The notes beneath the pieces were generated by a model. The model saw only the letters and a list, made by a program, of their open reading frames with translations. It was not told the DNA's origin and searched no databases. Positions 1 to 64,000 of a DNA stretch of 64,000 nt are shown piece by piece (position 1 is the first letter of the stretch; the number at the start of each line of letters is the position of its first letter). The DNA comes from Syntrophales bacterium (GTDB taxonomy: Bacteria > Desulfobacterota > Syntrophia > Syntrophales > UBA2210), in assembly GCA_963666365.2 (NCBI GenBank), contig CAXXNF010000002.1:1344001-1408000 (forward strand), given 5' to 3'. Position numbers and translations under genes: made by a program.

Positions 1-814
1 CATCCACGGGCAGGGCTTTCGCATTGCCGGCATCAAGAGTGTCAATGTACACCCGCAAAATAAATCGCACAATCTCCCTACGGTTATGGCGGTGATTATT
101 CTCATAGACCCGGAGAACGGATTCCCGCTGGCCATACTGGACGGCACCTGCCTGACGGCTATGCGCACCGGCGCCGCAGGGGCCGTGGCTGCAAAATATC
201 TCAGCAGGGAAAATTCGAGGATTGCCGGATTTGCGGGTTGTGGCGTTCAGGCACGCACACAACTGTCCTGCCTCCTTGAAGTGCGCAGGATAGAAAAAGT
301 CACAATCTGGCAGGTCAGCCAGGATGTGCAGTGTAGTGCTGATTTTAAAGAATGGGTGGAAAATACCTACCACCTCGAAACCTTTGTCTCGTCCGATATA
401 GATAAAATAACTACAGAAGCGGACATTCTCGTCACCACCACGCCTTCCCGCAGCCCTTTGGTGACCCGCGTGTCACCGGGAACACACATCAATGCCATCG
501 GCGCAGACGCAGTGGGAAAACAGGAAATCGATCCCCGAGTACTCAGAAAAGCAAAAATTGTCATTGACGACTGGTCACAGGCATCGCACAGCGGAGAAAT
601 AAATGTTCCTCTCAGCAAAGGACAGATTACACAAGAGGATGTCTATACAGAGCTCGGACGCATTGCGGCGGGAAAAGCGGAAGGAAGAACATCGGAAGAT
701 GAAATAACCCTTTTCGATGCAACAGGTCTTGCAATCCAGGATGTGTCCTGCGCCTATATCGTCTATAAGGAACTCAGGGATACAGGCACACTGCAAAAAA
801 TTACACTGTTTTGA
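1..814 (+). CDS. Ornithine cyclodeaminase/mu-crystallin family protein, archaeal-type alanine dehydrogenase-like (5' end outside window)
   Basis: Frame is open from base 2 (IAGIKSVNVHPQN..LPTVMA). Motifs TAMRTGAAGAVAAKYL, GCGVQA, HINAIGAD, FDATGLAIQD. Confidence 0.85.
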   Translation, partial: IHGQGFRIAGIKSVNVHPQNKSHNLPTVMAVIILIDPENGFPLAILDGTCLTAMRTGAAGAVAAKYLSRENSRIAGFAGCGVQARTQLSCLLEVRRIEKVTIWQVSQDVQCSADFKEWVENTYHLETFVSSDIDKITTEADILVTTTPSRSPLVTRVSPGTHINAIGADAVGKQEIDPRVLRKAKIVIDDWSQASHSGEINVPLSKGQITQEDVYTELGRIAAGKAEGRTSEDEITLFDATGLAIQDVSCAYIVYKELRDTGTLQKITLF

Positions 815-844
815 TGACGAGCCGCTCCCCTTCAAACCGGCATG

Positions 845-1138
845 CTACTCCCAGGTGGCTCGTTTCAGCATCTCGTCAAATTCTTTTACGTCGACCGCAG
901 GCAGTGTGGTGAAGGCGATTCCCGTAAGACGATTCAGCGCAACCGAAGTTTCCATGGCCTGCCCTGGACTGGGGAACTCCAGTATCAGTATCAGATCGTA
1001 CTCACCCAAAAGCCCGTAAATGTGCATTACCTTTCCCCCATACTTCTCCACCAGCATGACGGCCTTCTCGGTCCGCTCACTGCTTGCCTCCTTTAACGCT
1101 TCCTGAGAATACTTTCCCAGCATTACAAACGTTCTCAT
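845..1138 (-). CDS. GYD domain-containing protein
   Basis: 97 aa with GGKV...LGEYD motif; G-rich RBS upstream. Confidence 0.8.
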   Translation of the reverse strand: MRTFVMLGKYSQEALKEASSERTEKAVMLVEKYGGKVMHIYGLLGEYDLILILEFPSPGQAMETSVALNRLTGIAFTTLPAVDVKEFDEMLKRATWE

Positions 1139-1182
1139 AATGATCCCCCCTGTGCCGGCGAGGCCGGCTGTTCATGTGTAAA

Positions 1183-1231
1183 GTTCTACGTTCTATGTTC
1201 TATGTTCTATGTTCTACGTTCTATGTGCTAT
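1183..1231. repeat. Heptamer tandem repeat (GTTCTAY) x7
   Basis: gttctac-gttctat-gttctat-gttctat-gttctac-gttctat-gtgctat read directly. Confidence 0.9.
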
Positions 1232-1391
1232 GATACGCGGCGTTCCCAATCAGCATCTCTTTATTCTTTGCTTGCAGTGTATAACCTATTTACTGTATTT
1301 TCAACCCCAGACCTTCCGACTTCCTTTACTACACCAGGGGAACCGCAAAAACATCGAACTTTGAGCAGTTTCCGTGACACCCCTTTATATC

Positions 1392-1420
1392 TTGACACCT
1401 TTTTTCCATAGTGATACTGT
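1392..1420 (+). promoter_or_regulatory. Sigma70-type promoter of glyQS
   Basis: TTGACA (1392-1397), 17-bp spacer, extended -10 TGaTACTGT; AAGGAGG RBS follows. Confidence 0.6.
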
Positions 1421-1463
1421 CCGGCCGATTTATTAACGATTTGACCATACTAAGGAGGCTACG

Positions 1464-2345
1464 GTGACCTTTCAGGAACTCATACTGGCCCTGAGCACAT
1501 ACTGGGCCGACCAGGGATGCATTATTCAACAGCCCTACGACATCGAGGTCGGCGCCGGCACATTCAATCCCGCCACATTTCTCAGGTCCCTGGGGCCTGA
1601 ACCGTGGAATGTGGCCTACGTGGAACCATCACGACGGCCCACCGACGGAAGATACGGTGAAAATCCAAATCGGCTGCAGCACTATTACCAGTATCAGGTG
1701 ATCATGAAACCGTCACCGATGAACATTCAGGATCTTTACCTGAATTCGCTCAAAAGCTTCGGCATCGATCCGCTGGACCACGACATTCGGTTTGTCGAAG
1801 ACGACTGGGAATCACCCACACTGGGCGCATGGGGCCTGGGCTGGGAGGTCTGGCTCGACGGCATGGAGATTACCCAGTTCACCTACTTTCAGCAGGTGGG
1901 AGGGATCGATCTGAATCCGATCTGCTGTGAAATCACCTACGGCATAGAGCGGATCGCTATGTATCTTCAGAACGTGGACAATGTCTATCACTTACAGTGG
2001 GGACACGGTGTCACCTACGGCGATGTCCACCACCGGAGCGAAGTGGAATTTTCCACCTACAACTTTGAATACGCCGATGTGAACATGCTCAGGACGCTTT
2101 TCACCATGTACGAAGAAGAGGCGGAAAAAATGGCCGGCCGAAACCTGGTCCTTCCCGCCTACGATTACTGCCTCAAATGTTCCCATGTCTTCAATATTCT
2201 CGACGCACGGGGCGCAATCAGCGTGACCGAGCGGACAAGCTACATCGGGCGGGTACGCAACCTGGCCCGGCTTTCCGCCGAGGGATACGTGAAACAGCGT
2301 GAAGAGATGGGCTACCCGCTCATGGGGAAGTGGAACAGCAAATAA
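1464..2345 (+). CDS. glyQ: Glycine--tRNA ligase alpha subunit
   Basis: [51 protein letters not shown] start with strong RBS. Confidence 0.98.
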
Positions 2346-2373
2346 CCAGCGACACTGCAAAAAGGGACATCTC

Positions 2374-4446
2374 ATGGCCAAAGAACTATTATTGGAAATT
2401 GGAACCGAAGAAATACCGGCAGCCTTTCTGCCGAAGGCGCTCCGCGACATGGCGCAGATGATCGGCCGCACACTGAATGAATTGCATATCCCCCATGGTG
2501 AAGTCACCACCATGGGCACTCCGCGGAGGCTTGTCATGTCCGTGGCCGATGTGGCCGTACGACAGGAAGACCAGGTAGTCGAAAAAATGGGACCGGCGGT
2601 CCGGGTCGCCTTTGACGAGACAGGAACCCCCACCAGGGCCGCCCAGGGCTTTGCCCGGGGACAGGGACTCGAGGTGTCCGAACTGGAAAGGATAACCACC
2701 GAAAAAGGAGAGTACCTGGTGGCCCGTAAAAAGATTGCCGGGGATGACGCCGCCACGATTCTCGCATCATTCCTGCCCGATTTCATCAAGGCCATCCCCT
2801 TCCAGAAATCTATGCGATGGATGGACCTGGATATCCGTTTTGCACGGCCTATCCACTGGATAGTGGCACTCTTCGGCGGCGAGGTGATTCCCTTCACCCT
2901 TGAAAACATCAGAAGCGGGAATACCAGCAGGGGACACCGATTCATGAAACCGGACACCTTCGAGGTAGCTGATTTTGACGACTACCTCAAAAAGACGGAA
3001 GCGCACTTCGTGATCGTCGATCCCGAACGGCGCAAATCAATCATTATGGAAGAGGCCAGAAAAGCGGCGGCGGCCGTCTCCGGCGCCGTTTTGGAGAATG
3101 ACAGGCTGCTGGACGAAGTTGCCTATCTCATCGAATATCCTTCGGTGGTATGCGGCGCCTTTGACAAGGAATTTCTTGCACTGCCCCGTGAAGTACTCAT
3201 CACTTCAATGATGAAACACCAGAAATACTTCGCCGTCACCGACGGAGCGGACCGGCTGCTTCCTCACTTCATCACCGTCAACAACACCGTGGCAAAGGAT
3301 CCCGCAGTGGTTGCCGCGGGCAATCAGAAGGTTCTGCGGGCGCGACTGGCCGATGCCCGGTTCTTTTTTGACGAAGACCAGAAGAAGCCCCTGGCGGACC
3401 GTCTGGACGACCTCAAACACGTGGTCTTCCACAGCCTTCTGGGCACGTCCTATGAAAAGGTCATGCGATTCCGTGAACTGGCACTATACATCGCGGAGCG
3501 GATCGCCCCGCAACGGATGGCACTGGTGGATCGAACGGCCCTTCTCTGCAAGGCCGATCTCGAAACCCAGATGGTGTATGAGTTTACGGAACTGCAGGGT
3601 GTCATGGGTCGGGAATACGCCCGTCTTGACGGAGAAGATCCCGAGGTGTCCACCGCAATCTACGAGCACTACCTGCCCGTGGCCGCCGGCGGTGAGCTTC
3701 CCGGAACCGACACGGGATCGATCGTCAGTATCGCCGACAAGACCGACACCATCACGGGTTGCTTCAGCGTCAATCTCATTCCCACGGGAACGGCCGATCC
3801 TTACGCGCTTCGGCGGCAGTCCCTGGGCATTATAAATATTATTTTGAACAAAGCCTATCCCCTGCGAATCGACGACATTGTCGATAAAAGCCTGGCCATA
3901 CTTTCCGACAAGCTCAAGCGTCCTGCCGACGAAGCAAAGAAAGATGTGATGGAATTTTTCAAGGGACGTTTTGAAAACCAGCTTATTGCTCAGGGACATC
4001 CCTACGACGTCGTCGACGCCGTGCTGGCCATCGATGGCGCCGATCTGGTACGGACCCTCAGCCGAATCGAAGCGGTGGAGGCGTTCAAGAGCCACCCTGA
4101 CTTCGAGCCGCTGGTAATCGCCTTTAAACGGGTGGTCAATATCCTCAAGGATTATAAAGGCGGCCCTGTTGATGCCGCGTTCTTCGAAGGCAACGAAGAG
4201 CGCAATCTCTACGGCGCCTTTGTTGACATCCGTGAGAAGGCAGCGGCAGCCATCGACGAGGATCGCTACAGCGATGCGCTGATCGAAATGGCCCGCCTGA
4301 GAAAACCGGTGGACGCCTTCTTCGATACCGTGCTTGTCATGGCCGAAGATGAAAAAGTCCGCACCAACCGGCTTTCGCTTCTGGCCGGTCTCAAGGGACT
4401 CTTTTTCAGAATTGCCGATTTTTCGAAAATCGTCACCGAGAAATAG
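2374..4446 (+). CDS. glyS: Glycine--tRNA ligase beta subunit
   Basis: ELLLEIGTEEIP, RFARPIHW, EFTELQGVMG, DPYALRR, NRLSLL; start moved to ATG 2374. Confidence 0.97.
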   Translation: MAKELLLEIGTEEIPAAFLPKALRDMAQMIGRTLNELHIPHGEVTTMGTPRRLVMSVADVAVRQEDQVVEKMGPAVRVAFDETGTPTRAAQGFARGQGLEVSELERITTEKGEYLVARKKIAGDDAATILASFLPDFIKAIPFQKSMRWMDLDIRFARPIHWIVALFGGEVIPFTLENIRSGNTSRGHRFMKPDTFEVADFDDYLKKTEAHFVIVDPERRKSIIMEEARKAAAAVSGAVLENDRLLDEVAYLIEYPSVVCGAFDKEFLALPREVLITSMMKHQKYFAVTDGADRLLPHFITVNNTVAKDPAVVAAGNQKVLRARLADARFFFDEDQKKPLADRLDDLKHVVFHSLLGTSYEKVMRFRELALYIAERIAPQRMALVDRTALLCKADLETQMVYEFTELQGVMGREYARLDGEDPEVSTAIYEHYLPVAAGGELPGTDTGSIVSIADKTDTITGCFSVNLIPTGTADPYALRRQSLGIINIILNKAYPLRIDDIVDKSLAILSDKLKRPADEAKKDVMEFFKGRFENQLIAQGHPYDVVDAVLAIDGADLVRTLSRIEAVEAFKSHPDFEPLVIAFKRVVNILKDYKGGPVDAAFFEGNEERNLYGAFVDIREKAAAAIDEDRYSDALIEMARLRKPVDAFFDTVLVMAEDEKVRTNRLSLLAGLKGLFFRIADFSKIVTEK

Positions 4447-4447
4447 C

Positions 4448-4501
4448 ATAGGGACACTTCCCTTTTTAAAGTGAACTTTAAAAAGGGGGAAGTGTCCCTA
4501 T
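4448..4501. repeat. REP/REPIN-like palindromic element (GGGACACTTCCC family), copy 1
   Basis: ATAGGGACACTTCCC...GGGAAGTGTCCCTAT inverted pair between convergent genes. Confidence 0.85.
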
Positions 4502-4789
4502 TTTTTCTTCTACCGACTTGACCTTTCCTTCGAGGCGGCCGGAAGCGCCTTTCCGGTAATCTGCTCGAAGGGTGAGATAGACGCGGTCGGAATCCCTCTG
4601 CAGTTCTTCGAAACAGCGGTTCACAAGATCCATTACCTCAGCCCACTCCCCCTCGACGCTGGTTCCCATGGGACCGAGTCTGCAGGCGAGTCCGCTTTCC
4701 CTGATAATCCGTACCACCCGCGCCACATAGGGGCTGACACTGATCTCCTTATCGGTGGGAAAAATCGCAAAATCGATAAGCACACTCAT
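4478..4789 (-). CDS. MTH1187/YkoF-like thiamine-binding protein
   Basis: SVSPYVARVV..IRESGL...LGPMGTSVEGEW; AGGAG RBS before ATG 4789. Confidence 0.88.
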   Translation of the reverse strand: MSVLIDFAIFPTDKEISVSPYVARVVRIIRESGLACRLGPMGTSVEGEWAEVMDLVNRCFEELQRDSDRVYLTLRADYRKGASGRLEGKVKSVEEKIGTLPPF

Positions 4790-4888
4790 CGTACACTCCT
4801 TTTTATACTTTCTTCCGTACTTGTTTCTTTGAAAAGAAAGTGTTAGCATCCCGTGCATGATAGCACAGCACACAAAGGAGAGAAACAT

Positions 4889-5857
4889 ATGATTGATGAG
4901 ATAATGAAGGGGTTTTACCGGATCGAGGTACCCCTGCCCAACAGCCCCCTGAAGGAACTCAATTCATACGTCATTAAAGCGGACGACCGAAATCTGATTA
5001 TCGATACGGGATTCAACCGCACCGTCTGCCTGGAGGCAATGGAGGCGGGAATCAAAGCCCTGGATATCGATCTGTCCAGGACGGACTTTTTTATAACCCA
5101 CATGCACGCCGATCACGCGGGATTGGTGACGCGCCTTGCCACCGACACAAGCACCATCTACTTCAGCAGAGTGGACTCTCAGGTGTTTAAGCGTGAAGGC
5201 GGCTGGGAACCCATGGTTGCCTTCGCCGGAATCAACGGCTTCCCTTACGATGAGTTGATGAAGGCGCTTCACAATCACCCCGGTTTTAAATACAGTCCGG
5301 AAACAATACCTGAATTTCACCTGATCGACGATGGCGATGTAGTAGAAATAGGCAACTACCGTTTTCACTGCGTGGCAACGCCCGGTCATACTCAGGGACA
5401 CATCTGCCTCTATGAAAAGGACAGGAAAACGTTCCTCTCGGGCGATCACATCCTCTACGACATCACCCCCCACATCGAATCCTGGGCCTACCAGACAAAT
5501 TCCCTTCGGGATTATATCGACAGTCTCGACAAGGTCTATGATTTTCCCGTTGATATCGTACTTCCGGGACATCGCAGTTTTTTCACCGATTTCAGGGGCC
5601 GGATCGATGCGCTGAAAAAGCACCACGAAGATCGCGCCGATGAAACACTGGAAGTCTTGGGAAACTCCCAGAAAAACGCCTATCAGATTGCGGCCGGTAT
5701 GACCTGGGATATCGATTGCGAAAGCTGGGACCTCTTTCCTATCGCTCAGAAGTGGTTCGCCACCGGCGAGGCTATTGCCCACCTGCGCTACCTTGAGGGC
5801 GAGGGGAGGGTTCACCGAAACACCGACACCGAAATCGTCACCTTTTCGGCGGCATGA
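4889..5857 (+). CDS. MBL-fold metallo-hydrolase
   Basis: IDTG, THMHADH, TPGHT, SGDH, LPGH; AAGGAG RBS before ATG 4889. Confidence 0.92.
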   Translation: MIDEIMKGFYRIEVPLPNSPLKELNSYVIKADDRNLIIDTGFNRTVCLEAMEAGIKALDIDLSRTDFFITHMHADHAGLVTRLATDTSTIYFSRVDSQVFKREGGWEPMVAFAGINGFPYDELMKALHNHPGFKYSPETIPEFHLIDDGDVVEIGNYRFHCVATPGHTQGHICLYEKDRKTFLSGDHILYDITPHIESWAYQTNSLRDYIDSLDKVYDFPVDIVLPGHRSFFTDFRGRIDALKKHHEDRADETLEVLGNSQKNAYQIAAGMTWDIDCESWDLFPIAQKWFATGEAIAHLRYLEGEGRVHRNTDTEIVTFSAA

Positions 5858-5893
5858 TTGCATAGCAGAACGATTGTTCATGGAGGCATTTGC

Positions 5894-6694
5894 ATGGCGC
5901 AACGTGTGCGGGGTAAAATCGCTATCATAGTGGGCGCCGGCCAGACACCGGGAGATACGATAGGGAACGGACGGGCGATGGCGATTCTCTTTGCCCGGGA
6001 GGGGGCTGACGTACTGCTGGTGGATCGACGTCCGGAATCCGCTGAAGAAACTCGGAATATGATAGAGGACGAAGGAGGAACGGCTTCTGTCTTTGAAGCC
6101 GACATCACAAAAACGGAGGATTGCAAAAATATCGCCGATGCCTGTGTCGGCCGGCACGGACGAATCGATATCCTTGTAAACAATGCCGGAACCGGCCGGG
6201 GGGACGGTGGGGCGGTAAGGCTGTCCGAAGATGCCTGGGATAACATATTCAACCTCAATCTCAAGGCGATGTACCGCACCTGCAAATATGTGCTTCCTGT
6301 TATGGAAGCCCAGGAATCCGGCGTAATAATAAATATCTCTTCAATAGCGGCAATCTGCGCCGCACGAATGCTCGCCTACAAGGCATCAAAGGCGGGGGTC
6401 AACGCCCTGACCCATATGATCGCGATGACTTACGCAAGAAAAGGAATCCGCTGCAATGCCATCATGCCGGGCCTCATGGAAACCCCCATGGCGATCGAAG
6501 GAATCTCAGGGGCATTGGGAATCGACAAAGCAGAATTAATCAAACAACGGGGGGCGGCGGTTCCCCTTAGAGGGGGAATGGGAACCGCCTGGGATACGGC
6601 CTATGCGGCACTTTTCCTTGCCTCCGATGAGGCGAAATTCATCACGTCGGTCATACTCCCGGTCGACGGGGGACAGTCTGCTCGGATCGGATAA
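5894..6694 (+). CDS. SDR family oxidoreductase
   Basis: DILVNNAG, NISS, YKASK, PVDGG. Confidence 0.92.
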   Translation: MAQRVRGKIAIIVGAGQTPGDTIGNGRAMAILFAREGADVLLVDRRPESAEETRNMIEDEGGTASVFEADITKTEDCKNIADACVGRHGRIDILVNNAGTGRGDGGAVRLSEDAWDNIFNLNLKAMYRTCKYVLPVMEAQESGVIINISSIAAICAARMLAYKASKAGVNALTHMIAMTYARKGIRCNAIMPGLMETPMAIEGISGALGIDKAELIKQRGAAVPLRGGMGTAWDTAYAALFLASDEAKFITSVILPVDGGQSARIG

Positions 6695-6716
6695 AACAAA
6701 AAAGGAGCAATAGAGA

Positions 6717-7259
6717 ATGGCACGAGTGGCAATGCTGGAAATGGATCAGGTCAGCGGAGAACTGCGAGACCGCTTTCAAAAAATGGAAGAACGCGGATTC
6801 GAAGTGCTCAATCTGTTCAAGGTGATGGCAAACAGTCCGGTGGTCGGCCGCGACTTTCTGAGGCTCGGCAATTCCATACTTTTTAAAGGCAGCGTGGAAC
6901 CCCGATTACGGGAACTGGCAATTCTCCGTGTGGGAAATCTGGCAAAGGCCATCTACGAATGGACACAGCATGTGCCTATGGCGCGGCAGGCCGGCCTCAC
7001 GAAGGAGCAGATCGATGCCATACCGAACTGGAACGGATCGAATCTTTTCAGCGAACAAGAACGGGCCGTTCTTCAATATACCGACGAAGTGGCCGAAACA
7101 ATTCGTGTCAGCGATGACACGTTTCAGGGAATAAAAAAATTTCTCACGGAGGAACAGATCGTGGAACTTACCACGACTATAGGATATTACGGCATGGTAT
7201 CCCGCATATTGGAGGCGCTCCAGGTGGAATTGGAAGACTCGCGGCTCTGCGGGAGATAA
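6717..7259 (+). CDS. Carboxymuconolactone decarboxylase/AhpD-like family protein
   Basis: LRELAILRV...YEWTQH, ERAVLQYTDE, EQIVEL...GYY; no CxxC. Confidence 0.82.
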   Translation: MARVAMLEMDQVSGELRDRFQKMEERGFEVLNLFKVMANSPVVGRDFLRLGNSILFKGSVEPRLRELAILRVGNLAKAIYEWTQHVPMARQAGLTKEQIDAIPNWNGSNLFSEQERAVLQYTDEVAETIRVSDDTFQGIKKFLTEEQIVELTTTIGYYGMVSRILEALQVELEDSRLCGR

Positions 7260-7280
7260 AAGATTTCAACATTTCAAAAA

Positions 7281-7291
7281 GGGGGGGGGGG
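7281..7291 (+). repeat. Poly-G tract (G11) at ribosome-binding position
   Basis: aaaaa-G11-aaacatc-ATG. Confidence 0.9.
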
Positions 7292-7298
7292 AAACATC

Positions 7299-8807
7299 AT
7301 GAACATCGCAGAACTTTCGGCACGCGAAATCGAACGATTCGGAGAACATGCAGCACTGATATTCGAAGACCGCAGCTTCACGAATGTGGAAATGAAAAAG
7401 GCCTCGGCACGACTGGGCAACGCCCTGAAGGGGCTTGGGGTCAAACGGGGGGATCGGGTCATCATACAGATGCCCAACTGTCCGGAGGTAATTCAGGGAT
7501 TTTACGCCGTCTATGGTATCGGCGCCGTGGTGGTTCCCATCAATTTCCTTGTGGGCGATGCCGAAACCGCGTACATTTATCAGGACACCGGCGCCGAAAC
7601 CATTATCAGCTCTGCGGAGTTTCTGCCCAAGATCGATGCCTGCCGGAAAGAGGCGCCGGCCATCAAGAACATCATCCTCATCGACAAAGAAACGCCGCCC
7701 GACGCCCTCTCCTACCATGAACTTCTCAGCAGAAATTCTGATGAGTTGGAACTTGAACCTACAGGCGACGACGATCTTGCCGCGCTGATCTATACGGCGG
7801 GAACGACAGGCAATCCGAAAGGGGTTATGCATACTCACGGCAGCCTCTATGCCAATGCAAAAATGCAATACGACACACTCGATCTTCCTTCGGGAATGAC
7901 CAGCATCGGCGTCCTGCCACTCTGCCATTCTTACGGCATCGCCAGCATGAACTACGGCGCCCTCCTGGGAGGTGGAACGGCGGTGATCATTCCATCTTTC
8001 GATCTGGACAAGGTCTTTGCCTCCATCGAAAAATACAAGGCCAACGTCATGGCCGCCGTTCCCACTATGTATATCTATATGCTCCTCTCGCCTCAGCTGC
8101 AAAACTACGACATCAGTTCCATGAAGTACTGGACCTGCGGGTCGGCCCCGCTCACCCTCGATACCTGGAACAGCTTCAAAGAGAAATTCGGGTACGAGAT
8201 CATCGAAGGCTGGGGGCTCACCGAAGCCGGCGCCAACAACTCCGTCAACCCCTTTCACGGCAAGAAAAAGGTCGGCTCCATCGGGTTGCCCATGAAGGGA
8301 ACCATAATGAAGGTCATCGATTTTTCGGGAAAGGAGCTTCCCGACGGAGAAGAGGGGGAGATCATCATTTCCGGTCCCATGCTGATGAAGGGATATTGGA
8401 ACAAGCCGAAGGAAACCGGGGAAGTGCTGAAAAACGGATGGCTCTATACCGGCGACGTAGGATACCGGGACAACGAAGGATATTTCTTCATCACCGGACG
8501 AAAGAAAGACATCATTATCAAAGGGGGGGAAAACATCGCCCCGAAAGAAATCGAAGAAGTGCTCTTCACTCACCCGAAGGTCTCGGAGGCAGCAGTCATC
8601 GGAGTCAAAGACGATGTCTACGGTGAAAACATCAAGGCCTTTGTCGTCCTGATGCCCGGAGAAAGCGCAGACCCGGAAGAACTTATCACCCACTGCGCCG
8701 AAAAATTGAGTAAATTCAAACTCCCGAAAGAAGTAGCCTTTTTAGACGCCCTGCCCAAAAATCTCGTCGGCAAGGTACTGAAAAAAGAACTGAGAAAAAT
8801 GGGATAG
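7299..8807 (+). CDS. Long-chain fatty acid--CoA ligase (AMP-binding)
   Basis: YTAGTTGNPKG, EGWGLTE, GWLYTGD, GRKKDIII, LPKNLVGK. Confidence 0.92.
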   Translation: MNIAELSAREIERFGEHAALIFEDRSFTNVEMKKASARLGNALKGLGVKRGDRVIIQMPNCPEVIQGFYAVYGIGAVVVPINFLVGDAETAYIYQDTGAETIISSAEFLPKIDACRKEAPAIKNIILIDKETPPDALSYHELLSRNSDELELEPTGDDDLAALIYTAGTTGNPKGVMHTHGSLYANAKMQYDTLDLPSGMTSIGVLPLCHSYGIASMNYGALLGGGTAVIIPSFDLDKVFASIEKYKANVMAAVPTMYIYMLLSPQLQNYDISSMKYWTCGSAPLTLDTWNSFKEKFGYEIIEGWGLTEAGANNSVNPFHGKKKVGSIGLPMKGTIMKVIDFSGKELPDGEEGEIIISGPMLMKGYWNKPKETGEVLKNGWLYTGDVGYRDNEGYFFITGRKKDIIIKGGENIAPKEIEEVLFTHPKVSEAAVIGVKDDVYGENIKAFVVLMPGESADPEELITHCAEKLSKFKLPKEVAFLDALPKNLVGKVLKKELRKMG

Positions 8808-8862
8808 GACTGACCCCGCTCAATGTTCTATGCCCAGAGGAGGGGATTTTCCCTGTTGACGC

Positions 8863-8909
8863 AAAAAAGACAGAAGCCGGAACAATTCCGGCTTCTGTCT
8901 TTTGTTTTT
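8863..8909. terminator. Bidirectional intrinsic terminator
   Basis: AAAAGACAGAAGCCGGAA-caa-TTCCGGCTTCTGTCTTTT between convergent genes. Confidence 0.85.
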
Positions 8910-8948
8910 AAGCCAAGGGTTTATGGCCTCTTGCCTGTCACCCTGCGT

Positions 8949-9398
8949 CTACATAAAAATCATGCCCAGAGTCTCGGCGATACAGGCCGGCTTATCCACT
9001 CCTTCGATCTCGATGGTATGGGTGGTGGTCATAAGAAAGCGCCCGTTTCCCTTGTCTTCCAGATTCGTCAATACAATGCGGTCGCGGATTTTGGACCCGG
9101 AAAGAACAGGGTTCAGGAACCGAACCTTGTTGAGGCCGTAATTGATGGACATTTTTGCATCGTCAAAGTGGATCGGCATCTGATAGCTGAAAAAGGGAAT
9201 GTGGGAAAGCGTTAAAAAACCATGGGCGATGGTCTGACCGAAGGGGCCCTTCCTGGCCTTTTCCACATCCACATGAATCCACTGATGATCGGCAGTGCAT
9301 TCGGCAAACTGATTGATCTGATCCTGCGTTATTTCCGTCCAATCGGACAAATACACTTCCTTTCCGATAAGACCCCTCACTTCTTCCACTGATGACAT
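8949..9398 (-). CDS. MaoC family dehydratase
   Basis: FAECTADHQWIHVD, IAHGFLTLS, NYGLNKVRF. Confidence 0.92.
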   Translation of the reverse strand: MSSVEEVRGLIGKEVYLSDWTEITQDQINQFAECTADHQWIHVDVEKARKGPFGQTIAHGFLTLSHIPFFSYQMPIHFDDAKMSINYGLNKVRFLNPVLSGSKIRDRIVLTNLEDKGNGRFLMTTTHTIEIEGVDKPACIAETLGMIFM

Positions 9399-9576
9399 AT
9401 CGCTACTCCTTCCATTTTAATAGTTATTTACATTCCTGCGAATTTTGAATACTTTCCTGCATACCAGTTCACCGCTCAAAGTCAAGCAGATAAATGGGAA
9501 GTCTCTTCTTCCGGCGTCGTTGCGGTGAAGGGGTATAAAGTGTAAAAACATGTATATGCAAAGACCCGCTTCTTTC

Positions 9577-10767
9577 TTATTTGTACGCCTCCGCCAGAAT
9601 TGAAATCGGGTGTTTCACCCTGTGCTCTTTCAGCGGAGCGTTTATAAAAAACCGGCATCCGGGGCACTGGGTTACCACCGTCTTTACGCCGGTTGCTTCG
9701 ACCTCGGCGATTTTATGGGAGCGTATGTCGCCGGCCAGTTCCCTGTTTTCCATAAAGAAGCCCCCGCCGGCGCCACAGCAGAGTTCGGGATTTTCCATCT
9801 CCACCAGCGTGGCGCCGGGAATCTGGGCCAGAAGCGTGCGCGGCGCATCTTTCACGGTCTTTGTCATCCACCGGTGGCAGGGCACATGATAGGTAAATTC
9901 CAGTTCCAGCGGCGACGGTTTTGCCGTCAGACCCATCATGCTCAGGTAATCCGTCACTTCCCAGACCTTTGCCGCCAGGGCTTCAGCCTTCTCCTTCAGC
10001 GGATCTTCCTGAGGAATGAGTTTCGGGCCTTCCACCTTCAGCATCAGGCCGCAGGAGGTGCAGTCCACCACTACCGCATCCACGTCGAGCTTTGACAGGA
10101 TCTCGATGTTTTTCCCCATGAGCTCCCGTACCTTGGCGATATCCCCTTCTCCCAATGCGGGCATGCCGCAGCAGACGAGTTTCTCCGGGATCACCACCTC
10201 GATGCCGTTTTTTCTGAGGGCCATGACCGTGTCCTCACCCGTGTCGATATTAAAGCTGTTGGTGGCACACCCCACATAATAGGCCACCCGCGCCCTCCGT
10301 TCACCTTCCGGCGTGTAGGTCCCCTTATATTTCTTTTCAAAGGCCTTCGGCGCGGGCGTAGGAACTTCGTCCAGGATCCCCAATTTGCCTGCCAGGGCGT
10401 TCAGTTTCCCCATGACCCCGTGGACGCCGCGGTCATCCATCACCTTGTTCAGGATGTAGCGCATGGCGATATTCATCCGCTTTCCATGATACAATTCCTC
10501 GCGCGCGGCCACTATGACTTCGTGGACCGGCACGCCCGCGGGGCAGGTCTGGGTGCAGCTGGTACAGAGAAGACAGCGATCGATAATTTCTTTCAGGCGA
10601 TCGCTGACAGGCATCGACTCCTCGATCAGGGCCTTGCGCACAAGCTCCATCCGTGCCCGCGGTTCATGAGTCTCAAGGAGATCCTCAAGGAACACGGGGC
10701 AGGTGGCCTGGCAGAAGTTACAGTGGGAACACTTGGCGATCACCTCCGAGTAAGATTTCAGGCTCAT
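9577..10767 (-). CDS. GlcF-like Fe-S oxidoreductase (2x4Fe-4S plus two CCG domains)
   Basis: CxxCxxCxxxCP twice, GC...CCG...C.SC and HVPCH...CCG...CPGC. Confidence 0.88.
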   Translation of the reverse strand: MSLKSYSEVIAKCSHCNFCQATCPVFLEDLLETHEPRARMELVRKALIEESMPVSDRLKEIIDRCLLCTSCTQTCPAGVPVHEVIVAAREELYHGKRMNIAMRYILNKVMDDRGVHGVMGKLNALAGKLGILDEVPTPAPKAFEKKYKGTYTPEGERRARVAYYVGCATNSFNIDTGEDTVMALRKNGIEVVIPEKLVCCGMPALGEGDIAKVRELMGKNIEILSKLDVDAVVVDCTSCGLMLKVEGPKLIPQEDPLKEKAEALAAKVWEVTDYLSMMGLTAKPSPLELEFTYHVPCHRWMTKTVKDAPRTLLAQIPGATLVEMENPELCCGAGGGFFMENRELAGDIRSHKIAEVEATGVKTVVTQCPGCRFFINAPLKEHRVKHPISILAEAYK

Positions 10768-12176
10768 GCGACACCTCCACTCAACCAGATCTTTCCGGGG
10801 TTCATAATATTTTTGGGATCGATGGCGTGCTTTATGCGTTTCATGACATCAATCTGCATGCTTCCCAATTCAAGGTGCAGAAACTCCGCCTTGTGAATGC
10901 CGATGCCGTGCTCGCCGGAGATGGTGCCTCCCATGGCAAGCCCTGTTTTGACAATCTCCTCGATGGCTGCCTTGGCTTTCTCCTCTCTTTCCTCGTTCGC
11001 TTCCTGGAGAAAAAAGATCGTGGGGTGCATGTTGCCGTCACCGGCATGCCCTCCAAGCCCTACCATCATGCCCGTGGAGGGATCCATTTTTAACCGCACC
11101 CCTATCTCCTGTACGGCCCTTACGAAATCGGGAATCCGGTCCCGGGGCACCGTGATGTCTTCAACGATTCCTTTCTTTGCCATCATCAGGATCATGCCGA
11201 AAAGTTTCTCCCTCGCTTCCCAGTAGGCCCGTGCCGCCTTGGGATCTTCTATGATGCGAATGTTCAATGCCCCCAGTCCGGTGCACAGATCCTTCATCTT
11301 CACGGTGAGCGCCTCGATTTCCGTGGCAGTGCCGTCCATTTCTATAAGCAAGTGCGACTCTCCCGCCGGATAGGGCTCGGGCAGCATGCCGGCCATGGCC
11401 GCCGCCGCCCCACCGCTGATGAGCTCGATCATGGCGGGAACGAGACCGCTGCCTATGACGGCGGAAACGATATCACCCGACTGTTGGACGCTCTCACAGG
11501 TCACGAGCACCGTTCTTCGCGCCGGAGGAAGCGGTACCAGCCGGAGGATCGCCTTGGTGATCACCCCCAGGGTACCCTCAGCGCCTGTGTACAGATGGGT
11601 AAGATCGTATCCCACGGACGACTTGGAGCACTTGCTGCCCGTGCGTATCACCTCGCCGTCGGGAAGCACCACCTCAAGACCGAGCACATAGTTTCCGGTG
11701 GTTCCGTATTTCACTGCCCGGGGACCGCCGGCTCGAGTGGATATATTGCCGCCGATGGTGGAGACTTTCATGCTCTGAGGGTCGGGGGGATAGAAGAGAC
11801 GTTCTTTTTCCACCATATGCTGAAAGGCGGCCGTCACGATCCCGCTCTCCACTTCGGCGGTCAGGTTCCCCTTGTTCAGTTCGATCAGCTTCCGCATCCG
11901 CTTGAGATCGAGCACTATCCCTCCCGCTGTGGGCGTACAGCCGCCCGAGAGCCCCGTTCCCCCACCCCGGGGGACCAGGGGAATTCCCTTTTCACCGGCA
12001 TAGCGCACCACCTGGGACACCTGTTCGGTTGTATCCGGGATTACCACCGCATCGGGATGTCCCAGCGGGCAGACATGATAGGTGGCGTCGTTCCCGTAGG
12101 TAATGAGATCTTCGGGATCGGTATGCACCCGCTCTTTCGGCAACAATCGTTCGAGATCCTTTGCGAGACCCTTCAT
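10764..12176 (-). CDS. GlcD-like FAD-linked oxidase (glycolate/D-lactate dehydrogenase family)
   Basis: RGGGTGLSGG, YPPDP, GAEGTLGVIT, GHAGDGNMH, SGEHGIG. Confidence 0.9.
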   Translation of the reverse strand: MKGLAKDLERLLPKERVHTDPEDLITYGNDATYHVCPLGHPDAVVIPDTTEQVSQVVRYAGEKGIPLVPRGGGTGLSGGCTPTAGGIVLDLKRMRKLIELNKGNLTAEVESGIVTAAFQHMVEKERLFYPPDPQSMKVSTIGGNISTRAGGPRAVKYGTTGNYVLGLEVVLPDGEVIRTGSKCSKSSVGYDLTHLYTGAEGTLGVITKAILRLVPLPPARRTVLVTCESVQQSGDIVSAVIGSGLVPAMIELISGGAAAAMAGMLPEPYPAGESHLLIEMDGTATEIEALTVKMKDLCTGLGALNIRIIEDPKAARAYWEAREKLFGMILMMAKKGIVEDITVPRDRIPDFVRAVQEIGVRLKMDPSTGMMVGLGGHAGDGNMHPTIFFLQEANEEREEKAKAAIEEIVKTGLAMGGTISGEHGIGIHKAEFLHLELGSMQIDVMKRIKHAIDPKNIMNPGKIWLSGGVA

Positions 12177-12197
12177 CGGTTATATCCTCCTCCTCGG

Positions 12198-12254
12198 TAA
12201 TTTTGGGGACAGTATACTTAATTCATGGCTGAATTAAGTATACTGTCCCCAAAA

Positions 12255-12257
<3 letters not shown>
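12198..12257. repeat. Perfect 28-bp inverted repeat, GGGGACAGTATACTTAATT variant of the REP-like family
   Basis: TAATTTTGGGGACAGTATACTTAATTCA-tggc-TGAATTAAGTATACTGTCCCCAAAATTA. Confidence 0.88.
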
Positions 12258-13199
<942 letters not shown>

Positions 13200-13203
13200 T
13201 CAG

Positions 13204-14223
13204 TCATATCCTCGTACCGGGATACCCCGCCTCTACCAGGGTCCGTTCCTTTTTCGCCCGCTCCATGTCGGAGGCAATCATCATGTCGATCAGCTCGGAA
13301 AAACCGGTCTTCGGGGCCCATCCCAGGACGCGCTGCGCCTTCGACGAATCGCCCAGAAGGACGTCCACTTCGGTGGGCCTGAAATAGCGGGGATCAATCT
13401 TTACGTGTGTGTCAAAATCAAGATCGAGCCTGCTGAACACTTCCTGCACAAACTCTTTCACCGAGTGGGTCTCGCCGGTGGCAATCACGAAATCGTCGGG
13501 GGACTCCTGCTGGAGCATCAGCCACATGGCCTCCACATAATCGCCGGCATATCCCCAGTCACGCTTCGCATCGAGATTTCCCAGATAGAGCGCATCCTGC
13601 AGCCCCATCTTGATGCGCGTGGCGGCGCGGGTGACTTTTCTGGTCAGAAAGGTCTCGCCCCGTCGCGGTGATTCGTGGTTGAAAAGGATGCCGTTAACGG
13701 CAAATATCTTGTAGGCGTCACGGTAGTTTCTTGCCACATAGTAGGCGTATACCTTGGCCGCCGCATAGGGACTCTGGGGGCTGAAGGGCGTTGCCTCGCT
13801 CTGCGGGGGCGGCGCCGCACCGAACATCTCACTGGACGAGGCCTGATAGAACCGCGCCTTCACGCCGGATTTGCGAATCGCCTCCAGAATTCTTATGGCG
13901 CCGATGCCCGTCACATCACCGGTGTACTCGGGAAGATCGAAACTTACCCGCACATGACTCTGAGCCCCCAGATGGTACACTTCATCGGGGTTTACCTCAT
14001 AGAGCAGGCTGACCAGATGGGCTGACACCGAAAGATCGCCGTAATGGAGATACATGCGGGCCTGGGGATCATGAAAATCGGTATAAAGGTGATCGATTCG
14101 CTCCGTATTGAAGGTGCTGGACCGGCGGATCATGCCGTGCACCTCATAGCCCTTGGAGAGCAGCAATTCGGCAAGATATGATCCATCCTGCCCCGTAATA
14201 CCCGTGATCAAGGCACGCTTCAT
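13204..14223 (-). CDS. gmd: GDP-mannose 4,6-dehydratase
   Basis: [38 protein letters not shown]. Confidence 0.97.
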
Positions 14224-15791
14224 TGAATAACCCCGCTTTTTACGTTCTTTCTATGTTTCATGCTCCATCCGCAGGCGGGACATTTCATTTCGCTGTCCAG
14301 ACGTCCGCCGCACCGGCAGACCCACCCTACCCGGCGGGCAGGATTTCCCACCAGCAGTGCGTGATCGGGCACATCCCTGATCACCACGGCGCCGGCCCCG
14401 ATAAAGGCATATTCTCCGATGGTGACACCGCAGACAATCGTGGCGTTGGCGCCGATGGTGGCGCCCCGTTTCACCAGTGTGGGCCGGACTTCGTCCATTT
14501 TACGGATCTCGGCGCGGGGATTGTACACATTGGTAAACACCATCGATGGTCCGCAGAACACCCCCTCTTCGAGCGTCACGCCCTTGTACAGGCTCACGTT
14601 ATTCTGGATCTTGCAGTTTCTCCCTATTGTCACATCGGGACCGACAACCACATTCTGTCCTATGGTGCATGCCTCTCCTATGGAAGAGCCTGAGAGGACA
14701 TGGGTAAAATGCCAGATCTTTGTCCCTTTCCCTATGGCCGCATCCCTGTCTATGACGGCGCTATCATGGACGAAGCAGTCTTCCCGAACTTCCGCCGCTG
14801 CCCTGTGGCTCTCCTTCGGCGCCGTCGTTCCCCCCGCAAGCAGACTTGCCGATGCCCGCTCCAATATCTCGAGCACCTCAATGCCGTTTTGCGCATCGGC
14901 CCGCTTGAGGGGACGCCCATCCAGATGCTCGGCAAAGTAGCGAAGCTCTTCCGTCAGCGGCATGGTGTTCTCGTAGGGAATCACTTCCGTGGCCCCGTCA
15001 TGGGTCACCGGCTCTCCCTGAATCCAATCGATGCCCTTTTCATAAAACAGTATATTCTTTGACTCCGATGAGTCCTCGTAGGAAAACATCCCCTTGGACC
15101 CGATGATCACGATCCGGTGTTCCTTGAATGGATGGAGCCAGCTTACGAAGATATGCCCCACACGGTTTCGGGGATAGGTCAAAATCGTCATGGACGAGTC
15201 ATGCATCCGGGGTTGCAGAAAAATCCCCCCCCGGGAAATGATCTCTTCAGGAGTATCTTCCATGAAATACTGGAAAATGGAAATATCGTGAGGGGCGAAA
15301 CTCCAGAGGATATTCTCCTCCGTCCTGACCGTTCCCAGGTTCAGACGATTACTGTATATATATTGAAGTTTCCCGATCTTCCCCTGGTCGACCAGATCTT
15401 TCATTGTGCGAATGGCCGGATGAAAGAGCAACAGGTGTCCCACCATCAGATTGACACCCTTTTCTTCCGCAAGCTGTTTCAATTCCCGCGCCTCGCCAGC
15501 GCGCAATGTCAGCGGTTTTTCCACGAGCACATGTTTCTTCTGTCCGATCAGGTAGGAAGCAATGGCGAAGTGTGTCTCCGCCGGAGTCGCGATCGTGAAG
15601 CCGTCAAAATCCTCTTCCACCGCATCTTTCGTATTTGCAAACAGCCGCACATCAGGGCAGGACGCTTCGAGTCGCGCCCGCATGAATCCGTCCGACTCGA
15701 CAACCCCCCCCAGCATCCCGAGACCCTGCAGTGTCCTGATATGATTCATCCCCCATCGCCCGGCGCCGACTACGCAAATACGCATACACAC
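14220..15791 (-). CDS. Fused Gfo/Idh/MocA dehydrogenase (WbpB-like) and hexapeptide N-acetyltransferase (WbpD-like)
   Basis: N-part GAGRWG, VLVEKP, APHD; C-part [34 protein letters not shown]-terminal Cys knuckle. Confidence 0.88.
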
Positions 15792-15810
15792 CTCGGTTTT
15801 TAATTTTCCA

Positions 15811-17130
15811 TTATGCCGTGTAAAAATACTTTCCCCTCTTGCCGATCACGTTTCTCGTGTCCACCACCGGCACTTCAAAGGCGGCAAAGTCGACGCGGCG
15901 GTACTCATCATGGGCCGTTGCGATGAGGATGAGATCATAGTCCCCGCTGACCGGGACGGAAGCGCGCCCGGCGAACTTTCCGAACTCTCTTGTCTCTTTT
16001 ATCACCGGCACATAGGGATCATTATAGTACACCTGCCCGCCCAATGCTTCCAATTTATCCATCAAGTGATAGGAAGGGGACTCTCTGTCGTCATCGACAT
16101 TCGCCTTGTAGGCCAGTCCCAGCAAGAGGATGCGCGCACCTTTGATTGCCTTGCCGTATTCGTTCAGCACCTTCATGACCCGGCTTACCACATAATCGGG
16201 CATGGCCGTATTGATTTCCCCGGCCAGTTCGATAAAGCGCGTGGTCATGCCGTACTCCCGAGCCTTCCAGGTGAGATAGAAGGGGTCGATGGGGATACAG
16301 TGCCCTCCCAGGCCCGGTCCGGGATAAAAGGCCTGATAGCCGAAGGGCTTCGTCTTCGCCGCTTCGATTACCTCCCAGACGTCGATTCCCATGCGGTCGC
16401 AGAGAATCTTCATCTCGTTCACCAGGGCGATGTTGACGGACCGGTATATGTTTTCAAGAAGCTTTGCCGCTTCGGCGACTTTAGGCGAAGAGAGGGGAAC
16501 CGTTCGATCCACCACGCACCCGTAAAGCGCCGTGGCCGCGGCAAGACACTCCTCCGTAAGTCCTCCCACCAGTTTCGGCACCGTGCGCAAGGAGAAATCT
16601 TTATTGTTCGGGTCTTCCCTCTCCGGCGAAAAGGCAAGATGAAAATCGATCCCCCCCTTCAATCCGCTCGACTCAAGAATCCCCCGCACATCCTCGTCGG
16701 TGGTCCCCGGATAGGTGGTCGATTCCAGCACCACCAGCTGACCCTTTCGAAGATACCGTGCAATCGATTCGGCCGTGGCAAAGACAAAGCGCATATCGGG
16801 CTCTCGATTTTTATTTAAAGGCGTGGGGACGCAGATCAGAATGCAATCCACCTGCGACAGTCGTGCAAAATCGGTGGTCGCTTCAAACCGCCCTTGCTCG
16901 AGTCCCATCAGCGGTGCGATATCGATATGCCTGATATAACTTTTCCCCTCCTGCAGAGAAGCCACCTTCATCTCATCGACATCAAAACCGGTTACCGAAA
17001 ATCCCTCCTTCACGAAGGCGATCACCAGCGGCAGCCCCACATAGCCAAGGCCTACCACGCCGACCCGCACACGTTTTTCACTGATCCTCTCCACAAGCCC
17101 CTTCATTCGTCTTTTTCCATTCCCCCGCAT
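15811..17130 (-). CDS. Nucleotide-sugar (UDP-GlcNAc) 6-dehydrogenase, WbpA-like
   Basis: [44 protein letters not shown]; true start may be the ATG 8 codons downstream. Confidence 0.92.
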
Positions 17131-17356
17131 TATTAAAATAGCATGTCCGCATCCACCGTCACTGTTGCGCGAGGTCTATATCTATACGCATAGACCGGTT
17201 CTGTCAAGCCTCGAAAGGGCGGCGCACTGCGCATGTTTCTTCGCAGGCGCAGCGCGCGTCAAAATGAAGTGCGGCAACCTCCCTTTCACTCCTCGCTTGA
17301 CAAGAGCGCACGGAGCAGGTATTCCCAGACACATATACTGCCTGAAGGATCATCGC

Positions 17357-18502
17357 ATGGTTACCAAACGCGCATCGGAAATTCCCCCGTTCATCGTGAT
17401 GGATGTGCTGGAAAAAGCACAGGAGATGGAACGGGCAGGGGAACATGTCATTCATCTCGAGGTTGGCGAACCCGATTTCGACACGCCCGAATGCATCAAC
17501 GAGGCCTGCCGGAAAGCGATCAGGGACGGTAAAACCCACTATACCCACTCTTTGGGATTGCCTGAACTGCGCGAGGCCATATGCGAGCACTATTACAGCC
17601 GTTACGGGGTACAGATCACACCGAACCGCGTCATCGTCACATCGGGAACTTCGCCGGCCATGCTGCTTATGTTCGCGGCCCTGATGGAACGGGGTGACGA
17701 GGTAATCATATCGGATCCCCACTATGCCTGTTACCCCAATTTTATCAATTTCCTTGAAGGGACGCCCGTCTCCGTCAATGTCTACGAAGAGGACGGTTTT
17801 CAGTACCGGCCTGAAGCAATCCGGGAAAAACTCTCATCACGGACAAAGGGCATCATGATAAACTCGCCCTCAAATCCGACGGGAAATCTCCTCAGTCCCG
17901 ACCGCATGGCGGAGATCGCCTCCCTGGGCGTTCCTGTAATCTCCGACGAGATCTATCACGGCCTTGTCTATGAGGATGAAGAACACTCCATTCTGGAATA
18001 TACCGACAACGCCTTCGTTCTGAACGGCTTTTCCAAGGCCTACGCCATGACCGGCTGGCGGCTCGGGTATCTTATCGCCCCTCAGGAATACATCAGGCCG
18101 ATGCAGAAGATTCAGCAAAACCTTTTCATCTGCGCCAATTCCTTTGTCCAGTGGGGAGGTGTGGCGGCACTGCGCGAAGCCGGCGACGATGTGGCCCGTA
18201 TGAAAGCCATCTTTGATGAACGGAGAAAGTTTATCGTCAACAGGCTTCACGAGATGGGACTGGGCATACAGGTGGCACCCACGGGCGCCTTCTATGTGCT
18301 GGGAAACATCAAGTCCTTTTCCCATGATTCCTACAAAACCGCCTTCGACATCCTGGAACAGGCAAAAGTGGGAGTGACGCCGGGCATTGACTTCGGGGCC
18401 AACTGCGAGGGGTACATCCGTTTTTCCTACGCCAATTCACTTGAAAACATTGCCGAAGGGCTCAACAGGCTGGAGAGGTATATCGAAAGTAGGGAAAGTT
18501 AA
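17357..18502 (+). CDS. Class I PLP-dependent aminotransferase (aspartate aminotransferase-like)
   Basis: GEPDF, NSPSNPTG, SDEIY, NGFSKAYAMTGWRLG; start moved to ATG 17357. Confidence 0.92.
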   Translation: MVTKRASEIPPFIVMDVLEKAQEMERAGEHVIHLEVGEPDFDTPECINEACRKAIRDGKTHYTHSLGLPELREAICEHYYSRYGVQITPNRVIVTSGTSPAMLLMFAALMERGDEVIISDPHYACYPNFINFLEGTPVSVNVYEEDGFQYRPEAIREKLSSRTKGIMINSPSNPTGNLLSPDRMAEIASLGVPVISDEIYHGLVYEDEEHSILEYTDNAFVLNGFSKAYAMTGWRLGYLIAPQEYIRPMQKIQQNLFICANSFVQWGGVAALREAGDDVARMKAIFDERRKFIVNRLHEMGLGIQVAPTGAFYVLGNIKSFSHDSYKTAFDILEQAKVGVTPGIDFGANCEGYIRFSYANSLENIAEGLNRLERYIESRES

Positions 18503-18564
18503 AAAGTAGGAAAAGTAAGAAGAGTAAGAAGAGTAGGAAGAGTAGGAAAAGTGAGAAGAGTGGG
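18485..18564. repeat. Purine-rich 9-mer tandem repeat (AARAGTRRG) ~x9
   Basis: aaaagtagg aaaagtaag aagagtaag aagagtagg aagagtagg aaaagtgag aagagtggg. Confidence 0.85.
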
Positions 18565-18584
18565 AGAGGGAGGAACGGCTGCCG

Positions 18585-19268
18585 ATGATCTGCTTTACAG
18601 GGGATAGAGGTAAAGATGCCCGTTACTGTTCAGCGATTCTCTTTGATTTTGACGGGACTCTGGCGACGCTGAATGTGGATTTCGGCAGTATGCGCGCCGG
18701 GCTTCTCTCGCGTATTCAGTCCTATGGTCTGGATGTCGATCGATTCAAGGATCTCTATGCCCTCGAGATGATCGACAGGGCAACGGAGGAGCTTGAACCG
18801 GTGCGTCCCGATGCCGTGCCGGTTCTGAAGGAAGAATGTCTCTCCCTCATACGGGACGTCGAAATGGAAGGGGCAAGGCGAGGAATGCTTTTTGACGGCA
18901 TCAGGGATATGTTCCGGATTCTCAGGCAAAAAAACATAAAAACCGCCGTGGTCACCCGCAACTGTTTTGATGCGGTTTCCTGCATCTATCAGGGAATCGA
19001 GGTCGAATGCGACGCCGTTGTTTCCCGGGAGTTCACTCAACGGGTCAAGCCTCATCCTCAGCACCTCATCACCGCCCTGGCACTGCTTGGCGTCGAGGCC
19101 TCTCAGGCCGTTATGGCAGGAGACCACCCCATGGACATCAGCGCAGGGAAAGCGGTGGGCGCCTACACCATCGGGGTTTTGTCGGGATACTCGGGCACCG
19201 AGCCCCTGAGAGAGGCTCAAGCCGACCTTATCCTGGATCACATCACCGATCTGCTGACCGCACTTTGA
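18585..19268 (+). CDS. HAD family hydrolase (phosphoglycolate phosphatase-like)
   Basis: FDFDGTL, VVTRN, KPHP, GDHPMD. Confidence 0.88.
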   Translation: MICFTGDRGKDARYCSAILFDFDGTLATLNVDFGSMRAGLLSRIQSYGLDVDRFKDLYALEMIDRATEELEPVRPDAVPVLKEECLSLIRDVEMEGARRGMLFDGIRDMFRILRQKNIKTAVVTRNCFDAVSCIYQGIEVECDAVVSREFTQRVKPHPQHLITALALLGVEASQAVMAGDHPMDISAGKAVGAYTIGVLSGYSGTEPLREAQADLILDHITDLLTAL

Positions 19269-19316
19269 TGTTGACAGGAACTCACCGTTGAGGCAGAAGA
19301 TGGATCAGCGAAGCGC

Positions 19317-19365
19317 ATTGAGCATAGAACCTACCACGTTGAACATAGAACGTAGAACATAGAAC
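19317..19365. repeat. Degenerate heptamer array (RTAGAAC), reverse complement of the 1183-1231 unit
   Basis: attgagc atagaac ctaccac gttgaac atagaac gtagaac atagaac in 7-nt register. Confidence 0.75.
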
Positions 19366-19370
19366 GTATC

Positions 19371-19748
19371 ATGTATGAAGTAACGATAAAAAAAACCTTT
19401 TCGGCGGCCCACACGCTGGTGATCGGCGGCGTGCGCGAGGATCTTCACGGACACAATTTCACCGTGGAAATCACTGTGTCCTCTCACGAGCTTGATGAGG
19501 AAGGCGTGGTTATGGATTTCAGTATTCTCAGGGAAAAGACCGATGCGATTCTTGCCGATATGGATCACACCCATCTGAACAACCTTGTGTACTTCAAGGC
19601 CATTCCTCCCACGGCGGAACAGATAGCCCGCTACATATTCGAGCGCATCGCCGGGGGGCTTTCCGCAGCATCCATCACCGTCTCGCAGGTCACCGTGTGG
19701 GAATCGGACAATGCGCGGGCCACCTACAGGAGGCACGCACGTGCTTGA
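19371..19748 (+). CDS. 6-pyruvoyl-tetrahydropterin synthase family protein (COG0720); PTPS-III-type ExxHGH motif
   Basis: FSAAH, REDLHGHN, MDF, DHTHLN, PTAE, VWES; no cysteine in the protein. Confidence 0.88.
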   Translation: MYEVTIKKTFSAAHTLVIGGVREDLHGHNFTVEITVSSHELDEEGVVMDFSILREKTDAILADMDHTHLNNLVYFKAIPPTAEQIARYIFERIAGGLSAASITVSQVTVWESDNARATYRRHARA

Positions 19749-20505
19749 CGTACAAAACCAGCAGGACAACCGGCATATCGATATCCAGAAGGTGGGAGTC
19801 AAGGGGGTCAAGTACCCCATCATCGTGCTGGACAAAAAGCACGGCGCGCAGCATGTAAACGCCGCCGTCAACATGTACGTGAACCTTCCCCACCGCTTCA
19901 AGGGCACGCATATGAGCCGTTTCGTGGAGATCCTGAACAAATACCGCGGAGAGGTGAATATCAGAACTTTTCGAAGCATTCTCTCGACAATTCGTGAAAA
20001 GTTGAACGCCGAATCGGCTCACATGGAGATCGAATTCCCCTACTTCATCGAAAAACGGGCGCCTGTATCGCGGTCCAAAAGCCTTATGGAGTACTGGTGC
20101 AGCTTTATTGGCGAACACACGAAGGATGCCACAGATTTTCTTGTGGGCGTCACCGTTCCCGTCACCACCGTCTGTCCCTGTTCCAAGGAGATCAGCGCGC
20201 TGGGCGCCCACAATCAGCGCAGTATTGTAAAGGTCAGGGTCAGGTTCAGAAAATTTTTCTGGATTGAAGATCTGATCCGCCTCATCGAGGATTCCGCGAG
20301 CAGTGAAGTGTTTTCCCTTCTGAAGCGTTCCGATGAAAAATATGTCACCGAGCGGGCCTTTGAAAACCCCATGTTTGTGGAGGATGTGGTGCGAAGCGTG
20401 GCCGAAAAATTAAACGGCGACGAAAACTTCACCTGGTACAGCGTGGAGGCGGAAAACCTGGAAAGCATCCACAACCACAACGCCTACGCCTATGTCGAAA
20501 AATAG
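19741..20505 (+). CDS. folE2: GTP cyclohydrolase IB
   Basis: IQKVGV, KGTHMSRF, TTVCPCSK, GAHNQR, NPMFVED, ESIHNHNA; GTG start after AGGAGG. Confidence 0.95.
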   Translation: MLDVQNQQDNRHIDIQKVGVKGVKYPIIVLDKKHGAQHVNAAVNMYVNLPHRFKGTHMSRFVEILNKYRGEVNIRTFRSILSTIREKLNAESAHMEIEFPYFIEKRAPVSRSKSLMEYWCSFIGEHTKDATDFLVGVTVPVTTVCPCSKEISALGAHNQRSIVKVRVRFRKFFWIEDLIRLIEDSASSEVFSLLKRSDEKYVTERAFENPMFVEDVVRSVAEKLNGDENFTWYSVEAENLESIHNHNAYAYVEK

Positions 20506-20556
20506 GGACACTTCCCTATTTAATTCTAATTAAATAGGGAAGTGTCCCTATTTTTC
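20497..20556. repeat. REP/REPIN-like palindromic element, copy 2 (perfect 29-bp arms)
   Basis: GAAAAATAGGGACACTTCCCTATTTAATT-ct-AATTAAATAGGGAAGTGTCCCTATTTTTC; includes the folE2 stop. Confidence 0.9.
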
Positions 20557-20608
20557 TGTGAAACTGGTCACAATCACGGTTGAAATGCCTCTTTTTTTCT
20601 GCTAACCT
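20557..20608 (+). promoter_or_regulatory. CRP/HcpR/Rex-like box plus sigma70 promoter of the giant surface-protein gene
   Basis: TGTGA-aactgg-TCACA (20557-20572); TTGAAA (20580) -17 bp- TAACCT with extended TG. Confidence 0.55.
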
Positions 20609-20698
20609 TTTTTCCAAACACGAAACACGAAACAACCTGTAGGGGATCTCTGAGCTTACAAACAGCTCATCACTCATGCAGAGGCTTTATTTGCTGCC

Positions 20699-20732
20699 GA
20701 CGTGATGTTCATAGAAAAATGAACATCACGTC
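20699..20732 (+). other. Perfect 14-bp hairpin in long leader
   Basis: GACGTGATGTTCAT-agaaaa-ATGAACATCACGTC; no good U-tract. Confidence 0.7.
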
Positions 20733-20911
20733 TTCCCATAGAGCGACTACACACATTCATACCAGGAATCGGTCTTTCAGCAATAGGGGGGGCGCATACA
20801 TGAGTAACGAGTGCACCTGCTCACAAGGCGTTATGCAAAAGATGTCTTTCTATCGTCACTCATCCTATGAATATTTTTAACTATTCTGGCACAATAAAAA
20901 AGGGGGTTCTC

Positions 20912-23900
20912 ATGGAAAGTTCATATTCGCGGAAAGGAATCATTACTACTTTAGTAATTCTTCTTATCTTACTATTATGCGCTGCCCCGGAGGCCTCAGC
21001 GGCTGTTGAAACGGAGCCGAATGACACACTGGGCATCGCCAACAGCATCGGCGCCGGTGAGATCGTGACGGGAACCTTCTCGCCTCGGGGCGATCAGGAC
21101 TGGTATGCAGTGACCATTGACAGTCCGGGACGGCTTGAATGCGCCGTGACCTCTCCTCCTGCAAATATAAGGGCCTACATCACCATGTACAACCGCAATG
21201 CAGACTACGTATATGTAACCAGTGGCGCCATCAACGAGGGGGACGATGTCTTCCTTACTTACGATGTGCTCGAACCGGGAACCTATTATATCCGTCTTAC
21301 CGACCGCGACAACGATACTTCCGATGAATCCTACACCTTTACGGCTGATTTTACTCCGGTGGTTGACAACCGGGAACCGAACAATCAGTTGGGGCAGGCC
21401 TCTCTTATCGAAAGCACCGGCCTTACCGGCATCATCTTCGGACGAGGCGACGAAGACTGGTATAAAATTTATGCGGACGCCGAAGACACGCTGAGTTTCA
21501 CCGTCGATCCCCCCGACGAGATGAGGCCAGGCATTACCCTGTACGGACCTCACACACAGTATCTCTACGTGAACAAGACGGCGGTCAACCCGGGAGAGAC
21601 GATCACACTCACCCACACTGTCACGGAAGCCGGGTTTTATTATGCAAGGCTCACGGATGCACAGGGTCTCGGTCACACTGAGTCATACGCCATGAGCGTA
21701 AGCGGCGGTGCGCCGGGATATACGCCCCCCCTCACTCCGGCAACGATGGAAGAGGAAGACAACGGCGAGTTCGGATGGGCCAATCCCATACCTCTTGATG
21801 AATCGATCTCAGGATTGATCGGCGAAACCAACGACGAAGACTGGTACCGTTTCGACGTATCCCAGGCCGGCCAGTTGACAGTGGCGCTCACCTCCGTCCC
21901 CTCGAATCTCATGCTCAGGTTCCGTCTCTACAACAGCTCCAGGGGACACCTGCAGTCAGGACAGCCTACGAGCGCCGGGGGGTTGTTTTCGCTCATTTAC
22001 GATATCACCGAACCTGACACCTATTATCTACTGGTGGATGACCTGGACAATGATGCCTTTTCATCAACGGCCTACACCTATACCGTTTCACTGGTGGACG
22101 TACCGGATCCCTATGAACCGAACGACGATTACGGCGATGCCAGGACACTGAGTCAGATCAACCGGATCAACGGATATATATTCGAGACGGGCGATCACGA
22201 CTGGTTTCGTATATCCGTTGCCCAGGCGGGAGATCTTCGTATTGTACTGAGCGATCTTCCGGAAAATATCACTCCCCAGGTAGACCTGTACAATATGTCG
22301 AAGGACCACCTCGCAGGAAAGGGCGGCACCGCCGGCATGGATATGGAACTGATCTACACTGTCCCCGAAGCGGCTCAGTATCTGGTGCGGATAAGCGATG
22401 GCGGCAACAACGACGAATCCACCCAGCCCTACACGATGACCATTCATGGTGCGGATTTTGCCACCTATGCCCCCACCGCACGGATCGATCAGATCGATCC
22501 GGGGTCCATCGTTGTCGGCAGCAGCATTACCTTCTCCGGATCTGGCATTGACTCCGACGGAACCATTACCGCCTATTCCTGGCGCTCCAGCATCGACGGC
22601 GAATTGAGCACCGCCGCTGAATTTTCCACCAGCGCCCTCTCCATGGGCACCCACACGATCTACTTTAAGGTCCGTGATGACGATGACATATGGTCTACAG
22701 AAGTGTCTGAAGTGGTCTATGTGGGAAGCACCGTCTCCGACGAGGTGGAAGACAACGGGGAACTGGGCTTCGCCAACGAAATAGCTCTCTCACAGCCGGT
22801 AAACGCCAAGATCAATGTCGCCGGCGATCATGACTTCTTCAAGATCTATATCAGCAGGCCCGGGCGACTGACCTGTGCCGCGACCAATGTGCCCGAGAAC
22901 CTGAGACTTTACCTGACCTATTACGGCCGTAATCTGAACTATCTGTATATTTACGAGGGCGCCGCACAGGACGGTGATGACGTGTCCCTTGTGATGAATG
23001 TCACGGAACCGGGGTTTGTCTATCTTCGAATCAATGATCGTGACAACGAGTTCAACGCTGAGTTCACCTACACCCTTACGGCAATATTTGAAGAAGCGGC
23101 AGACCCCCAGGAGCCGAACGATTCAATGATCGATGCTTTTACCATGACCGGGCAGACGGTTTCCGGCTATATCTTCCCCAACGGCGACCAGGACTGGTAC
23201 ACGGTATGGGTGGATACAGGAAGCACGCTGACTGCCGAGGTTACCAACACCCCCGCCAATCTGAGGCCCTACCTCACCTTTTACGGCAGAAACTGCAACT
23301 ACCTTTATAGTTACAGTTACGCCGACAACGACGGAGACAATCCTCCTCCGCTGAACTACACCTTTGACGAGGCGGGCTTTGTCTATATAAGGGTCCATGA
23401 CCGCGACGGCGACTATAACTGGACGCAGATGTATCAGTTGACGCTTACCGGCGCACACCCGGGATACTCGCCCGCAGAAACCCCTGTGACGGCTGAAGTC
23501 GAAGACAACGGCGAGTTTGCCGACGCAAATCTCATCGCACTCGGCGCCTCCGTCTCCGGCGTCATGGACACAAGCGACGACGATGACTGGTTCAAGTTTT
23601 TCGTGCCCTCGGCCGGTGTTATTCACACAGGCCTTGAGGCAGTTCCCCCTGCTATGCGGTCACGCATCCGCCTGTGGCGGGCCGACAACGGGTATATGGA
23701 CGGCAGAAACGCCACCAATCCCGGCGATCTGCTGTCTCTGGACACACCGGTGACGCGGCCGGGCCTGTACCGGATTCTGATCGACGACCTCGAGGGGAAC
23801 GTTTCCGAGGTTCCCTATCGGCTCTCGGTCTCATTCACTGCGGCCGCGGATGCCCACGAACCGAACGGAAACTTCGGGGACGCGACGGTGCTTCAGGACC

Positions 23901-24649
23901 GGAACCGCACCCAGGGCTGGATTTTCGACCAGGGTGACGAGGACTGGTACCAGGTGCGCTGCGATGCGGGGACGGTGCTGCAGATAACCGTGGCCGATGT
24001 CCCCGCCGAAATCAGGCCCCAGATCGAAGTGTTTAACTCAAGCGGAAGCTGGCGCGCCAGCAAAACGGCCACCAATTACGGCCAGACGCTGATCCTGGAC
24101 TACACAACGGACAGAACGGCCGAATACTATTTCCGGGTCAGGCAGGCGGGAAACAACAGCTTCTCCACCCAGCCCTATACACTGATCGTCAACGGCGCTC
24201 ATTTCAACTCCTATACGCCTCTGGCCTTTATCGACTCGGTCCTGCCGAATCCGGCCACTACCGAAGACACGGTCACGCTGGAGGGGCGCGGCGAAGATGC
24301 CGACGGTGACATCATCGGCTATGAGTGGCGTTCGTCCCTCGACGGTCTCCTGAGCACCTCGCGGGTGGCCGAAGTGGGCAATCTCAGCGCGGGGCAGCAC
24401 ACCCTTTCCTTCAAGGTAAAGGACAACGATCAGAACTGGTCGCCCGAAACAAAGACCATTCTCTATTTCGGCGTGCCGGCCCCCCAGGAGGAAGAACCGA
24501 ACGACAAAATAGGATCGGCAACACCGATGGATCTGGACACCTACTATACCGGCGTCATAGACCCGGCGAATGACGTTGATTTCTTCAGGATTCATGTGGA
24601 GCAGCCGGGCACGCTCACCATCTCGGCCACCAACCCCGCGGAAGCCTGA
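20912..24649 (+). CDS. Giant secreted PPC-repeat/PKD protein, N-terminal part (signal peptide, 8.5 PPC-like repeats, 2 PKD-like domains)
   Basis: Signal peptide ending ASA; repeats E-P/D-N-D...GDxDWY...PGxYYxR; SGIDSDGTITAYSWRSS-type PKD domains; stop falls inside repeat 9. Confidence 0.85.
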   Translation: MESSYSRKGIITTLVILLILLLCAAPEASAAVETEPNDTLGIANSIGAGEIVTGTFSPRGDQDWYAVTIDSPGRLECAVTSPPANIRAYITMYNRNADYVYVTSGAINEGDDVFLTYDVLEPGTYYIRLTDRDNDTSDESYTFTADFTPVVDNREPNNQLGQASLIESTGLTGIIFGRGDEDWYKIYADAEDTLSFTVDPPDEMRPGITLYGPHTQYLYVNKTAVNPGETITLTHTVTEAGFYYARLTDAQGLGHTESYAMSVSGGAPGYTPPLTPATMEEEDNGEFGWANPIPLDESISGLIGETNDEDWYRFDVSQAGQLTVALTSVPSNLMLRFRLYNSSRGHLQSGQPTSAGGLFSLIYDITEPDTYYLLVDDLDNDAFSSTAYTYTVSLVDVPDPYEPNDDYGDARTLSQINRINGYIFETGDHDWFRISVAQAGDLRIVLSDLPENITPQVDLYNMSKDHLAGKGGTAGMDMELIYTVPEAAQYLVRISDGGNNDESTQPYTMTIHGADFATYAPTARIDQIDPGSIVVGSSITFSGSGIDSDGTITAYSWRSSIDGELSTAAEFSTSALSMGTHTIYFKVRDDDDIWSTEVSEVVYVGSTVSDEVEDNGELGFANEIALSQPVNAKINVAGDHDFFKIYISRPGRLTCAATNVPENLRLYLTYYGRNLNYLYIYEGAAQDGDDVSLVMNVTEPGFVYLRINDRDNEFNAEFTYTLTAIFEEAADPQEPNDSMIDAFTMTGQTVSGYIFPNGDQDWYTVWVDTGSTLTAEVTNTPANLRPYLTFYGRNCNYLYSYSYADNDGDNPPPLNYTFDEAGFVYIRVHDRDGDYNWTQMYQLTLTGAHPGYSPAETPVTAEVEDNGEFADANLIALGASVSGVMDTSDDDDWFKFFVPSAGVIHTGLEAVPPAMRSRIRLWRADNGYMDGRNATNPGDLLSLDTPVTRPGLYRILIDDLEGNVSEVPYRLSVSFTAAADAHEPNGNFGDATVLQDRNRTQGWIFDQGDEDWYQVRCDAGTVLQITVADVPAEIRPQIEVFNSSGSWRASKTATNYGQTLILDYTTDRTAEYYFRVRQAGNNSFSTQPYTLIVNGAHFNSYTPLAFIDSVLPNPATTEDTVTLEGRGEDADGDIIGYEWRSSLDGLLSTSRVAEVGNLSAGQHTLSFKVKDNDQNWSPETKTILYFGVPAPQEEEPNDKIGSATPMDLDTYYTGVIDPANDVDFFRIHVEQPGTLTISATNPAEA

Positions 24650-27600
24650 TGCGCACCTCTCTGGGAATGTACACAGCGAATGCCGACTGGGCCTATGTGA
24701 CCGCCTCGGCAAACGATCCGGGAGATCCCGTGACGCTTACCTGGAACATTGACGAACCGGGCGATTATTTCATCAAAATCGACGACAGCAACAACAACGA
24801 AGGCGCACAGTACACCCTTTCGGCAACCCTTCAGATCGCCCCGGATCCCTATGAACCGAATCAGGACCCCACGCATGCCGCGTCGGTGAAGATAGGCGAT
24901 ATGATACAGGCCTATATCTTCCCCGGCGGAGATCAGGACTGGTACAAGGTTGCCCTTGCCACCCCGGGCACACTGCACATGTCCCTTACGAACATGCCCG
25001 ATAATCTCAGCGGTCAGATCACGGTCTATGATCGCAACACGAGCTATACCTACGTGTATTCCTACGCCCAGAATGACGGGGACAATGTCTATCTCGACTA
25101 CAATGTGACGGCGCCGGGCACTTACTTTATCAAGATTCACGATACCGGAAACGATTTCAACGCCCAGGCCACCTACACCTTCTCAACCGGCTTTGATGCG
25201 GCGCCCGATCCCTACGAACCCAACGACGATTACTGGCACAGCACACCGCTCACTCAAAGTCCCGTTCAGGCCTACATCTTTCCGAACGGCGATTACGACC
25301 GGTACAAGTTCTATGCCGAAAGCGGCGCCGAGCTGGTGATAACGGTGGATGAAACGCCGGACAACCTGAGACCCCAGCTGCAGTTGTACAATGACAACCT
25401 GAGGTATATGTATGAACAGGCCACCACCGACGTGGAGGGAGCACCTGTTACGCTTACCTATACGGCGGAATACACCGGCTATTACTACCTGCTCGTCCGT
25501 GACAGGGACGGCGACTGGTCGTCGACGCAGACCTACCGCCTGAGCGTCACCGGGGCGGATCTGTCCTACCAGCCGAGCGGCACACCGCAGACGGCGGAAG
25601 TGGAGCCCAACAATGAATTCAGAAATGCCACGCTCATCGCAGCCGGCACTACCACAGGGACCTTCAGCGGCGACGAGGACTGGTACCGCTTTGAGGTAAC
25701 GGAACGGACACGGCTTACTCTTGCACTTTCGTCCCCGGCCACTGTGCGATCGGCAATCCGGCTCTATAACGCGAACTACAGCGAACGGGCAAGCCGTTAT
25801 GCGGAAAACGCGGGAGACTTCTCCCGGTTCAGTTTCGACATCGATGAACCAGGCATCTGGTATGTGCGCATTTACGCCGAAGATGACACCGTTTCGGCAG
25901 AGTCCTACGAATTACAGATCACGCTGGATGCCGCTCCCGATCCCTACGAACCCAATCCCGATTACGCACAGGCCACGCCGCTCGCCTTCGGCGAGCCGGT
26001 GCAGGCCTACATCTTCCCGGCGGGAGATCAGGACTGGTTCCGCATGGAAATTCCCGAACCGGGGGTGTTTCATTTTGCACTGGATAATGTTCCCCCCGGT
26101 GTCGAGATCAGCATGGCCCTGAACAATCAGGACAACAGCCATCTCTTCTCCAAAGAATCCCTGAACTACGGGACTCCCCTGGAGGAAACCTATGTGGCGG
26201 AGGAAGCAGGCGACTACTACCTGCGCATCTACGATCGTGGAAATGACGAGACCTCTGTTGCACCCTACACACTGACGGCAACCTTTACACCGTTCATCGA
26301 TCCCTGGGAATGGAACAACAACTTCGGGTATGCCACCGCGATGAATGAAGACAATCAGATTTCGGGCTTTATCTATCCCGAAAACGACGAAGACTGGTAC
26401 ACATTCATGGTTGATCAGGCGGGAATCCTGACCATCCAGTTGGCTGAAACGGAGGGCATCAGGCCCCGTATGTGGCTCTACACGGACAGTAAGGACTATC
26501 TTACGGAAATGACCGCCACAGAGCGGGGCGACGACCTTCTCATGACCTGCGAGGTCACCGTCCCCGACCGTTACTATCTGCGTATCAGAAGCGAAGACGG
26601 CGTCCATTCCATGACGCCCTACGTCCTGAACATCCGGGGCGGCGCCTTTGGCGACTACTATCCCATGGCCGCAATCGACGACATGACCCCCAATCCGGCG
26701 ATTATCGCCGAGCCCGTCACCCTTACCGGAAGCGGCTTCGATGAAGACGGGACCATCGTGGCCTACGAGTGGGTCTCCGACAGAGACGGCGCGCTGGGCA
26801 ACGACAGCGAAGCCGTCCTTTCCACCCTTACGGAGGGCGCCCACCGGATCTCCCTCCGCGTGCAGGACAACAGCGGCCACTGGTCCGGATGGGTCCACAA
26901 ACATCTTTATGTCACCGATCGGATCGTTACCGAGGCGGAATATAACGACGATATCGAACAGGCCTACCCCGTTCCCCTCTCCACATGGATCACCGGGCGA
27001 ATCTATCCGCGAAACGAGGACGATTTTTACAAGATATACCTGGAACAAAGGGGATATCTCACCACACTGGTGGACGCGGTTCCCGCCGATATGCGGGCAG
27101 CGATCGCATTCTACGACGGGAACGGCGATTACATGTACCGTAACGCCTCTGCAAACAATTTCGGCGACTGGTTCTACCGATCCGATTTTCTGGAGGCCGG
27201 CTGGTACTATGTCCGTGTCGACGACCGGGACGGCCGGAGCTATGACCGGACCTACGGGATACGGTTCGATTTCACGGCTGCTCAGGATATCCATGAACCG
27301 AACGACGATGCGGCGTCGGCCACGCCGATACCGGCCACCCACGTCGTCAGCGATGCACGCATCTGCCGTCAGGGTGATGAGGACTGGTACCGTATCACTG
27401 TCGACACGGTGGGGAAACTTGCACTCAGCATCACTCAGGCGCCCCCGGAGATGAGAGGACAAATCACGATCTATGATTCAAACATCGGGTACACCTATGT
27501 ATACGAAGACGCCTATCATGGCGGCGAGGATGTATTCCTGGACTACGACATCACGTTGCCGGGAACCTACTATATAAGGATACATGACCATGGCAATGAG

Positions 27601-30600
27601 GCCCACACCGCGCCTTACACCTTTACGAGCCGGTTTACGCCGGTGGACGATGTCTATGAATACAACGACGATGCGGGGCATGCGACACTTATGCCCCAGA
27701 GTGCGGTGGATGCCTTTATTTTCCCGCGAGGCGACGAAGACTGGTACCGTATCTATGCCGGCCAGGACGACGTGCTTTCCATGGCGGTCACCGGCACGCC
27801 TGCCGATATGCGGGCAGGCATCACCATCTATGGCCGGGATATCAATTACACCTACACCAATGAAACCGCCAATAACGACGGGGACAATGTCTATCTGACC
27901 TATACGGTTCCCAGCGACGGCTTCTACTACATTCGCGTGAGGGACGACAACGGCAGATCCCATGTGGCGTCCTACCGATTCACCGTCGAGGGAGGCACTG
28001 TCAATTATGAACCGCCCTTTGCTCCTGCAACCACAGAACAGGAACCAAACGGCGCCTTCAGCGAGGCGACCGACATCGCCCTGGATACGAATATCAGCGG
28101 CGCCATCGATCCTGGAAACGACTACGACTGGTACCGGTTCTATATCAACGCACCGGGCATCGTGACAATCTCCCACACCGGCATTCCGGCGGATGTAAAA
28201 TCGGAGATGTGGATCTACAATAGAGACTATAGCCAGACCGATTATCGCATCACGACGGAAACGGGCGTGGACAATGTCCTGGTCACGACGGTGAATGAAG
28301 GCGGCTATTATTATATCCGGTTGCGTGACAATACCGGCACCGGTTCCACCTCGGCCTACACGCTGCGCGTTACTCATCAGGCGGTCGTGGACGGGTACGA
28401 GCCGAACGACAACTTCGGATCGGCCACGCCTCTCGGCCAGGGAACCGTCCAGGGCTATCTCTTCGACGACGACGACGAGGACTGGTACCGGATCTACGTG
28501 CGGGATGCAGCCACGTTGTCAATATCACTCGACGTGGTACCTGAGGATCTCAGACCGTGGGTGGCATTGTTGGACAATAACAAATCTCAACTGGCAACCT
28601 ATGTGAACACCAACCCCGGTGTGGGCGGTGAAAATGTGATTGTCCGTGACGCACCGGAACCGGGATTCTACTATGTACGTGTTGTCGATGAAGACAATGG
28701 CTATTCGGCAAGTCCTTACACGCTGCGCATCACCGGCGCCGATTTCTCCCAGGCGCCACTTCTTGCACCGATCGGGGACCGGACCATCGACGAGACAATG
28801 GCCTACGCCTTCACGGTGGATGCCACCGATCCCGATAATCCGCAGGATCTGGTCTTTTCGGCCACCGGTCTGCCCCCAGGCGCAACCTTCGATCCGGCGA
28901 CCCGTACCTTCAACTGGACGCCGGCCCGCGGACAGAGCGGCGTCTATCCGGGAATTCATTTCGAGGTCAGCGACGGCACTTACAGTGACAGTGAAGACAT
29001 CACCGTTACTGTGGCCGCCCTGAGCCGGCCGCCGGTCCTGTCGCCCATCGGCAACAGAACGGTCAGCGTCGGAACACACCTGTCCTTTCAGATTTCGGGC
29101 GCCGACCCCGATACGGGCGACGTGCTGACCTACTCGGCAGACGGTCTGCCCAGCGGCGCCACCTTCGATCCGGCGACCAGAACCTTCAACTGGACGCCGA
29201 CGGAAAATCAGACAGGACTTCACGATGGCATCCTCTTTGAGGTGACCGACGGAAGCTGGACCGATTTCGAATACATCGATATCGAAGTAACGGCCGTCGC
29301 GCCCACTGTGATCACCGGTGATGTGTCCGATATTTCGGAAACGGGCGCCGACGCCGGCGGCGAGGTCGTCTCCGACGGCGGCGCGGACATCACCGAACGC
29401 GGAGTAGTCTACGCCCTGCACGGCGCACCCACCACTGACGACCTCACGGTGACGACAAGCTGGGCAGGCACGGGGACCTTCAATGTCACATTGCAGGGCC
29501 TTGCGCCGGCCACCCTTTATTACCTCAGGGCCTATGCCGTAAACGACGCGGGAGTCGCCTACGGCGAGGAAAGAATCTTTACCACCCTGGCTCCGACAGC
29601 ACCCATCATTACGATCTCCCCGGAATCGCACGATTTCGGCGCCGTGCCACAGGGAACCGAATCCCCGGGTCAGGTCTTTACCGTCAGAAATACGGGGAAC
29701 GCCGATCTGGTAATCGATACGGTGAGACTTACGGGCGCCAATGCAGACGAATTCGCCCTGCACAACGATTCCTGCTCCGGCCGGACGATTGCCTCCGGAG
29801 AAACCGGCGCCATCGAAGTGGTGTTCGCGCCGACATCGCCGGGAGCAAAGGGGGCATCACTTTCGCTACCCTCCAACGATCCCAGAAACCAGACCCTCCT
29901 GGTGCCGCTCACCGGCGAAGGCCTGGAGGAAGCAATACTCAAGGGGGATGTCAGCGCTGACGGCGTTGTGGACCTTGCCGACGCGATCCTGACGCTCCAG
30001 ATTGTAACGGATGGATCGCCCGCTGCAACGATAGAAGTGCGGGCCGACGTAAACGGAGACGGCAGAATCGGTCTTCAGGAGGCCCTCTACATCCTGAGAG
30101 AAGTGTCGAGCAACTCCGGGGGAGTAAGTGAAGAAGAAAAACAGCTTGCCATCCAGAAGGTGACCGAGGCCATGCCGATCATCGAAACAGGAGATTTCAC
30201 CGCGGCCAGGGCGAAATTCGAGGAAGCTCTTGCGGCGGACCCGGGGAATACAAAGGCCAACGCAGGCTATTATCTTTCGGCAGTGGGAGAAAATGCACCG
30301 GTATTTCAAAATATGATGCAGGATCTCTCCGCATCCCTTCAGGCAAACGATCTGTCTTCCGGCTATTCGCTCATGCTGCAGACGTTCAACCTCTTTGACA
30401 GGCTGCCCTTTTTCAGCCTCAGCACCACACGGGAAGGGGCATCTGTCCAGTCGGTCAAGACCCCGCTTGCGGCCTATGAAATCGATATCGATCTCGAGAT
30501 CCCCAACTCCCTCAAGGAACTGGTGCTTCGCGTGACCAAGGGGGTGCCGTTGATCGATACGAGCTATTTCGCGGCCATGAACAGTGCCAAGACACTGCTG

Positions 30601-32358
30601 AACAACTATACGGCACAGCTGAGATTCATCCTTCCCTATCTCCGGAAGGCCGAGGCCGATCCGAACCTGACCTTTGAGATTCCCGCCAGCGTCTACAAGG
30701 AAATGTTCGGCTTCGACATGGACGGCGACGGCATCAACGATATGGATCCGCCTTCAGACCGGGTGTGCATCGACCAGGGAGACTTTTACCTCATCGACGC
30801 ACTGGCCTGTCTGATACTGGGAATCGGCGACGTATTCCACGCCTACAGCTTTCAGGGCGCCACCTTTGAGATAGCCGGCGACGTCAACAGCGATGGCTAC
30901 ATCAGCCCCGATGAGTATATGCCCCCCGCGCCCTATTACACGCTTAACGAGGGAGCGGCCGCCACACTGGCGGAAGCCAAAGAATTTCTGATAACCGCAG
31001 TGAACAAGGCGGACAGGGGAATCGGCCTGACGCTGGCCGAAACGGAGGATTATTATGAGATCCTGCCGGTAAACACGGATCCCGATTTCAGGGGCTTCAT
31101 GCAATCACTGCGAAGCAGCAGCACCTATGTGGATCTGAATGACCTGAAAGGGATGATCAACGGAGTGTACACCTTCGATCTCTCGAAGGGACCCTTCTAT
31201 CTGGCAGGGCAGTCCATCCGGGTCGATGCGATGAAGTTTTTCGACAATCCGCAGGACCTGCGGGATTACCTCCCCGAAATCAAGATCAGCGACGGGAGCA
31301 TGGCCTATCGCACTGATCCTGTGCTCGGAGGAAACATCCCCGACGGAAATCTGGCGGATGTCCTCAATTACGCCCTCGGCATTTCAACACTGACGGGCAT
31401 CCCGATTATAGAATCGCTTGCACCGGCGGCAGTCGCCCTGGGAGGCACGGTCACGATCACCGGCGAGGGGTTCGGCGAATCACAGGGGACCAGCGCCATC
31501 AGCGTGGCAAACCGGCCTGTACCCGCTACTGCCGTAACGTCGTGGTCCGATACGGAAATCCGTTTCACTGTACCTTCGGATATTATCTCGGGACGGCTCG
31601 TCGTAACTGTGGGGACACTGAGAAGCAACTCCCTGCGACTGGAAATCTCGGGCATGACCGTGGATAATTTCGACGAGGTCGCCTTCGCCGAGATGGCCGG
31701 CACTCCCCCGACCATTATCAACTCAGGCCTCTTCGTATACGATATCTACGACACATCCGATCCGAGCGGCGCCAGCCAGTCCGACTGGAGGATCGAAAAC
31801 GGATACCTCAAGGAGGGGAGCGATATATACAGTACCGGAGGCTCCCTGGATCCCAATGACAATCGTGCCAGGGGAAGCAACCTGGTCATGCAGCGGGGTT
31901 TCTTTTCGGATCTTGTGCTGACCGTCGGGTTCGGAAGCGCCACAGGATGGACAGCCGGTTCTGACAATGACGGCATTGGCGTGCTGTTCAGGTATCAGGA
32001 CGAAAACAACTTTTATCGCCTTATGAGCGTACGCGACGATTACTGGGATCACGGGCCCTGGACTCGTCTGGAAAAATGGGTGGATGGCGAACTGACGGTG
32101 CTCGCCCTTTCTCAAGATGCGGCCGACGTATTTCAAAGCGTTGCCAATGACGAGATGGACACAGGCGACATCAATGAATTCAGGATCGAGGCAAACGGAA
32201 GCAATATAAAGGCCTATCTGAAAATTTTCAAGGATGGCGTCTGGGGTATAGAACGGCTGATATTCGATGTCACCGACGCCCAGTTTTCATCAGGCAGAAT
32301 AGGTGTCTCCACCTATGCCATGTGGTGGGCCTACATTGACTATATCGCCATACAGTAA
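24649..32358 (+). CDS. Giant PPC-repeat protein, C-terminal part (10.5 PPC-like repeats, PKD, 2 putative Ig, FN3-like, choice-of-anchor D/ASH-like, dockerin-like, TPR-like, IPT/TIG, lectin-like); probably one frameshifted gene with the upstream ORF
   Basis: Starts mid-repeat with no signal peptide; GLPPGATFDPATRTFNWTP x2; YYLRAYAVN; FTVRNTGNADL; GDVSADGVVDLADAI...ADVNGDGRIGLQEA; SWSDTEI; DNDGIGVLFRYQD. Confidence 0.85.
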   Translation: MRTSLGMYTANADWAYVTASANDPGDPVTLTWNIDEPGDYFIKIDDSNNNEGAQYTLSATLQIAPDPYEPNQDPTHAASVKIGDMIQAYIFPGGDQDWYKVALATPGTLHMSLTNMPDNLSGQITVYDRNTSYTYVYSYAQNDGDNVYLDYNVTAPGTYFIKIHDTGNDFNAQATYTFSTGFDAAPDPYEPNDDYWHSTPLTQSPVQAYIFPNGDYDRYKFYAESGAELVITVDETPDNLRPQLQLYNDNLRYMYEQATTDVEGAPVTLTYTAEYTGYYYLLVRDRDGDWSSTQTYRLSVTGADLSYQPSGTPQTAEVEPNNEFRNATLIAAGTTTGTFSGDEDWYRFEVTERTRLTLALSSPATVRSAIRLYNANYSERASRYAENAGDFSRFSFDIDEPGIWYVRIYAEDDTVSAESYELQITLDAAPDPYEPNPDYAQATPLAFGEPVQAYIFPAGDQDWFRMEIPEPGVFHFALDNVPPGVEISMALNNQDNSHLFSKESLNYGTPLEETYVAEEAGDYYLRIYDRGNDETSVAPYTLTATFTPFIDPWEWNNNFGYATAMNEDNQISGFIYPENDEDWYTFMVDQAGILTIQLAETEGIRPRMWLYTDSKDYLTEMTATERGDDLLMTCEVTVPDRYYLRIRSEDGVHSMTPYVLNIRGGAFGDYYPMAAIDDMTPNPAIIAEPVTLTGSGFDEDGTIVAYEWVSDRDGALGNDSEAVLSTLTEGAHRISLRVQDNSGHWSGWVHKHLYVTDRIVTEAEYNDDIEQAYPVPLSTWITGRIYPRNEDDFYKIYLEQRGYLTTLVDAVPADMRAAIAFYDGNGDYMYRNASANNFGDWFYRSDFLEAGWYYVRVDDRDGRSYDRTYGIRFDFTAAQDIHEPNDDAASATPIPATHVVSDARICRQGDEDWYRITVDTVGKLALSITQAPPEMRGQITIYDSNIGYTYVYEDAYHGGEDVFLDYDITLPGTYYIRIHDHGNEAHTAPYTFTSRFTPVDDVYEYNDDAGHATLMPQSAVDAFIFPRGDEDWYRIYAGQDDVLSMAVTGTPADMRAGITIYGRDINYTYTNETANNDGDNVYLTYTVPSDGFYYIRVRDDNGRSHVASYRFTVEGGTVNYEPPFAPATTEQEPNGAFSEATDIALDTNISGAIDPGNDYDWYRFYINAPGIVTISHTGIPADVKSEMWIYNRDYSQTDYRITTETGVDNVLVTTVNEGGYYYIRLRDNTGTGSTSAYTLRVTHQAVVDGYEPNDNFGSATPLGQGTVQGYLFDDDDEDWYRIYVRDAATLSISLDVVPEDLRPWVALLDNNKSQLATYVNTNPGVGGENVIVRDAPEPGFYYVRVVDEDNGYSASPYTLRITGADFSQAPLLAPIGDRTIDETMAYAFTVDATDPDNPQDLVFSATGLPPGATFDPATRTFNWTPARGQSGVYPGIHFEVSDGTYSDSEDITVTVAALSRPPVLSPIGNRTVSVGTHLSFQISGADPDTGDVLTYSADGLPSGATFDPATRTFNWTPTENQTGLHDGILFEVTDGSWTDFEYIDIEVTAVAPTVITGDVSDISETGADAGGEVVSDGGADITERGVVYALHGAPTTDDLTVTTSWAGTGTFNVTLQGLAPATLYYLRAYAVNDAGVAYGEERIFTTLAPTAPIITISPESHDFGAVPQGTESPGQVFTVRNTGNADLVIDTVRLTGANADEFALHNDSCSGRTIASGETGAIEVVFAPTSPGAKGASLSLPSNDPRNQTLLVPLTGEGLEEAILKGDVSADGVVDLADAILTLQIVTDGSPAATIEVRADVNGDGRIGLQEALYILREVSSNSGGVSEEEKQLAIQKVTEAMPIIETGDFTAARAKFEEALAADPGNTKANAGYYLSAVGENAPVFQNMMQDLSASLQANDLSSGYSLMLQTFNLFDRLPFFSLSTTREGASVQSVKTPLAAYEIDIDLEIPNSLKELVLRVTKGVPLIDTSYFAAMNSAKTLLNNYTAQLRFILPYLRKAEADPNLTFEIPASVYKEMFGFDMDGDGINDMDPPSDRVCIDQGDFYLIDALACLILGIGDVFHAYSFQGATFEIAGDVNSDGYISPDEYMPPAPYYTLNEGAAATLAEAKEFLITAVNKADRGIGLTLAETEDYYEILPVNTDPDFRGFMQSLRSSSTYVDLNDLKGMINGVYTFDLSKGPFYLAGQSIRVDAMKFFDNPQDLRDYLPEIKISDGSMAYRTDPVLGGNIPDGNLADVLNYALGISTLTGIPIIESLAPAAVALGGTVTITGEGFGESQGTSAISVANRPVPATAVTSWSDTEIRFTVPSDIISGRLVVTVGTLRSNSLRLEISGMTVDNFDEVAFAEMAGTPPTIINSGLFVYDIYDTSDPSGASQSDWRIENGYLKEGSDIYSTGGSLDPNDNRARGSNLVMQRGFFSDLVLTVGFGSATGWTAGSDNDGIGVLFRYQDENNFYRLMSVRDDYWDHGPWTRLEKWVDGELTVLALSQDAADVFQSVANDEMDTGDINEFRIEANGSNIKAYLKIFKDGVWGIERLIFDVTDAQFSSGRIGVSTYAMWWAYIDYIAIQ

Positions 32359-32362
32359 ATAA

Positions 32363-32408
32363 AGGGACACTTCCCTGTTTAATTTCAATTAAACAGGGAA
32401 GTGTCCCT
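32363..32408. repeat. REP/REPIN-like palindromic element, copy 3
   Basis: AGGGACACTTCCCTGTTTAATT-tc-AATTAAACAGGGAAGTGTCCCT. Confidence 0.9.
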
Positions 32409-33633
32409 GTCGCGCTTCACCGACGAGCCCGTCCACAATTGCCTGGAGCCATGCCGTCCCTTCAGCCGCTTCTTTGTCACTGAGGGATTTGATGGCGTCG
32501 ATGTAGTGTTCCCCCATTTTATTGTGAAGCACTGCAAGGAAGGCATCACGCTGTTCGGGCGCCACTTCGTCGACGGGATATTTGGAGAACAATTCTTTCA
32601 GGCGGGGCCATCCTTCGAGAAAGGCCGTTTTGTGGCGGATGAGGCCATCTTTCTTCTCACCGCCTTCGAGGATACGCTCGGCAACCTCTATGGAGCGGGG
32701 CATCTTCTCGGCAAGGGCCTCGAACCGCTTTATCCTCTCTTTCAGCGCCTTTTCAAGCACATCCAGCACGCCCGCATAGAGGGCGCGCCCGAATTCGTCC
32801 CTGAAAAAAAAGGGCTGCCGAACCGTGCGATACCACTGGCGGAGGGCAAGAAGATTGCCGACATAGAAGATATTGTTTTCTATCCTTCGCGCCACGTCGC
32901 CGTAAAAACCGAAGTGAAAGGGTGTGATCTCACCGGGGGCGTCGGCGCCCTTGACCAGCAGCCCTCCTTCCGGCAGATCCTTTCGAAAGACCGTTCCCGC
33001 CGCGATGACGGCGCCGTAGCCGATACGGGCGGGACCGACCAGACCGCCCTGCCCTCCCAGAAAAACAGGACGCTCGCGAAGCATGACGCCCCTCGGCACA
33101 TCGCCGATGAGCGACGCCGTGGCCTTGTCCTGGTTGGGGGTATAGTTGAAGTGGATATAGGAACTTCCCACCTCGCTGTGATCCTTGCGGCTGGTACCGC
33201 CGGCCATAAGACAATCGCAGAAATTAATCAGGCTTCCCAGCGTGACAAAGGGAAAGAGGATGGTCTGTTTGAGTCCCACCGTATGACTGCCGTTGGCCTC
33301 TTCTTCGAGGAGACAGGCCTCGCGCACCTGGGCGCCGCAGGCCATGTTCGCCCCGTCGAGAAAGACCGATTCCTTAAAATAGCCCCCTTTCAATTCCACG
33401 TCCCGCCCCAGCAGGCAGTTGTCGACAGTGGCGGGGGCTTCCTTCCCCACTTTTGACCCTGCTGAAATTAAGGTCTTTTTCCCGAAGAGTTTTGTCCCGC
33501 TGTGCAGGACTACCCCATCATCGGAAATTCTCTCGATATCCACATCCCCGCCGATTTCCACACTATGAGGAGCGGGAATGGACACCCCTCGCTCCATAAG
33601 TATCCGTACCTTTTCCGATAATCCTTCTGCCAC
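32389..33633 (-). CDS. GlmU C-terminal-like (left-handed beta-helix acetyltransferase) protein lacking a uridyltransferase domain
   Basis: LMERGVSI..P, AQVREAC, VGLKQT, GSLINFCD, FNYTP..DK, IGD; helical C-terminal extension. Confidence 0.7.
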   Translation of the reverse strand: MAEGLSEKVRILMERGVSIPAPHSVEIGGDVDIERISDDGVVLHSGTKLFGKKTLISAGSKVGKEAPATVDNCLLGRDVELKGGYFKESVFLDGANMACGAQVREACLLEEEANGSHTVGLKQTILFPFVTLGSLINFCDCLMAGGTSRKDHSEVGSSYIHFNYTPNQDKATASLIGDVPRGVMLRERPVFLGGQGGLVGPARIGYGAVIAAGTVFRKDLPEGGLLVKGADAPGEITPFHFGFYGDVARRIENNIFYVGNLLALRQWYRTVRQPFFFRDEFGRALYAGVLDVLEKALKERIKRFEALAEKMPRSIEVAERILEGGEKKDGLIRHKTAFLEGWPRLKELFSKYPVDEVAPEQRDAFLAVLHNKMGEHYIDAIKSLSDKEAAEGTAWLQAIVDGLVGEARQGHFPV

Positions 33634-33656
33634 TGTTCTTTCACGCCTCCTTAGGG

Positions 33657-33729
33657 AAAAAATAGGAACAGGCTCCTATTTTGCCGTTTATTAATTGTGA
33701 GAAAAAAATAGGGAAGTGTCCCTATTTTT
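33657..33729. repeat. REP/REPIN-like element, copy 4 (one canonical and one diverged arm)
   Basis: AAATAGGAACAGGCTCCTATTT...AAATAGGGAAGTGTCCCTATTT; includes the mnmG stop. Confidence 0.75.
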
Positions 33730-35608
33730 GCTGCTGTTGTTCCAACTCACGTTTTTTTGCATAGATCAGCACGGCGGTAAGGGCCGCCTGGGTCATTCCC
33801 GGGATTCTCTGCGCCTGCCCGATGGAAACCGGCTGTACATCGGAAAGCTTCTTAATCAGCTCGTTCGAAAGGCTGGGGATGCCGCGGTAGTCCATTCCGG
33901 GGGGAATCAGTTTTTGCTCCAGGCTTTTGAATTTTTGTACATCCTCTTCCTGGCGCTTGATGTAGCCCTCGTACTTGGCTTCAATCTCGATCTGCCGCTT
34001 CACTTCCGGATCATCGATATCTTCCCATCCGTCAAAGGCATCAAGATCCGGATAATGCACTTCATTTCGCTTGAGCAGCTGGTAGAGCGTAATGGCGTTT
34101 TTTATGGGGGTCGTATGCATCTGTTCCAGCAGGTGATTTGTCTCGGGAACGGGGTAAATTCTCTTCGTCGAAAGCCCGGCGATCCCTTCCTTGATCTTTT
34201 CGGCTCTCTCTTCGATCTCTCGGCAATACTCCGGCGATACAAGGCCAAGTTCGCAACCCCTTCGCGAAAGCCGGATCGTGGCGTTGTCCTCGCGAAGTAT
34301 CAGGCGGTATTCGGCCCGGGAGGTAAACATGCGATAGGGTTCGTCGACGCCCCGGGTAATCAGATCGTCGATCATGACGGCCATGTAGGCCTCCGACCGG
34401 TCGAGTATGAAGGGAGGGCGCTCCTGAACCGCCAGCGCCGCATTCGTTCCGGCCCACAGTCCCTGGGCGGCGGCTTCCTCATACCCCGAGGTGCCGTTGG
34501 TCTGGCCGGCCAGGTAGAGCCCCTTTATCTTTTTTGTTTCCAGGGTACGGGTCAGCTGTGTCGGCTGGACGTAGTCGTATTCGATGGCATAGGCGTTCCG
34601 CATGATCTGGGCCGCTTCCAGACCGGGAACCGAACGGACCAGTTGCTCCTGGAGTTCCAGGGGAAGGCTGTTGCCCAGTCCCTTTGCATAGATCTCCTCC
34701 GTGTCGAGACCCTCGTACTCCAGAACCACTGGATGGGACGCTTTGTCGGCAAAGCGCATCACTTTATCTTCCAGCGAAGGGCAGTAGCGCGCGCTCACCC
34801 CCTTGATCGCCCCCGAATAGAGCGGGGATAGACGGATGTTATTCTGAATGATCCGGTGCGTTTCCGCACTGGTGGCGCTAAAATAGGAAGGAAGCCGCTC
34901 TTCCCGAAGCCGCTCGGTGGCATAGGAAAAGGGGCGCGGATCGGGATCGCTGTCCTGCCGCTCCAGGACGGAGAAATCGATTGTCGAGGCCCGAAGTCGC
35001 GGCGGCGTCCCGGTTTTCATGCGGCCGATCTCAAAGCCGAGGTCTCGAAGATTTTCCGCGAGTTTGATCGAGGCAATCTCACCGGCCCGTCCCGCCGGCT
35101 GTAGCGATCGCCCGATGTGAATCAGTCCGTTGAGAAAGGTACCCGCCGTAATGATCACGGTTTTTCCGGAAAAGAAAAAACCCGTGCTGTCAATGACCCC
35201 AGTGATGCGACCCCCTTCGACCGCCAGCTCATCCACAAGGCCCTGTCGCAGAAAAAGATTTTTCTGTTTCTCCACTACCGCTTTCATGGCAAGCCGGTAG
35301 AGCTGCTTGTCGCACTGGCACCGCGACGACTGCACGGCTGGGCCCTTGGACCGGTTCAGCAGGCGGAAGTGGCAGGCCGTTTTGTCGGCAATCTTTGCCA
35401 TCTCGCCGCCCAATGCATCCACTTCTTTGACGAGCTGTCCCTTGCCCAGACCGCCGATGGCGGGATTGCAGGACATGAGCGCAATCGAATCGAGGTTGAT
35501 GTTGAAAAGCAGGGTGCTGCACCCCATCCGCGCGGCAGCCAGTGCTGCTTCGCAGCCGGCGTGGCCTGCGCCGACCACTATGACGTCATATTTATGAGAA
35601 GTATTCAT
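33722..35608 (-). CDS. mnmG: tRNA uridine-5-carboxymethylaminomethyl(34) synthesis enzyme
   Basis: GAGHAGCEAA, MSCNPAIGG, KTGTPPR, RYCPSLEDK, YAIEYD, GYEEAAAQG, EPYRMFTSRAE. Confidence 0.98.
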   Translation of the reverse strand: MNTSHKYDVIVVGAGHAGCEAALAAARMGCSTLLFNINLDSIALMSCNPAIGGLGKGQLVKEVDALGGEMAKIADKTACHFRLLNRSKGPAVQSSRCQCDKQLYRLAMKAVVEKQKNLFLRQGLVDELAVEGGRITGVIDSTGFFFSGKTVIITAGTFLNGLIHIGRSLQPAGRAGEIASIKLAENLRDLGFEIGRMKTGTPPRLRASTIDFSVLERQDSDPDPRPFSYATERLREERLPSYFSATSAETHRIIQNNIRLSPLYSGAIKGVSARYCPSLEDKVMRFADKASHPVVLEYEGLDTEEIYAKGLGNSLPLELQEQLVRSVPGLEAAQIMRNAYAIEYDYVQPTQLTRTLETKKIKGLYLAGQTNGTSGYEEAAAQGLWAGTNAALAVQERPPFILDRSEAYMAVMIDDLITRGVDEPYRMFTSRAEYRLILREDNATIRLSRRGCELGLVSPEYCREIEERAEKIKEGIAGLSTKRIYPVPETNHLLEQMHTTPIKNAITLYQLLKRNEVHYPDLDAFDGWEDIDDPEVKRQIEIEAKYEGYIKRQEEDVQKFKSLEQKLIPPGMDYRGIPSLSNELIKKLSDVQPVSIGQAQRIPGMTQAALTAVLIYAKKRELEQQQQK

Positions 35609-35693
35609 TGGTTACTGCTTCATTTTTTGTCACTTGAATTAAGTTGAGTAGTTTAATATCATCCCCTTTTAAAAGACAAGAAGAAAATGGGTA

Positions 35694-36623
35694 ATGAAAC
35701 CTGAATTCTGGAACAACACAAAACGGTATTACGATCTGAAGAGTTATTTTATCAACACCTTCGGCTGCAAGGTCTATAAGATCCAGATCGACGCCGGATT
35801 CACCTGTCCCAACCGCGACGGCACGCTCGCCAGGGGAGGCTGCAGCTATTGTGACGGCAGGTATTCCAGACTTCGGCAGGCGGGACCGCTTCCTACGGTC
35901 ACGCAGCAGATCGAAGCGGGAAAGGCATTGTACAGCCGGCTGCGAGGCGCAAAAAAATTCATCGCCTATTTTCAGACGGCCTCCAACACTTACGGCCCCT
36001 ACGGGCATCTTAAATCGCTCTATGACGAGGCCCTCTCCCGGGACGATATCATCGGCCTGGCCGTGGGTACCCGTCCCGACTGTATCAGCAATGCCGTGCT
36101 TGATCTTTTCCAGAACTACGCCAGTGAGTATCACATCTGGCTTGAATACGGTCTTCAGTCAATTCATGATCGCACGCTTTCGTTTATCAACCGGGGGCAT
36201 ACGGCGGCGGCGTTTCTCAATGCCGTTGACAGGACGGCGGGACGGGGAATCAATATCTGTGTTCACAGTATTGTGGGGCTGCCCGGCGAAAGCCGCGACG
36301 ACATGCTCGAAACAGCCCGTACCATCGCCCGGCTTCCCATCGACGGCATCAAGATCCATCTGCTCCTGGCGCTTAAGGGAACAGTGATGGGCGATCTCTA
36401 TGAAGCAGGAAAAATCTCCATGATAACAAAGGAGGAGTATGTCGCCACCGTGGCGGACATTCTTGAGATACTTCCTCCTTCCATGGTGGTGCAGCGTCTC
36501 ACCGCCGACGGATACCGCGATATCTATCTTGCTCCGGAATGGGGAAAAAACAAGCTGGACGTCCTCAATTCCATCGACCGCGAGTTGGAACGGCGCGGCG
36601 CCTGGCAGGGAAGCAAACATTAG
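35694..36623 (+). CDS. TIGR01212 family radical SAM protein (YhcC/YtqA-MnmL-like)
   Basis: GFTCPNRDG...GGCSYC, IAYFQ..SNTY, GTRPDC, EYGLQS, INRGH, GIKIH. Confidence 0.92.
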   Translation: MKPEFWNNTKRYYDLKSYFINTFGCKVYKIQIDAGFTCPNRDGTLARGGCSYCDGRYSRLRQAGPLPTVTQQIEAGKALYSRLRGAKKFIAYFQTASNTYGPYGHLKSLYDEALSRDDIIGLAVGTRPDCISNAVLDLFQNYASEYHIWLEYGLQSIHDRTLSFINRGHTAAAFLNAVDRTAGRGINICVHSIVGLPGESRDDMLETARTIARLPIDGIKIHLLLALKGTVMGDLYEAGKISMITKEEYVATVADILEILPPSMVVQRLTADGYRDIYLAPEWGKNKLDVLNSIDRELERRGAWQGSKH

Positions 36624-36701
36624 ATAGGGACACTTCCCTATTTAACTTTCTGAACTGGGAGCAGAAACTTAGGACTTGAAATTAAATAGGGAAGTGTCCC
36701 T
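36624..36701. repeat. REP/REPIN-like element, copy 5 (long spacer)
   Basis: ATAGGGACACTTCCCTATTTAA-~36 nt-TTAAATAGGGAAGTGTCCCT. Confidence 0.85.
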
Positions 36702-36713
36702 GATGTATAAATA

Positions 36714-38090
36714 ATGAAACCACACATTCTCTCCAAATTACAGACTGCAGGAGAAAATTTCCATGACCTTTATTTCAGGCATGTAAGACGGACGGCGTCC
36801 TATCAATTGATGCCTGCACGACAGGAAGAATTTGAGAAGATTGCAACCGGCCTTATCAATAGTTTATATCCCGTCGATTCTCGAGATTTCTCACCGGACA
36901 ATGCCGTTTTCAAAGAGGGAGGGCCTTATGACGTATTTCTTCGACAGGAAGTCCGGCGATACAGGGACACAGGGTCCTCTCTGGAAGCCCTGCTGGACCT
37001 TTTCAAAACTGTGGTACAGTCCCTGGAACATTGCATTGTCGAACTTGAAGCGCCGGCACAAGAGATTACTGCTGTACTCGTGACCTTGCGAAGACACACT
37101 GATGGTATTGAGAAAAGGCTCGTCGCCGATTGGGGGACCTCAGAAATACCCCATGAGATTGGAAAGCTGAAGCAGTCATACCCATATATGAAGGATCGTC
37201 TCCCCTGTGAACGGGGGACATCAGAACGCCCCCGCGCTCAGACAAATCAGGAAAAGCTGCAAGGCGCAATCTTTCAATCGGTTGGTGAAGGCATTCTGCT
37301 TGTCGATGAGGATCTTGAAATCATCAATGCAAATCAGCGTGCAGCCGAAATTTACGGCATCCCCCCGCAAAATCTGATCGGAATGGATGTGCACATGTTG
37401 TCCGATGAAGCGGGATGGCGAGAACTTGCAGGCATTTTTGATGAACTGGTGGAGGGCCAACGACTCAGTGCCGAGATTGCGGGAATTTATGTTGACGGCA
37501 GAATTATCCCTACTTTCACGACTGTCACGCGCATTGATTATGACGGAAAAAAATTCTGGACCATTATCGTTCATGACACTACCGAGCGCAAAATGATGGA
37601 AACACGGCTTCTTGAGGAAAAACGACAGACCGAAGAAATGAATGTAACCCTCAAAAATGTACTCAATGCCATAGAAAAAGATCGGAGAGATTTTGAAAAC
37701 CGGTTGTCGGCAAGAATCAGGACTGTGATTTTGCCGGCCCTGCAAAAGGCGGAAAGAGAATCCGATGACTATATAAGAAATAATTACCTGCAGCTCCTCG
37801 GTCATGAGCTCGTTGCCCTGACGTCGGGATTCGACACCGAACTGGATGCAGGACTGATCAAGTTGACAAAAACCGAATTGGCCGTATGTCGTCTCATTCA
37901 GGCGGGATGCGCCAGCAAGGAAATATGCGAGGCCATGAATCTTTCTTTTGAAACAATCCTCACACACAGGAAGAATATACGCAGAAAATTGAATCTGCGC
38001 GGAAGAAAGGTGAATCTCCAGGCCTTTCTCTCCGACCGCGTTGTGGAAACCCACAAAGAGAAGGTCGCTGATGATACAGAAAGGGAATAA
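36714..38090 (+). CDS. PAS-domain LuxR-family transcriptional regulator
   Basis: IFQSVGEGILLVD...ANQRAAEIYG (PAS), coiled coil, LTKTELAVC...SKEI...LSFETILTHRKNIRRKL (LuxR HTH). Confidence 0.88.
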   Translation: MKPHILSKLQTAGENFHDLYFRHVRRTASYQLMPARQEEFEKIATGLINSLYPVDSRDFSPDNAVFKEGGPYDVFLRQEVRRYRDTGSSLEALLDLFKTVVQSLEHCIVELEAPAQEITAVLVTLRRHTDGIEKRLVADWGTSEIPHEIGKLKQSYPYMKDRLPCERGTSERPRAQTNQEKLQGAIFQSVGEGILLVDEDLEIINANQRAAEIYGIPPQNLIGMDVHMLSDEAGWRELAGIFDELVEGQRLSAEIAGIYVDGRIIPTFTTVTRIDYDGKKFWTIIVHDTTERKMMETRLLEEKRQTEEMNVTLKNVLNAIEKDRRDFENRLSARIRTVILPALQKAERESDDYIRNNYLQLLGHELVALTSGFDTELDAGLIKLTKTELAVCRLIQAGCASKEICEAMNLSFETILTHRKNIRRKLNLRGRKVNLQAFLSDRVVETHKEKVADDTERE

Positions 38091-38236
38091 GCGAGGATCG
38101 GTCGACGAAAGTTTGAGCAGTCTCTCTTTACAGTAACCGTTATTTGGGATATAGGCGTGAAAAAATTGTGAAGGGATATATCGGGAAGCATTCTTGAACA
38201 CCATTATGAAAAAGAACGGAGCTGACGAATAGGGAT

Positions 38237-39640
38237 ATGTGGGATGCCGAGTACGATATTATTGTCATTGGATCGGGGTTTGCCGGTCTGGCTGCAGCCC
38301 TTGAGGCACATGAATATTGTCCATCGATAGCTGTACTGGAAAAGATGAGGGTGCCCGGCGGCAATTCCACCATCAGCGGGGGACTGGTTGCAGCTGCGGG
38401 ATCACCCCTTCAAAAGGAACAGGGCATTGAAGATTCGCCGGAGTTGATGCTGGCGGATATGCTGAGAGCAGGGCTGGAACTGAACCACCCTGAGCTCGCA
38501 CGCACCGTAGCCGAGCACTCTTTAGAAGTATTGCGCTGGACGATAGAGGAATTGGGTGTTCAGTACAAACCCACTTTGAGCCACCTGGGAGGACATTCCG
38601 TCCCGCGGACCTACAACACGATCAACACCTCCGGCTCCGGGATTGTCAGACCCATGCTTGCCAAATGCCGCCAATTGGGTATACCCATCCAGTTGCACAC
38701 ACATCTGGAGCATTTCATTGTGGATGAACACAATGTCGTGGAAGGCGTCGAGGTCCGGGAGGGGTACATATTCCCGAATCAGGAAACCGGGACGGTCAAA
38801 AGGCTAAGGGCACGGAAAGCCGTGATTCTTGCAACGGGAGGATTTGCCCAGGACAAAAAATTCCGGTCCGCCCTGAATCCGAGCCTGACGGATGACATAG
38901 AAAGCACGAATCATCCCGGAGCAACGGCGGAAAGTCTCATTGAAGCGATTCGAATAGGAGCGATGCCGATACAGCTTTCCCAGATCCAGCTCGGTCCCTG
39001 GGCTTCAAGGGATGAAGAGGGGTTCGGTGTAGGATCCATGTTTTCAATGCTTGCAGGTTTTCCCTACGGCATCCTGATCGATAAAAAGTCCGGCACGCGC
39101 TTCGTAAACGAGCTTTCGGACCGCAAACTGCTCGTTGACGCCATGCTCACAAGCGGAAGAGAGGCCGTGGCGATTGTCGATTGCAAGGGGGTTCGGTATG
39201 CATCGACACTGGAAAAATGCCTTAAACGAGGGGTGGTGCAACAATTTGAATCATTGGAGGAACTGGCGGTAGAAAATCAGATCCCTCCAGGCGCACTCGC
39301 TCAAACCGTAAAAAAATATAACGAATACGTAATAAAAGGCATAGACGAAGAATTCGGCAAACCTCTGTCTGCGAACCTTTCACCGATTCAATATCCGCCG
39401 TACTACAGTATTCGCCTGATTTCTAAAGTCCACCATTGCATGGGGGGAATACAGATTAACAGCAAAGCCCAGGTGCTTCATATTGCCACACACAGACCCA
39501 TCGGACGCTTTTACGCAGCCGGAGAAATCACGGGAGGCATTCACGGCGCCAGCCGACTCGGCAGCAACGCCATTACCGACTGCCTCGTCTTCGGTCGCAT
39601 CGCAGGACGAAATGCGGCAGGAGAACCCGACCGAAAATAG
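38237..39640 (+). CDS. Flavocytochrome c-type FAD reductase, no signal peptide, no heme domain
   Basis: GSGFAGL, GGHSVPR, ATGGF, RFVNE, HHCMGG, AGEITGGIHGASRLG. Confidence 0.9.
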   Translation: MWDAEYDIIVIGSGFAGLAAALEAHEYCPSIAVLEKMRVPGGNSTISGGLVAAAGSPLQKEQGIEDSPELMLADMLRAGLELNHPELARTVAEHSLEVLRWTIEELGVQYKPTLSHLGGHSVPRTYNTINTSGSGIVRPMLAKCRQLGIPIQLHTHLEHFIVDEHNVVEGVEVREGYIFPNQETGTVKRLRARKAVILATGGFAQDKKFRSALNPSLTDDIESTNHPGATAESLIEAIRIGAMPIQLSQIQLGPWASRDEEGFGVGSMFSMLAGFPYGILIDKKSGTRFVNELSDRKLLVDAMLTSGREAVAIVDCKGVRYASTLEKCLKRGVVQQFESLEELAVENQIPPGALAQTVKKYNEYVIKGIDEEFGKPLSANLSPIQYPPYYSIRLISKVHHCMGGIQINSKAQVLHIATHRPIGRFYAAGEITGGIHGASRLGSNAITDCLVFGRIAGRNAAGEPDRK

Positions 39641-39916
39641 GGAAGGCGCCACAACAGCCTGCTTTCTTTGCTCTTATCCCCGACAGCAGTAAACTTTTTT
39701 TGTGCACCCTGTCCTTTTCACCATCCGTATCGGGTATATAATAATACCCATTAATACCCCATTCTCTCCCCTGTATATCCTAAATTCTTTCTGGTAGTTT
39801 TCTACCCAATGAAATGAACTGATTCTCATTGCCGATACAACCGCGGCACAGACGTTTGAAAGAATGGCAAGGATGCCCGGGTTTTGTAGAACAGCCCCAT
39901 AAGAAAGGAGAGCGAC

Positions 39917-41557
39917 ATGAAAAAAAGCAGCAAGATAAGCGAATCCGTCAAGGAAACTATGCACACAATGACCTCCCGCAGAGAATTTCTCAAGAAGGGA
40001 ACAACGGCGGGGGCGATTGCCGCCGGCGGTCTGGCAATGACCCTCATGCCGGGAAAGGCAGGCGCACGCACCTATTCAGCGCCCACAAAATGGGACAAGG
40101 AATTCGACATCATCGTAATCGGAAGCGGATTTGCCGGCCTTGCCGCGGCAATTACCGCCAAAGAGGCAGGACAAGATGTGGTTATTCTGGATAAAATGCC
40201 TGTCAACGGAGGGAATTCCATTATTAACGGCGGCCTTCTGGCAGCGGTAAATTCAAAGCTTCAGGCGAAAGAGGGCATCAAAGACTCGGTAGATCTTTAC
40301 GTCAGCGATCTCCTCAAGGCAGGTCGGGGACTCAACCACGTCGAACTGATCAAAATTGTCGCGACCCAGGGTGCCGATCTTCCCGAATGGACGGCGGAAC
40401 GAGGCGTAAAGTGGAATCCGAAGCTTGAACACCTGGGAGGCCACTCCGTACCGCGCACCTACCTTACGACCAATTCATCGGGATCGGGAATCGTTCGACC
40501 GCTGACCGACTATTACAAAACGAAACTGGGCGGCAAGCTGCACACAAAGATAAAGGTCGTCGGCTTCGTCAAAGAAGACACTGATACAAATCCGAACGGA
40601 CGAGTCCAGGGCGTCGTGGTGCGGGAAAATTATAAATTCGATTATAAAGCAACCGACGGAGACAGAAGCAATAGGTCAGGCGAGAAGAAATTCTACAGGG
40701 CCAAAAAAGGCATCGTCGTTGCCAGCGGCGGATTCAGCCAGGATCCCTTCTTCCGAGGCATTCAGGATCCGTCTCTTGCAAAACCGACCAACCAGCTCGA
40801 CAGTACGAACCATCCCGGCGCGACCGGTGAAGTGCTGGAAAATCTGTTTAAAATCGGCGGCGCCCCTGTACACCTGAGTTGGATACAGTCCGGACCCTGG
40901 GCTTCCCCGAATGAAAAAGGTTTCGGGGTAGGCTCGTCCTATCAGATCGCAGCGGGATTCAGATTCGGAATCATGATCGACAAGAAAACAGGCCAACGGT
41001 TCGTTAATGAGCTTGCCGATAGAAGGACCCGAGCACTGGCCATGTTCAAGGTAATCGGTGATCCGAATAAGCCCAACTATCCTTTTTCGATAGCTGACAG
41101 CCAGGAGGGAGTTCTTGCAGCCCAGACGCTGGAAAAGTGCCTGGATAAAAAAGTCGTGCTGAAGTTCGACACCATTGAAGCCGTTGCCGCACACTTCAAT
41201 GTGCCGCTTGCTCCATTCAAAAAACAGCTGGACGAATATAATGGGTATATCCGATCAGGCAAGGATACGCAGTTTGGGAAACCTCTTGATAAAAACATGA
41301 AACCCATTGAAAAAGCCCCCTTCTATGTCATGGAAGGCGTACCCAAAACACACCACACAATGGGCGGCGTGTTAATTAACACCGAGGGTCGGGTGATCGA
41401 AACTGAAACGGGAACACCGATTCCGGGGCTCTATGCGGCGGGTGAAGTTGTCGGCGGACCGCACGGCGCCAGCCGTCTCGGCAGCTGTGCGATCCCGGAC
41501 TGTCTTGTGTTCGGCAGAATTTGCGGAAAAAATGTATCGGAAGAAAAAGCCTCTTAA
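39917..41557 (+). CDS. Tat-exported flavocytochrome c-type FAD reductase (flavin subunit)
   Basis: SRREFLK twin-arginine signal; same motifs as the upstream paralog; no CxxCH. Confidence 0.9.
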   Translation: MKKSSKISESVKETMHTMTSRREFLKKGTTAGAIAAGGLAMTLMPGKAGARTYSAPTKWDKEFDIIVIGSGFAGLAAAITAKEAGQDVVILDKMPVNGGNSIINGGLLAAVNSKLQAKEGIKDSVDLYVSDLLKAGRGLNHVELIKIVATQGADLPEWTAERGVKWNPKLEHLGGHSVPRTYLTTNSSGSGIVRPLTDYYKTKLGGKLHTKIKVVGFVKEDTDTNPNGRVQGVVVRENYKFDYKATDGDRSNRSGEKKFYRAKKGIVVASGGFSQDPFFRGIQDPSLAKPTNQLDSTNHPGATGEVLENLFKIGGAPVHLSWIQSGPWASPNEKGFGVGSSYQIAAGFRFGIMIDKKTGQRFVNELADRRTRALAMFKVIGDPNKPNYPFSIADSQEGVLAAQTLEKCLDKKVVLKFDTIEAVAAHFNVPLAPFKKQLDEYNGYIRSGKDTQFGKPLDKNMKPIEKAPFYVMEGVPKTHHTMGGVLINTEGRVIETETGTPIPGLYAAGEVVGGPHGASRLGSCAIPDCLVFGRICGKNVSEEKAS

Positions 41558-41592
41558 TTTCGTAATGAGCCTCCTTCTCCCTCATTAACCAC

Positions 41593-41630
41593 GGACGGAG
41601 ACAGTCACATTAAGGAGACTGTCTCCGTCC
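41593..41630. terminator. GC-rich hairpin between convergent genes
   Basis: GGACGGAGACAGTC-N10-GACTGTCTCCGTCC; U-tracts weak. Confidence 0.55.
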
Positions 41631-41663
41631 AACTACGCACAATTCGATAAAAAAGATGAAGTA

Positions 41664-42428
41664 TCAGCCGGCAATCCAGGAGGGATCCCGTTTTTCCAGA
41701 AATGCCACGGCACCCTCAAATGCCTCGGCACTCTGCACGATTTCTTCGAAAATCCCTGCGCTTATATCGTAGCCGTCCAGTTTCCGGTTTATTACTTCCT
41801 TGGTATACCGGCTGGCAAGAGGTCCCGCTCGCCTCAATTTGCCGATCAGTTCAAAAACCGCATCCATGAGCCGCTCGTGCGGCGCCACATGGTTGACAAG
41901 CCCGATTTTCAGGGCGTCCTGTGCGGATATCCGCTCACAGGTAAGGATGAGTTCTTTCGCCTTTGCCCGGCCCACCTCATCGGCAAGCCTGATCATCGCG
42001 TAGGGACAGGTCACCCCCCTGATGGGTCCGATAAACCCGAACTCCGCCTGATCGGAGGCCACAATCATGTCGCACATGATCGCGTATTCCGCGCCATGGC
42101 CGAGGGCATACCCGTTCACGGCCGCAATCGTCGGTTTCGGACTATGAATCAGTTTCGCGATGGGCGACTCTCCCGAATCAATGTCCAGCTCACGACGAAT
42201 CATGGCGACCGCCTTTTCGGGATTGCTGAAATCGGCGCCCGATGAAAACACCGCCTCTGTCCCTGTAAGGACAATGAATCGAATGTCATCACTCCCTACC
42301 GCGAGATCCACCGCCTGCCCCATTTCTTCAGACAGTTCAAGCGATATGGCGTGTTTATACCGCGGTCGGTTGAATGTGATGACCGCGGTATCGCCGCGCG
42401 TCTCATAGAGCAATGTTTCGAAGTCCAT
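41664..42428 (-). CDS. Enoyl-CoA hydratase/isomerase family protein
   Basis: ITFNRP, FSSGAD, KPTIAAVNGYALGHG, AFLEKR; AAGGAGG RBS before ATG 42428. Confidence 0.9.
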   Translation of the reverse strand: MDFETLLYETRGDTAVITFNRPRYKHAISLELSEEMGQAVDLAVGSDDIRFIVLTGTEAVFSSGADFSNPEKAVAMIRRELDIDSGESPIAKLIHSPKPTIAAVNGYALGHGAEYAIMCDMIVASDQAEFGFIGPIRGVTCPYAMIRLADEVGRAKAKELILTCERISAQDALKIGLVNHVAPHERLMDAVFELIGKLRRAGPLASRYTKEVINRKLDGYDISAGIFEEIVQSAEAFEGAVAFLEKRDPSWIAG

Positions 42429-42486
42429 TTTTCCCTCCTTTGCAGCAGTTCCTTTACAATGCCGACTTTTCGGCATAGCGGAGCTT

Positions 42487-45126
42487 CTAACCGCGCACCA
42501 GTTCTTCAAACCTGCGCAAGGCGTCATCCAGCCCCTCGGGGTTCGGTCCCCCGGCCTGTGCCATATCGGGACGACCTCCACCTTTTCCTCCAACCAGGGG
42601 GGCCAGTTCCTTGACCATGTTGCCGGCATGGAAACGCTCCGTCAGGTCTTTGGTCACCATGCACAGGAGCATCGCCTTTCCTTCGGATTTACTTCCCAGA
42701 AGGAGCAGACCCGACCTCAAACGGTCGCGCACCTTGTCGCCGAAGTCCCTCAGCGCTTTCACATCGGGTGCATCCACCACGGTGGCAAGCACCGATACGC
42801 CGGCGATTTCCTTTGTCTTCCCCATCAAATCGGACGAATCACGGGAGGCGAGCTTACCGTTAAGGGCCTCTATCTCCCGCTCCAGTTCCTTCTGGTGCGC
42901 GATTATTTTCTCCAATCTTTCAGACAGCTCGAGCGGCGCCGTTCTGAACATCCCCGCACAATGCTTCAGTTCCTTTTCGACGGCGCCGGCGTAGCGCACC
43001 GCCTCTCCACCGGTCACTGCTTCTATTCTTCTCACACCCGCCGCTACCGACGTCTCTGAAACAACCTTGAGAAATCCGATGTCGCCTGTTCTGCGCACGT
43101 GAGTGCCGCCGCAGAGCTCCATGCTGAAGTCGCCCATTTTCACGAGCCGTACCGTTTCCCCGTACTTTTCGTCAAACACGGCCGTGGCGCCTGTCTTCAT
43201 TGCCTCTTCCCTGGGCAGCACATCGGTCGTGACCGGTTGATTCGCCCTGATGAACTGGTTGGCAATATGTTCCACACGCTCCATTTCGTTGTCCTCTATT
43301 TTCGCGAAGTGAGTAAAGTCGAATCGGAGCCGCTCAGCGTTCACGAGTGATCCAGACTGTTTGATGTGATCGCCCAGCACCTGCTTGAGGGCCGCCTGAA
43401 GGACATGGGTCCCCGAGTGGTTTGCTTCTATCGCTCTCCTGGTACCCTCTTCGGTTCTCAGGTCAACATTCTCCCCCACACGGATCTCACCTTTTTTGAC
43501 CTTGCCGATATGGGAAAAGAGATCGTCCAAAGGTTTCTGCGTGTCCCAGACTTCGAAAAGAACCGCGTCCCTTTCGATCACCCCCACATCACCCACCTGG
43601 CCGCCGACCTCTCCATAGAAAGGCGTCTGTGCGACAAATATCTCTCCTTTTTCACCTTCTCTGAGGACATCGACGGGCTGATCGTTCTTTAAAATGGCCG
43701 CGACCCTTGAGGTAGTCTCGGTGTTTCCCTCGTAGCCGACAAATTCGGTCTTCACGCCGGCATTGGAAAGACGCCTGTAACTGTCGGCAACCTCTTCCTC
43801 CCCGCTCCCTTTCCAGGATTGGCGCGCCTTTTCGCGCTGCTCTTCCATGGCCTTGTCGAATCCCGCCATATCGAGCGCCAACCCCTTCGACCGCGCCGCC
43901 TCCTCGGTAAGATCCACGGGAAATCCGAAGGTGTCGTACAGGCGAAAGACAACGCTCCCGGGAATTGCCTTTTCTCCCTTCCCGGCAAGCAATGCCATCT
44001 GCTCGTTCAGGATCTTCAATCCCCCATCGAGGGTTTCCATAAAACGCTGTTCCTCGTTGACGACCACCTTCCGCAGGTAGGATTCCTTGTCGGCAAGCTC
44101 GGGATAGGCCCCCCGCATCTTTGCGATCACCACGGGAACCATGTCATGCAGGAAGGGCTTGCCCAGGCCGAGAAGCTTTCCGTGCCGGGCGGCCCTTCTT
44201 AGAATTCTGCGCAGGACGTAGCCGCGGCCCTCGTTGCTGGGAAGCACGCCGTCGGCAATCAGAAAGGTGACCGCCCGTGCGTGATCGGCAATAACCCGGA
44301 TAGACGTATCGTCTTCACTTCGCGCCTTGTAGCGTTTTCCCGACACCTCTTCCAGGTGGGCGATGATCTCGCTGAAGAGATCGCAGTCATAATTGCTGGT
44401 CACTCCCTGCATCACCGCAGTGAGCCGCTCCAGCCCCATGCCCGTATCGATGTTCGGTTTCGGCAGGGGGGTCAGCGTTCCTGCGGCATCACGGTCGAAC
44501 TGTGTAAACACAAGGTTCCACAGTTCCACATAGCGACCGCATTCACACTCCACGTTGCACTCGGGACGGCCGCAGCCGACCGCCTCCCCCTGGTCGAGGA
44601 GAATCTCCGAACAGGGACCGCAGGGGCCGGTATCGCCCATCATCCAGAAATTGTCTTTTTCGCCGAGGCGCACGATGCGATCCGCCGGAATGCCCATGGT
44701 TTCGTGCCATATTTCAAAGGCTTCATCATCGTCCTTATAAATGGTAATCCACAGTTTTTCTTTCGGCAGCCCCATAACCCCGGTTAAAAATTCCCATCCC
44801 CAGGCGATCGCCTCTTTCTTGAAATAATCGCCGAAGGAAAAGTTGCCCAGCATTTCAAAAAAGGTGTGATGCCGTGCCGTGTAGCCCACGGTTTCAAGAT
44901 CATTATGCTTTCCACCCGCCCTGACGCATTTCTGGGAGGTGGCGGCCCTCGTATATGCCCTCTTCTCCTGTCCCAAAAAAAGGTTTTTGAACTGGACCAT
45001 CCCCGCATTGGTAAAAAGCAGTGTGGGATCTTCTTTCGGAATAAGCCCGGAACTTTCAACTATCGCATGCCCGTGCCCTTTAAAATAGGTGAGAAATTTT
45101 TCCCTGATTTCGTTACCCGTGATCAA
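42487..45126 (-). CDS. alaS: Alanine--tRNA ligase
   Basis: LLFTNAGMVQFK, HHTFFEMLGNFSFGDYFK, IDTGMGLER, ELCGGTH, GGGRPDMAQAG; TTG start at 45126 after AAGGAGG. Confidence 0.97.
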   Translation of the reverse strand: MITGNEIREKFLTYFKGHGHAIVESSGLIPKEDPTLLFTNAGMVQFKNLFLGQEKRAYTRAATSQKCVRAGGKHNDLETVGYTARHHTFFEMLGNFSFGDYFKKEAIAWGWEFLTGVMGLPKEKLWITIYKDDDEAFEIWHETMGIPADRIVRLGEKDNFWMMGDTGPCGPCSEILLDQGEAVGCGRPECNVECECGRYVELWNLVFTQFDRDAAGTLTPLPKPNIDTGMGLERLTAVMQGVTSNYDCDLFSEIIAHLEEVSGKRYKARSEDDTSIRVIADHARAVTFLIADGVLPSNEGRGYVLRRILRRAARHGKLLGLGKPFLHDMVPVVIAKMRGAYPELADKESYLRKVVVNEEQRFMETLDGGLKILNEQMALLAGKGEKAIPGSVVFRLYDTFGFPVDLTEEAARSKGLALDMAGFDKAMEEQREKARQSWKGSGEEEVADSYRRLSNAGVKTEFVGYEGNTETTSRVAAILKNDQPVDVLREGEKGEIFVAQTPFYGEVGGQVGDVGVIERDAVLFEVWDTQKPLDDLFSHIGKVKKGEIRVGENVDLRTEEGTRRAIEANHSGTHVLQAALKQVLGDHIKQSGSLVNAERLRFDFTHFAKIEDNEMERVEHIANQFIRANQPVTTDVLPREEAMKTGATAVFDEKYGETVRLVKMGDFSMELCGGTHVRRTGDIGFLKVVSETSVAAGVRRIEAVTGGEAVRYAGAVEKELKHCAGMFRTAPLELSERLEKIIAHQKELEREIEALNGKLASRDSSDLMGKTKEIAGVSVLATVVDAPDVKALRDFGDKVRDRLRSGLLLLGSKSEGKAMLLCMVTKDLTERFHAGNMVKELAPLVGGKGGGRPDMAQAGGPNPEGLDDALRRFEELVRG

Positions 45127-45613
45127 TGTATTCCTCCTTGCCTGAACCGGCCAGTATTTCAAAAATAACACCCGCGGCAAACCCCTTTCCCATGAGGTGC
45201 CTGATCAGGCGCTGCTTTTCTTTAGCGGATATTTCGTGCGATGTCAACCGATCGGGAAATCGCTTTTCCATAATCTTTTCGATTGCTTCTTTCTCAGCAA
45301 TCTCCCGGCGTGCCTCTTCGAGGGCCCGGCTGATGGTCTCCTTCGCAATACCCCGCTCTTTGAGCTTGACTGCAATTTTTCTGTCTCCCCACAGAAGATT
45401 CAGGGCATAACTCAGGGCCCACTGCCGGGCAGCGCTCTCATCATCGAGGTATCGAAGCTCGCCGAACCGTTCAATGACCTTCGATACGGTCGCTGCCCCA
45501 AAACCCAGGGTTTCAAGCTTCGATCTTACCTCAAAGACGCTCCTCGGACGAGAGGCAAGAAAACGCAGAGCCCGCCTTTTTGCCTCCTCGTAGGAGGGAT
45601 CTTCTTCCTTCAT
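45113..45613 (-). CDS. recX: Regulatory protein RecX
   Basis: [20 protein letters not shown]...LK.RGI, L..KGF; directly after recA. Confidence 0.88.
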
Positions 45614-46632
45614 TCTTCGGCCTTGTCAGTGGTGGGAAAATTGAATTTTTGCCTCACTTCGATCTCAATGGCCTTTCTGATGTCGGGATTTTCCTTGAGA
45701 TAAGTCTTTGCGTTTTCCCTGCCCTGGCCGATACGCTCCCCCTTATAGGAGTACCAGGCGCCCGTTTTTTCGACGATGTCGTTGTCGCTCGCCAGATCGA
45801 TAATATCACCTTCCCTCGACAGACCTTCGCCGAAAATGATATCGAATTCGGCTTCACGGAAGGGGGGCGCCACCTTGTTTTTGACGACCTTGACCCGGGT
45901 CCGGTTTCCGATCACGTCCTGTCCCTGCTTGATAGCCGCGGTTTTTCGTATGTCCAGTCGCATGGTTGCATAAAATTTCAGGGCGTTTCCTCCGGTCGTC
46001 GTCTCCGGATTCCCGAAGAAAGTGCCGATTTTCATCCGCAGCTGATTGATAAAAATCACCGTCGTTTTGGATCTGTTGATGCTTCCCGTCAGCTTTCTCA
46101 GGGCCTGGGACATGAGTCGCGCCTGGAGTCCCATCTGCGCATCGCCCATATCCCCCTCCAGTTCGGAACGGGGAACCAAGGCAGCCACCGAGTCGACGAC
46201 CAGTACGTCGAGGGCGCCGCTTCGCACAAGCACCTCGGCAATTTCCAGGGCCTGTTCCCCTGAATCGGGCTGAGATATGAGCAGATCATCCGTATTGACC
46301 CCTATTTTTCTCGCATAGGTCACATCAAGGGCGTGCTCAGCGTCGATGAAGGCCGCCAGCCCCCCCTCTTTTTGCGCTTCCGCCACCACATGCAGGGCAA
46401 GGGTTGTTTTTCCTCCCGACTCGGGGCCGTAGATTTCGACAATCCGTCCCCTTGGTATCCCCCCGACACCGAGGGCAATGTCGAGGCTCAGGGCTCCCGT
46501 CGAAATAGCCGGAATATTGGAGACGACTTCGTCGCCCCCCAGTCTCATGATCGATCCCTTCCCGAATTGCTTTTCGATCTGGGCAATGGCCAGATCCACG
46601 GCTCGTTCCCGTTCCGATTCAGATGAAATCAT
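45610..46632 (-). CDS. recA: Recombinase RecA
   Basis: [40 protein letters not shown]. Confidence 0.99.
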
Positions 46633-46652
46633 TGTTTTCCCCTTCCTTTATT

Positions 46653-46670
46653 GGGACACTTCCCTTTTTT
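46653..46670. repeat. Single REP-like arm upstream of recA
   Basis: GGGACACTTCCCTTTTTT; possible decayed partner GAGAAATGTCTCTCTAT near 46713-46729. Confidence 0.6.
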
Positions 46671-46734
46671 TATATTTTTCATGCCTTTGATGTCACGTGC
46701 CTCGTCAAACAGGAGAAATGTCTCTCTATCCCCT

Positions 46735-47313
46735 TTATCCCCCGAAGGGGAAACGGGCAAGCTTCGTATACAGGGCCCCGGTCGGTTTCAGGTCGCTTTT
46801 GAAGAGTATCAGTTCACCCACATGAAAAGAGTGGATTCCAGGGCCGCCCATGCCCTTCATTATCGTATCGATTCCGAATATTTTTTCTCCCGGCGACTTT
46901 ACTCTTCCAAGGGTCAGATGAGGGGTAAAGGGCCTTTTTTCCTTAGGAAATCCGGCTGCATCCAGGTCCGCTTCGATGCACTGCTGAAGTTCCGCCAGAC
47001 GATCCGTATCGCCCTCGATGCCAAGCCAGAGTACACGGGGCCGCAGGGCGCTCGGAAATGCCCCCGGCGCACCCAGCGAAAACGTCATGGATGCCGCCCT
47101 GTCGGTACGGATTCTGACGGTGTTCTCTATTGTGGTAATGTCCGCGACGCTCACATCGCCGAAAAATTTCAGCGTCAGATGCATGCCTTCGGGTCTTACC
47201 CATCTGATCCCCCCAAGCGCCTTCTTCAGACGGTCCTGTATTCGACCAATCTGAAGGCGAATGTTCTCGGGAATTTCCAGCGCAAGAAATGTACGCACCA
47301 CTGGTTCGTTCAT
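46735..47313 (-). CDS. thpR: RNA 2',3'-cyclic phosphodiesterase
   Basis: Two HxT motifs (HLTLKF, PHLTLGR), RVLWLG. Confidence 0.92.
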   Translation of the reverse strand: MNEPVVRTFLALEIPENIRLQIGRIQDRLKKALGGIRWVRPEGMHLTLKFFGDVSVADITTIENTVRIRTDRAASMTFSLGAPGAFPSALRPRVLWLGIEGDTDRLAELQQCIEADLDAAGFPKEKRPFTPHLTLGRVKSPGEKIFGIDTIMKGMGGPGIHSFHVGELILFKSDLKPTGALYTKLARFPFGG

Positions 47314-48563
47314 TTTTCCACATCACTCCCCGTCAGGTACCGCCGTAACATTTCCAGGGCGAGTTCGGAAGAAATTTCCTTTATGCGCCGCCGTCCCCAT
47401 GGGAAACTGGATTTTCGACAATAGGTAGCCTCTCCGTCGGATAGCGCCACATAGACCGTTCCCACAGGCTTTTCCAGAGTTCCCCCGGAGGGACCAGCGA
47501 TACCGGTAGTCGCCAGTCCAAGATCGGTCTTCGCCATGGCCCGCATCCCCCGGGCCATCAGTTCGGCTGTTTCCCTGCTCACGGCGCCGTAGCGCTCGAT
47601 AATCTCCGCCGGTACCCCCAAAAGCTCCACTTTCGCGAGATTGCTGTAAACGACGGCTCCTCTTTCCAGAAATGCCGAACTGCCCGGAATATCGGTAAGA
47701 CGATCGGCAATTAATCCTCCCGTACAGGATTCCGCGACGGAAAGTGTGAAACCGCCTTTCGTCAGGAGGGCTGCCACAATCCCTTCGAGGGTCTCGTCAT
47801 CATACCCGATGATATGCCGGTGAAGCACTCCGTCAATTTTTGCTTCCGCCTCTTCAAGATGCATGGTCGCTTCTCTACCTTCCCGTCCTCTCGCGGTGAG
47901 CACCAGATGTACCTCGGGAAAGCGGGGATAAAATCCTATTGTCACCCCCGGCAGGGCCCCCAGGCGCCCGATCGCTTCATCAATTTTCGATTCGGAAAGG
48001 CCGAAAAGCCGCAACTGTTTTCTTGCTTTCTTTTCACTCGCGGCGCCGCAGACCTTCTCGAAATGGGGCAGCACTCCTTCAGTCACCATCTTTTTCGCTT
48101 CTCCGGGCACACCGGGGACGACGGCCACCCATTTCCCATCCCGTTCCAGACAAAATCCCGCCGCCGTACCGACGCGGTTTTCGATGACCAGGGCGCCCTC
48201 CGGGAAAAGGGCCTGCTTGGCGTTGTTTTCGGTCCAGGAAATATGAAAGGCTGCAAAACGATCTTTCAGCGTTTGAAGCACCCTCTCGTCGGACACAAGA
48301 GGCAACCCGAAGGCGGCCGCAACGGCTGCGGTGGTGATGTCATCGGCCGTCGGACCGAGACCTCCCGCCACGATGACGGCATCCGACAGGGCACACAGGT
48401 ATTCAAGGCCGCTTTTCACGGCCTCATTGTCGTCGCCCACCGTAAGAACCGCCGATACGCCCCAGCCCGCAAGATCGAGCTGAGCGGCAATATAGGAGGA
48501 ATTAATGTCCTGTACCATGCCTCCGATCAATTCGTCGCCGACCAGCAATATTCCCGCAATCAT
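47310..48563 (-). CDS. cinA: CinA (molybdopterin-binding domain plus NMN deamidase)
   Basis: GGLGPTADDIT, PGVP.E, AESCTGG, GAVS, TGIAGP.GG..EKPVG. Confidence 0.93.
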   Translation of the reverse strand: MIAGILLVGDELIGGMVQDINSSYIAAQLDLAGWGVSAVLTVGDDNEAVKSGLEYLCALSDAVIVAGGLGPTADDITTAAVAAAFGLPLVSDERVLQTLKDRFAAFHISWTENNAKQALFPEGALVIENRVGTAAGFCLERDGKWVAVVPGVPGEAKKMVTEGVLPHFEKVCGAASEKKARKQLRLFGLSESKIDEAIGRLGALPGVTIGFYPRFPEVHLVLTARGREGREATMHLEEAEAKIDGVLHRHIIGYDDETLEGIVAALLTKGGFTLSVAESCTGGLIADRLTDIPGSSAFLERGAVVYSNLAKVELLGVPAEIIERYGAVSRETAELMARGMRAMAKTDLGLATTGIAGPSGGTLEKPVGTVYVALSDGEATYCRKSSFPWGRRRIKEISSELALEMLRRYLTGSDVEK

Positions 48564-48622
48564 CGCCTTACCATACCGGAACCATCAGATGAACCTGTAC
48601 CCATCGCACCACCAATTTCCTG

Positions 48623-49075
48623 TTATATCACTCTTGTCACTATCTGCAGGATGATATTTCCATATATCCCCGCCATAATATCGTCCCCCACTACACCGTA
48701 TCCGCCGGGAAGCCGCTGCTCCAACAAGCGGATCGGAAAGGGCTTCGCGATATCGAAGATGCGGAAGAGCGCAAAACCCGCCGCCACGGTAAAAAGCGAA
48801 GGGGAAATGCAGGCCATGACGACCAGAAACCCCGCAATTTCGTCAATGACGATGCACGAAGGGTCATGCGCGCCATAAAGTTTCTCCGCCTCCTGGGCAA
48901 CATAGACGGCAAAGAAGAAAAACGCCGCCGCCGTAAGGAGGTACAGGGGCCGGGAAAGCATGGAAAGAAGAAAATAGATCGGTATCCCTACAAGTGTTCC
49001 CGCCGTTCCCGGAGCAAAGGGTGAAAGGCCGCTTCCGAGACCGGTCGCTGCAGTTTTTATGAATCGAGCACCCAT
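48623..49075 (-). CDS. pgpA: Phosphatidylglycerophosphatase A
   Basis: APGTAGT, DPSCIVIDE, FRIFDIAKPFPI, GG.GVV.DD. Confidence 0.93.
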   Translation of the reverse strand: MGARFIKTAATGLGSGLSPFAPGTAGTLVGIPIYFLLSMLSRPLYLLTAAAFFFFAVYVAQEAEKLYGAHDPSCIVIDEIAGFLVVMACISPSLFTVAAGFALFRIFDIAKPFPIRLLEQRLPGGYGVVGDDIMAGIYGNIILQIVTRVI

Positions 49076-49168
49076 AATGTCCTTTTTAATTGGCCTATAT
49101 ATTACAATAGATCCTCAATGTAAAGATCAGTATTGCCTGCATCCCCTTCCCCGCCCTCCATTATTTTC

Positions 49169-49197
49169 TTGACAATAGAACATATGTTCTATTAACT
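49169..49197 (+). promoter_or_regulatory. dinB promoter with overlapping GAAC-N4-GTTC (Cheo-type LexA) operator
   Basis: TTGACA at 49169; perfect 20-bp palindrome AATAGAACATATGTTCTATT at 49174-49193 fills the spacer. Confidence 0.7.
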
Positions 49198-49228
49198 CAA
49201 AAGAAACGGTTTTGCAAGAAGTCTCTCT

Positions 49229-50545
49229 ATGGAACGATATGTCTTTACCCCTCATTCGTGGCCCAGGGCCATTCTTCACATCGACGGTGACGCGTTTTTT
49301 ACTTCCTGTGAAGAGGCGATTCATCCGGAGTTAAAGGGTAAACCCCTCATCACCGGCGGGGAGAGAGGCATTGTGGCCTGTGCCAACTATGTGGCCAAAG
49401 GGAAGGGAATCAGGCGAGGCGTTCCTCTTTATCAAGCCCGGGCACTCTGTCCGGATCTCATTGTGCTTCCTTCCGATTACGAAACGTACAGTCTTTTTTC
49501 CCGTCGCATGTTCTCGGTCGTCAGGCGCTTTACCCCTCAGGTCGAGGAATACTCCATCGACGAAGCCTTCGCCGACCTCACAGGAATGCGCCGGGTTCTG
49601 CGCGCCTCTTACGAAGACATTGCACGCACCATAAAAACGAGCGTAGAAAGGGAAGTAGGAATCGGGGTGACCGTAGGCCTGAGCATCACAAAGGTCCTGG
49701 CAAAGATCGCCTCCAAGCACAAAAAACCGAACGGATTCACCGTCATCAACGGCAGGAGCATCCCTTCATACCTTGCAACCCTTCCCGTGGAGGCCCTATG
49801 GGGAATCGGTTATGCGACCAGTAACTATATGTGGAAACTGGGAATCCGAAGCGCACTCGACTTTGCGCAACTTCCCGAAAACACAGTCCGGCACAGGTTC
49901 GTCAAACCGGTAAGGGAAATCTGGCGTGAATTGCGGGGGGAATCGGTGTATCCCGTAGAGGTAGAGGAAAAAAGCCGTTACGCCTCGATCAGTAAGACGA
50001 AGACATTCGCCCCGCCTACAGAGGATCGGGAATATCTCTACGCCCAGCTCTCAAGAAATCTCGAATCGGCGTGCATTAAGGCCCGGAGGCACTCGCTGGC
50101 CCCGCAAAAGATCGCCGTCTTCATTAAAACACAGGAATTCAGGGCCGCCGGAAGCGAGGCGCGGCTCAACCGTCCCTCGGCGCTGCCCCTGGAGTTTTCA
50201 CATCTTCTTAGCACACTCTTCGACAGCATCTACGAACCAGGGGTGTGGTACCGGGCCACGGGAGTAATCCTCCTGGAATTGATTTCTGACGCGGGCGTGC
50301 AGTATTGCCTTTTCGAAGATCCTCTGCGTCTGGACAAGATAGAGCGAATCTATGTGGCGGCCGATACACTCGCTCGGAAATATGGCAAGCACACCGTTCA
50401 TCTGGGAGGCTCTCACCTTGTGGATCAGTACGGTACGGGCACGCGCGGCGAACCGACGGCGCGAGATCAGGTTCGCTTTATCGGCGAAACCGGACGGAAG
50501 CACCTGGGCCTCCCCATTCTCCACCCCCCGAAGAAGCCCCCCTGA
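49229..50545 (+). CDS. dinB: Y-family DNA polymerase (Pol IV-like)
   Basis: HIDGDAFF, ANY.AK..GI, YSIDEAF, LAKIAS...KPNG, LWGIG. Confidence 0.9.
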   Translation: MERYVFTPHSWPRAILHIDGDAFFTSCEEAIHPELKGKPLITGGERGIVACANYVAKGKGIRRGVPLYQARALCPDLIVLPSDYETYSLFSRRMFSVVRRFTPQVEEYSIDEAFADLTGMRRVLRASYEDIARTIKTSVEREVGIGVTVGLSITKVLAKIASKHKKPNGFTVINGRSIPSYLATLPVEALWGIGYATSNYMWKLGIRSALDFAQLPENTVRHRFVKPVREIWRELRGESVYPVEVEEKSRYASISKTKTFAPPTEDREYLYAQLSRNLESACIKARRHSLAPQKIAVFIKTQEFRAAGSEARLNRPSALPLEFSHLLSTLFDSIYEPGVWYRATGVILLELISDAGVQYCLFEDPLRLDKIERIYVAADTLARKYGKHTVHLGGSHLVDQYGTGTRGEPTARDQVRFIGETGRKHLGLPILHPPKKPP

Positions 50546-50679
50546 TATATGCCTCGCAAAGGCTGCGCCAGCAAAATTTTTAAAAAATGATATTACTTTC
50601 GCGTAGACTCCCCCTTTCTTATTTGGTACTCTTTGAAAGCTGCTTTTTTGATGTAAGAAACTACAATCCGGGGGCGTGT

Positions 50680-51585
50680 ATGCAGGAAAAAGAAATCACC
50701 GCCTATCTTCGGGAGCGGGGCGCCGATCTTGTCGGCTTTGCCGCCGCCGACATGTGGGATGAGGACACCCGTGTACCGGAGGCCTACCGGCCGAAAGCAT
50801 TGTGGCCAAAGGCGCGATCGGTCATTGTCATAGGCATGGCAATGCCTCTTCCCATTGTGGAAACCACTCCCTCGGTACAGCACAGGGATCTCTACAATGC
50901 CTGCAATCGTTCCCTTGACGATCTTGCCTTCGATCTGGCCCGTCGGCTTGCCCGCGGGGGTCATGGTGCGATCCATCTCAGCAGAGACGGCTACGCCAAC
51001 ATCAACATCTTACTAAAGAACCCCCGGGCGGCTTTTTCCCACACGCGTGCCGCCTATTACGCGGGCCTCGGCTACATCGGAATCAACAACACCATTCTCA
51101 CCACTGAATTTGGCCCCCGCGTCCGCTTTGTCTCCCTTTTCACCGACGCCGTTCTCTCGGGAAACCCTCCCCTGGAAAAATCTCTCTGCATCCGATGCGG
51201 CGCCTGTTCGGCCTTCTGCCCCGCCGCAGCGCTTCCTGTCACGAAAGAAGAATTGCGGGACCCTGCGGTGACGGTCGCTCATTACGATCGTCTCGCCTGT
51301 GCGCTCTGGGCGCGAGAATTGACCAGGCGAGGCTGCTATCCCTGCGGCATCTGCATCAAGGTATGCCCTGTCGGCGAGGACAGGAAACTCTATGGAAGGG
51401 AAAAAGCACTCACCCATTACCGAAAGGAATTGAAAAGTTTGATCGACCATGCCCCTGATCCCCTCCATCGCGCCTGGATGCATATTCGCCGCCACGGAAG
51501 CCTTCTCTTTGATGAAGGCGCCGGTCCGGAGGACACCTTCTACAATGCCCTGGAGCACATCAGAAAAAAGAGCCGGGAGGAATGA
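50680..51585 (+). CDS. Epoxyqueuosine-reductase-like (COG1600) 2x4Fe-4S protein
   Basis: GADLVG, SVIVIG, FSH..AA..AGLG.IG.N, EFGPRVR, CIRCGACSAFCP, CGICIKVCP. Confidence 0.8.
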   Translation: MQEKEITAYLRERGADLVGFAAADMWDEDTRVPEAYRPKALWPKARSVIVIGMAMPLPIVETTPSVQHRDLYNACNRSLDDLAFDLARRLARGGHGAIHLSRDGYANINILLKNPRAAFSHTRAAYYAGLGYIGINNTILTTEFGPRVRFVSLFTDAVLSGNPPLEKSLCIRCGACSAFCPAAALPVTKEELRDPAVTVAHYDRLACALWARELTRRGCYPCGICIKVCPVGEDRKLYGREKALTHYRKELKSLIDHAPDPLHRAWMHIRRHGSLLFDEGAGPEDTFYNALEHIRKKSREE

Positions 51586-51586
51586 C

Positions 51587-52249
51587 ATGAAATCCGAGGC
51601 GGGCATACCATTTCTAATCGAAGAGTTCTGCGCTACCTGTGCAAGGGGACTGGCGGATCTGAAGGACAACCGGTCCCGTATCGCCTATGTTTCCCGCATC
51701 CTTCCTCCGCTCCTTGCACAAAAAGAGGTATTTAAGAAAATCCTTCACAATGTAATCGAAGGGGCGCCCTATCCTGATATTGAAAAACCCACCATGTTCA
51801 TCAATGAACTGATACTCCATCTCGATCCGGCGGGCCATTTTTCCCTGAGGATGTTTCTCTGGAGGCCCGGCGAATACGATCCTGTCCACGACCACAACTC
51901 CTGGGGCGTCATCGGCCCCGTATCGGGCAGGCTGGAGGTCATCACCTACAGACGACTCGATCGCGGCGGTTCAGGAAGACGGGCTCGCATCGTCGAAGAT
52001 GCCCGCCGCATAATCGCGCCGGGGGAATTTTACAGCGTGTATCCGCTTAATAGAGGCATCCATCAAACAGGAAATCCTGCAGACCGCACTCTAATCCAGG
52101 TGAGCATATACGGCAAGAAACAGACAAAAAGGAACTACATCAACACCTATGAGCCGGAAGGGGGATACATCACCCGCCTGTATCCGCCGAAACTGCAAAA
52201 AAAGTTCTTTGCGGAAGCGGCCCTTGCCGCACTGGCAAGGGACTCATAG
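51587..52249 (+). CDS. Cysteine/thiol dioxygenase-like cupin
   Basis: W.PG..DPVHDH.SWG and GIHQ (3-His), SIYG; starts 1 nt after the upstream stop. Confidence 0.75.
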   Translation: MKSEAGIPFLIEEFCATCARGLADLKDNRSRIAYVSRILPPLLAQKEVFKKILHNVIEGAPYPDIEKPTMFINELILHLDPAGHFSLRMFLWRPGEYDPVHDHNSWGVIGPVSGRLEVITYRRLDRGGSGRRARIVEDARRIIAPGEFYSVYPLNRGIHQTGNPADRTLIQVSIYGKKQTKRNYINTYEPEGGYITRLYPPKLQKKFFAEAALAALARDS

Positions 52250-52302
52250 GGGCGTATGAGGAAATGCATTGCAACATAACATTAGTAATATTCCCATTTT
52301 CC

Positions 52303-52331
52303 TTGACAATACCTCCCCTTTTTTATATAGA
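52303..52331 (+). promoter_or_regulatory. Sigma70-type promoter of the speD fusion
   Basis: TTGACA-17 bp-TATAGA. Confidence 0.55.
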
Positions 52332-52464
52332 GGACAGGCCTGTTAGCAATAGTCATTACCTCTCTTAAATGATTCAATGACGTGGCTCCCGTGCATACAT
52401 CCGAGCAGTGCACGGGGTATTATTTATCCCGATCAGGGGTAATAATATAGGAAGGATGCAAGCC

Positions 52465-53544
52465 ATGAAACCTACCGGAATCCAGCTCGTAGCTGAATTT
52501 TTTAACTGCGACACCGATATACTCAATAGCCGGGAGGCTCTCGAGAATATTCTGCGGGAGAGCATTGCCGCCTGCGGCGTAGGGCTCGTCAGTATCAGCA
52601 GTCATCTCTACGATCCCATAGGCATTACCTCGATTGCCGTCATAAGTGAATCGCACGTGGCGATTCACACCTATCCGGAAGCTCGTCATGCCTCCCTGGA
52701 CATTTTCACCTGCTCGAAGGACAATGAAGTGTCCTTTAGACTTATGGAATGTCTGAAAGAAAGAATGGGGCCCGGCACAACGCGCATTGCCGAGATTTCG
52801 AGAGGCAATCCCATAGAAGTGTCGCGAACGAACTGGATCACCGACGACACGGGTTCGATGGGATTCGACATCCGCTACCACATCCAGGAAGAGATCTTCA
52901 GCACCCAATCGATCTACCAGGAGATCAAGATCATTGAAAACGAAAGTTTCGGCCGAATGCTCTTCCTCGACAACGACCTGCAGATCGCCGAATTCGATGC
53001 ACATCTCTACAACGAGTGCATGGTACAACCCCTTGTTGAATCGGGCATGTCGCTGGATTCCGTGGCAATTCTGGGCGGCGGCGACGGAGGCGTACTGCAT
53101 GAACTGCTGAAGCACAATCCCGGAAAAGTCACTCTCGTCGACATCGACGAGGCGGTGGTTTCGGCCTGTCGCAGGCACATGCCGGGCATTTGTCGCGGCG
53201 CCTTTGACGACGAACGGGTTGCCGTCGTCTACGATGATGTATTCAGCTTTCTCTCCAGAATGGACCGCTATGATGCCGTCATCTATGACCTGACCATGCA
53301 CCCCGAAGCCTTTATCGACATGGAGCGCGATCTCTACCTGGAGGATCTTTTCGTCAAAATCAAAGCGTCGCTCAAAAAAGGCGGCCTCATTTCAGCACAA
53401 TGCTGCTCGTCCTATGATTATGAAACACTCGAGATGACTCGGTCGTTGCTGGGGAAGTTCTTTTCCCCCCTCACCATGACCGAGACCTACATTCCGTCCT
53501 ACTGCGTGCCCTGGACCTTCGCCCATGGGACAAATACCCTGTAA
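52465..53544 (+). CDS. Fused S-adenosylmethionine decarboxylase / aminopropyltransferase (spermidine/spermine synthase family)
   Basis: ISESHVAIHTYPE, DIFTC; then SIYQEI, FGRMLFLD, ILGGGDGG, VDID, IYDLT; start at 52465 or 52456. Confidence 0.9.
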   Translation: MKPTGIQLVAEFFNCDTDILNSREALENILRESIAACGVGLVSISSHLYDPIGITSIAVISESHVAIHTYPEARHASLDIFTCSKDNEVSFRLMECLKERMGPGTTRIAEISRGNPIEVSRTNWITDDTGSMGFDIRYHIQEEIFSTQSIYQEIKIIENESFGRMLFLDNDLQIAEFDAHLYNECMVQPLVESGMSLDSVAILGGGDGGVLHELLKHNPGKVTLVDIDEAVVSACRRHMPGICRGAFDDERVAVVYDDVFSFLSRMDRYDAVIYDLTMHPEAFIDMERDLYLEDLFVKIKASLKKGGLISAQCCSSYDYETLEMTRSLLGKFFSPLTMTETYIPSYCVPWTFAHGTNTL

Positions 53545-53590
53545 CGGGACACCTATCTCGTGCGTCTTCGATCAATTTGTTTTTCTTTAA

Positions 53591-53673
53591 TATTTGTGTT
53601 CATTCGTGTCTATTCGCGGTTGTTCTTCGCCAGGGCAGCACGGCGGATGAACGCCAATGGGCGCGCACGAATA
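53591..53673. repeat. Degenerate 10-mer array with inverted counterpart
   Basis: tatttgtgtt cattcgtgtc tattcgcggt ... acggcggatg aacgccaatg ... gcacgaata. Confidence 0.5.
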
Positions 53674-53698
53674 TGAAGTCTTTGTCTTATCTTCCCAC

Positions 53699-54277
53699 TC
53701 AGGCATATTTCAATTTGATTTTTCCGAGTTCCACCATTTCTTCATGCTCGACCATGCCGTAGAAGTCTATGACCTCTTTCACCGGTCCGTGCATTTCTCC
53801 CTTTCCCCTGATCTCGTACTCGTGCAGCGGCGCGTATGCCTCGACACCCTTCCCTTCGGGAAGCACTGTCTCTTTCGGGCCCGTCCCCTTCTCTATTCTC
53901 ATTCCTTCGGGAAGCGATCCGAAGAGTTTCTTGAATTTCTCTCCCAGTTCCCGCGTGTAGGCGCGATAGCTGAAATCAAAGTAGGCATCGCGGATTTCCC
54001 TGACATCTGCGATCTTAAGGTGCTCCTGCAACCCTCTGTTTTCGATTGACTGACGAATGAGATCGTGAAATCCGGATCCGACAATGAGCGTGGTCCGGCC
54101 TCCTCTGGCGCCGATCAGACGCATCAGCTGGCCAAATTTGCTTTCATCTTCCACATGGTGATCTTCATCGAAAATTGCCTCCCCCTGAATGCCTTTGCCT
54201 TCGAGAAATCCAAGGACGAAGCCCTTCATGAGATCAAAGGAACCATCGACGGTCACCTCATAATATTTTTTTATCAC
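53699..54277 (-). CDS. Hypothetical protein
   Basis: Open frame with protein-like composition following the antiporter; probable GTG start at 54277. Confidence 0.7.
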   Translation of the reverse strand: MIKKYYEVTVDGSFDLMKGFVLGFLEGKGIQGEAIFDEDHHVEDESKFGQLMRLIGARGGRTTLIVGSGFHDLIRQSIENRGLQEHLKIADVREIRDAYFDFSYRAYTRELGEKFKKLFGSLPEGMRIEKGTGPKETVLPEGKGVEAYAPLHEYEIRGKGEMHGPVKEVIDFYGMVEHEEMVELGKIKLKYA

Positions 54278-54317
54278 CTTTCGTTCACCTCGCCATTCAT
54301 AGTTCCGCACCGGTGCG

Positions 54318-55820
54318 TTATAAAAAGAATACAAACGTTACCACAAGGAATACGGGAATCAGTATCGGCAGGGAATACTTGATCATATAGCCGAAAAAGC
54401 TCGGCATGTTGATGCCCGCTTCTTCGGCGATCGATTTGACCATGAAGTTGGGCGCATTGCCGATGTAGGTGTTGGCGCCCATGAAGACGGCCCCCGCCGA
54501 AATCGCCTTCAGATAGGTGATAAAGGCGGGATTGCAGGTATCCGCCGCCGTGGCGACGGCTCCGGGAATGCAGGCCTCCGTCAACCCCAGCTTCCCCAGT
54601 GCCAGATTGAAAAACGTCAGATAGGTCGGGGCGTTGTCGAGAAACGATGAAAGGAAGCCCGTAACCCAGTAATAGTGGAAGGGTTCTTTCACAACTTCCA
54701 CGAGCCCCGCCATGGCCCCATGAGTGCCCGCTTTTAATATGGCCAGCGCGGGAATGATGGTCATGAAGATGCCGGCAAAGAGCTTCGCCACCTCGATGAT
54801 CGGAAACCAGCTGAAATCGTTCGCTTCCCGCAACCGCTTCGGCGTGGCAAAGAGCGAAAGTGCGCCCATAACGATAATGCCCAGGTCGCGGGCTGTATTC
54901 TGAAAGTGCACATGCACGCCCAGTACGTTGAAATGACCGGGCTTCCAGTAGCCGCTCATCAGAACAAGCGCAATGATGCCGAGGAGAAATATAAAATTGT
55001 AAGTGCCTTCCACCTTGAAGGGCTGTTTCTCCTCTGCCTCCACCACGCGGGCCTTTCCCTTTTTCATGTCACGGCGGTAGAATATCGTGTCCATGATGAA
55101 AAAAAGTGCCAGAAGAATCAGTGACGTCAACAGCATGTGGGGAAGGATTGCCGTCGTGACCCAGAAGAAGGGCACGTTATGTAAAAATCCGAGGAAAAGC
55201 GGGGGATCGCCAAGCGGCGTCAGCGACCCTCCGATATTCGCGACAAGAAATATAAAGAAGCAGATGACGTGCACCTTGCTCGCCCTGTCCTTGTTCGCCC
55301 TCAGAACCGGCCGGATCATCACCATGGCCGCACCGGTGGTGCCGACCCAGGAGGCCAGAATCGTGCCGATGAGCAGCATTATGGTATTTACCAGGGGCGT
55401 TCCCTTGAAGGACCCACCCACCACTATTCCGCCTGCAACGGTGAAAAGACCCCAGAGCAATATGATAAAGGGGATATAATCTATCACATAAATATGAACA
55501 ATCTCATATAAGGCCGTCCCGTGGTAAGCGAAGAGAAAGGGAACGGCGAACAGTACCGCCCAGAAGGCCGACACCTTGCCGAAATGATTGTGCCAGAAGT
55601 GGGGCACCAGGAGCGGGCAGAGCGCAATTGAAAGCAGGATGCCCGCGAATGGTATCACTGTCCATACCGGCAATATAGCGCCAATGTCGGGACCATGGTG
55701 CGCCGATGTCGCCTCTGCCGACGCCTCTGCCATCGACGGCGCCATGCACATAAGCAAGAGGATAATTCCCACGAGCACTAGTGAAAGAATTTCCCCGCCA
55801 TATCTTTTTTCATGACACAT
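54318..55820 (-). CDS. Putative sodium:proton antiporter (ion transporter superfamily)
   Basis: Many TM segments; NIGGSLTPLGDPPLFLGF, LSSFLDNAPTY, GANTYIGNAPNFMV. Confidence 0.88.
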   Translation of the reverse strand: MCHEKRYGGEILSLVLVGIILLLMCMAPSMAEASAEATSAHHGPDIGAILPVWTVIPFAGILLSIALCPLLVPHFWHNHFGKVSAFWAVLFAVPFLFAYHGTALYEIVHIYVIDYIPFIILLWGLFTVAGGIVVGGSFKGTPLVNTIMLLIGTILASWVGTTGAAMVMIRPVLRANKDRASKVHVICFFIFLVANIGGSLTPLGDPPLFLGFLHNVPFFWVTTAILPHMLLTSLILLALFFIMDTIFYRRDMKKGKARVVEAEEKQPFKVEGTYNFIFLLGIIALVLMSGYWKPGHFNVLGVHVHFQNTARDLGIIVMGALSLFATPKRLREANDFSWFPIIEVAKLFAGIFMTIIPALAILKAGTHGAMAGLVEVVKEPFHYYWVTGFLSSFLDNAPTYLTFFNLALGKLGLTEACIPGAVATAADTCNPAFITYLKAISAGAVFMGANTYIGNAPNFMVKSIAEEAGINMPSFFGYMIKYSLPILIPVFLVVTFVFFL

Positions 55821-55846
55821 ATCATGACTCCTTCATTATTCTGCAC

Positions 55847-55891
55847 AAAAAACAAGCCAAGCGAGTCTATACCTCCTTGGCTTTGTCTTTT
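55847..55891 (-). terminator. Intrinsic terminator after atpC
   Basis: Minus strand ACAAAGCCAAGGAG...CTCGCTTGGCTTG-TTTTTT. Confidence 0.65.
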
Positions 55892-55949
55892 CAATCTTTA
55901 AATGTGGTGGTCACTGCGAAAGCTGCACTGGAGCCATACACGACTGTCG

Positions 55950-56357
55950 TTATGCCTTCTCCGCCACTTTAAGTCTTACTTCCGCCCTGTTCAGTACGGC
56001 GCTTACCTTTTCAAACTCGCTGTCATCCTTGTTGAGTCCCGCCAGCTTCGACTCCGCCTCCTGCATTTCGCGTCGTACCTTTTCCACATCAATTGCATCA
56101 GCTCGCTCGCAGGTTTCCACAAGCACCGTAACCTTTTCGCCGGTCACTTCCGCATATCCTTCACCCACGGCGTAGTAGGTTTTCTTATTTCCCTGAAGAT
56201 GGTCCAGTTCGCCGCATTTCAAGGCACTCAGCAGCGGCGCGTGTCCTATCAGCACCCCGAAATGCCCCTCCACACCCGGTATCGTCACTTCCTCCACCGT
56301 GTCACTGAAGGCCATCGTCTCTGGTGTTACAATCTCTAACAGCAATTCATCAGCCAT
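55950..56357 (-). CDS. atpC: ATP synthase epsilon
   Basis: LEIVTPE, PGVEG.FGVL.GHAP. Confidence 0.95.
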   Translation of the reverse strand: MADELLLEIVTPETMAFSDTVEEVTIPGVEGHFGVLIGHAPLLSALKCGELDHLQGNKKTYYAVGEGYAEVTGEKVTVLVETCERADAIDVEKVRREMQEAESKLAGLNKDDSEFEKVSAVLNRAEVRLKVAEKA

Positions 56358-56381
56358 CGATCATTCCTCCGACCCGCGTCA

Positions 56382-58722
<2,341 letters not shown>

Positions 58723-58768
58723 TACTACCTACTCCCCTTACAGCGAATAGAGCGCGCATCGACCCTTA

Positions 58769-60283
58769 TCAGGCTGCGGTAAATACGGAATCGAATTCTG
58801 TCAGAGCCGCCTTCAATTTCTCTTCCAGCTCGGCATCGATTATCTGCTTTTCGTCGATTTGATTCATTATCGCGGCATGCTTGCTGTTCACGAAGCCCAA
58901 CAGCTGATTCTCATACTCTTTCAACTGCTCCACCGCATATCTGTCCACGAAGCCGCGCACCGCCGCAAATAGGACCACCACTTCTTCCGCCAGCGACATG
59001 GGGCGATACTGGGGCTGTTTCAGAATCTCCACCAGCCGGGCGCCTCTGTCCAACTGCGCCTGTGTGGACTTGTCAAGATCGCTGCCGAACTGTGCGAACG
59101 ATGCGAGTTCTCTGTACTGCGCCAGGTCGAGCTTCAGCGTTCCGGCAACCTGCTTCATCGCCTTCACCTGCGCGGCGCCGCCGACGCGGGACACGGACAA
59201 ACCGACATTGATGGCCGGACGGACACCGGAGTAGAAGAGATCCGGCTCAAGATACACCTGACCGTCCGTAATGGAAATCACGTTCGTCGGAATAAAGGCC
59301 GATACGTCGCCGGCCTGTGTTTCGATTATGGGCAGGGCCGTCAATGAGCCGCCGCCCAGCTCCTGATTCACACGAGCCGCACGTTCCAGGAGTCGAGAGT
59401 GGTTATAAAAGATGTCGCCGGGGTAGGCTTCACGCCCCGGGGGCCGTCTCAGCAGAAGTGAAATCTGCCGGTAGGCGACCGCCTGTTTGGAGAGGTCGTC
59501 GTACATAATAAGCGCATCCTGACCCCTGTCTCTGAAGTACTCGCCTATGCTGCATCCGGCGAAGGCGGCGATATACTGGAGGGTTCCCGGATCACTGGCG
59601 CAGGCGGAAACCACGCAGGTGTAGCTCATGGCGTCATGTTTTCTCAATGCCTCGACAACCTGCGCAACGGTGGACTTTTTCTGACCGATTGCCACATAGA
59701 TACATTTTACGCCGGTCGTCTTCTGCCTGATAATTGCATCGATGCAGATCGCCGTTTTTCCGATCTGACGGTCGCCGATGATCAGCTCACGCTGGCCTCT
59801 GCCGATAGGCGTCATGGCATCGATCGCTTTCAGTCCCGTGTAGAGAGGCTGGTTGACGGGCTGACGCTGAATCACGCCTGGGGCGACCATTTCGATACGG
59901 CGGGTTTCCTTCGCGTCGATGGGACCTTTACCGTCGATGGGCTGGCCCGTTCCATCGATCACGCGCCCCAGAAGCTCTTCGCCCACGGGGACTTCCGCAA
60001 TCCTGCCGGTCCTCTTGACGATGTCCCCTTCTTTGATGTGTGTATCTTGTCCAAGGATGGCGACACCCACGTTATCCCGCTCCAGGTTGAGCACCATTCC
60101 CAGTATGCCGCCGGGAAATTCGAGAAGTTCCATGGCCATCGCATTTTCAACACCATAGACGCGGGCAATACCGTCACCGACGGACAGCACCGTACCAGTC
60201 TCACTTATATCAAGTTTTTTCTCGTACTCCTTGATCTGTTTCGAGATTATTTGGGTTATCTCTTCTGCCCTTATTGCCTCCAT
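58769..60283 (-). CDS. atpA: ATP synthase alpha
   Basis: [26 protein letters not shown]. Confidence 0.99.
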
Positions 60284-60286
60284 CCT

Positions 60287-60832
60287 CTACATCTCCTCCC
60301 TTATGAGTTCCCTTATACTCATCAGTTGAGTCTTTATACTCCCGTCATACAGGGTATCGCCGACTCCCACGACGATGCCGCCAAGCAGCGACGCATCTTC
60401 CTCAACAGCCATTTCAATCTTTTTCTTTGTTATCTCTTCCAGACGTTCCCGTATTTTGCCGGCCAGATCGGCTGGCAGTGGAAAGGCCGTCCTCACCTTC
60501 ACTCTAACCTTGTTCAGCAGCGCGTCCCGGTAACCGCGAAAACAATTCTCCACATCCAGGAGAATGTCGATCCTGCGCTTATCCACCAGCAGCTTCAAGA
60601 AGTTTGCCGTAATACCCGTTATTTGCACCTTGGAAAGAACGCTTTCCATGACGGCCTTCTTGTCCCCTTGATCGAACACGGGATTGGCAAAAAATTCCAT
60701 AAGGTTCTTATTGCTTTTCAGCACTGACGCGAAACTTTCCAATTCGCCGTATATCGACTCAACCGCACCCTCTTCCTTAGCAATCTCAAAGAGGGCCTTC
60801 GCATATCTTTTTGCAATTTCGCTTCCAATCAA
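60287..60832 (-). CDS. atpH: ATP synthase delta
   Basis: IAKRYAKALF, LLGG....GD..YDGS. Confidence 0.95.
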   Translation of the reverse strand: MIGSEIAKRYAKALFEIAKEEGAVESIYGELESFASVLKSNKNLMEFFANPVFDQGDKKAVMESVLSKVQITGITANFLKLLVDKRRIDILLDVENCFRGYRDALLNKVRVKVRTAFPLPADLAGKIRERLEEITKKKIEMAVEEDASLLGGIVVGVGDTLYDGSIKTQLMSIRELIREEM

Positions 60833-61401
60833 TTTCGGCTCACCATCCTATCCAAGAAGTCATTAACCATCATCTCATGGTCGTCTTTTCCAATGTTTTT
60901 CTTGATGATTTCCTCGGCCATCTGAACGGAGAGCTCCGTTGCCTCCGCCCTCAACTCGATTACCGCCCGCTTGTATTCCTGATCGATGCGGGCTTTTGCA
61001 TCTTCTTTCATTTTCACCGCCGCAGCTTCCGCCTCGGCAAGTATCTTTGCCTTCTCTTCGGCGCCCTGCGATTTTATCATTTCAGCAATTCCGCTTATTT
61101 CGGACGAAGCTTTTTCCAGTTTCATATTGCATTCGTCGAGTTTTTTCTGCGCTTCCGCTCGGGCTACTTCAGCCGCCTCAAGCGAGGTTTTTATTTCGGC
61201 GCGTCTCCCCACAAAGAAACCCTTGATCCCCTTGGCAGTCAACTTGTAAAGCACGGCCGCCAGAATAACAAAGTTGAGCATGCGCCATCCGAAGTTTGCA
61301 AGCTGATCACCATGTGCTTCGCCCCCCTCTCCACCGCCCGAGGCGTAGGCCACGCCGACCGTCACCACCACTAACGCGAGAGCAAATAGAAACCGTTTCA
61401 T
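60829..61401 (-). CDS. atpF: ATP synthase F0 subunit b
   Basis: TM with NF motif followed by Ala/Glu/Lys coiled coil; operon position. Confidence 0.9.
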   Translation of the reverse strand: MKRFLFALALVVVTVGVAYASGGGEGGEAHGDQLANFGWRMLNFVILAAVLYKLTAKGIKGFFVGRRAEIKTSLEAAEVARAEAQKKLDECNMKLEKASSEISGIAEMIKSQGAEEKAKILAEAEAAAVKMKEDAKARIDQEYKRAVIELRAEATELSVQMAEEIIKKNIGKDDHEMMVNDFLDRMVSRN

Positions 61402-61826
61402 TGGACGCTCCTTCCCAGCACCTTTTCGGAAATCTCCCGGGCAATCTCCTGTGTCCGCTCCTGCAAGGTCCGCCTGGCCTGCTCTTTTTCGGCGGCAACC
61501 TTCGCCTTGAAATCCTGAATCATCGCGGTCACTTCATCACGAGTATCGGCAAGAATTTTCTTCCCCGCTTCCGCCCCTTCGTTTTTGATTTCCTCGCGCT
61601 GATTCATCGCATCAACTCGCGCCTGGCGGAGCGTTTCTTCATAATCAGCCACTTTTTGCTCAATCAGATCATCAAAAGACCCTACGGTTTCTTTTGACTC
61701 TTCGACGCGTTTTTTCCTGGCATCGATGACCTTCATGATCGGCTTGTAAAGGATAATGTTGAGAACAAAAATTAGGATAAGAAAATTAATCATTTGAATT
61801 AGGAGTGTTGAATTAAGGTCAATCAT
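61398..61826 (-). CDS. ATP synthase F0 subunit b'
   Basis: QMINFLIL...LYKPI....D.R, coiled coil. Confidence 0.9.
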   Translation of the reverse strand: MIDLNSTLLIQMINFLILIFVLNIILYKPIMKVIDARKKRVEESKETVGSFDDLIEQKVADYEETLRQARVDAMNQREEIKNEGAEAGKKILADTRDEVTAMIQDFKAKVAAEKEQARRTLQERTQEIAREISEKVLGRSVQ

Positions 61827-62085
61827 CTGTCACCTCGTATAGAAACACCCGCAAGGGGGGGGATTGAAACTCTTAAAAAAAGCAACGTGCAACTGCTTAA
61901 AAAGGCAATCTCCAAAATCGGGCTCGTAATAATCATAACTCGTAAGGGTTGTCAAGCATTTTTTGACCACCGGTCACAAATAAGACAGCAATCTCAGGAA
62001 AGAAAAAAGAAAGCACCTAAAAATAATTGATATACCAAGAAACAGTCTATAATCAGGCCCCATCTAAACCGTTATTGTGCGATGG

Positions 62086-63195
62086 CTACGACTGAAGTAC
62101 GAATCTCCTCATGCTTACATTCATCACCAGCCCCATGGATATGAGAAGCACCACCATGGATGAACCGCCATAACTCATAAAGGGAAGCGGAATGCCCACA
62201 ACGGGGAGCAGGCCAATCACCATGCCCATATTGATACAGACAGCCCAGAATATCAGCATGGTAGCGCCGTAGGCAATCATCAATCCGGGAAGATCCCGGG
62301 CCCGCCTGCCGATGCGAAAACCCCACAAGAGCAGTGTCACAAACAGGAACAACAGCACCATCACTCCCAGAAATCCCCACTCCTCCGCAAATACGGAAAA
62401 CACAAAATCGGTTTGCTGTTCAGGAAGAAATTTCAGTTGACTCTGGGTTCCTTTCAAAAATCCCTTTCCCGCGATACCCCCTGATCCTATTGCAATAATC
62501 GATTGTATAATGTGATAGCCGGAACCAAGGGGATCTAATCCCGGATTCAAGAAAGTGAGCAGGCGTTCTTTTTGATAATCCTTCATGAAAAACCACAGAA
62601 GCGGAAGCAGAAGCACAGCCGTTCCGCCCAAAGCGATCAATGTTCTTTTTTCTATACCCACAAAAAGAATAATAGAACAGAAAAGGATGCCCAGAAAGAG
62701 TGCCGTCCCAAGGTCCGGCTGTTTGAGTATCATCAGACAGGGGATCACTACCATCGCGAAAGGAATCAGAAGAGTCTGGATCGTATAGCCTCCGGGAATC
62801 TTATGTTCGTCGATGAATTTGGTCAGTGCGATAATCATGGTCAGCTTGACCAGCTCCGACGGTTGAAAAGAAAACCCCCAGAGCACAAGCCACCGCTGCG
62901 AGCCATGGGTGACTTGACCGTATAGAAATACCGTCGCTAAAAGAAGGATGGATAGGCCATAGAGCAGATATCCGTATCTGATGATCACGTGATAGTCAAC
63001 AAAGACCACGGGGATCATAAGGGCGAACCCGATCGCAATCCAGTAGACCTGCTTCATGTAGGCGGGAGTCGCGCTTGCATGAAGAAGATTATGTCCCGCA
63101 CTGTATAAATTCAGGAGGCCTATGGCACATATGGAAAAAACCAGCACCGGCAGGACCCATTCAAAATTTATCAAAACTCTTCTGTCGAGTTTCAT
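62086..63195 (-). CDS. rodA: Rod shape-determining protein RodA
   Basis: FQPSELVK, QPDLGT, GYHIIQS..AIGSGG, PEQQTDF, LPFMSYGGS; follows PBP2. Confidence 0.95.
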   Translation of the reverse strand: MKLDRRVLINFEWVLPVLVFSICAIGLLNLYSAGHNLLHASATPAYMKQVYWIAIGFALMIPVVFVDYHVIIRYGYLLYGLSILLLATVFLYGQVTHGSQRWLVLWGFSFQPSELVKLTMIIALTKFIDEHKIPGGYTIQTLLIPFAMVVIPCLMILKQPDLGTALFLGILFCSIILFVGIEKRTLIALGGTAVLLLPLLWFFMKDYQKERLLTFLNPGLDPLGSGYHIIQSIIAIGSGGIAGKGFLKGTQSQLKFLPEQQTDFVFSVFAEEWGFLGVMVLLFLFVTLLLWGFRIGRRARDLPGLMIAYGATMLIFWAVCINMGMVIGLLPVVGIPLPFMSYGGSSMVVLLISMGLVMNVSMRRFVLQS

Positions 63196-64000
63196 GACCG
63201 CTCTTTTTTCAATTCGAAGTATCGATCAAGTACTTTTCTGGCGATCGGCGCCGCTGCCGATCCCCCGTGCCCGCCATGTTCGACGATCACCATAATTGCT
63301 ATTTCCGGTTGTTCCTTCGGAGCAAAACAGACAAACAGCGCATGATCTCTAAGTTTATAGGGAACTTTTTCTTCATCGGCGTCATCTCCCTCCTCCGGCA
63401 AACCGATCACCTGAGCCGTCCCTGTCTTTCCGCAGACATCCCGTTCATCTCTCATGAGCGCTCTGCCCGTACCCCTGGGTTCATTCACGGCGCCCCAAAG
63501 AGCCTTTTTCATAAGTTTTATTGTGTCTGCACTCAGGGGAAGACGCCCTTCCACCACGGGGGGATACTCGTTCACTCTGTCCCCCCCCGATGATTCAACC
63601 CTCTCTATAATCCTCGGCCTGTAGAGCGTTCCTCCGTTTGCAATCGCGCAGTAGGCGCGAATAAGCTGAAGCGGCGTCACCAGAATAAAACCCTGACCAA
63701 TTGAAAGCACTATGGTTTCTCCCTTCTGCCATGGCTCGTTGAATCGTGCACGTTTCCATTGCGTTGAGGGGACCAACCCGGGTCGCTCTCCCGTAAGTTC
63801 GATGCCCGTTCTTTCTCCAAAACCGAATTTTCGCGCGTAGTCCGATAGGGTGTCGACGCCGATTTTTGCGCCCAGGCTATAGAAAAACACATCACAGGAC
63901 TGCACGATCGCTTTGTATAAATCGACCTCTCCATGGCCGTGCTTCTTCCAGCATCGATAGGTATGGTTTCCCAGCTGGTACTGCCCATTGCAATATACCG
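63192..64000 (-). CDS. mrdA: Penicillin-binding protein 2 (5' part outside window)
   Basis: SCD, IGQG, KTGTAQV, DHALF, VEHGGHG. Confidence 0.92.
   Translation of the reverse strand, partial: VYCNGQYQLGNHTYRCWKKHGHGEVDLYKAIVQSCDVFFYSLGAKIGVDTLSDYARKFGFGERTGIELTGERPGLVPSTQWKRARFNEPWQKGETIVLSIGQGFILVTPLQLIRAYCAIANGGTLYRPRIIERVESSGGDRVNEYPPVVEGRLPLSADTIKLMKKALWGAVNEPRGTGRALMRDERDVCGKTGTAQVIGLPEEGDDADEEKVPYKLRDHALFVCFAPKEQPEIAIMVIVEHGGHGGSAAAPIARKVLDRYFELKKERS

What the first reader, a model, noticed from the sequence alone, without database searches (positions are those of the whole stretch)
52465..53544. AdoMetDC-aminopropyltransferase fusion that resembles animal spermine synthase
Seen: intact pyruvoyl self-cleavage motif (SESH), then YHIQEEIF...SIYQEIKI...FGRML.L..D...AE.D, ILGGGDGG.L.E..K..P..VT, VIYDLT..P and IPSY...W.F. 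Known: metazoan spermine synthase is a degenerate AdoMetDC domain fused to a transferase with LGGGDGG, INDLT..P and VPSY...W.F, whereas typical SpeE has DSxDP. Inference from remembered motifs: a bacterial member near the origin of animal spermine synthase with a still-active decarboxylase, possibly making tetra-amines.
Basis: partly seen in the sequence, partly recalled or inferred. Interest (0 to 1): 0.7.

Follow-up and report, generated by a model that had tools for sequence, protein, structure and literature searches.

The report
Bacterial SAM decarboxylase–aminopropyltransferase fusion enzyme
This gene encodes one protein that both makes and uses the aminopropyl donor for spermidine (perhaps spermine) synthesis; the family is already published as the likely bacterial source of animal spermine synthase.

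Summary
Window 52465-53544 (+) is an intact 359-aa ORF: a class 1b S-adenosylmethionine decarboxylase (aa 1-118) fused to a polyamine aminopropyltransferase (aa 124-349).

Li et al. [quoted passage not shown] They tested two such bacterial fusions: both had decarboxylase activity and both made spermine.

Two qualifications apply to this protein:
- The quoted motifs are not diagnostic. GGGDGG, DLT and IPSY..W also occur in ordinary, Thermus-type or plant thermospermine enzymes.
- It belongs to a Syntrophales subclade with the Syntrophus aciditrophicus fusion (59% identical), which the literature calls an AdoMetDC-SpdSyn fusion. All 58 subclade members have Asp at the "motif 3" position, where human spermine synthase has Glu. 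None of the 58 has the Glu at position 348 that 67 of 78 members of the neighbouring group have.

Spermidine is therefore the safest predicted product; spermine is unresolved.

In this genome the gene is the only AdoMetDC and the only soluble aminopropyltransferase found. An arginine decarboxylase-agmatinase pair elsewhere can supply putrescine. The gene is a new orthologue of a known kind, of low novelty.

The parts
52450..52455 (+). Shine-Dalgarno-like GGAAGG, 9 nt upstream of the ATG
   Evidence: Read directly from the sequence. The simple scan found no sigma-70 consensus promoter upstream.
52465..53544 (+). CDS of the 359-aa AdoMetDC-aminopropyltransferase fusion, including the TAA stop
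52465..52818 (+). Class 1b S-adenosylmethionine decarboxylase proenzyme domain (aa 1-118)
52648..52653 (+). E62-S63, the predicted self-cleavage site; S63 would become the pyruvoyl group
   Evidence: The processed T. maritima chains align to it exactly: 3iwb_B (62 aa) to query 1-62, and 3iwb_A residues 2-56 to query 64-119. The PDB title of 1tmi names an S63A non-processing mutant. S63 is present in 172 of 172 and E62 in 159 of 172 family members.
52666..52668 (+). H68 codon, a conserved AdoMetDC active-site histidine (its role is recalled from the T. maritima literature)
   Evidence: Present in 172 of 172 family members.
52711..52713 (+). C83 codon, a conserved AdoMetDC active-site cysteine (its role is recalled)
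   Evidence: Present in 169 of 172 family members.
52804..52866 (+). Inter-domain linker (aa 114-134), modelled with low confidence
   Evidence: pLDDT is below 50 at aa 114-121 and 130-134.
52834..52992 (+). N-terminal beta-strand subdomain of the aminopropyltransferase (aa 124-176)
   Evidence: PF17284, E 1.2e-11.
53005..53511 (+). Catalytic Rossmann-type aminopropyltransferase domain (aa 181-349)
53074..53091 (+). GGGDGG loop. D207 aligns with the Asp of GGGDGG in human SMS, taken to be D201 ('motif 2' of Li et al. 2024)
   Evidence: The alignment to 3c6k is shown. D201 and D276 are named as the human active-site residues in PMC3585406 (passages). The mapping to D201 assumes that the 15 extra residues of the 381-aa chain are an N-terminal tag. 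D207 is present in 166 of 172 family members.
53140..53142 (+). D226 ('motif 3', in LVDID); human SMS has Glu at this position (VEID)
   Evidence: The alignment pairs 'vtlvdid' with 'VTMVEID'. Group A has D in 58 of 58; group B has D in 55 and E in 23 of 78. The SpmSyn sequence rule is in PMC11107197 section 10.
53287..53289 (+). D275 in YDLTMHPE, the second catalytic Asp
   Evidence: Present in 172 of 172 family members. It aligns with the D of 'iiDLT' in Thermus and Pyrobaculum SpeE. Equivalence to human D276 is inferred; no call displayed it.
53506..53508 (+). V348 in IPSYCVPW, the position that separates the Syntrophales subclade from the PSFCExW subgroup
   Evidence: Group A has E in 0 of 58 (T 35, S 15, V 5, M/A/G 1 each). 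Group B has E in 67 of 78. Medicago thermospermine synthase has Asp aligned here.

Best explanation
The gene encodes a bifunctional polyamine enzyme.

1. The N-terminal class 1b AdoMetDC proenzyme cuts itself between E62 and S63. S63 becomes the pyruvoyl cofactor. The result is a 62-residue beta chain plus an alpha chain that stays covalently joined to the aminopropyltransferase.
2. The decarboxylase domain converts S-adenosylmethionine to decarboxylated AdoMet.
3. The C-terminal domain (GGGDGG/D207, D275) transfers the aminopropyl group to putrescine, giving spermidine.

Putrescine would come from the pyruvoyl arginine decarboxylase-agmatinase pair found elsewhere in the genome.

Shown here: the domain architecture, the conserved residues, the genome inventory, and clade membership with the S. 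aciditrophicus fusion. Inferred: autoprocessing, both activities, a dimeric state, and the product. I take spermidine to be the principal product, with further conversion to spermine possible but unresolved.
For: Domains:
- Both domains score above the Pfam cut-offs, and the decarboxylase scores above its NCBIfam equivalog cut-off.
- The cleavage site aligns exactly with the processed T. maritima chains.
- Across 172 fusion proteins: S63 and H68 in 172 of 172; D228 and D275 in 172 of 172; C83 in 169; D207 in 166.

Genome inventory (94% complete):
- One AdoMet_dc match, which is this gene.
- Two Spermine_synth matches: this gene and a 717-aa membrane protein.
- No nspC match.
- Agmatinase (241.8 bits, cut-off 174.3) directly followed by PvlArgDC (200.9 bits).

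Relatives:
- 59% identity (213 of 358, no gaps) to S. aciditrophicus SB WP_049749883.1.
- Both sit in a 9-row clade with SH-aLRT 97.
- Li et al. 2025 cite Green et al. 2011 for 'bacterial AdoMetDC-SpdSyn fusion proteins' (passage).
- Two other bacterial fusions showed AdoMetDC activity in E. coli speD mutants (section 7).

Favouring spermidine over spermine:
- Motif 3 is Asp, not the Glu of the SpmSyn rule in Li et al. 2024.
- There is no acidic residue at position 348.
Against: - No experiment exists on this protein.
- Both bacterial fusions of this general kind tested by Li et al. 2025, one of them a 358-aa 'deltaproteobacterium' protein, made spermine plus some spermidine. Spermine may therefore be the real end product here too.
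- I could not obtain those two sequences, so I could not place them relative to this subclade.
- The authors of the motif 2/3 rule say it is skewed towards Bacillota.
- The role of the residue at position 348 rests on my recollection of human E353.
- My statement that the S. aciditrophicus enzyme makes spermidine is recalled from the abstract of Green et al. 2011, which is not held.
- All NCBIfam aminopropyltransferase equivalog models score below their cut-offs (165.3 against 260; 142.2 against 249.55).
- No RNA evidence was available.
Confidence: 0.5

Rival explanations
1. Same bifunctional architecture, but the transferase is a true spermine synthase. It converts putrescine to spermidine and then efficiently to spermine, like the two AdoMetDC-SpmSyn fusions characterised by Li et al. 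2025.
For: - Both tested bacterial fusions of this kind made spermine. The deltaproteobacterial one made about 10,000-fold more spermine than thermospermine (section 7 and Table 3).
- Motif 2 is Asp with Gly two residues downstream (D207, G209), as in all SpmSyns of Li et al. 2024.
- Human SMS is the top PDB hit for aa 81-249 (74.5 bits) and the only two-domain structural match.
- 3c6k scores 90 bits with this protein, against only 48-57 bits with Thermus/ACL5-type standalone enzymes.
Against: - Motif 3 is Asp (58 of 58 in the subclade), whereas the SpmSyn rule and human SMS have Glu.
- Position 348 is not acidic in 58 of 58 subclade members, against Glu in 67 of 78 in the neighbouring group.
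- The nearest characterised relative is referred to as an AdoMetDC-SpdSyn fusion.
Confidence: 0.33
2. The transferase acts on agmatine rather than putrescine. It would make N1-aminopropylagmatine, which the agmatinase-family enzyme then hydrolyses to spermidine (the Thermus/Thermococcus-type route).
For: - The best sequence hits in the PDB are the T. thermophilus triamine/agmatine aminopropyltransferase (109 bits) and Pyrobaculum SpeE (108.6 bits), which share the D-L-T motif.
- The genome has arginine decarboxylase next to an agmatinase-family ureohydrolase.
- Li et al. 2024 report that Spd/N1-APAgm synthases cannot be told apart by their motifs.
Against: - In the trees the fusion clade is separate from the Thermus/ACL5-type clade.
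- Motif 2 is Asp, not the Glu seen in Thermus and Pyrobaculum (alignments).
- The ureohydrolase passes the agmatinase equivalog cut-off.
- The tested fusions made spermidine in E. coli, which supplies putrescine.
Confidence: 0.1
3. The product is another polyamine, such as thermospermine, norspermidine or norspermine.
For: - Motif 3 is Asp, as in thermospermine synthases. Two TspmSyns with Asp in motif 2 are known.
- Ca. Pelagibacter fusions produce Spm/Tspm (passage).
Against: - The protein lies outside the Thermus/ACL5-type clade.
- The tested relatives strongly favour spermine over thermospermine.
Confidence: 0.04
4. The decarboxylase domain is only structural, as in animals, or the fusion is an assembly or frameshift artefact joining two genes.
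For: Animal SpmSyn keeps an inactive AdoMetDC-like domain for dimerisation.
Against: - All processing and catalytic residues are intact and conserved.
- It is the only AdoMet_dc match in the genome, so an aminopropyl donor would otherwise be missing.
- Full-length fused orthologues occur in 10 of 41 related genomes, including this one, and in all 120 listed database hits.
Confidence: 0.03

Closest known systems
Syntrophus aciditrophicus SB AdoMetDC-aminopropyltransferase fusion (WP_049749883.1 / ABC76583.1; Green et al. 2011, Mol Microbiol, not held here)
   Same: - Same architecture and length (358 against 359 aa).
- 59% identity without gaps.
- Same well-supported subclade (SH-aLRT 97).
- Same Asp at motif 3 and a non-acidic residue at position 348 (IPSYGSMW against IPSYCVPW).
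   Different: - 41% of residues differ.
- That protein was tested experimentally; spermidine synthesis in a Salmonella speDE mutant is recalled from the abstract, which I did not read here. This protein is untested.
Bacterial AdoMetDC-SpmSyn fusions of Li et al. 2025 (deltaproteobacterium MBW2649524, 358 aa; Ca. Krumholzibacteria MCK4773364, 376 aa)
   Same: Class 1b AdoMetDC fused to an aminopropyltransferase, of similar length. Published as the bacterial kind from which animal SpmSyn was acquired.
   Different: - Their sequences could not be retrieved. None of the 30 clusters looked up held either accession, so identity and subclade are unknown.
- They make spermine. This protein's product is unknown and its motif 3 and position 348 differ from human SMS.
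Human spermine synthase (PDB 3C6K/3C6M)
   Same: - Two-domain layout: an AdoMetDC-like N-terminal domain, then a beta subdomain, then a Rossmann-type transferase.
- The GGGDGG loop is identical.
   Different: - Only 23-24% identity.
- The human N-terminal domain has lost AdoMetDC activity, whereas here E62/S63/H68/C83 are intact.
- Human has Glu at motif 3 (VEID); this protein has Asp (VDID).
- The C-terminal 110 aa show no detectable sequence match.
Thermotoga maritima AdoMetDC (class 1b; PDB 1TLU, 1VR7, 3IWB)
   Same: - The cleavage site is at the same residue number.
   Different: It is a stand-alone protein of about 130 aa. Here the alpha chain continues into a transferase.
Thermus thermophilus and Pyrobaculum calidifontis SpeE (1UIR/3ANX, 7XIF)
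   Same: Best sequence hits for the transferase domain (109 and 108.6 bits), and a shared D-L-T motif.
   Different: - Stand-alone enzymes.
- GGGEGA rather than GGGDGG.
- A different clade in the trees.
E. coli SpeE / SpeD (ordinary spermidine synthase with a separate class 1a decarboxylase)
   Same: The same two reactions.
   Different: - Separate genes.
- E. coli SpeE served as the outgroup, and this protein lies far from it.
- The NCBIfam SpeE equivalog cut-offs are not reached.

Membership tests
Class 1b (Bacillus/Thermotoga-type) S-adenosylmethionine decarboxylase | Profile match above the curated cut-offs | tested here: met
   PF02675 scores 94.4 against 25. TIGR03330 scores 94.4 against 75.65.
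Class 1b (Bacillus/Thermotoga-type) S-adenosylmethionine decarboxylase | Glu-Ser self-processing site and conserved His and Cys | tested here: met
   E62/S63 align with the ends of the processed T. maritima chains. H68 and C83 are present and near-invariant.
Class 1b (Bacillus/Thermotoga-type) S-adenosylmethionine decarboxylase | Autoprocessing to a pyruvoyl enzyme, and decarboxylase activity | not testable with these tools
   Needs protein expression with mass spectrometry, or speD complementation.
Polyamine aminopropyltransferase superfamily (PF01564 + PF17284) | Profile matches above cut-offs, the GGGDGG loop and two catalytic Asp residues | tested here: met
   PF01564 scores 107.2 against 22.9. 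PF17284 scores 44.8 against 22.1. D207 and D275 are conserved.
Ordinary SpeE spermidine synthase (NCBIfam equivalogs TIGR00417, NF002010) | Score above the equivalog cut-off | tested here: not met
   142.2 against 249.55, and 165.3 against 260. The protein is not near E. coli SpeE in the trees.
Bacterial AdoMetDC-aminopropyltransferase fusions (Green 2011; Li 2025) | [quoted passage not shown] | tested here: met
   All 120 listed homologues carry the three domains. The protein is in a clade with the S. aciditrophicus fusion.
Bacterial AdoMetDC-SpmSyn fusions sensu Li 2025 | Spermine synthase activity | not testable with these tools
   Needs LC-MS/MS of expressing strains.
Bacterial AdoMetDC-SpmSyn fusions sensu Li 2025 | SpmSyn sequence pattern of Li 2024: Asp in motif 2, Gly at +2, Glu in motif 3 | tested here: not met
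   D207 and G209 fit the pattern, but motif 3 is D226. The authors say the rule is phylogenetically skewed, so this lowers the SpmSyn reading without excluding it.
Animal-type spermine synthase | AdoMetDC-like N-terminal domain plus transferase, as a two-domain fold | tested here: met
   3c6m/3c6k are the top Foldseek hits across both domains. VIA-align aligns 332 residues.
Animal-type spermine synthase | N-terminal domain catalytically dead (structural only) | tested here: not met
   The catalytic residues are intact. The animal domain lost its function, according to Li 2025.
Animal-type spermine synthase | Transferase domain closer to animal SMS than to other aminopropyltransferases | tested here: inconclusive
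   3c6k scores 90 bits against a best of 109, and 135.5 against 140.1 with the family profile. Its relative score is still far higher than for Thermus/ACL5-type enzymes. No animal sequences could be put in a tree.

The most novel reading that the evidence does not exclude
The AdoMetDC-aminopropyltransferase fusion family may split into two functional types.

- A Syntrophales-centred subclade, which includes this gene. It has Asp at motif 3 and Thr/Ser/Val at position 348, and would stop at spermidine.
- A PSFCExW subgroup. It has Glu at position 348 and, in 26 of the 172 aligned fusion proteins, also Glu at motif 3, as in human SMS. It would make spermine.

If so, one or two acidic residues would be the switch that created spermine synthase activity before the gene moved into the animal lineage. 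This window's enzyme would then be the natural 'before' state for testing that switch.
Probability: 0.25. Interest if true: 0.45.

Novelty: already known. Interest (0 to 1): 0.2.

Why it matters
The family matters because it is the published bacterial source of animal spermine synthase, whose loss causes Snyder-Robinson syndrome in humans. It also shows substrate channelling by gene fusion.

This particular gene adds one more orthologue. It may be useful as a comparison point: a member of a subclade that lacks two acidic residues present in many other family members, one of which was shown here to match human SMS. That could help identify which residues decide between spermidine and spermine synthesis. 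For the organism, the gene appears to be the only recognisable route to spermidine.

Tried and rejected
Sequences I could not obtain:
- Animal spermine synthase sequences for a tree. The representatives search with the transferase domain listed only the best 150 proteins (lowest 110.9 bits). I Pfam-scanned 32 of these, the ones 333 aa or longer from rank 24 down, and looked up 10 clusters. None was an animal protein.
- MBW2649524 and MCK4773364. Three cluster look-ups covering 30 clusters did not find them. The supplement of Li 2025 was searched only for these two accession numbers; the two rows found give names and accessions.

Papers not held: Green 2011, Pegg & Michael 2010 and Wu 2008. What I say about them is recalled, or taken from citing passages. 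The role of human Glu353 could not be verified in the library.

Searches with nothing useful:
- Three literature searches found no paper holding all terms: Syntrophus aciditrophicus with fusion terms, Delftia acidovorans with fusion terms, and Syntrophus with polyamine terms.
- C-terminal segments did not match 3c6k: this protein at E<=1 and P0090 at E<=10.
- The search for related loci returned only 5 loci.
- tblastn found no agmatinase or arginine decarboxylase next to the fusion in 14 related loci. The neighbours in the window are unrelated to polyamines. No operon context was found.
- Rfam found no match at E<=1 in 52150-53750.
- The promoter scan found no upstream sigma-70 consensus.
- Sequencing runs: no RNA holder is listed, and I laid no reads.
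- The search of earlier findings had nothing for this genome.

Not run:
- Complex prediction; dimerisation is inferred only.
Full report
THE OBSERVATION

Window 52465-53544 (+) is an intact ORF of 359 codons ending in TAA. ATG 52465 is preceded by GGAAGG at 52450-52455, and it is where homologues start: all 20 aligned proteins begin M-[KR]-P there, although two carry longer called N-termini.

Pfam finds three domains, all above cut-off:
- AdoMet_dc, aa 8-114, E 6.6e-27
- Spermine_synt_N, aa 124-176, E 1.2e-11
- Spermine_synth, aa 181-349, E 9.3e-31

NCBIfam places the N-terminal domain in the Bacillus-type AdoMetDC equivalog (94.4 bits, cut-off 75.65). Every aminopropyltransferase equivalog model stays below its cut-off; the best is 165.3 against 260.

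ANATOMY

The decarboxylase part aligns residue for residue with the processed chains of T. maritima AdoMetDC. The 62-aa chain 3iwb_B matches aa 1-62, and residues 2-56 of chain 3iwb_A match aa 64-119. Self-cleavage is therefore predicted between E62 and S63. The PDB title of 1tmi names an S63A non-processing mutant.

Conservation was:
- S63 and H68: 172 of 172
- E62: 159 of 172
- C83: 169 of 172
- D207, in GGGDGG: 166 of 172
- D228 and D275: 172 of 172
- W350: 168 of 172

An AlphaFold2 model built on a 20-sequence alignment has mean pLDDT 87.8 and pTM 0.67. The linker (aa 114-134) is modelled with low confidence.

RELATIVES AND DISTRIBUTION

The large protein search gave 514 hits at E<=0.001 among 2573 candidates. 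All 120 listed carry the same three Pfam domains, are 355-380 aa long and are 49-98% identical. Where they are named, they come from Syntrophales, 'Deltaproteobacteria', WOR-3, Omnitrophica, Nitrospirae, Latescibacterota, Scalindua and a Heimdallarchaeota MAG.

Full-length fused orthologues were found as follows:
- In 10 of 41 related genomes, counting this one: 8 of 24 other genomes of the same family and 1 of 16 from other families of the order.
- In 4 of 301 genomes, counting this one, drawn evenly from the phylum, at E<=1e-60.

The gene is therefore patchy. It is concentrated in this family and scattered elsewhere.

GENOME CONTEXT

The assembly has 4.0 Mb in 2 contigs and is 94% complete.
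- This gene is the only AdoMet_dc match.
- It is one of two Spermine_synth matches. The other is a 717-aa membrane protein.
- No nspC (carboxyspermidine decarboxylase) match was found.
- An agmatinase above its equivalog cut-off is directly followed by a pyruvoyl arginine decarboxylase at C2:552607-554038. A route from arginine through agmatine to putrescine is therefore available.

The window neighbours are unrelated to polyamines: a DinB-type polymerase, an Fe-S protein, two ORFs without a Pfam family, a CitMHS_2 transporter and ATP synthase genes. No Rfam element lies at or beside the gene.

COMPARISON WITH ANIMAL SPERMINE SYNTHASE

By structure:
- The six best Foldseek rows in the PDB are human SMS chains (3c6m/3c6k): E 1.7e-27 to 6.7e-26, 363-368 columns, 23-24% identity. 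They are the only entries aligned across both domains. Thermus SpeE follows with about 240 columns.

By sequence:
- Whole protein: 3c6k ranks seventh (90.3 bits) behind Thermus (109.4) and Pyrobaculum (108.6).
- aa 81-249: 3c6k ranks first (74.5 bits), because the alignment runs back into the linker.
- C-terminal 110 aa: 3c6k is absent at E<=1.
- Family profile: 3c6k scores 135.5 bits against a best of 140.1.
- Contrast: two standalone enzymes from the neighbouring clade score 226/189 bits to Thermus SpeE (the second scores 189 to Medicago thermospermine synthase and 181 to Thermus SpeE) but only 47.8 and 56.5 bits to 3c6k, their weakest aminopropyltransferase hit.

The fusion family is thus relatively much nearer to human SMS than those enzymes are, but it is not uniquely nearest.
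- GGGDGG with the B. subtilis and Plasmodium spermidine synthases
- D-L-T with the Thermus and Pyrobaculum SpeE enzymes
- IPSY..W with Medicago thermospermine synthase

TREES

I started from 167 proteins: 17 and the 150 representatives.
- 150 passed a filter of at least 195 covered domain positions. The other 17, which were fragments, were dropped.
- E. coli SpeE was added as the outgroup.

In the FastTree:
- This protein lies in a clade of 73 rows (support 98): 46 fusions, 26 short standalone proteins and 1 other.
- That clade is separate from a 60-row clade of mostly standalone enzymes (52 of 60).

In a 64-row IQ-TREE 'quick' tree, this protein and the S. aciditrophicus SB enzyme fall in a 9-row clade with SH-aLRT 97. 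That clade is nested in a 42-row fusion-type clade (SH-aLRT 87; 92 for the inner 40 rows).

Longer fusions of 427-515 aa sit among Thermus/ACL5-type enzymes. These look like independent fusion events.

No animal sequences could be included.

WHAT IS ALREADY PUBLISHED

Li et al. 2025 (PMC12803844). I read the abstract, sections 5 and 7, and 'fusion' passages.
- Animal SpmSyn was acquired horizontally as a bacterial AdoMetDC-SpmSyn fusion.
- The closest bacterial matches to animal SpmSyns are 30-32% identical and are mostly class 1b AdoMetDC-aminopropyltransferase fusions.
- Two of these, MBW2649524 and MCK4773364, complemented speD and made spermine plus some spermidine.
- The paper cites Green et al. 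2011 for 'bacterial AdoMetDC-SpdSyn fusion proteins'.

Li et al. 2024 (PMC11107197). I read section 10 and passages. It gives a sequence pattern for SpmSyns: Asp in motif 2, Gly two residues later, and Glu in motif 3.

WHAT IS SPECIFIC TO THIS PROTEIN

Its nearest named relative is the S. aciditrophicus SB fusion, WP_049749883.1, found by cluster look-up. The two are 59% identical over 358 residues without gaps.

I split the 172 fusions by identity to this protein:

| Feature | Group A (>=57% identity, n=58) | Group B (45-57% identity, n=78) |
|---|---|---|
| Motif 3 (position 226) | Asp 58 of 58 | Asp 55, Glu 23 |
| Position 348 | Glu 0 of 58 (Thr 35, Ser 15, Val 5, Met/Ala/Gly 1 each) | Glu 67 of 78 |

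- Position 348 is the only charged residue in the transferase domain that separates the two groups.
- Human SMS has Glu at motif 3 (VEID against VDID here).
- Medicago thermospermine synthase has Asp aligned with position 348.
- I recall, but could not verify, that human Glu353 sits at this position and binds the distal amine of spermidine.
- Across all 172 aligned fusion proteins, 26 have both Glu residues. This protein has neither.

MECHANISM AND ODDS

The proenzyme is predicted to self-cleave at E62|S63. The pyruvoyl enzyme then makes decarboxylated AdoMet, and the tethered transferase uses it on putrescine.

| Reading | Probability |
|---|---|
| Spermidine is the principal product | 0.50 |
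| True spermine synthase | 0.33 |
| Agmatine route | 0.10 |
| Other products | 0.04 |
| Inactive domain or artefact | 0.03 |

Shown here: the architecture, the conserved residues, the genome inventory and the clade. Inferred: processing, both activities, and the product.

VERDICT

The gene is a correctly spotted, intact member of a published enzyme family. The resemblance to animal spermine synthase is real at the level of architecture. The motif argument is weak, and this subclade is probably not the most SMS-like branch of the family. Novelty is low. The one testable new lead is the Asp/Glu (motif 3) and Thr-Ser-Val/Glu (position 348) split within the family.

Noticed in passing
own genome G000:C1, locus L002 556-2709 (-): A 717-aa predicted membrane protein with an internal Spermine_synth domain (82 bits). 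It is the only other aminopropyltransferase-like gene in the genome. Open frames of about 716-834 aa with weak matches to the query occur in many of the 41 related genomes. Li et al. 2025 say that bacterial proteins of this membrane/APT-like kind were shown not to take part in spermidine or spermine synthesis.
   Followed up: partly
own genome G000:C2:552607-554038 (loci L020/L021): An agmatinase (241.8 bits, above its equivalog cut-off) is directly followed by a pyruvoyl-dependent arginine decarboxylase (200.9 bits). This is a likely putrescine-supply operon, about 840 kb from the fusion gene.
   Followed up: partly
protein P0280 (340 aa, unnamed metagenomic contig): A member of the fusion-type transferase clade, on a long branch. 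Its N-terminal 125 aa or so give no AdoMet_dc match (Pfam E<=1e-5, local HMM E<=1e-3), and I saw no SESH-type site on reading the sequence. It may be a bacterial counterpart of the decayed N-terminal domain of animal spermine synthase.
   Followed up: no
proteins P0182, P0192, P0196, P0207, P0223, P0264, P0279 (427-515 aa): Longer AdoMetDC-aminopropyltransferase fusions whose transferase domains group with Thermus/ACL5-type or basal standalone enzymes, not with this family. They look like independent fusion events.
   Followed up: partly
proteins such as P0138, P0140, P0163, P0166 (221-260 aa): 26 of the 73 rows in the fusion-type clade are short proteins carrying only the transferase domain. 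They could be split genes with a separate speD, or truncated metagenomic gene calls. This was not resolved.
   Followed up: no
window 51449-52249 (+) and 53699-54334 (-): The two ORFs that flank the fusion gene (266 and 211 aa) have no Pfam family at E<=0.001.
   Followed up: no
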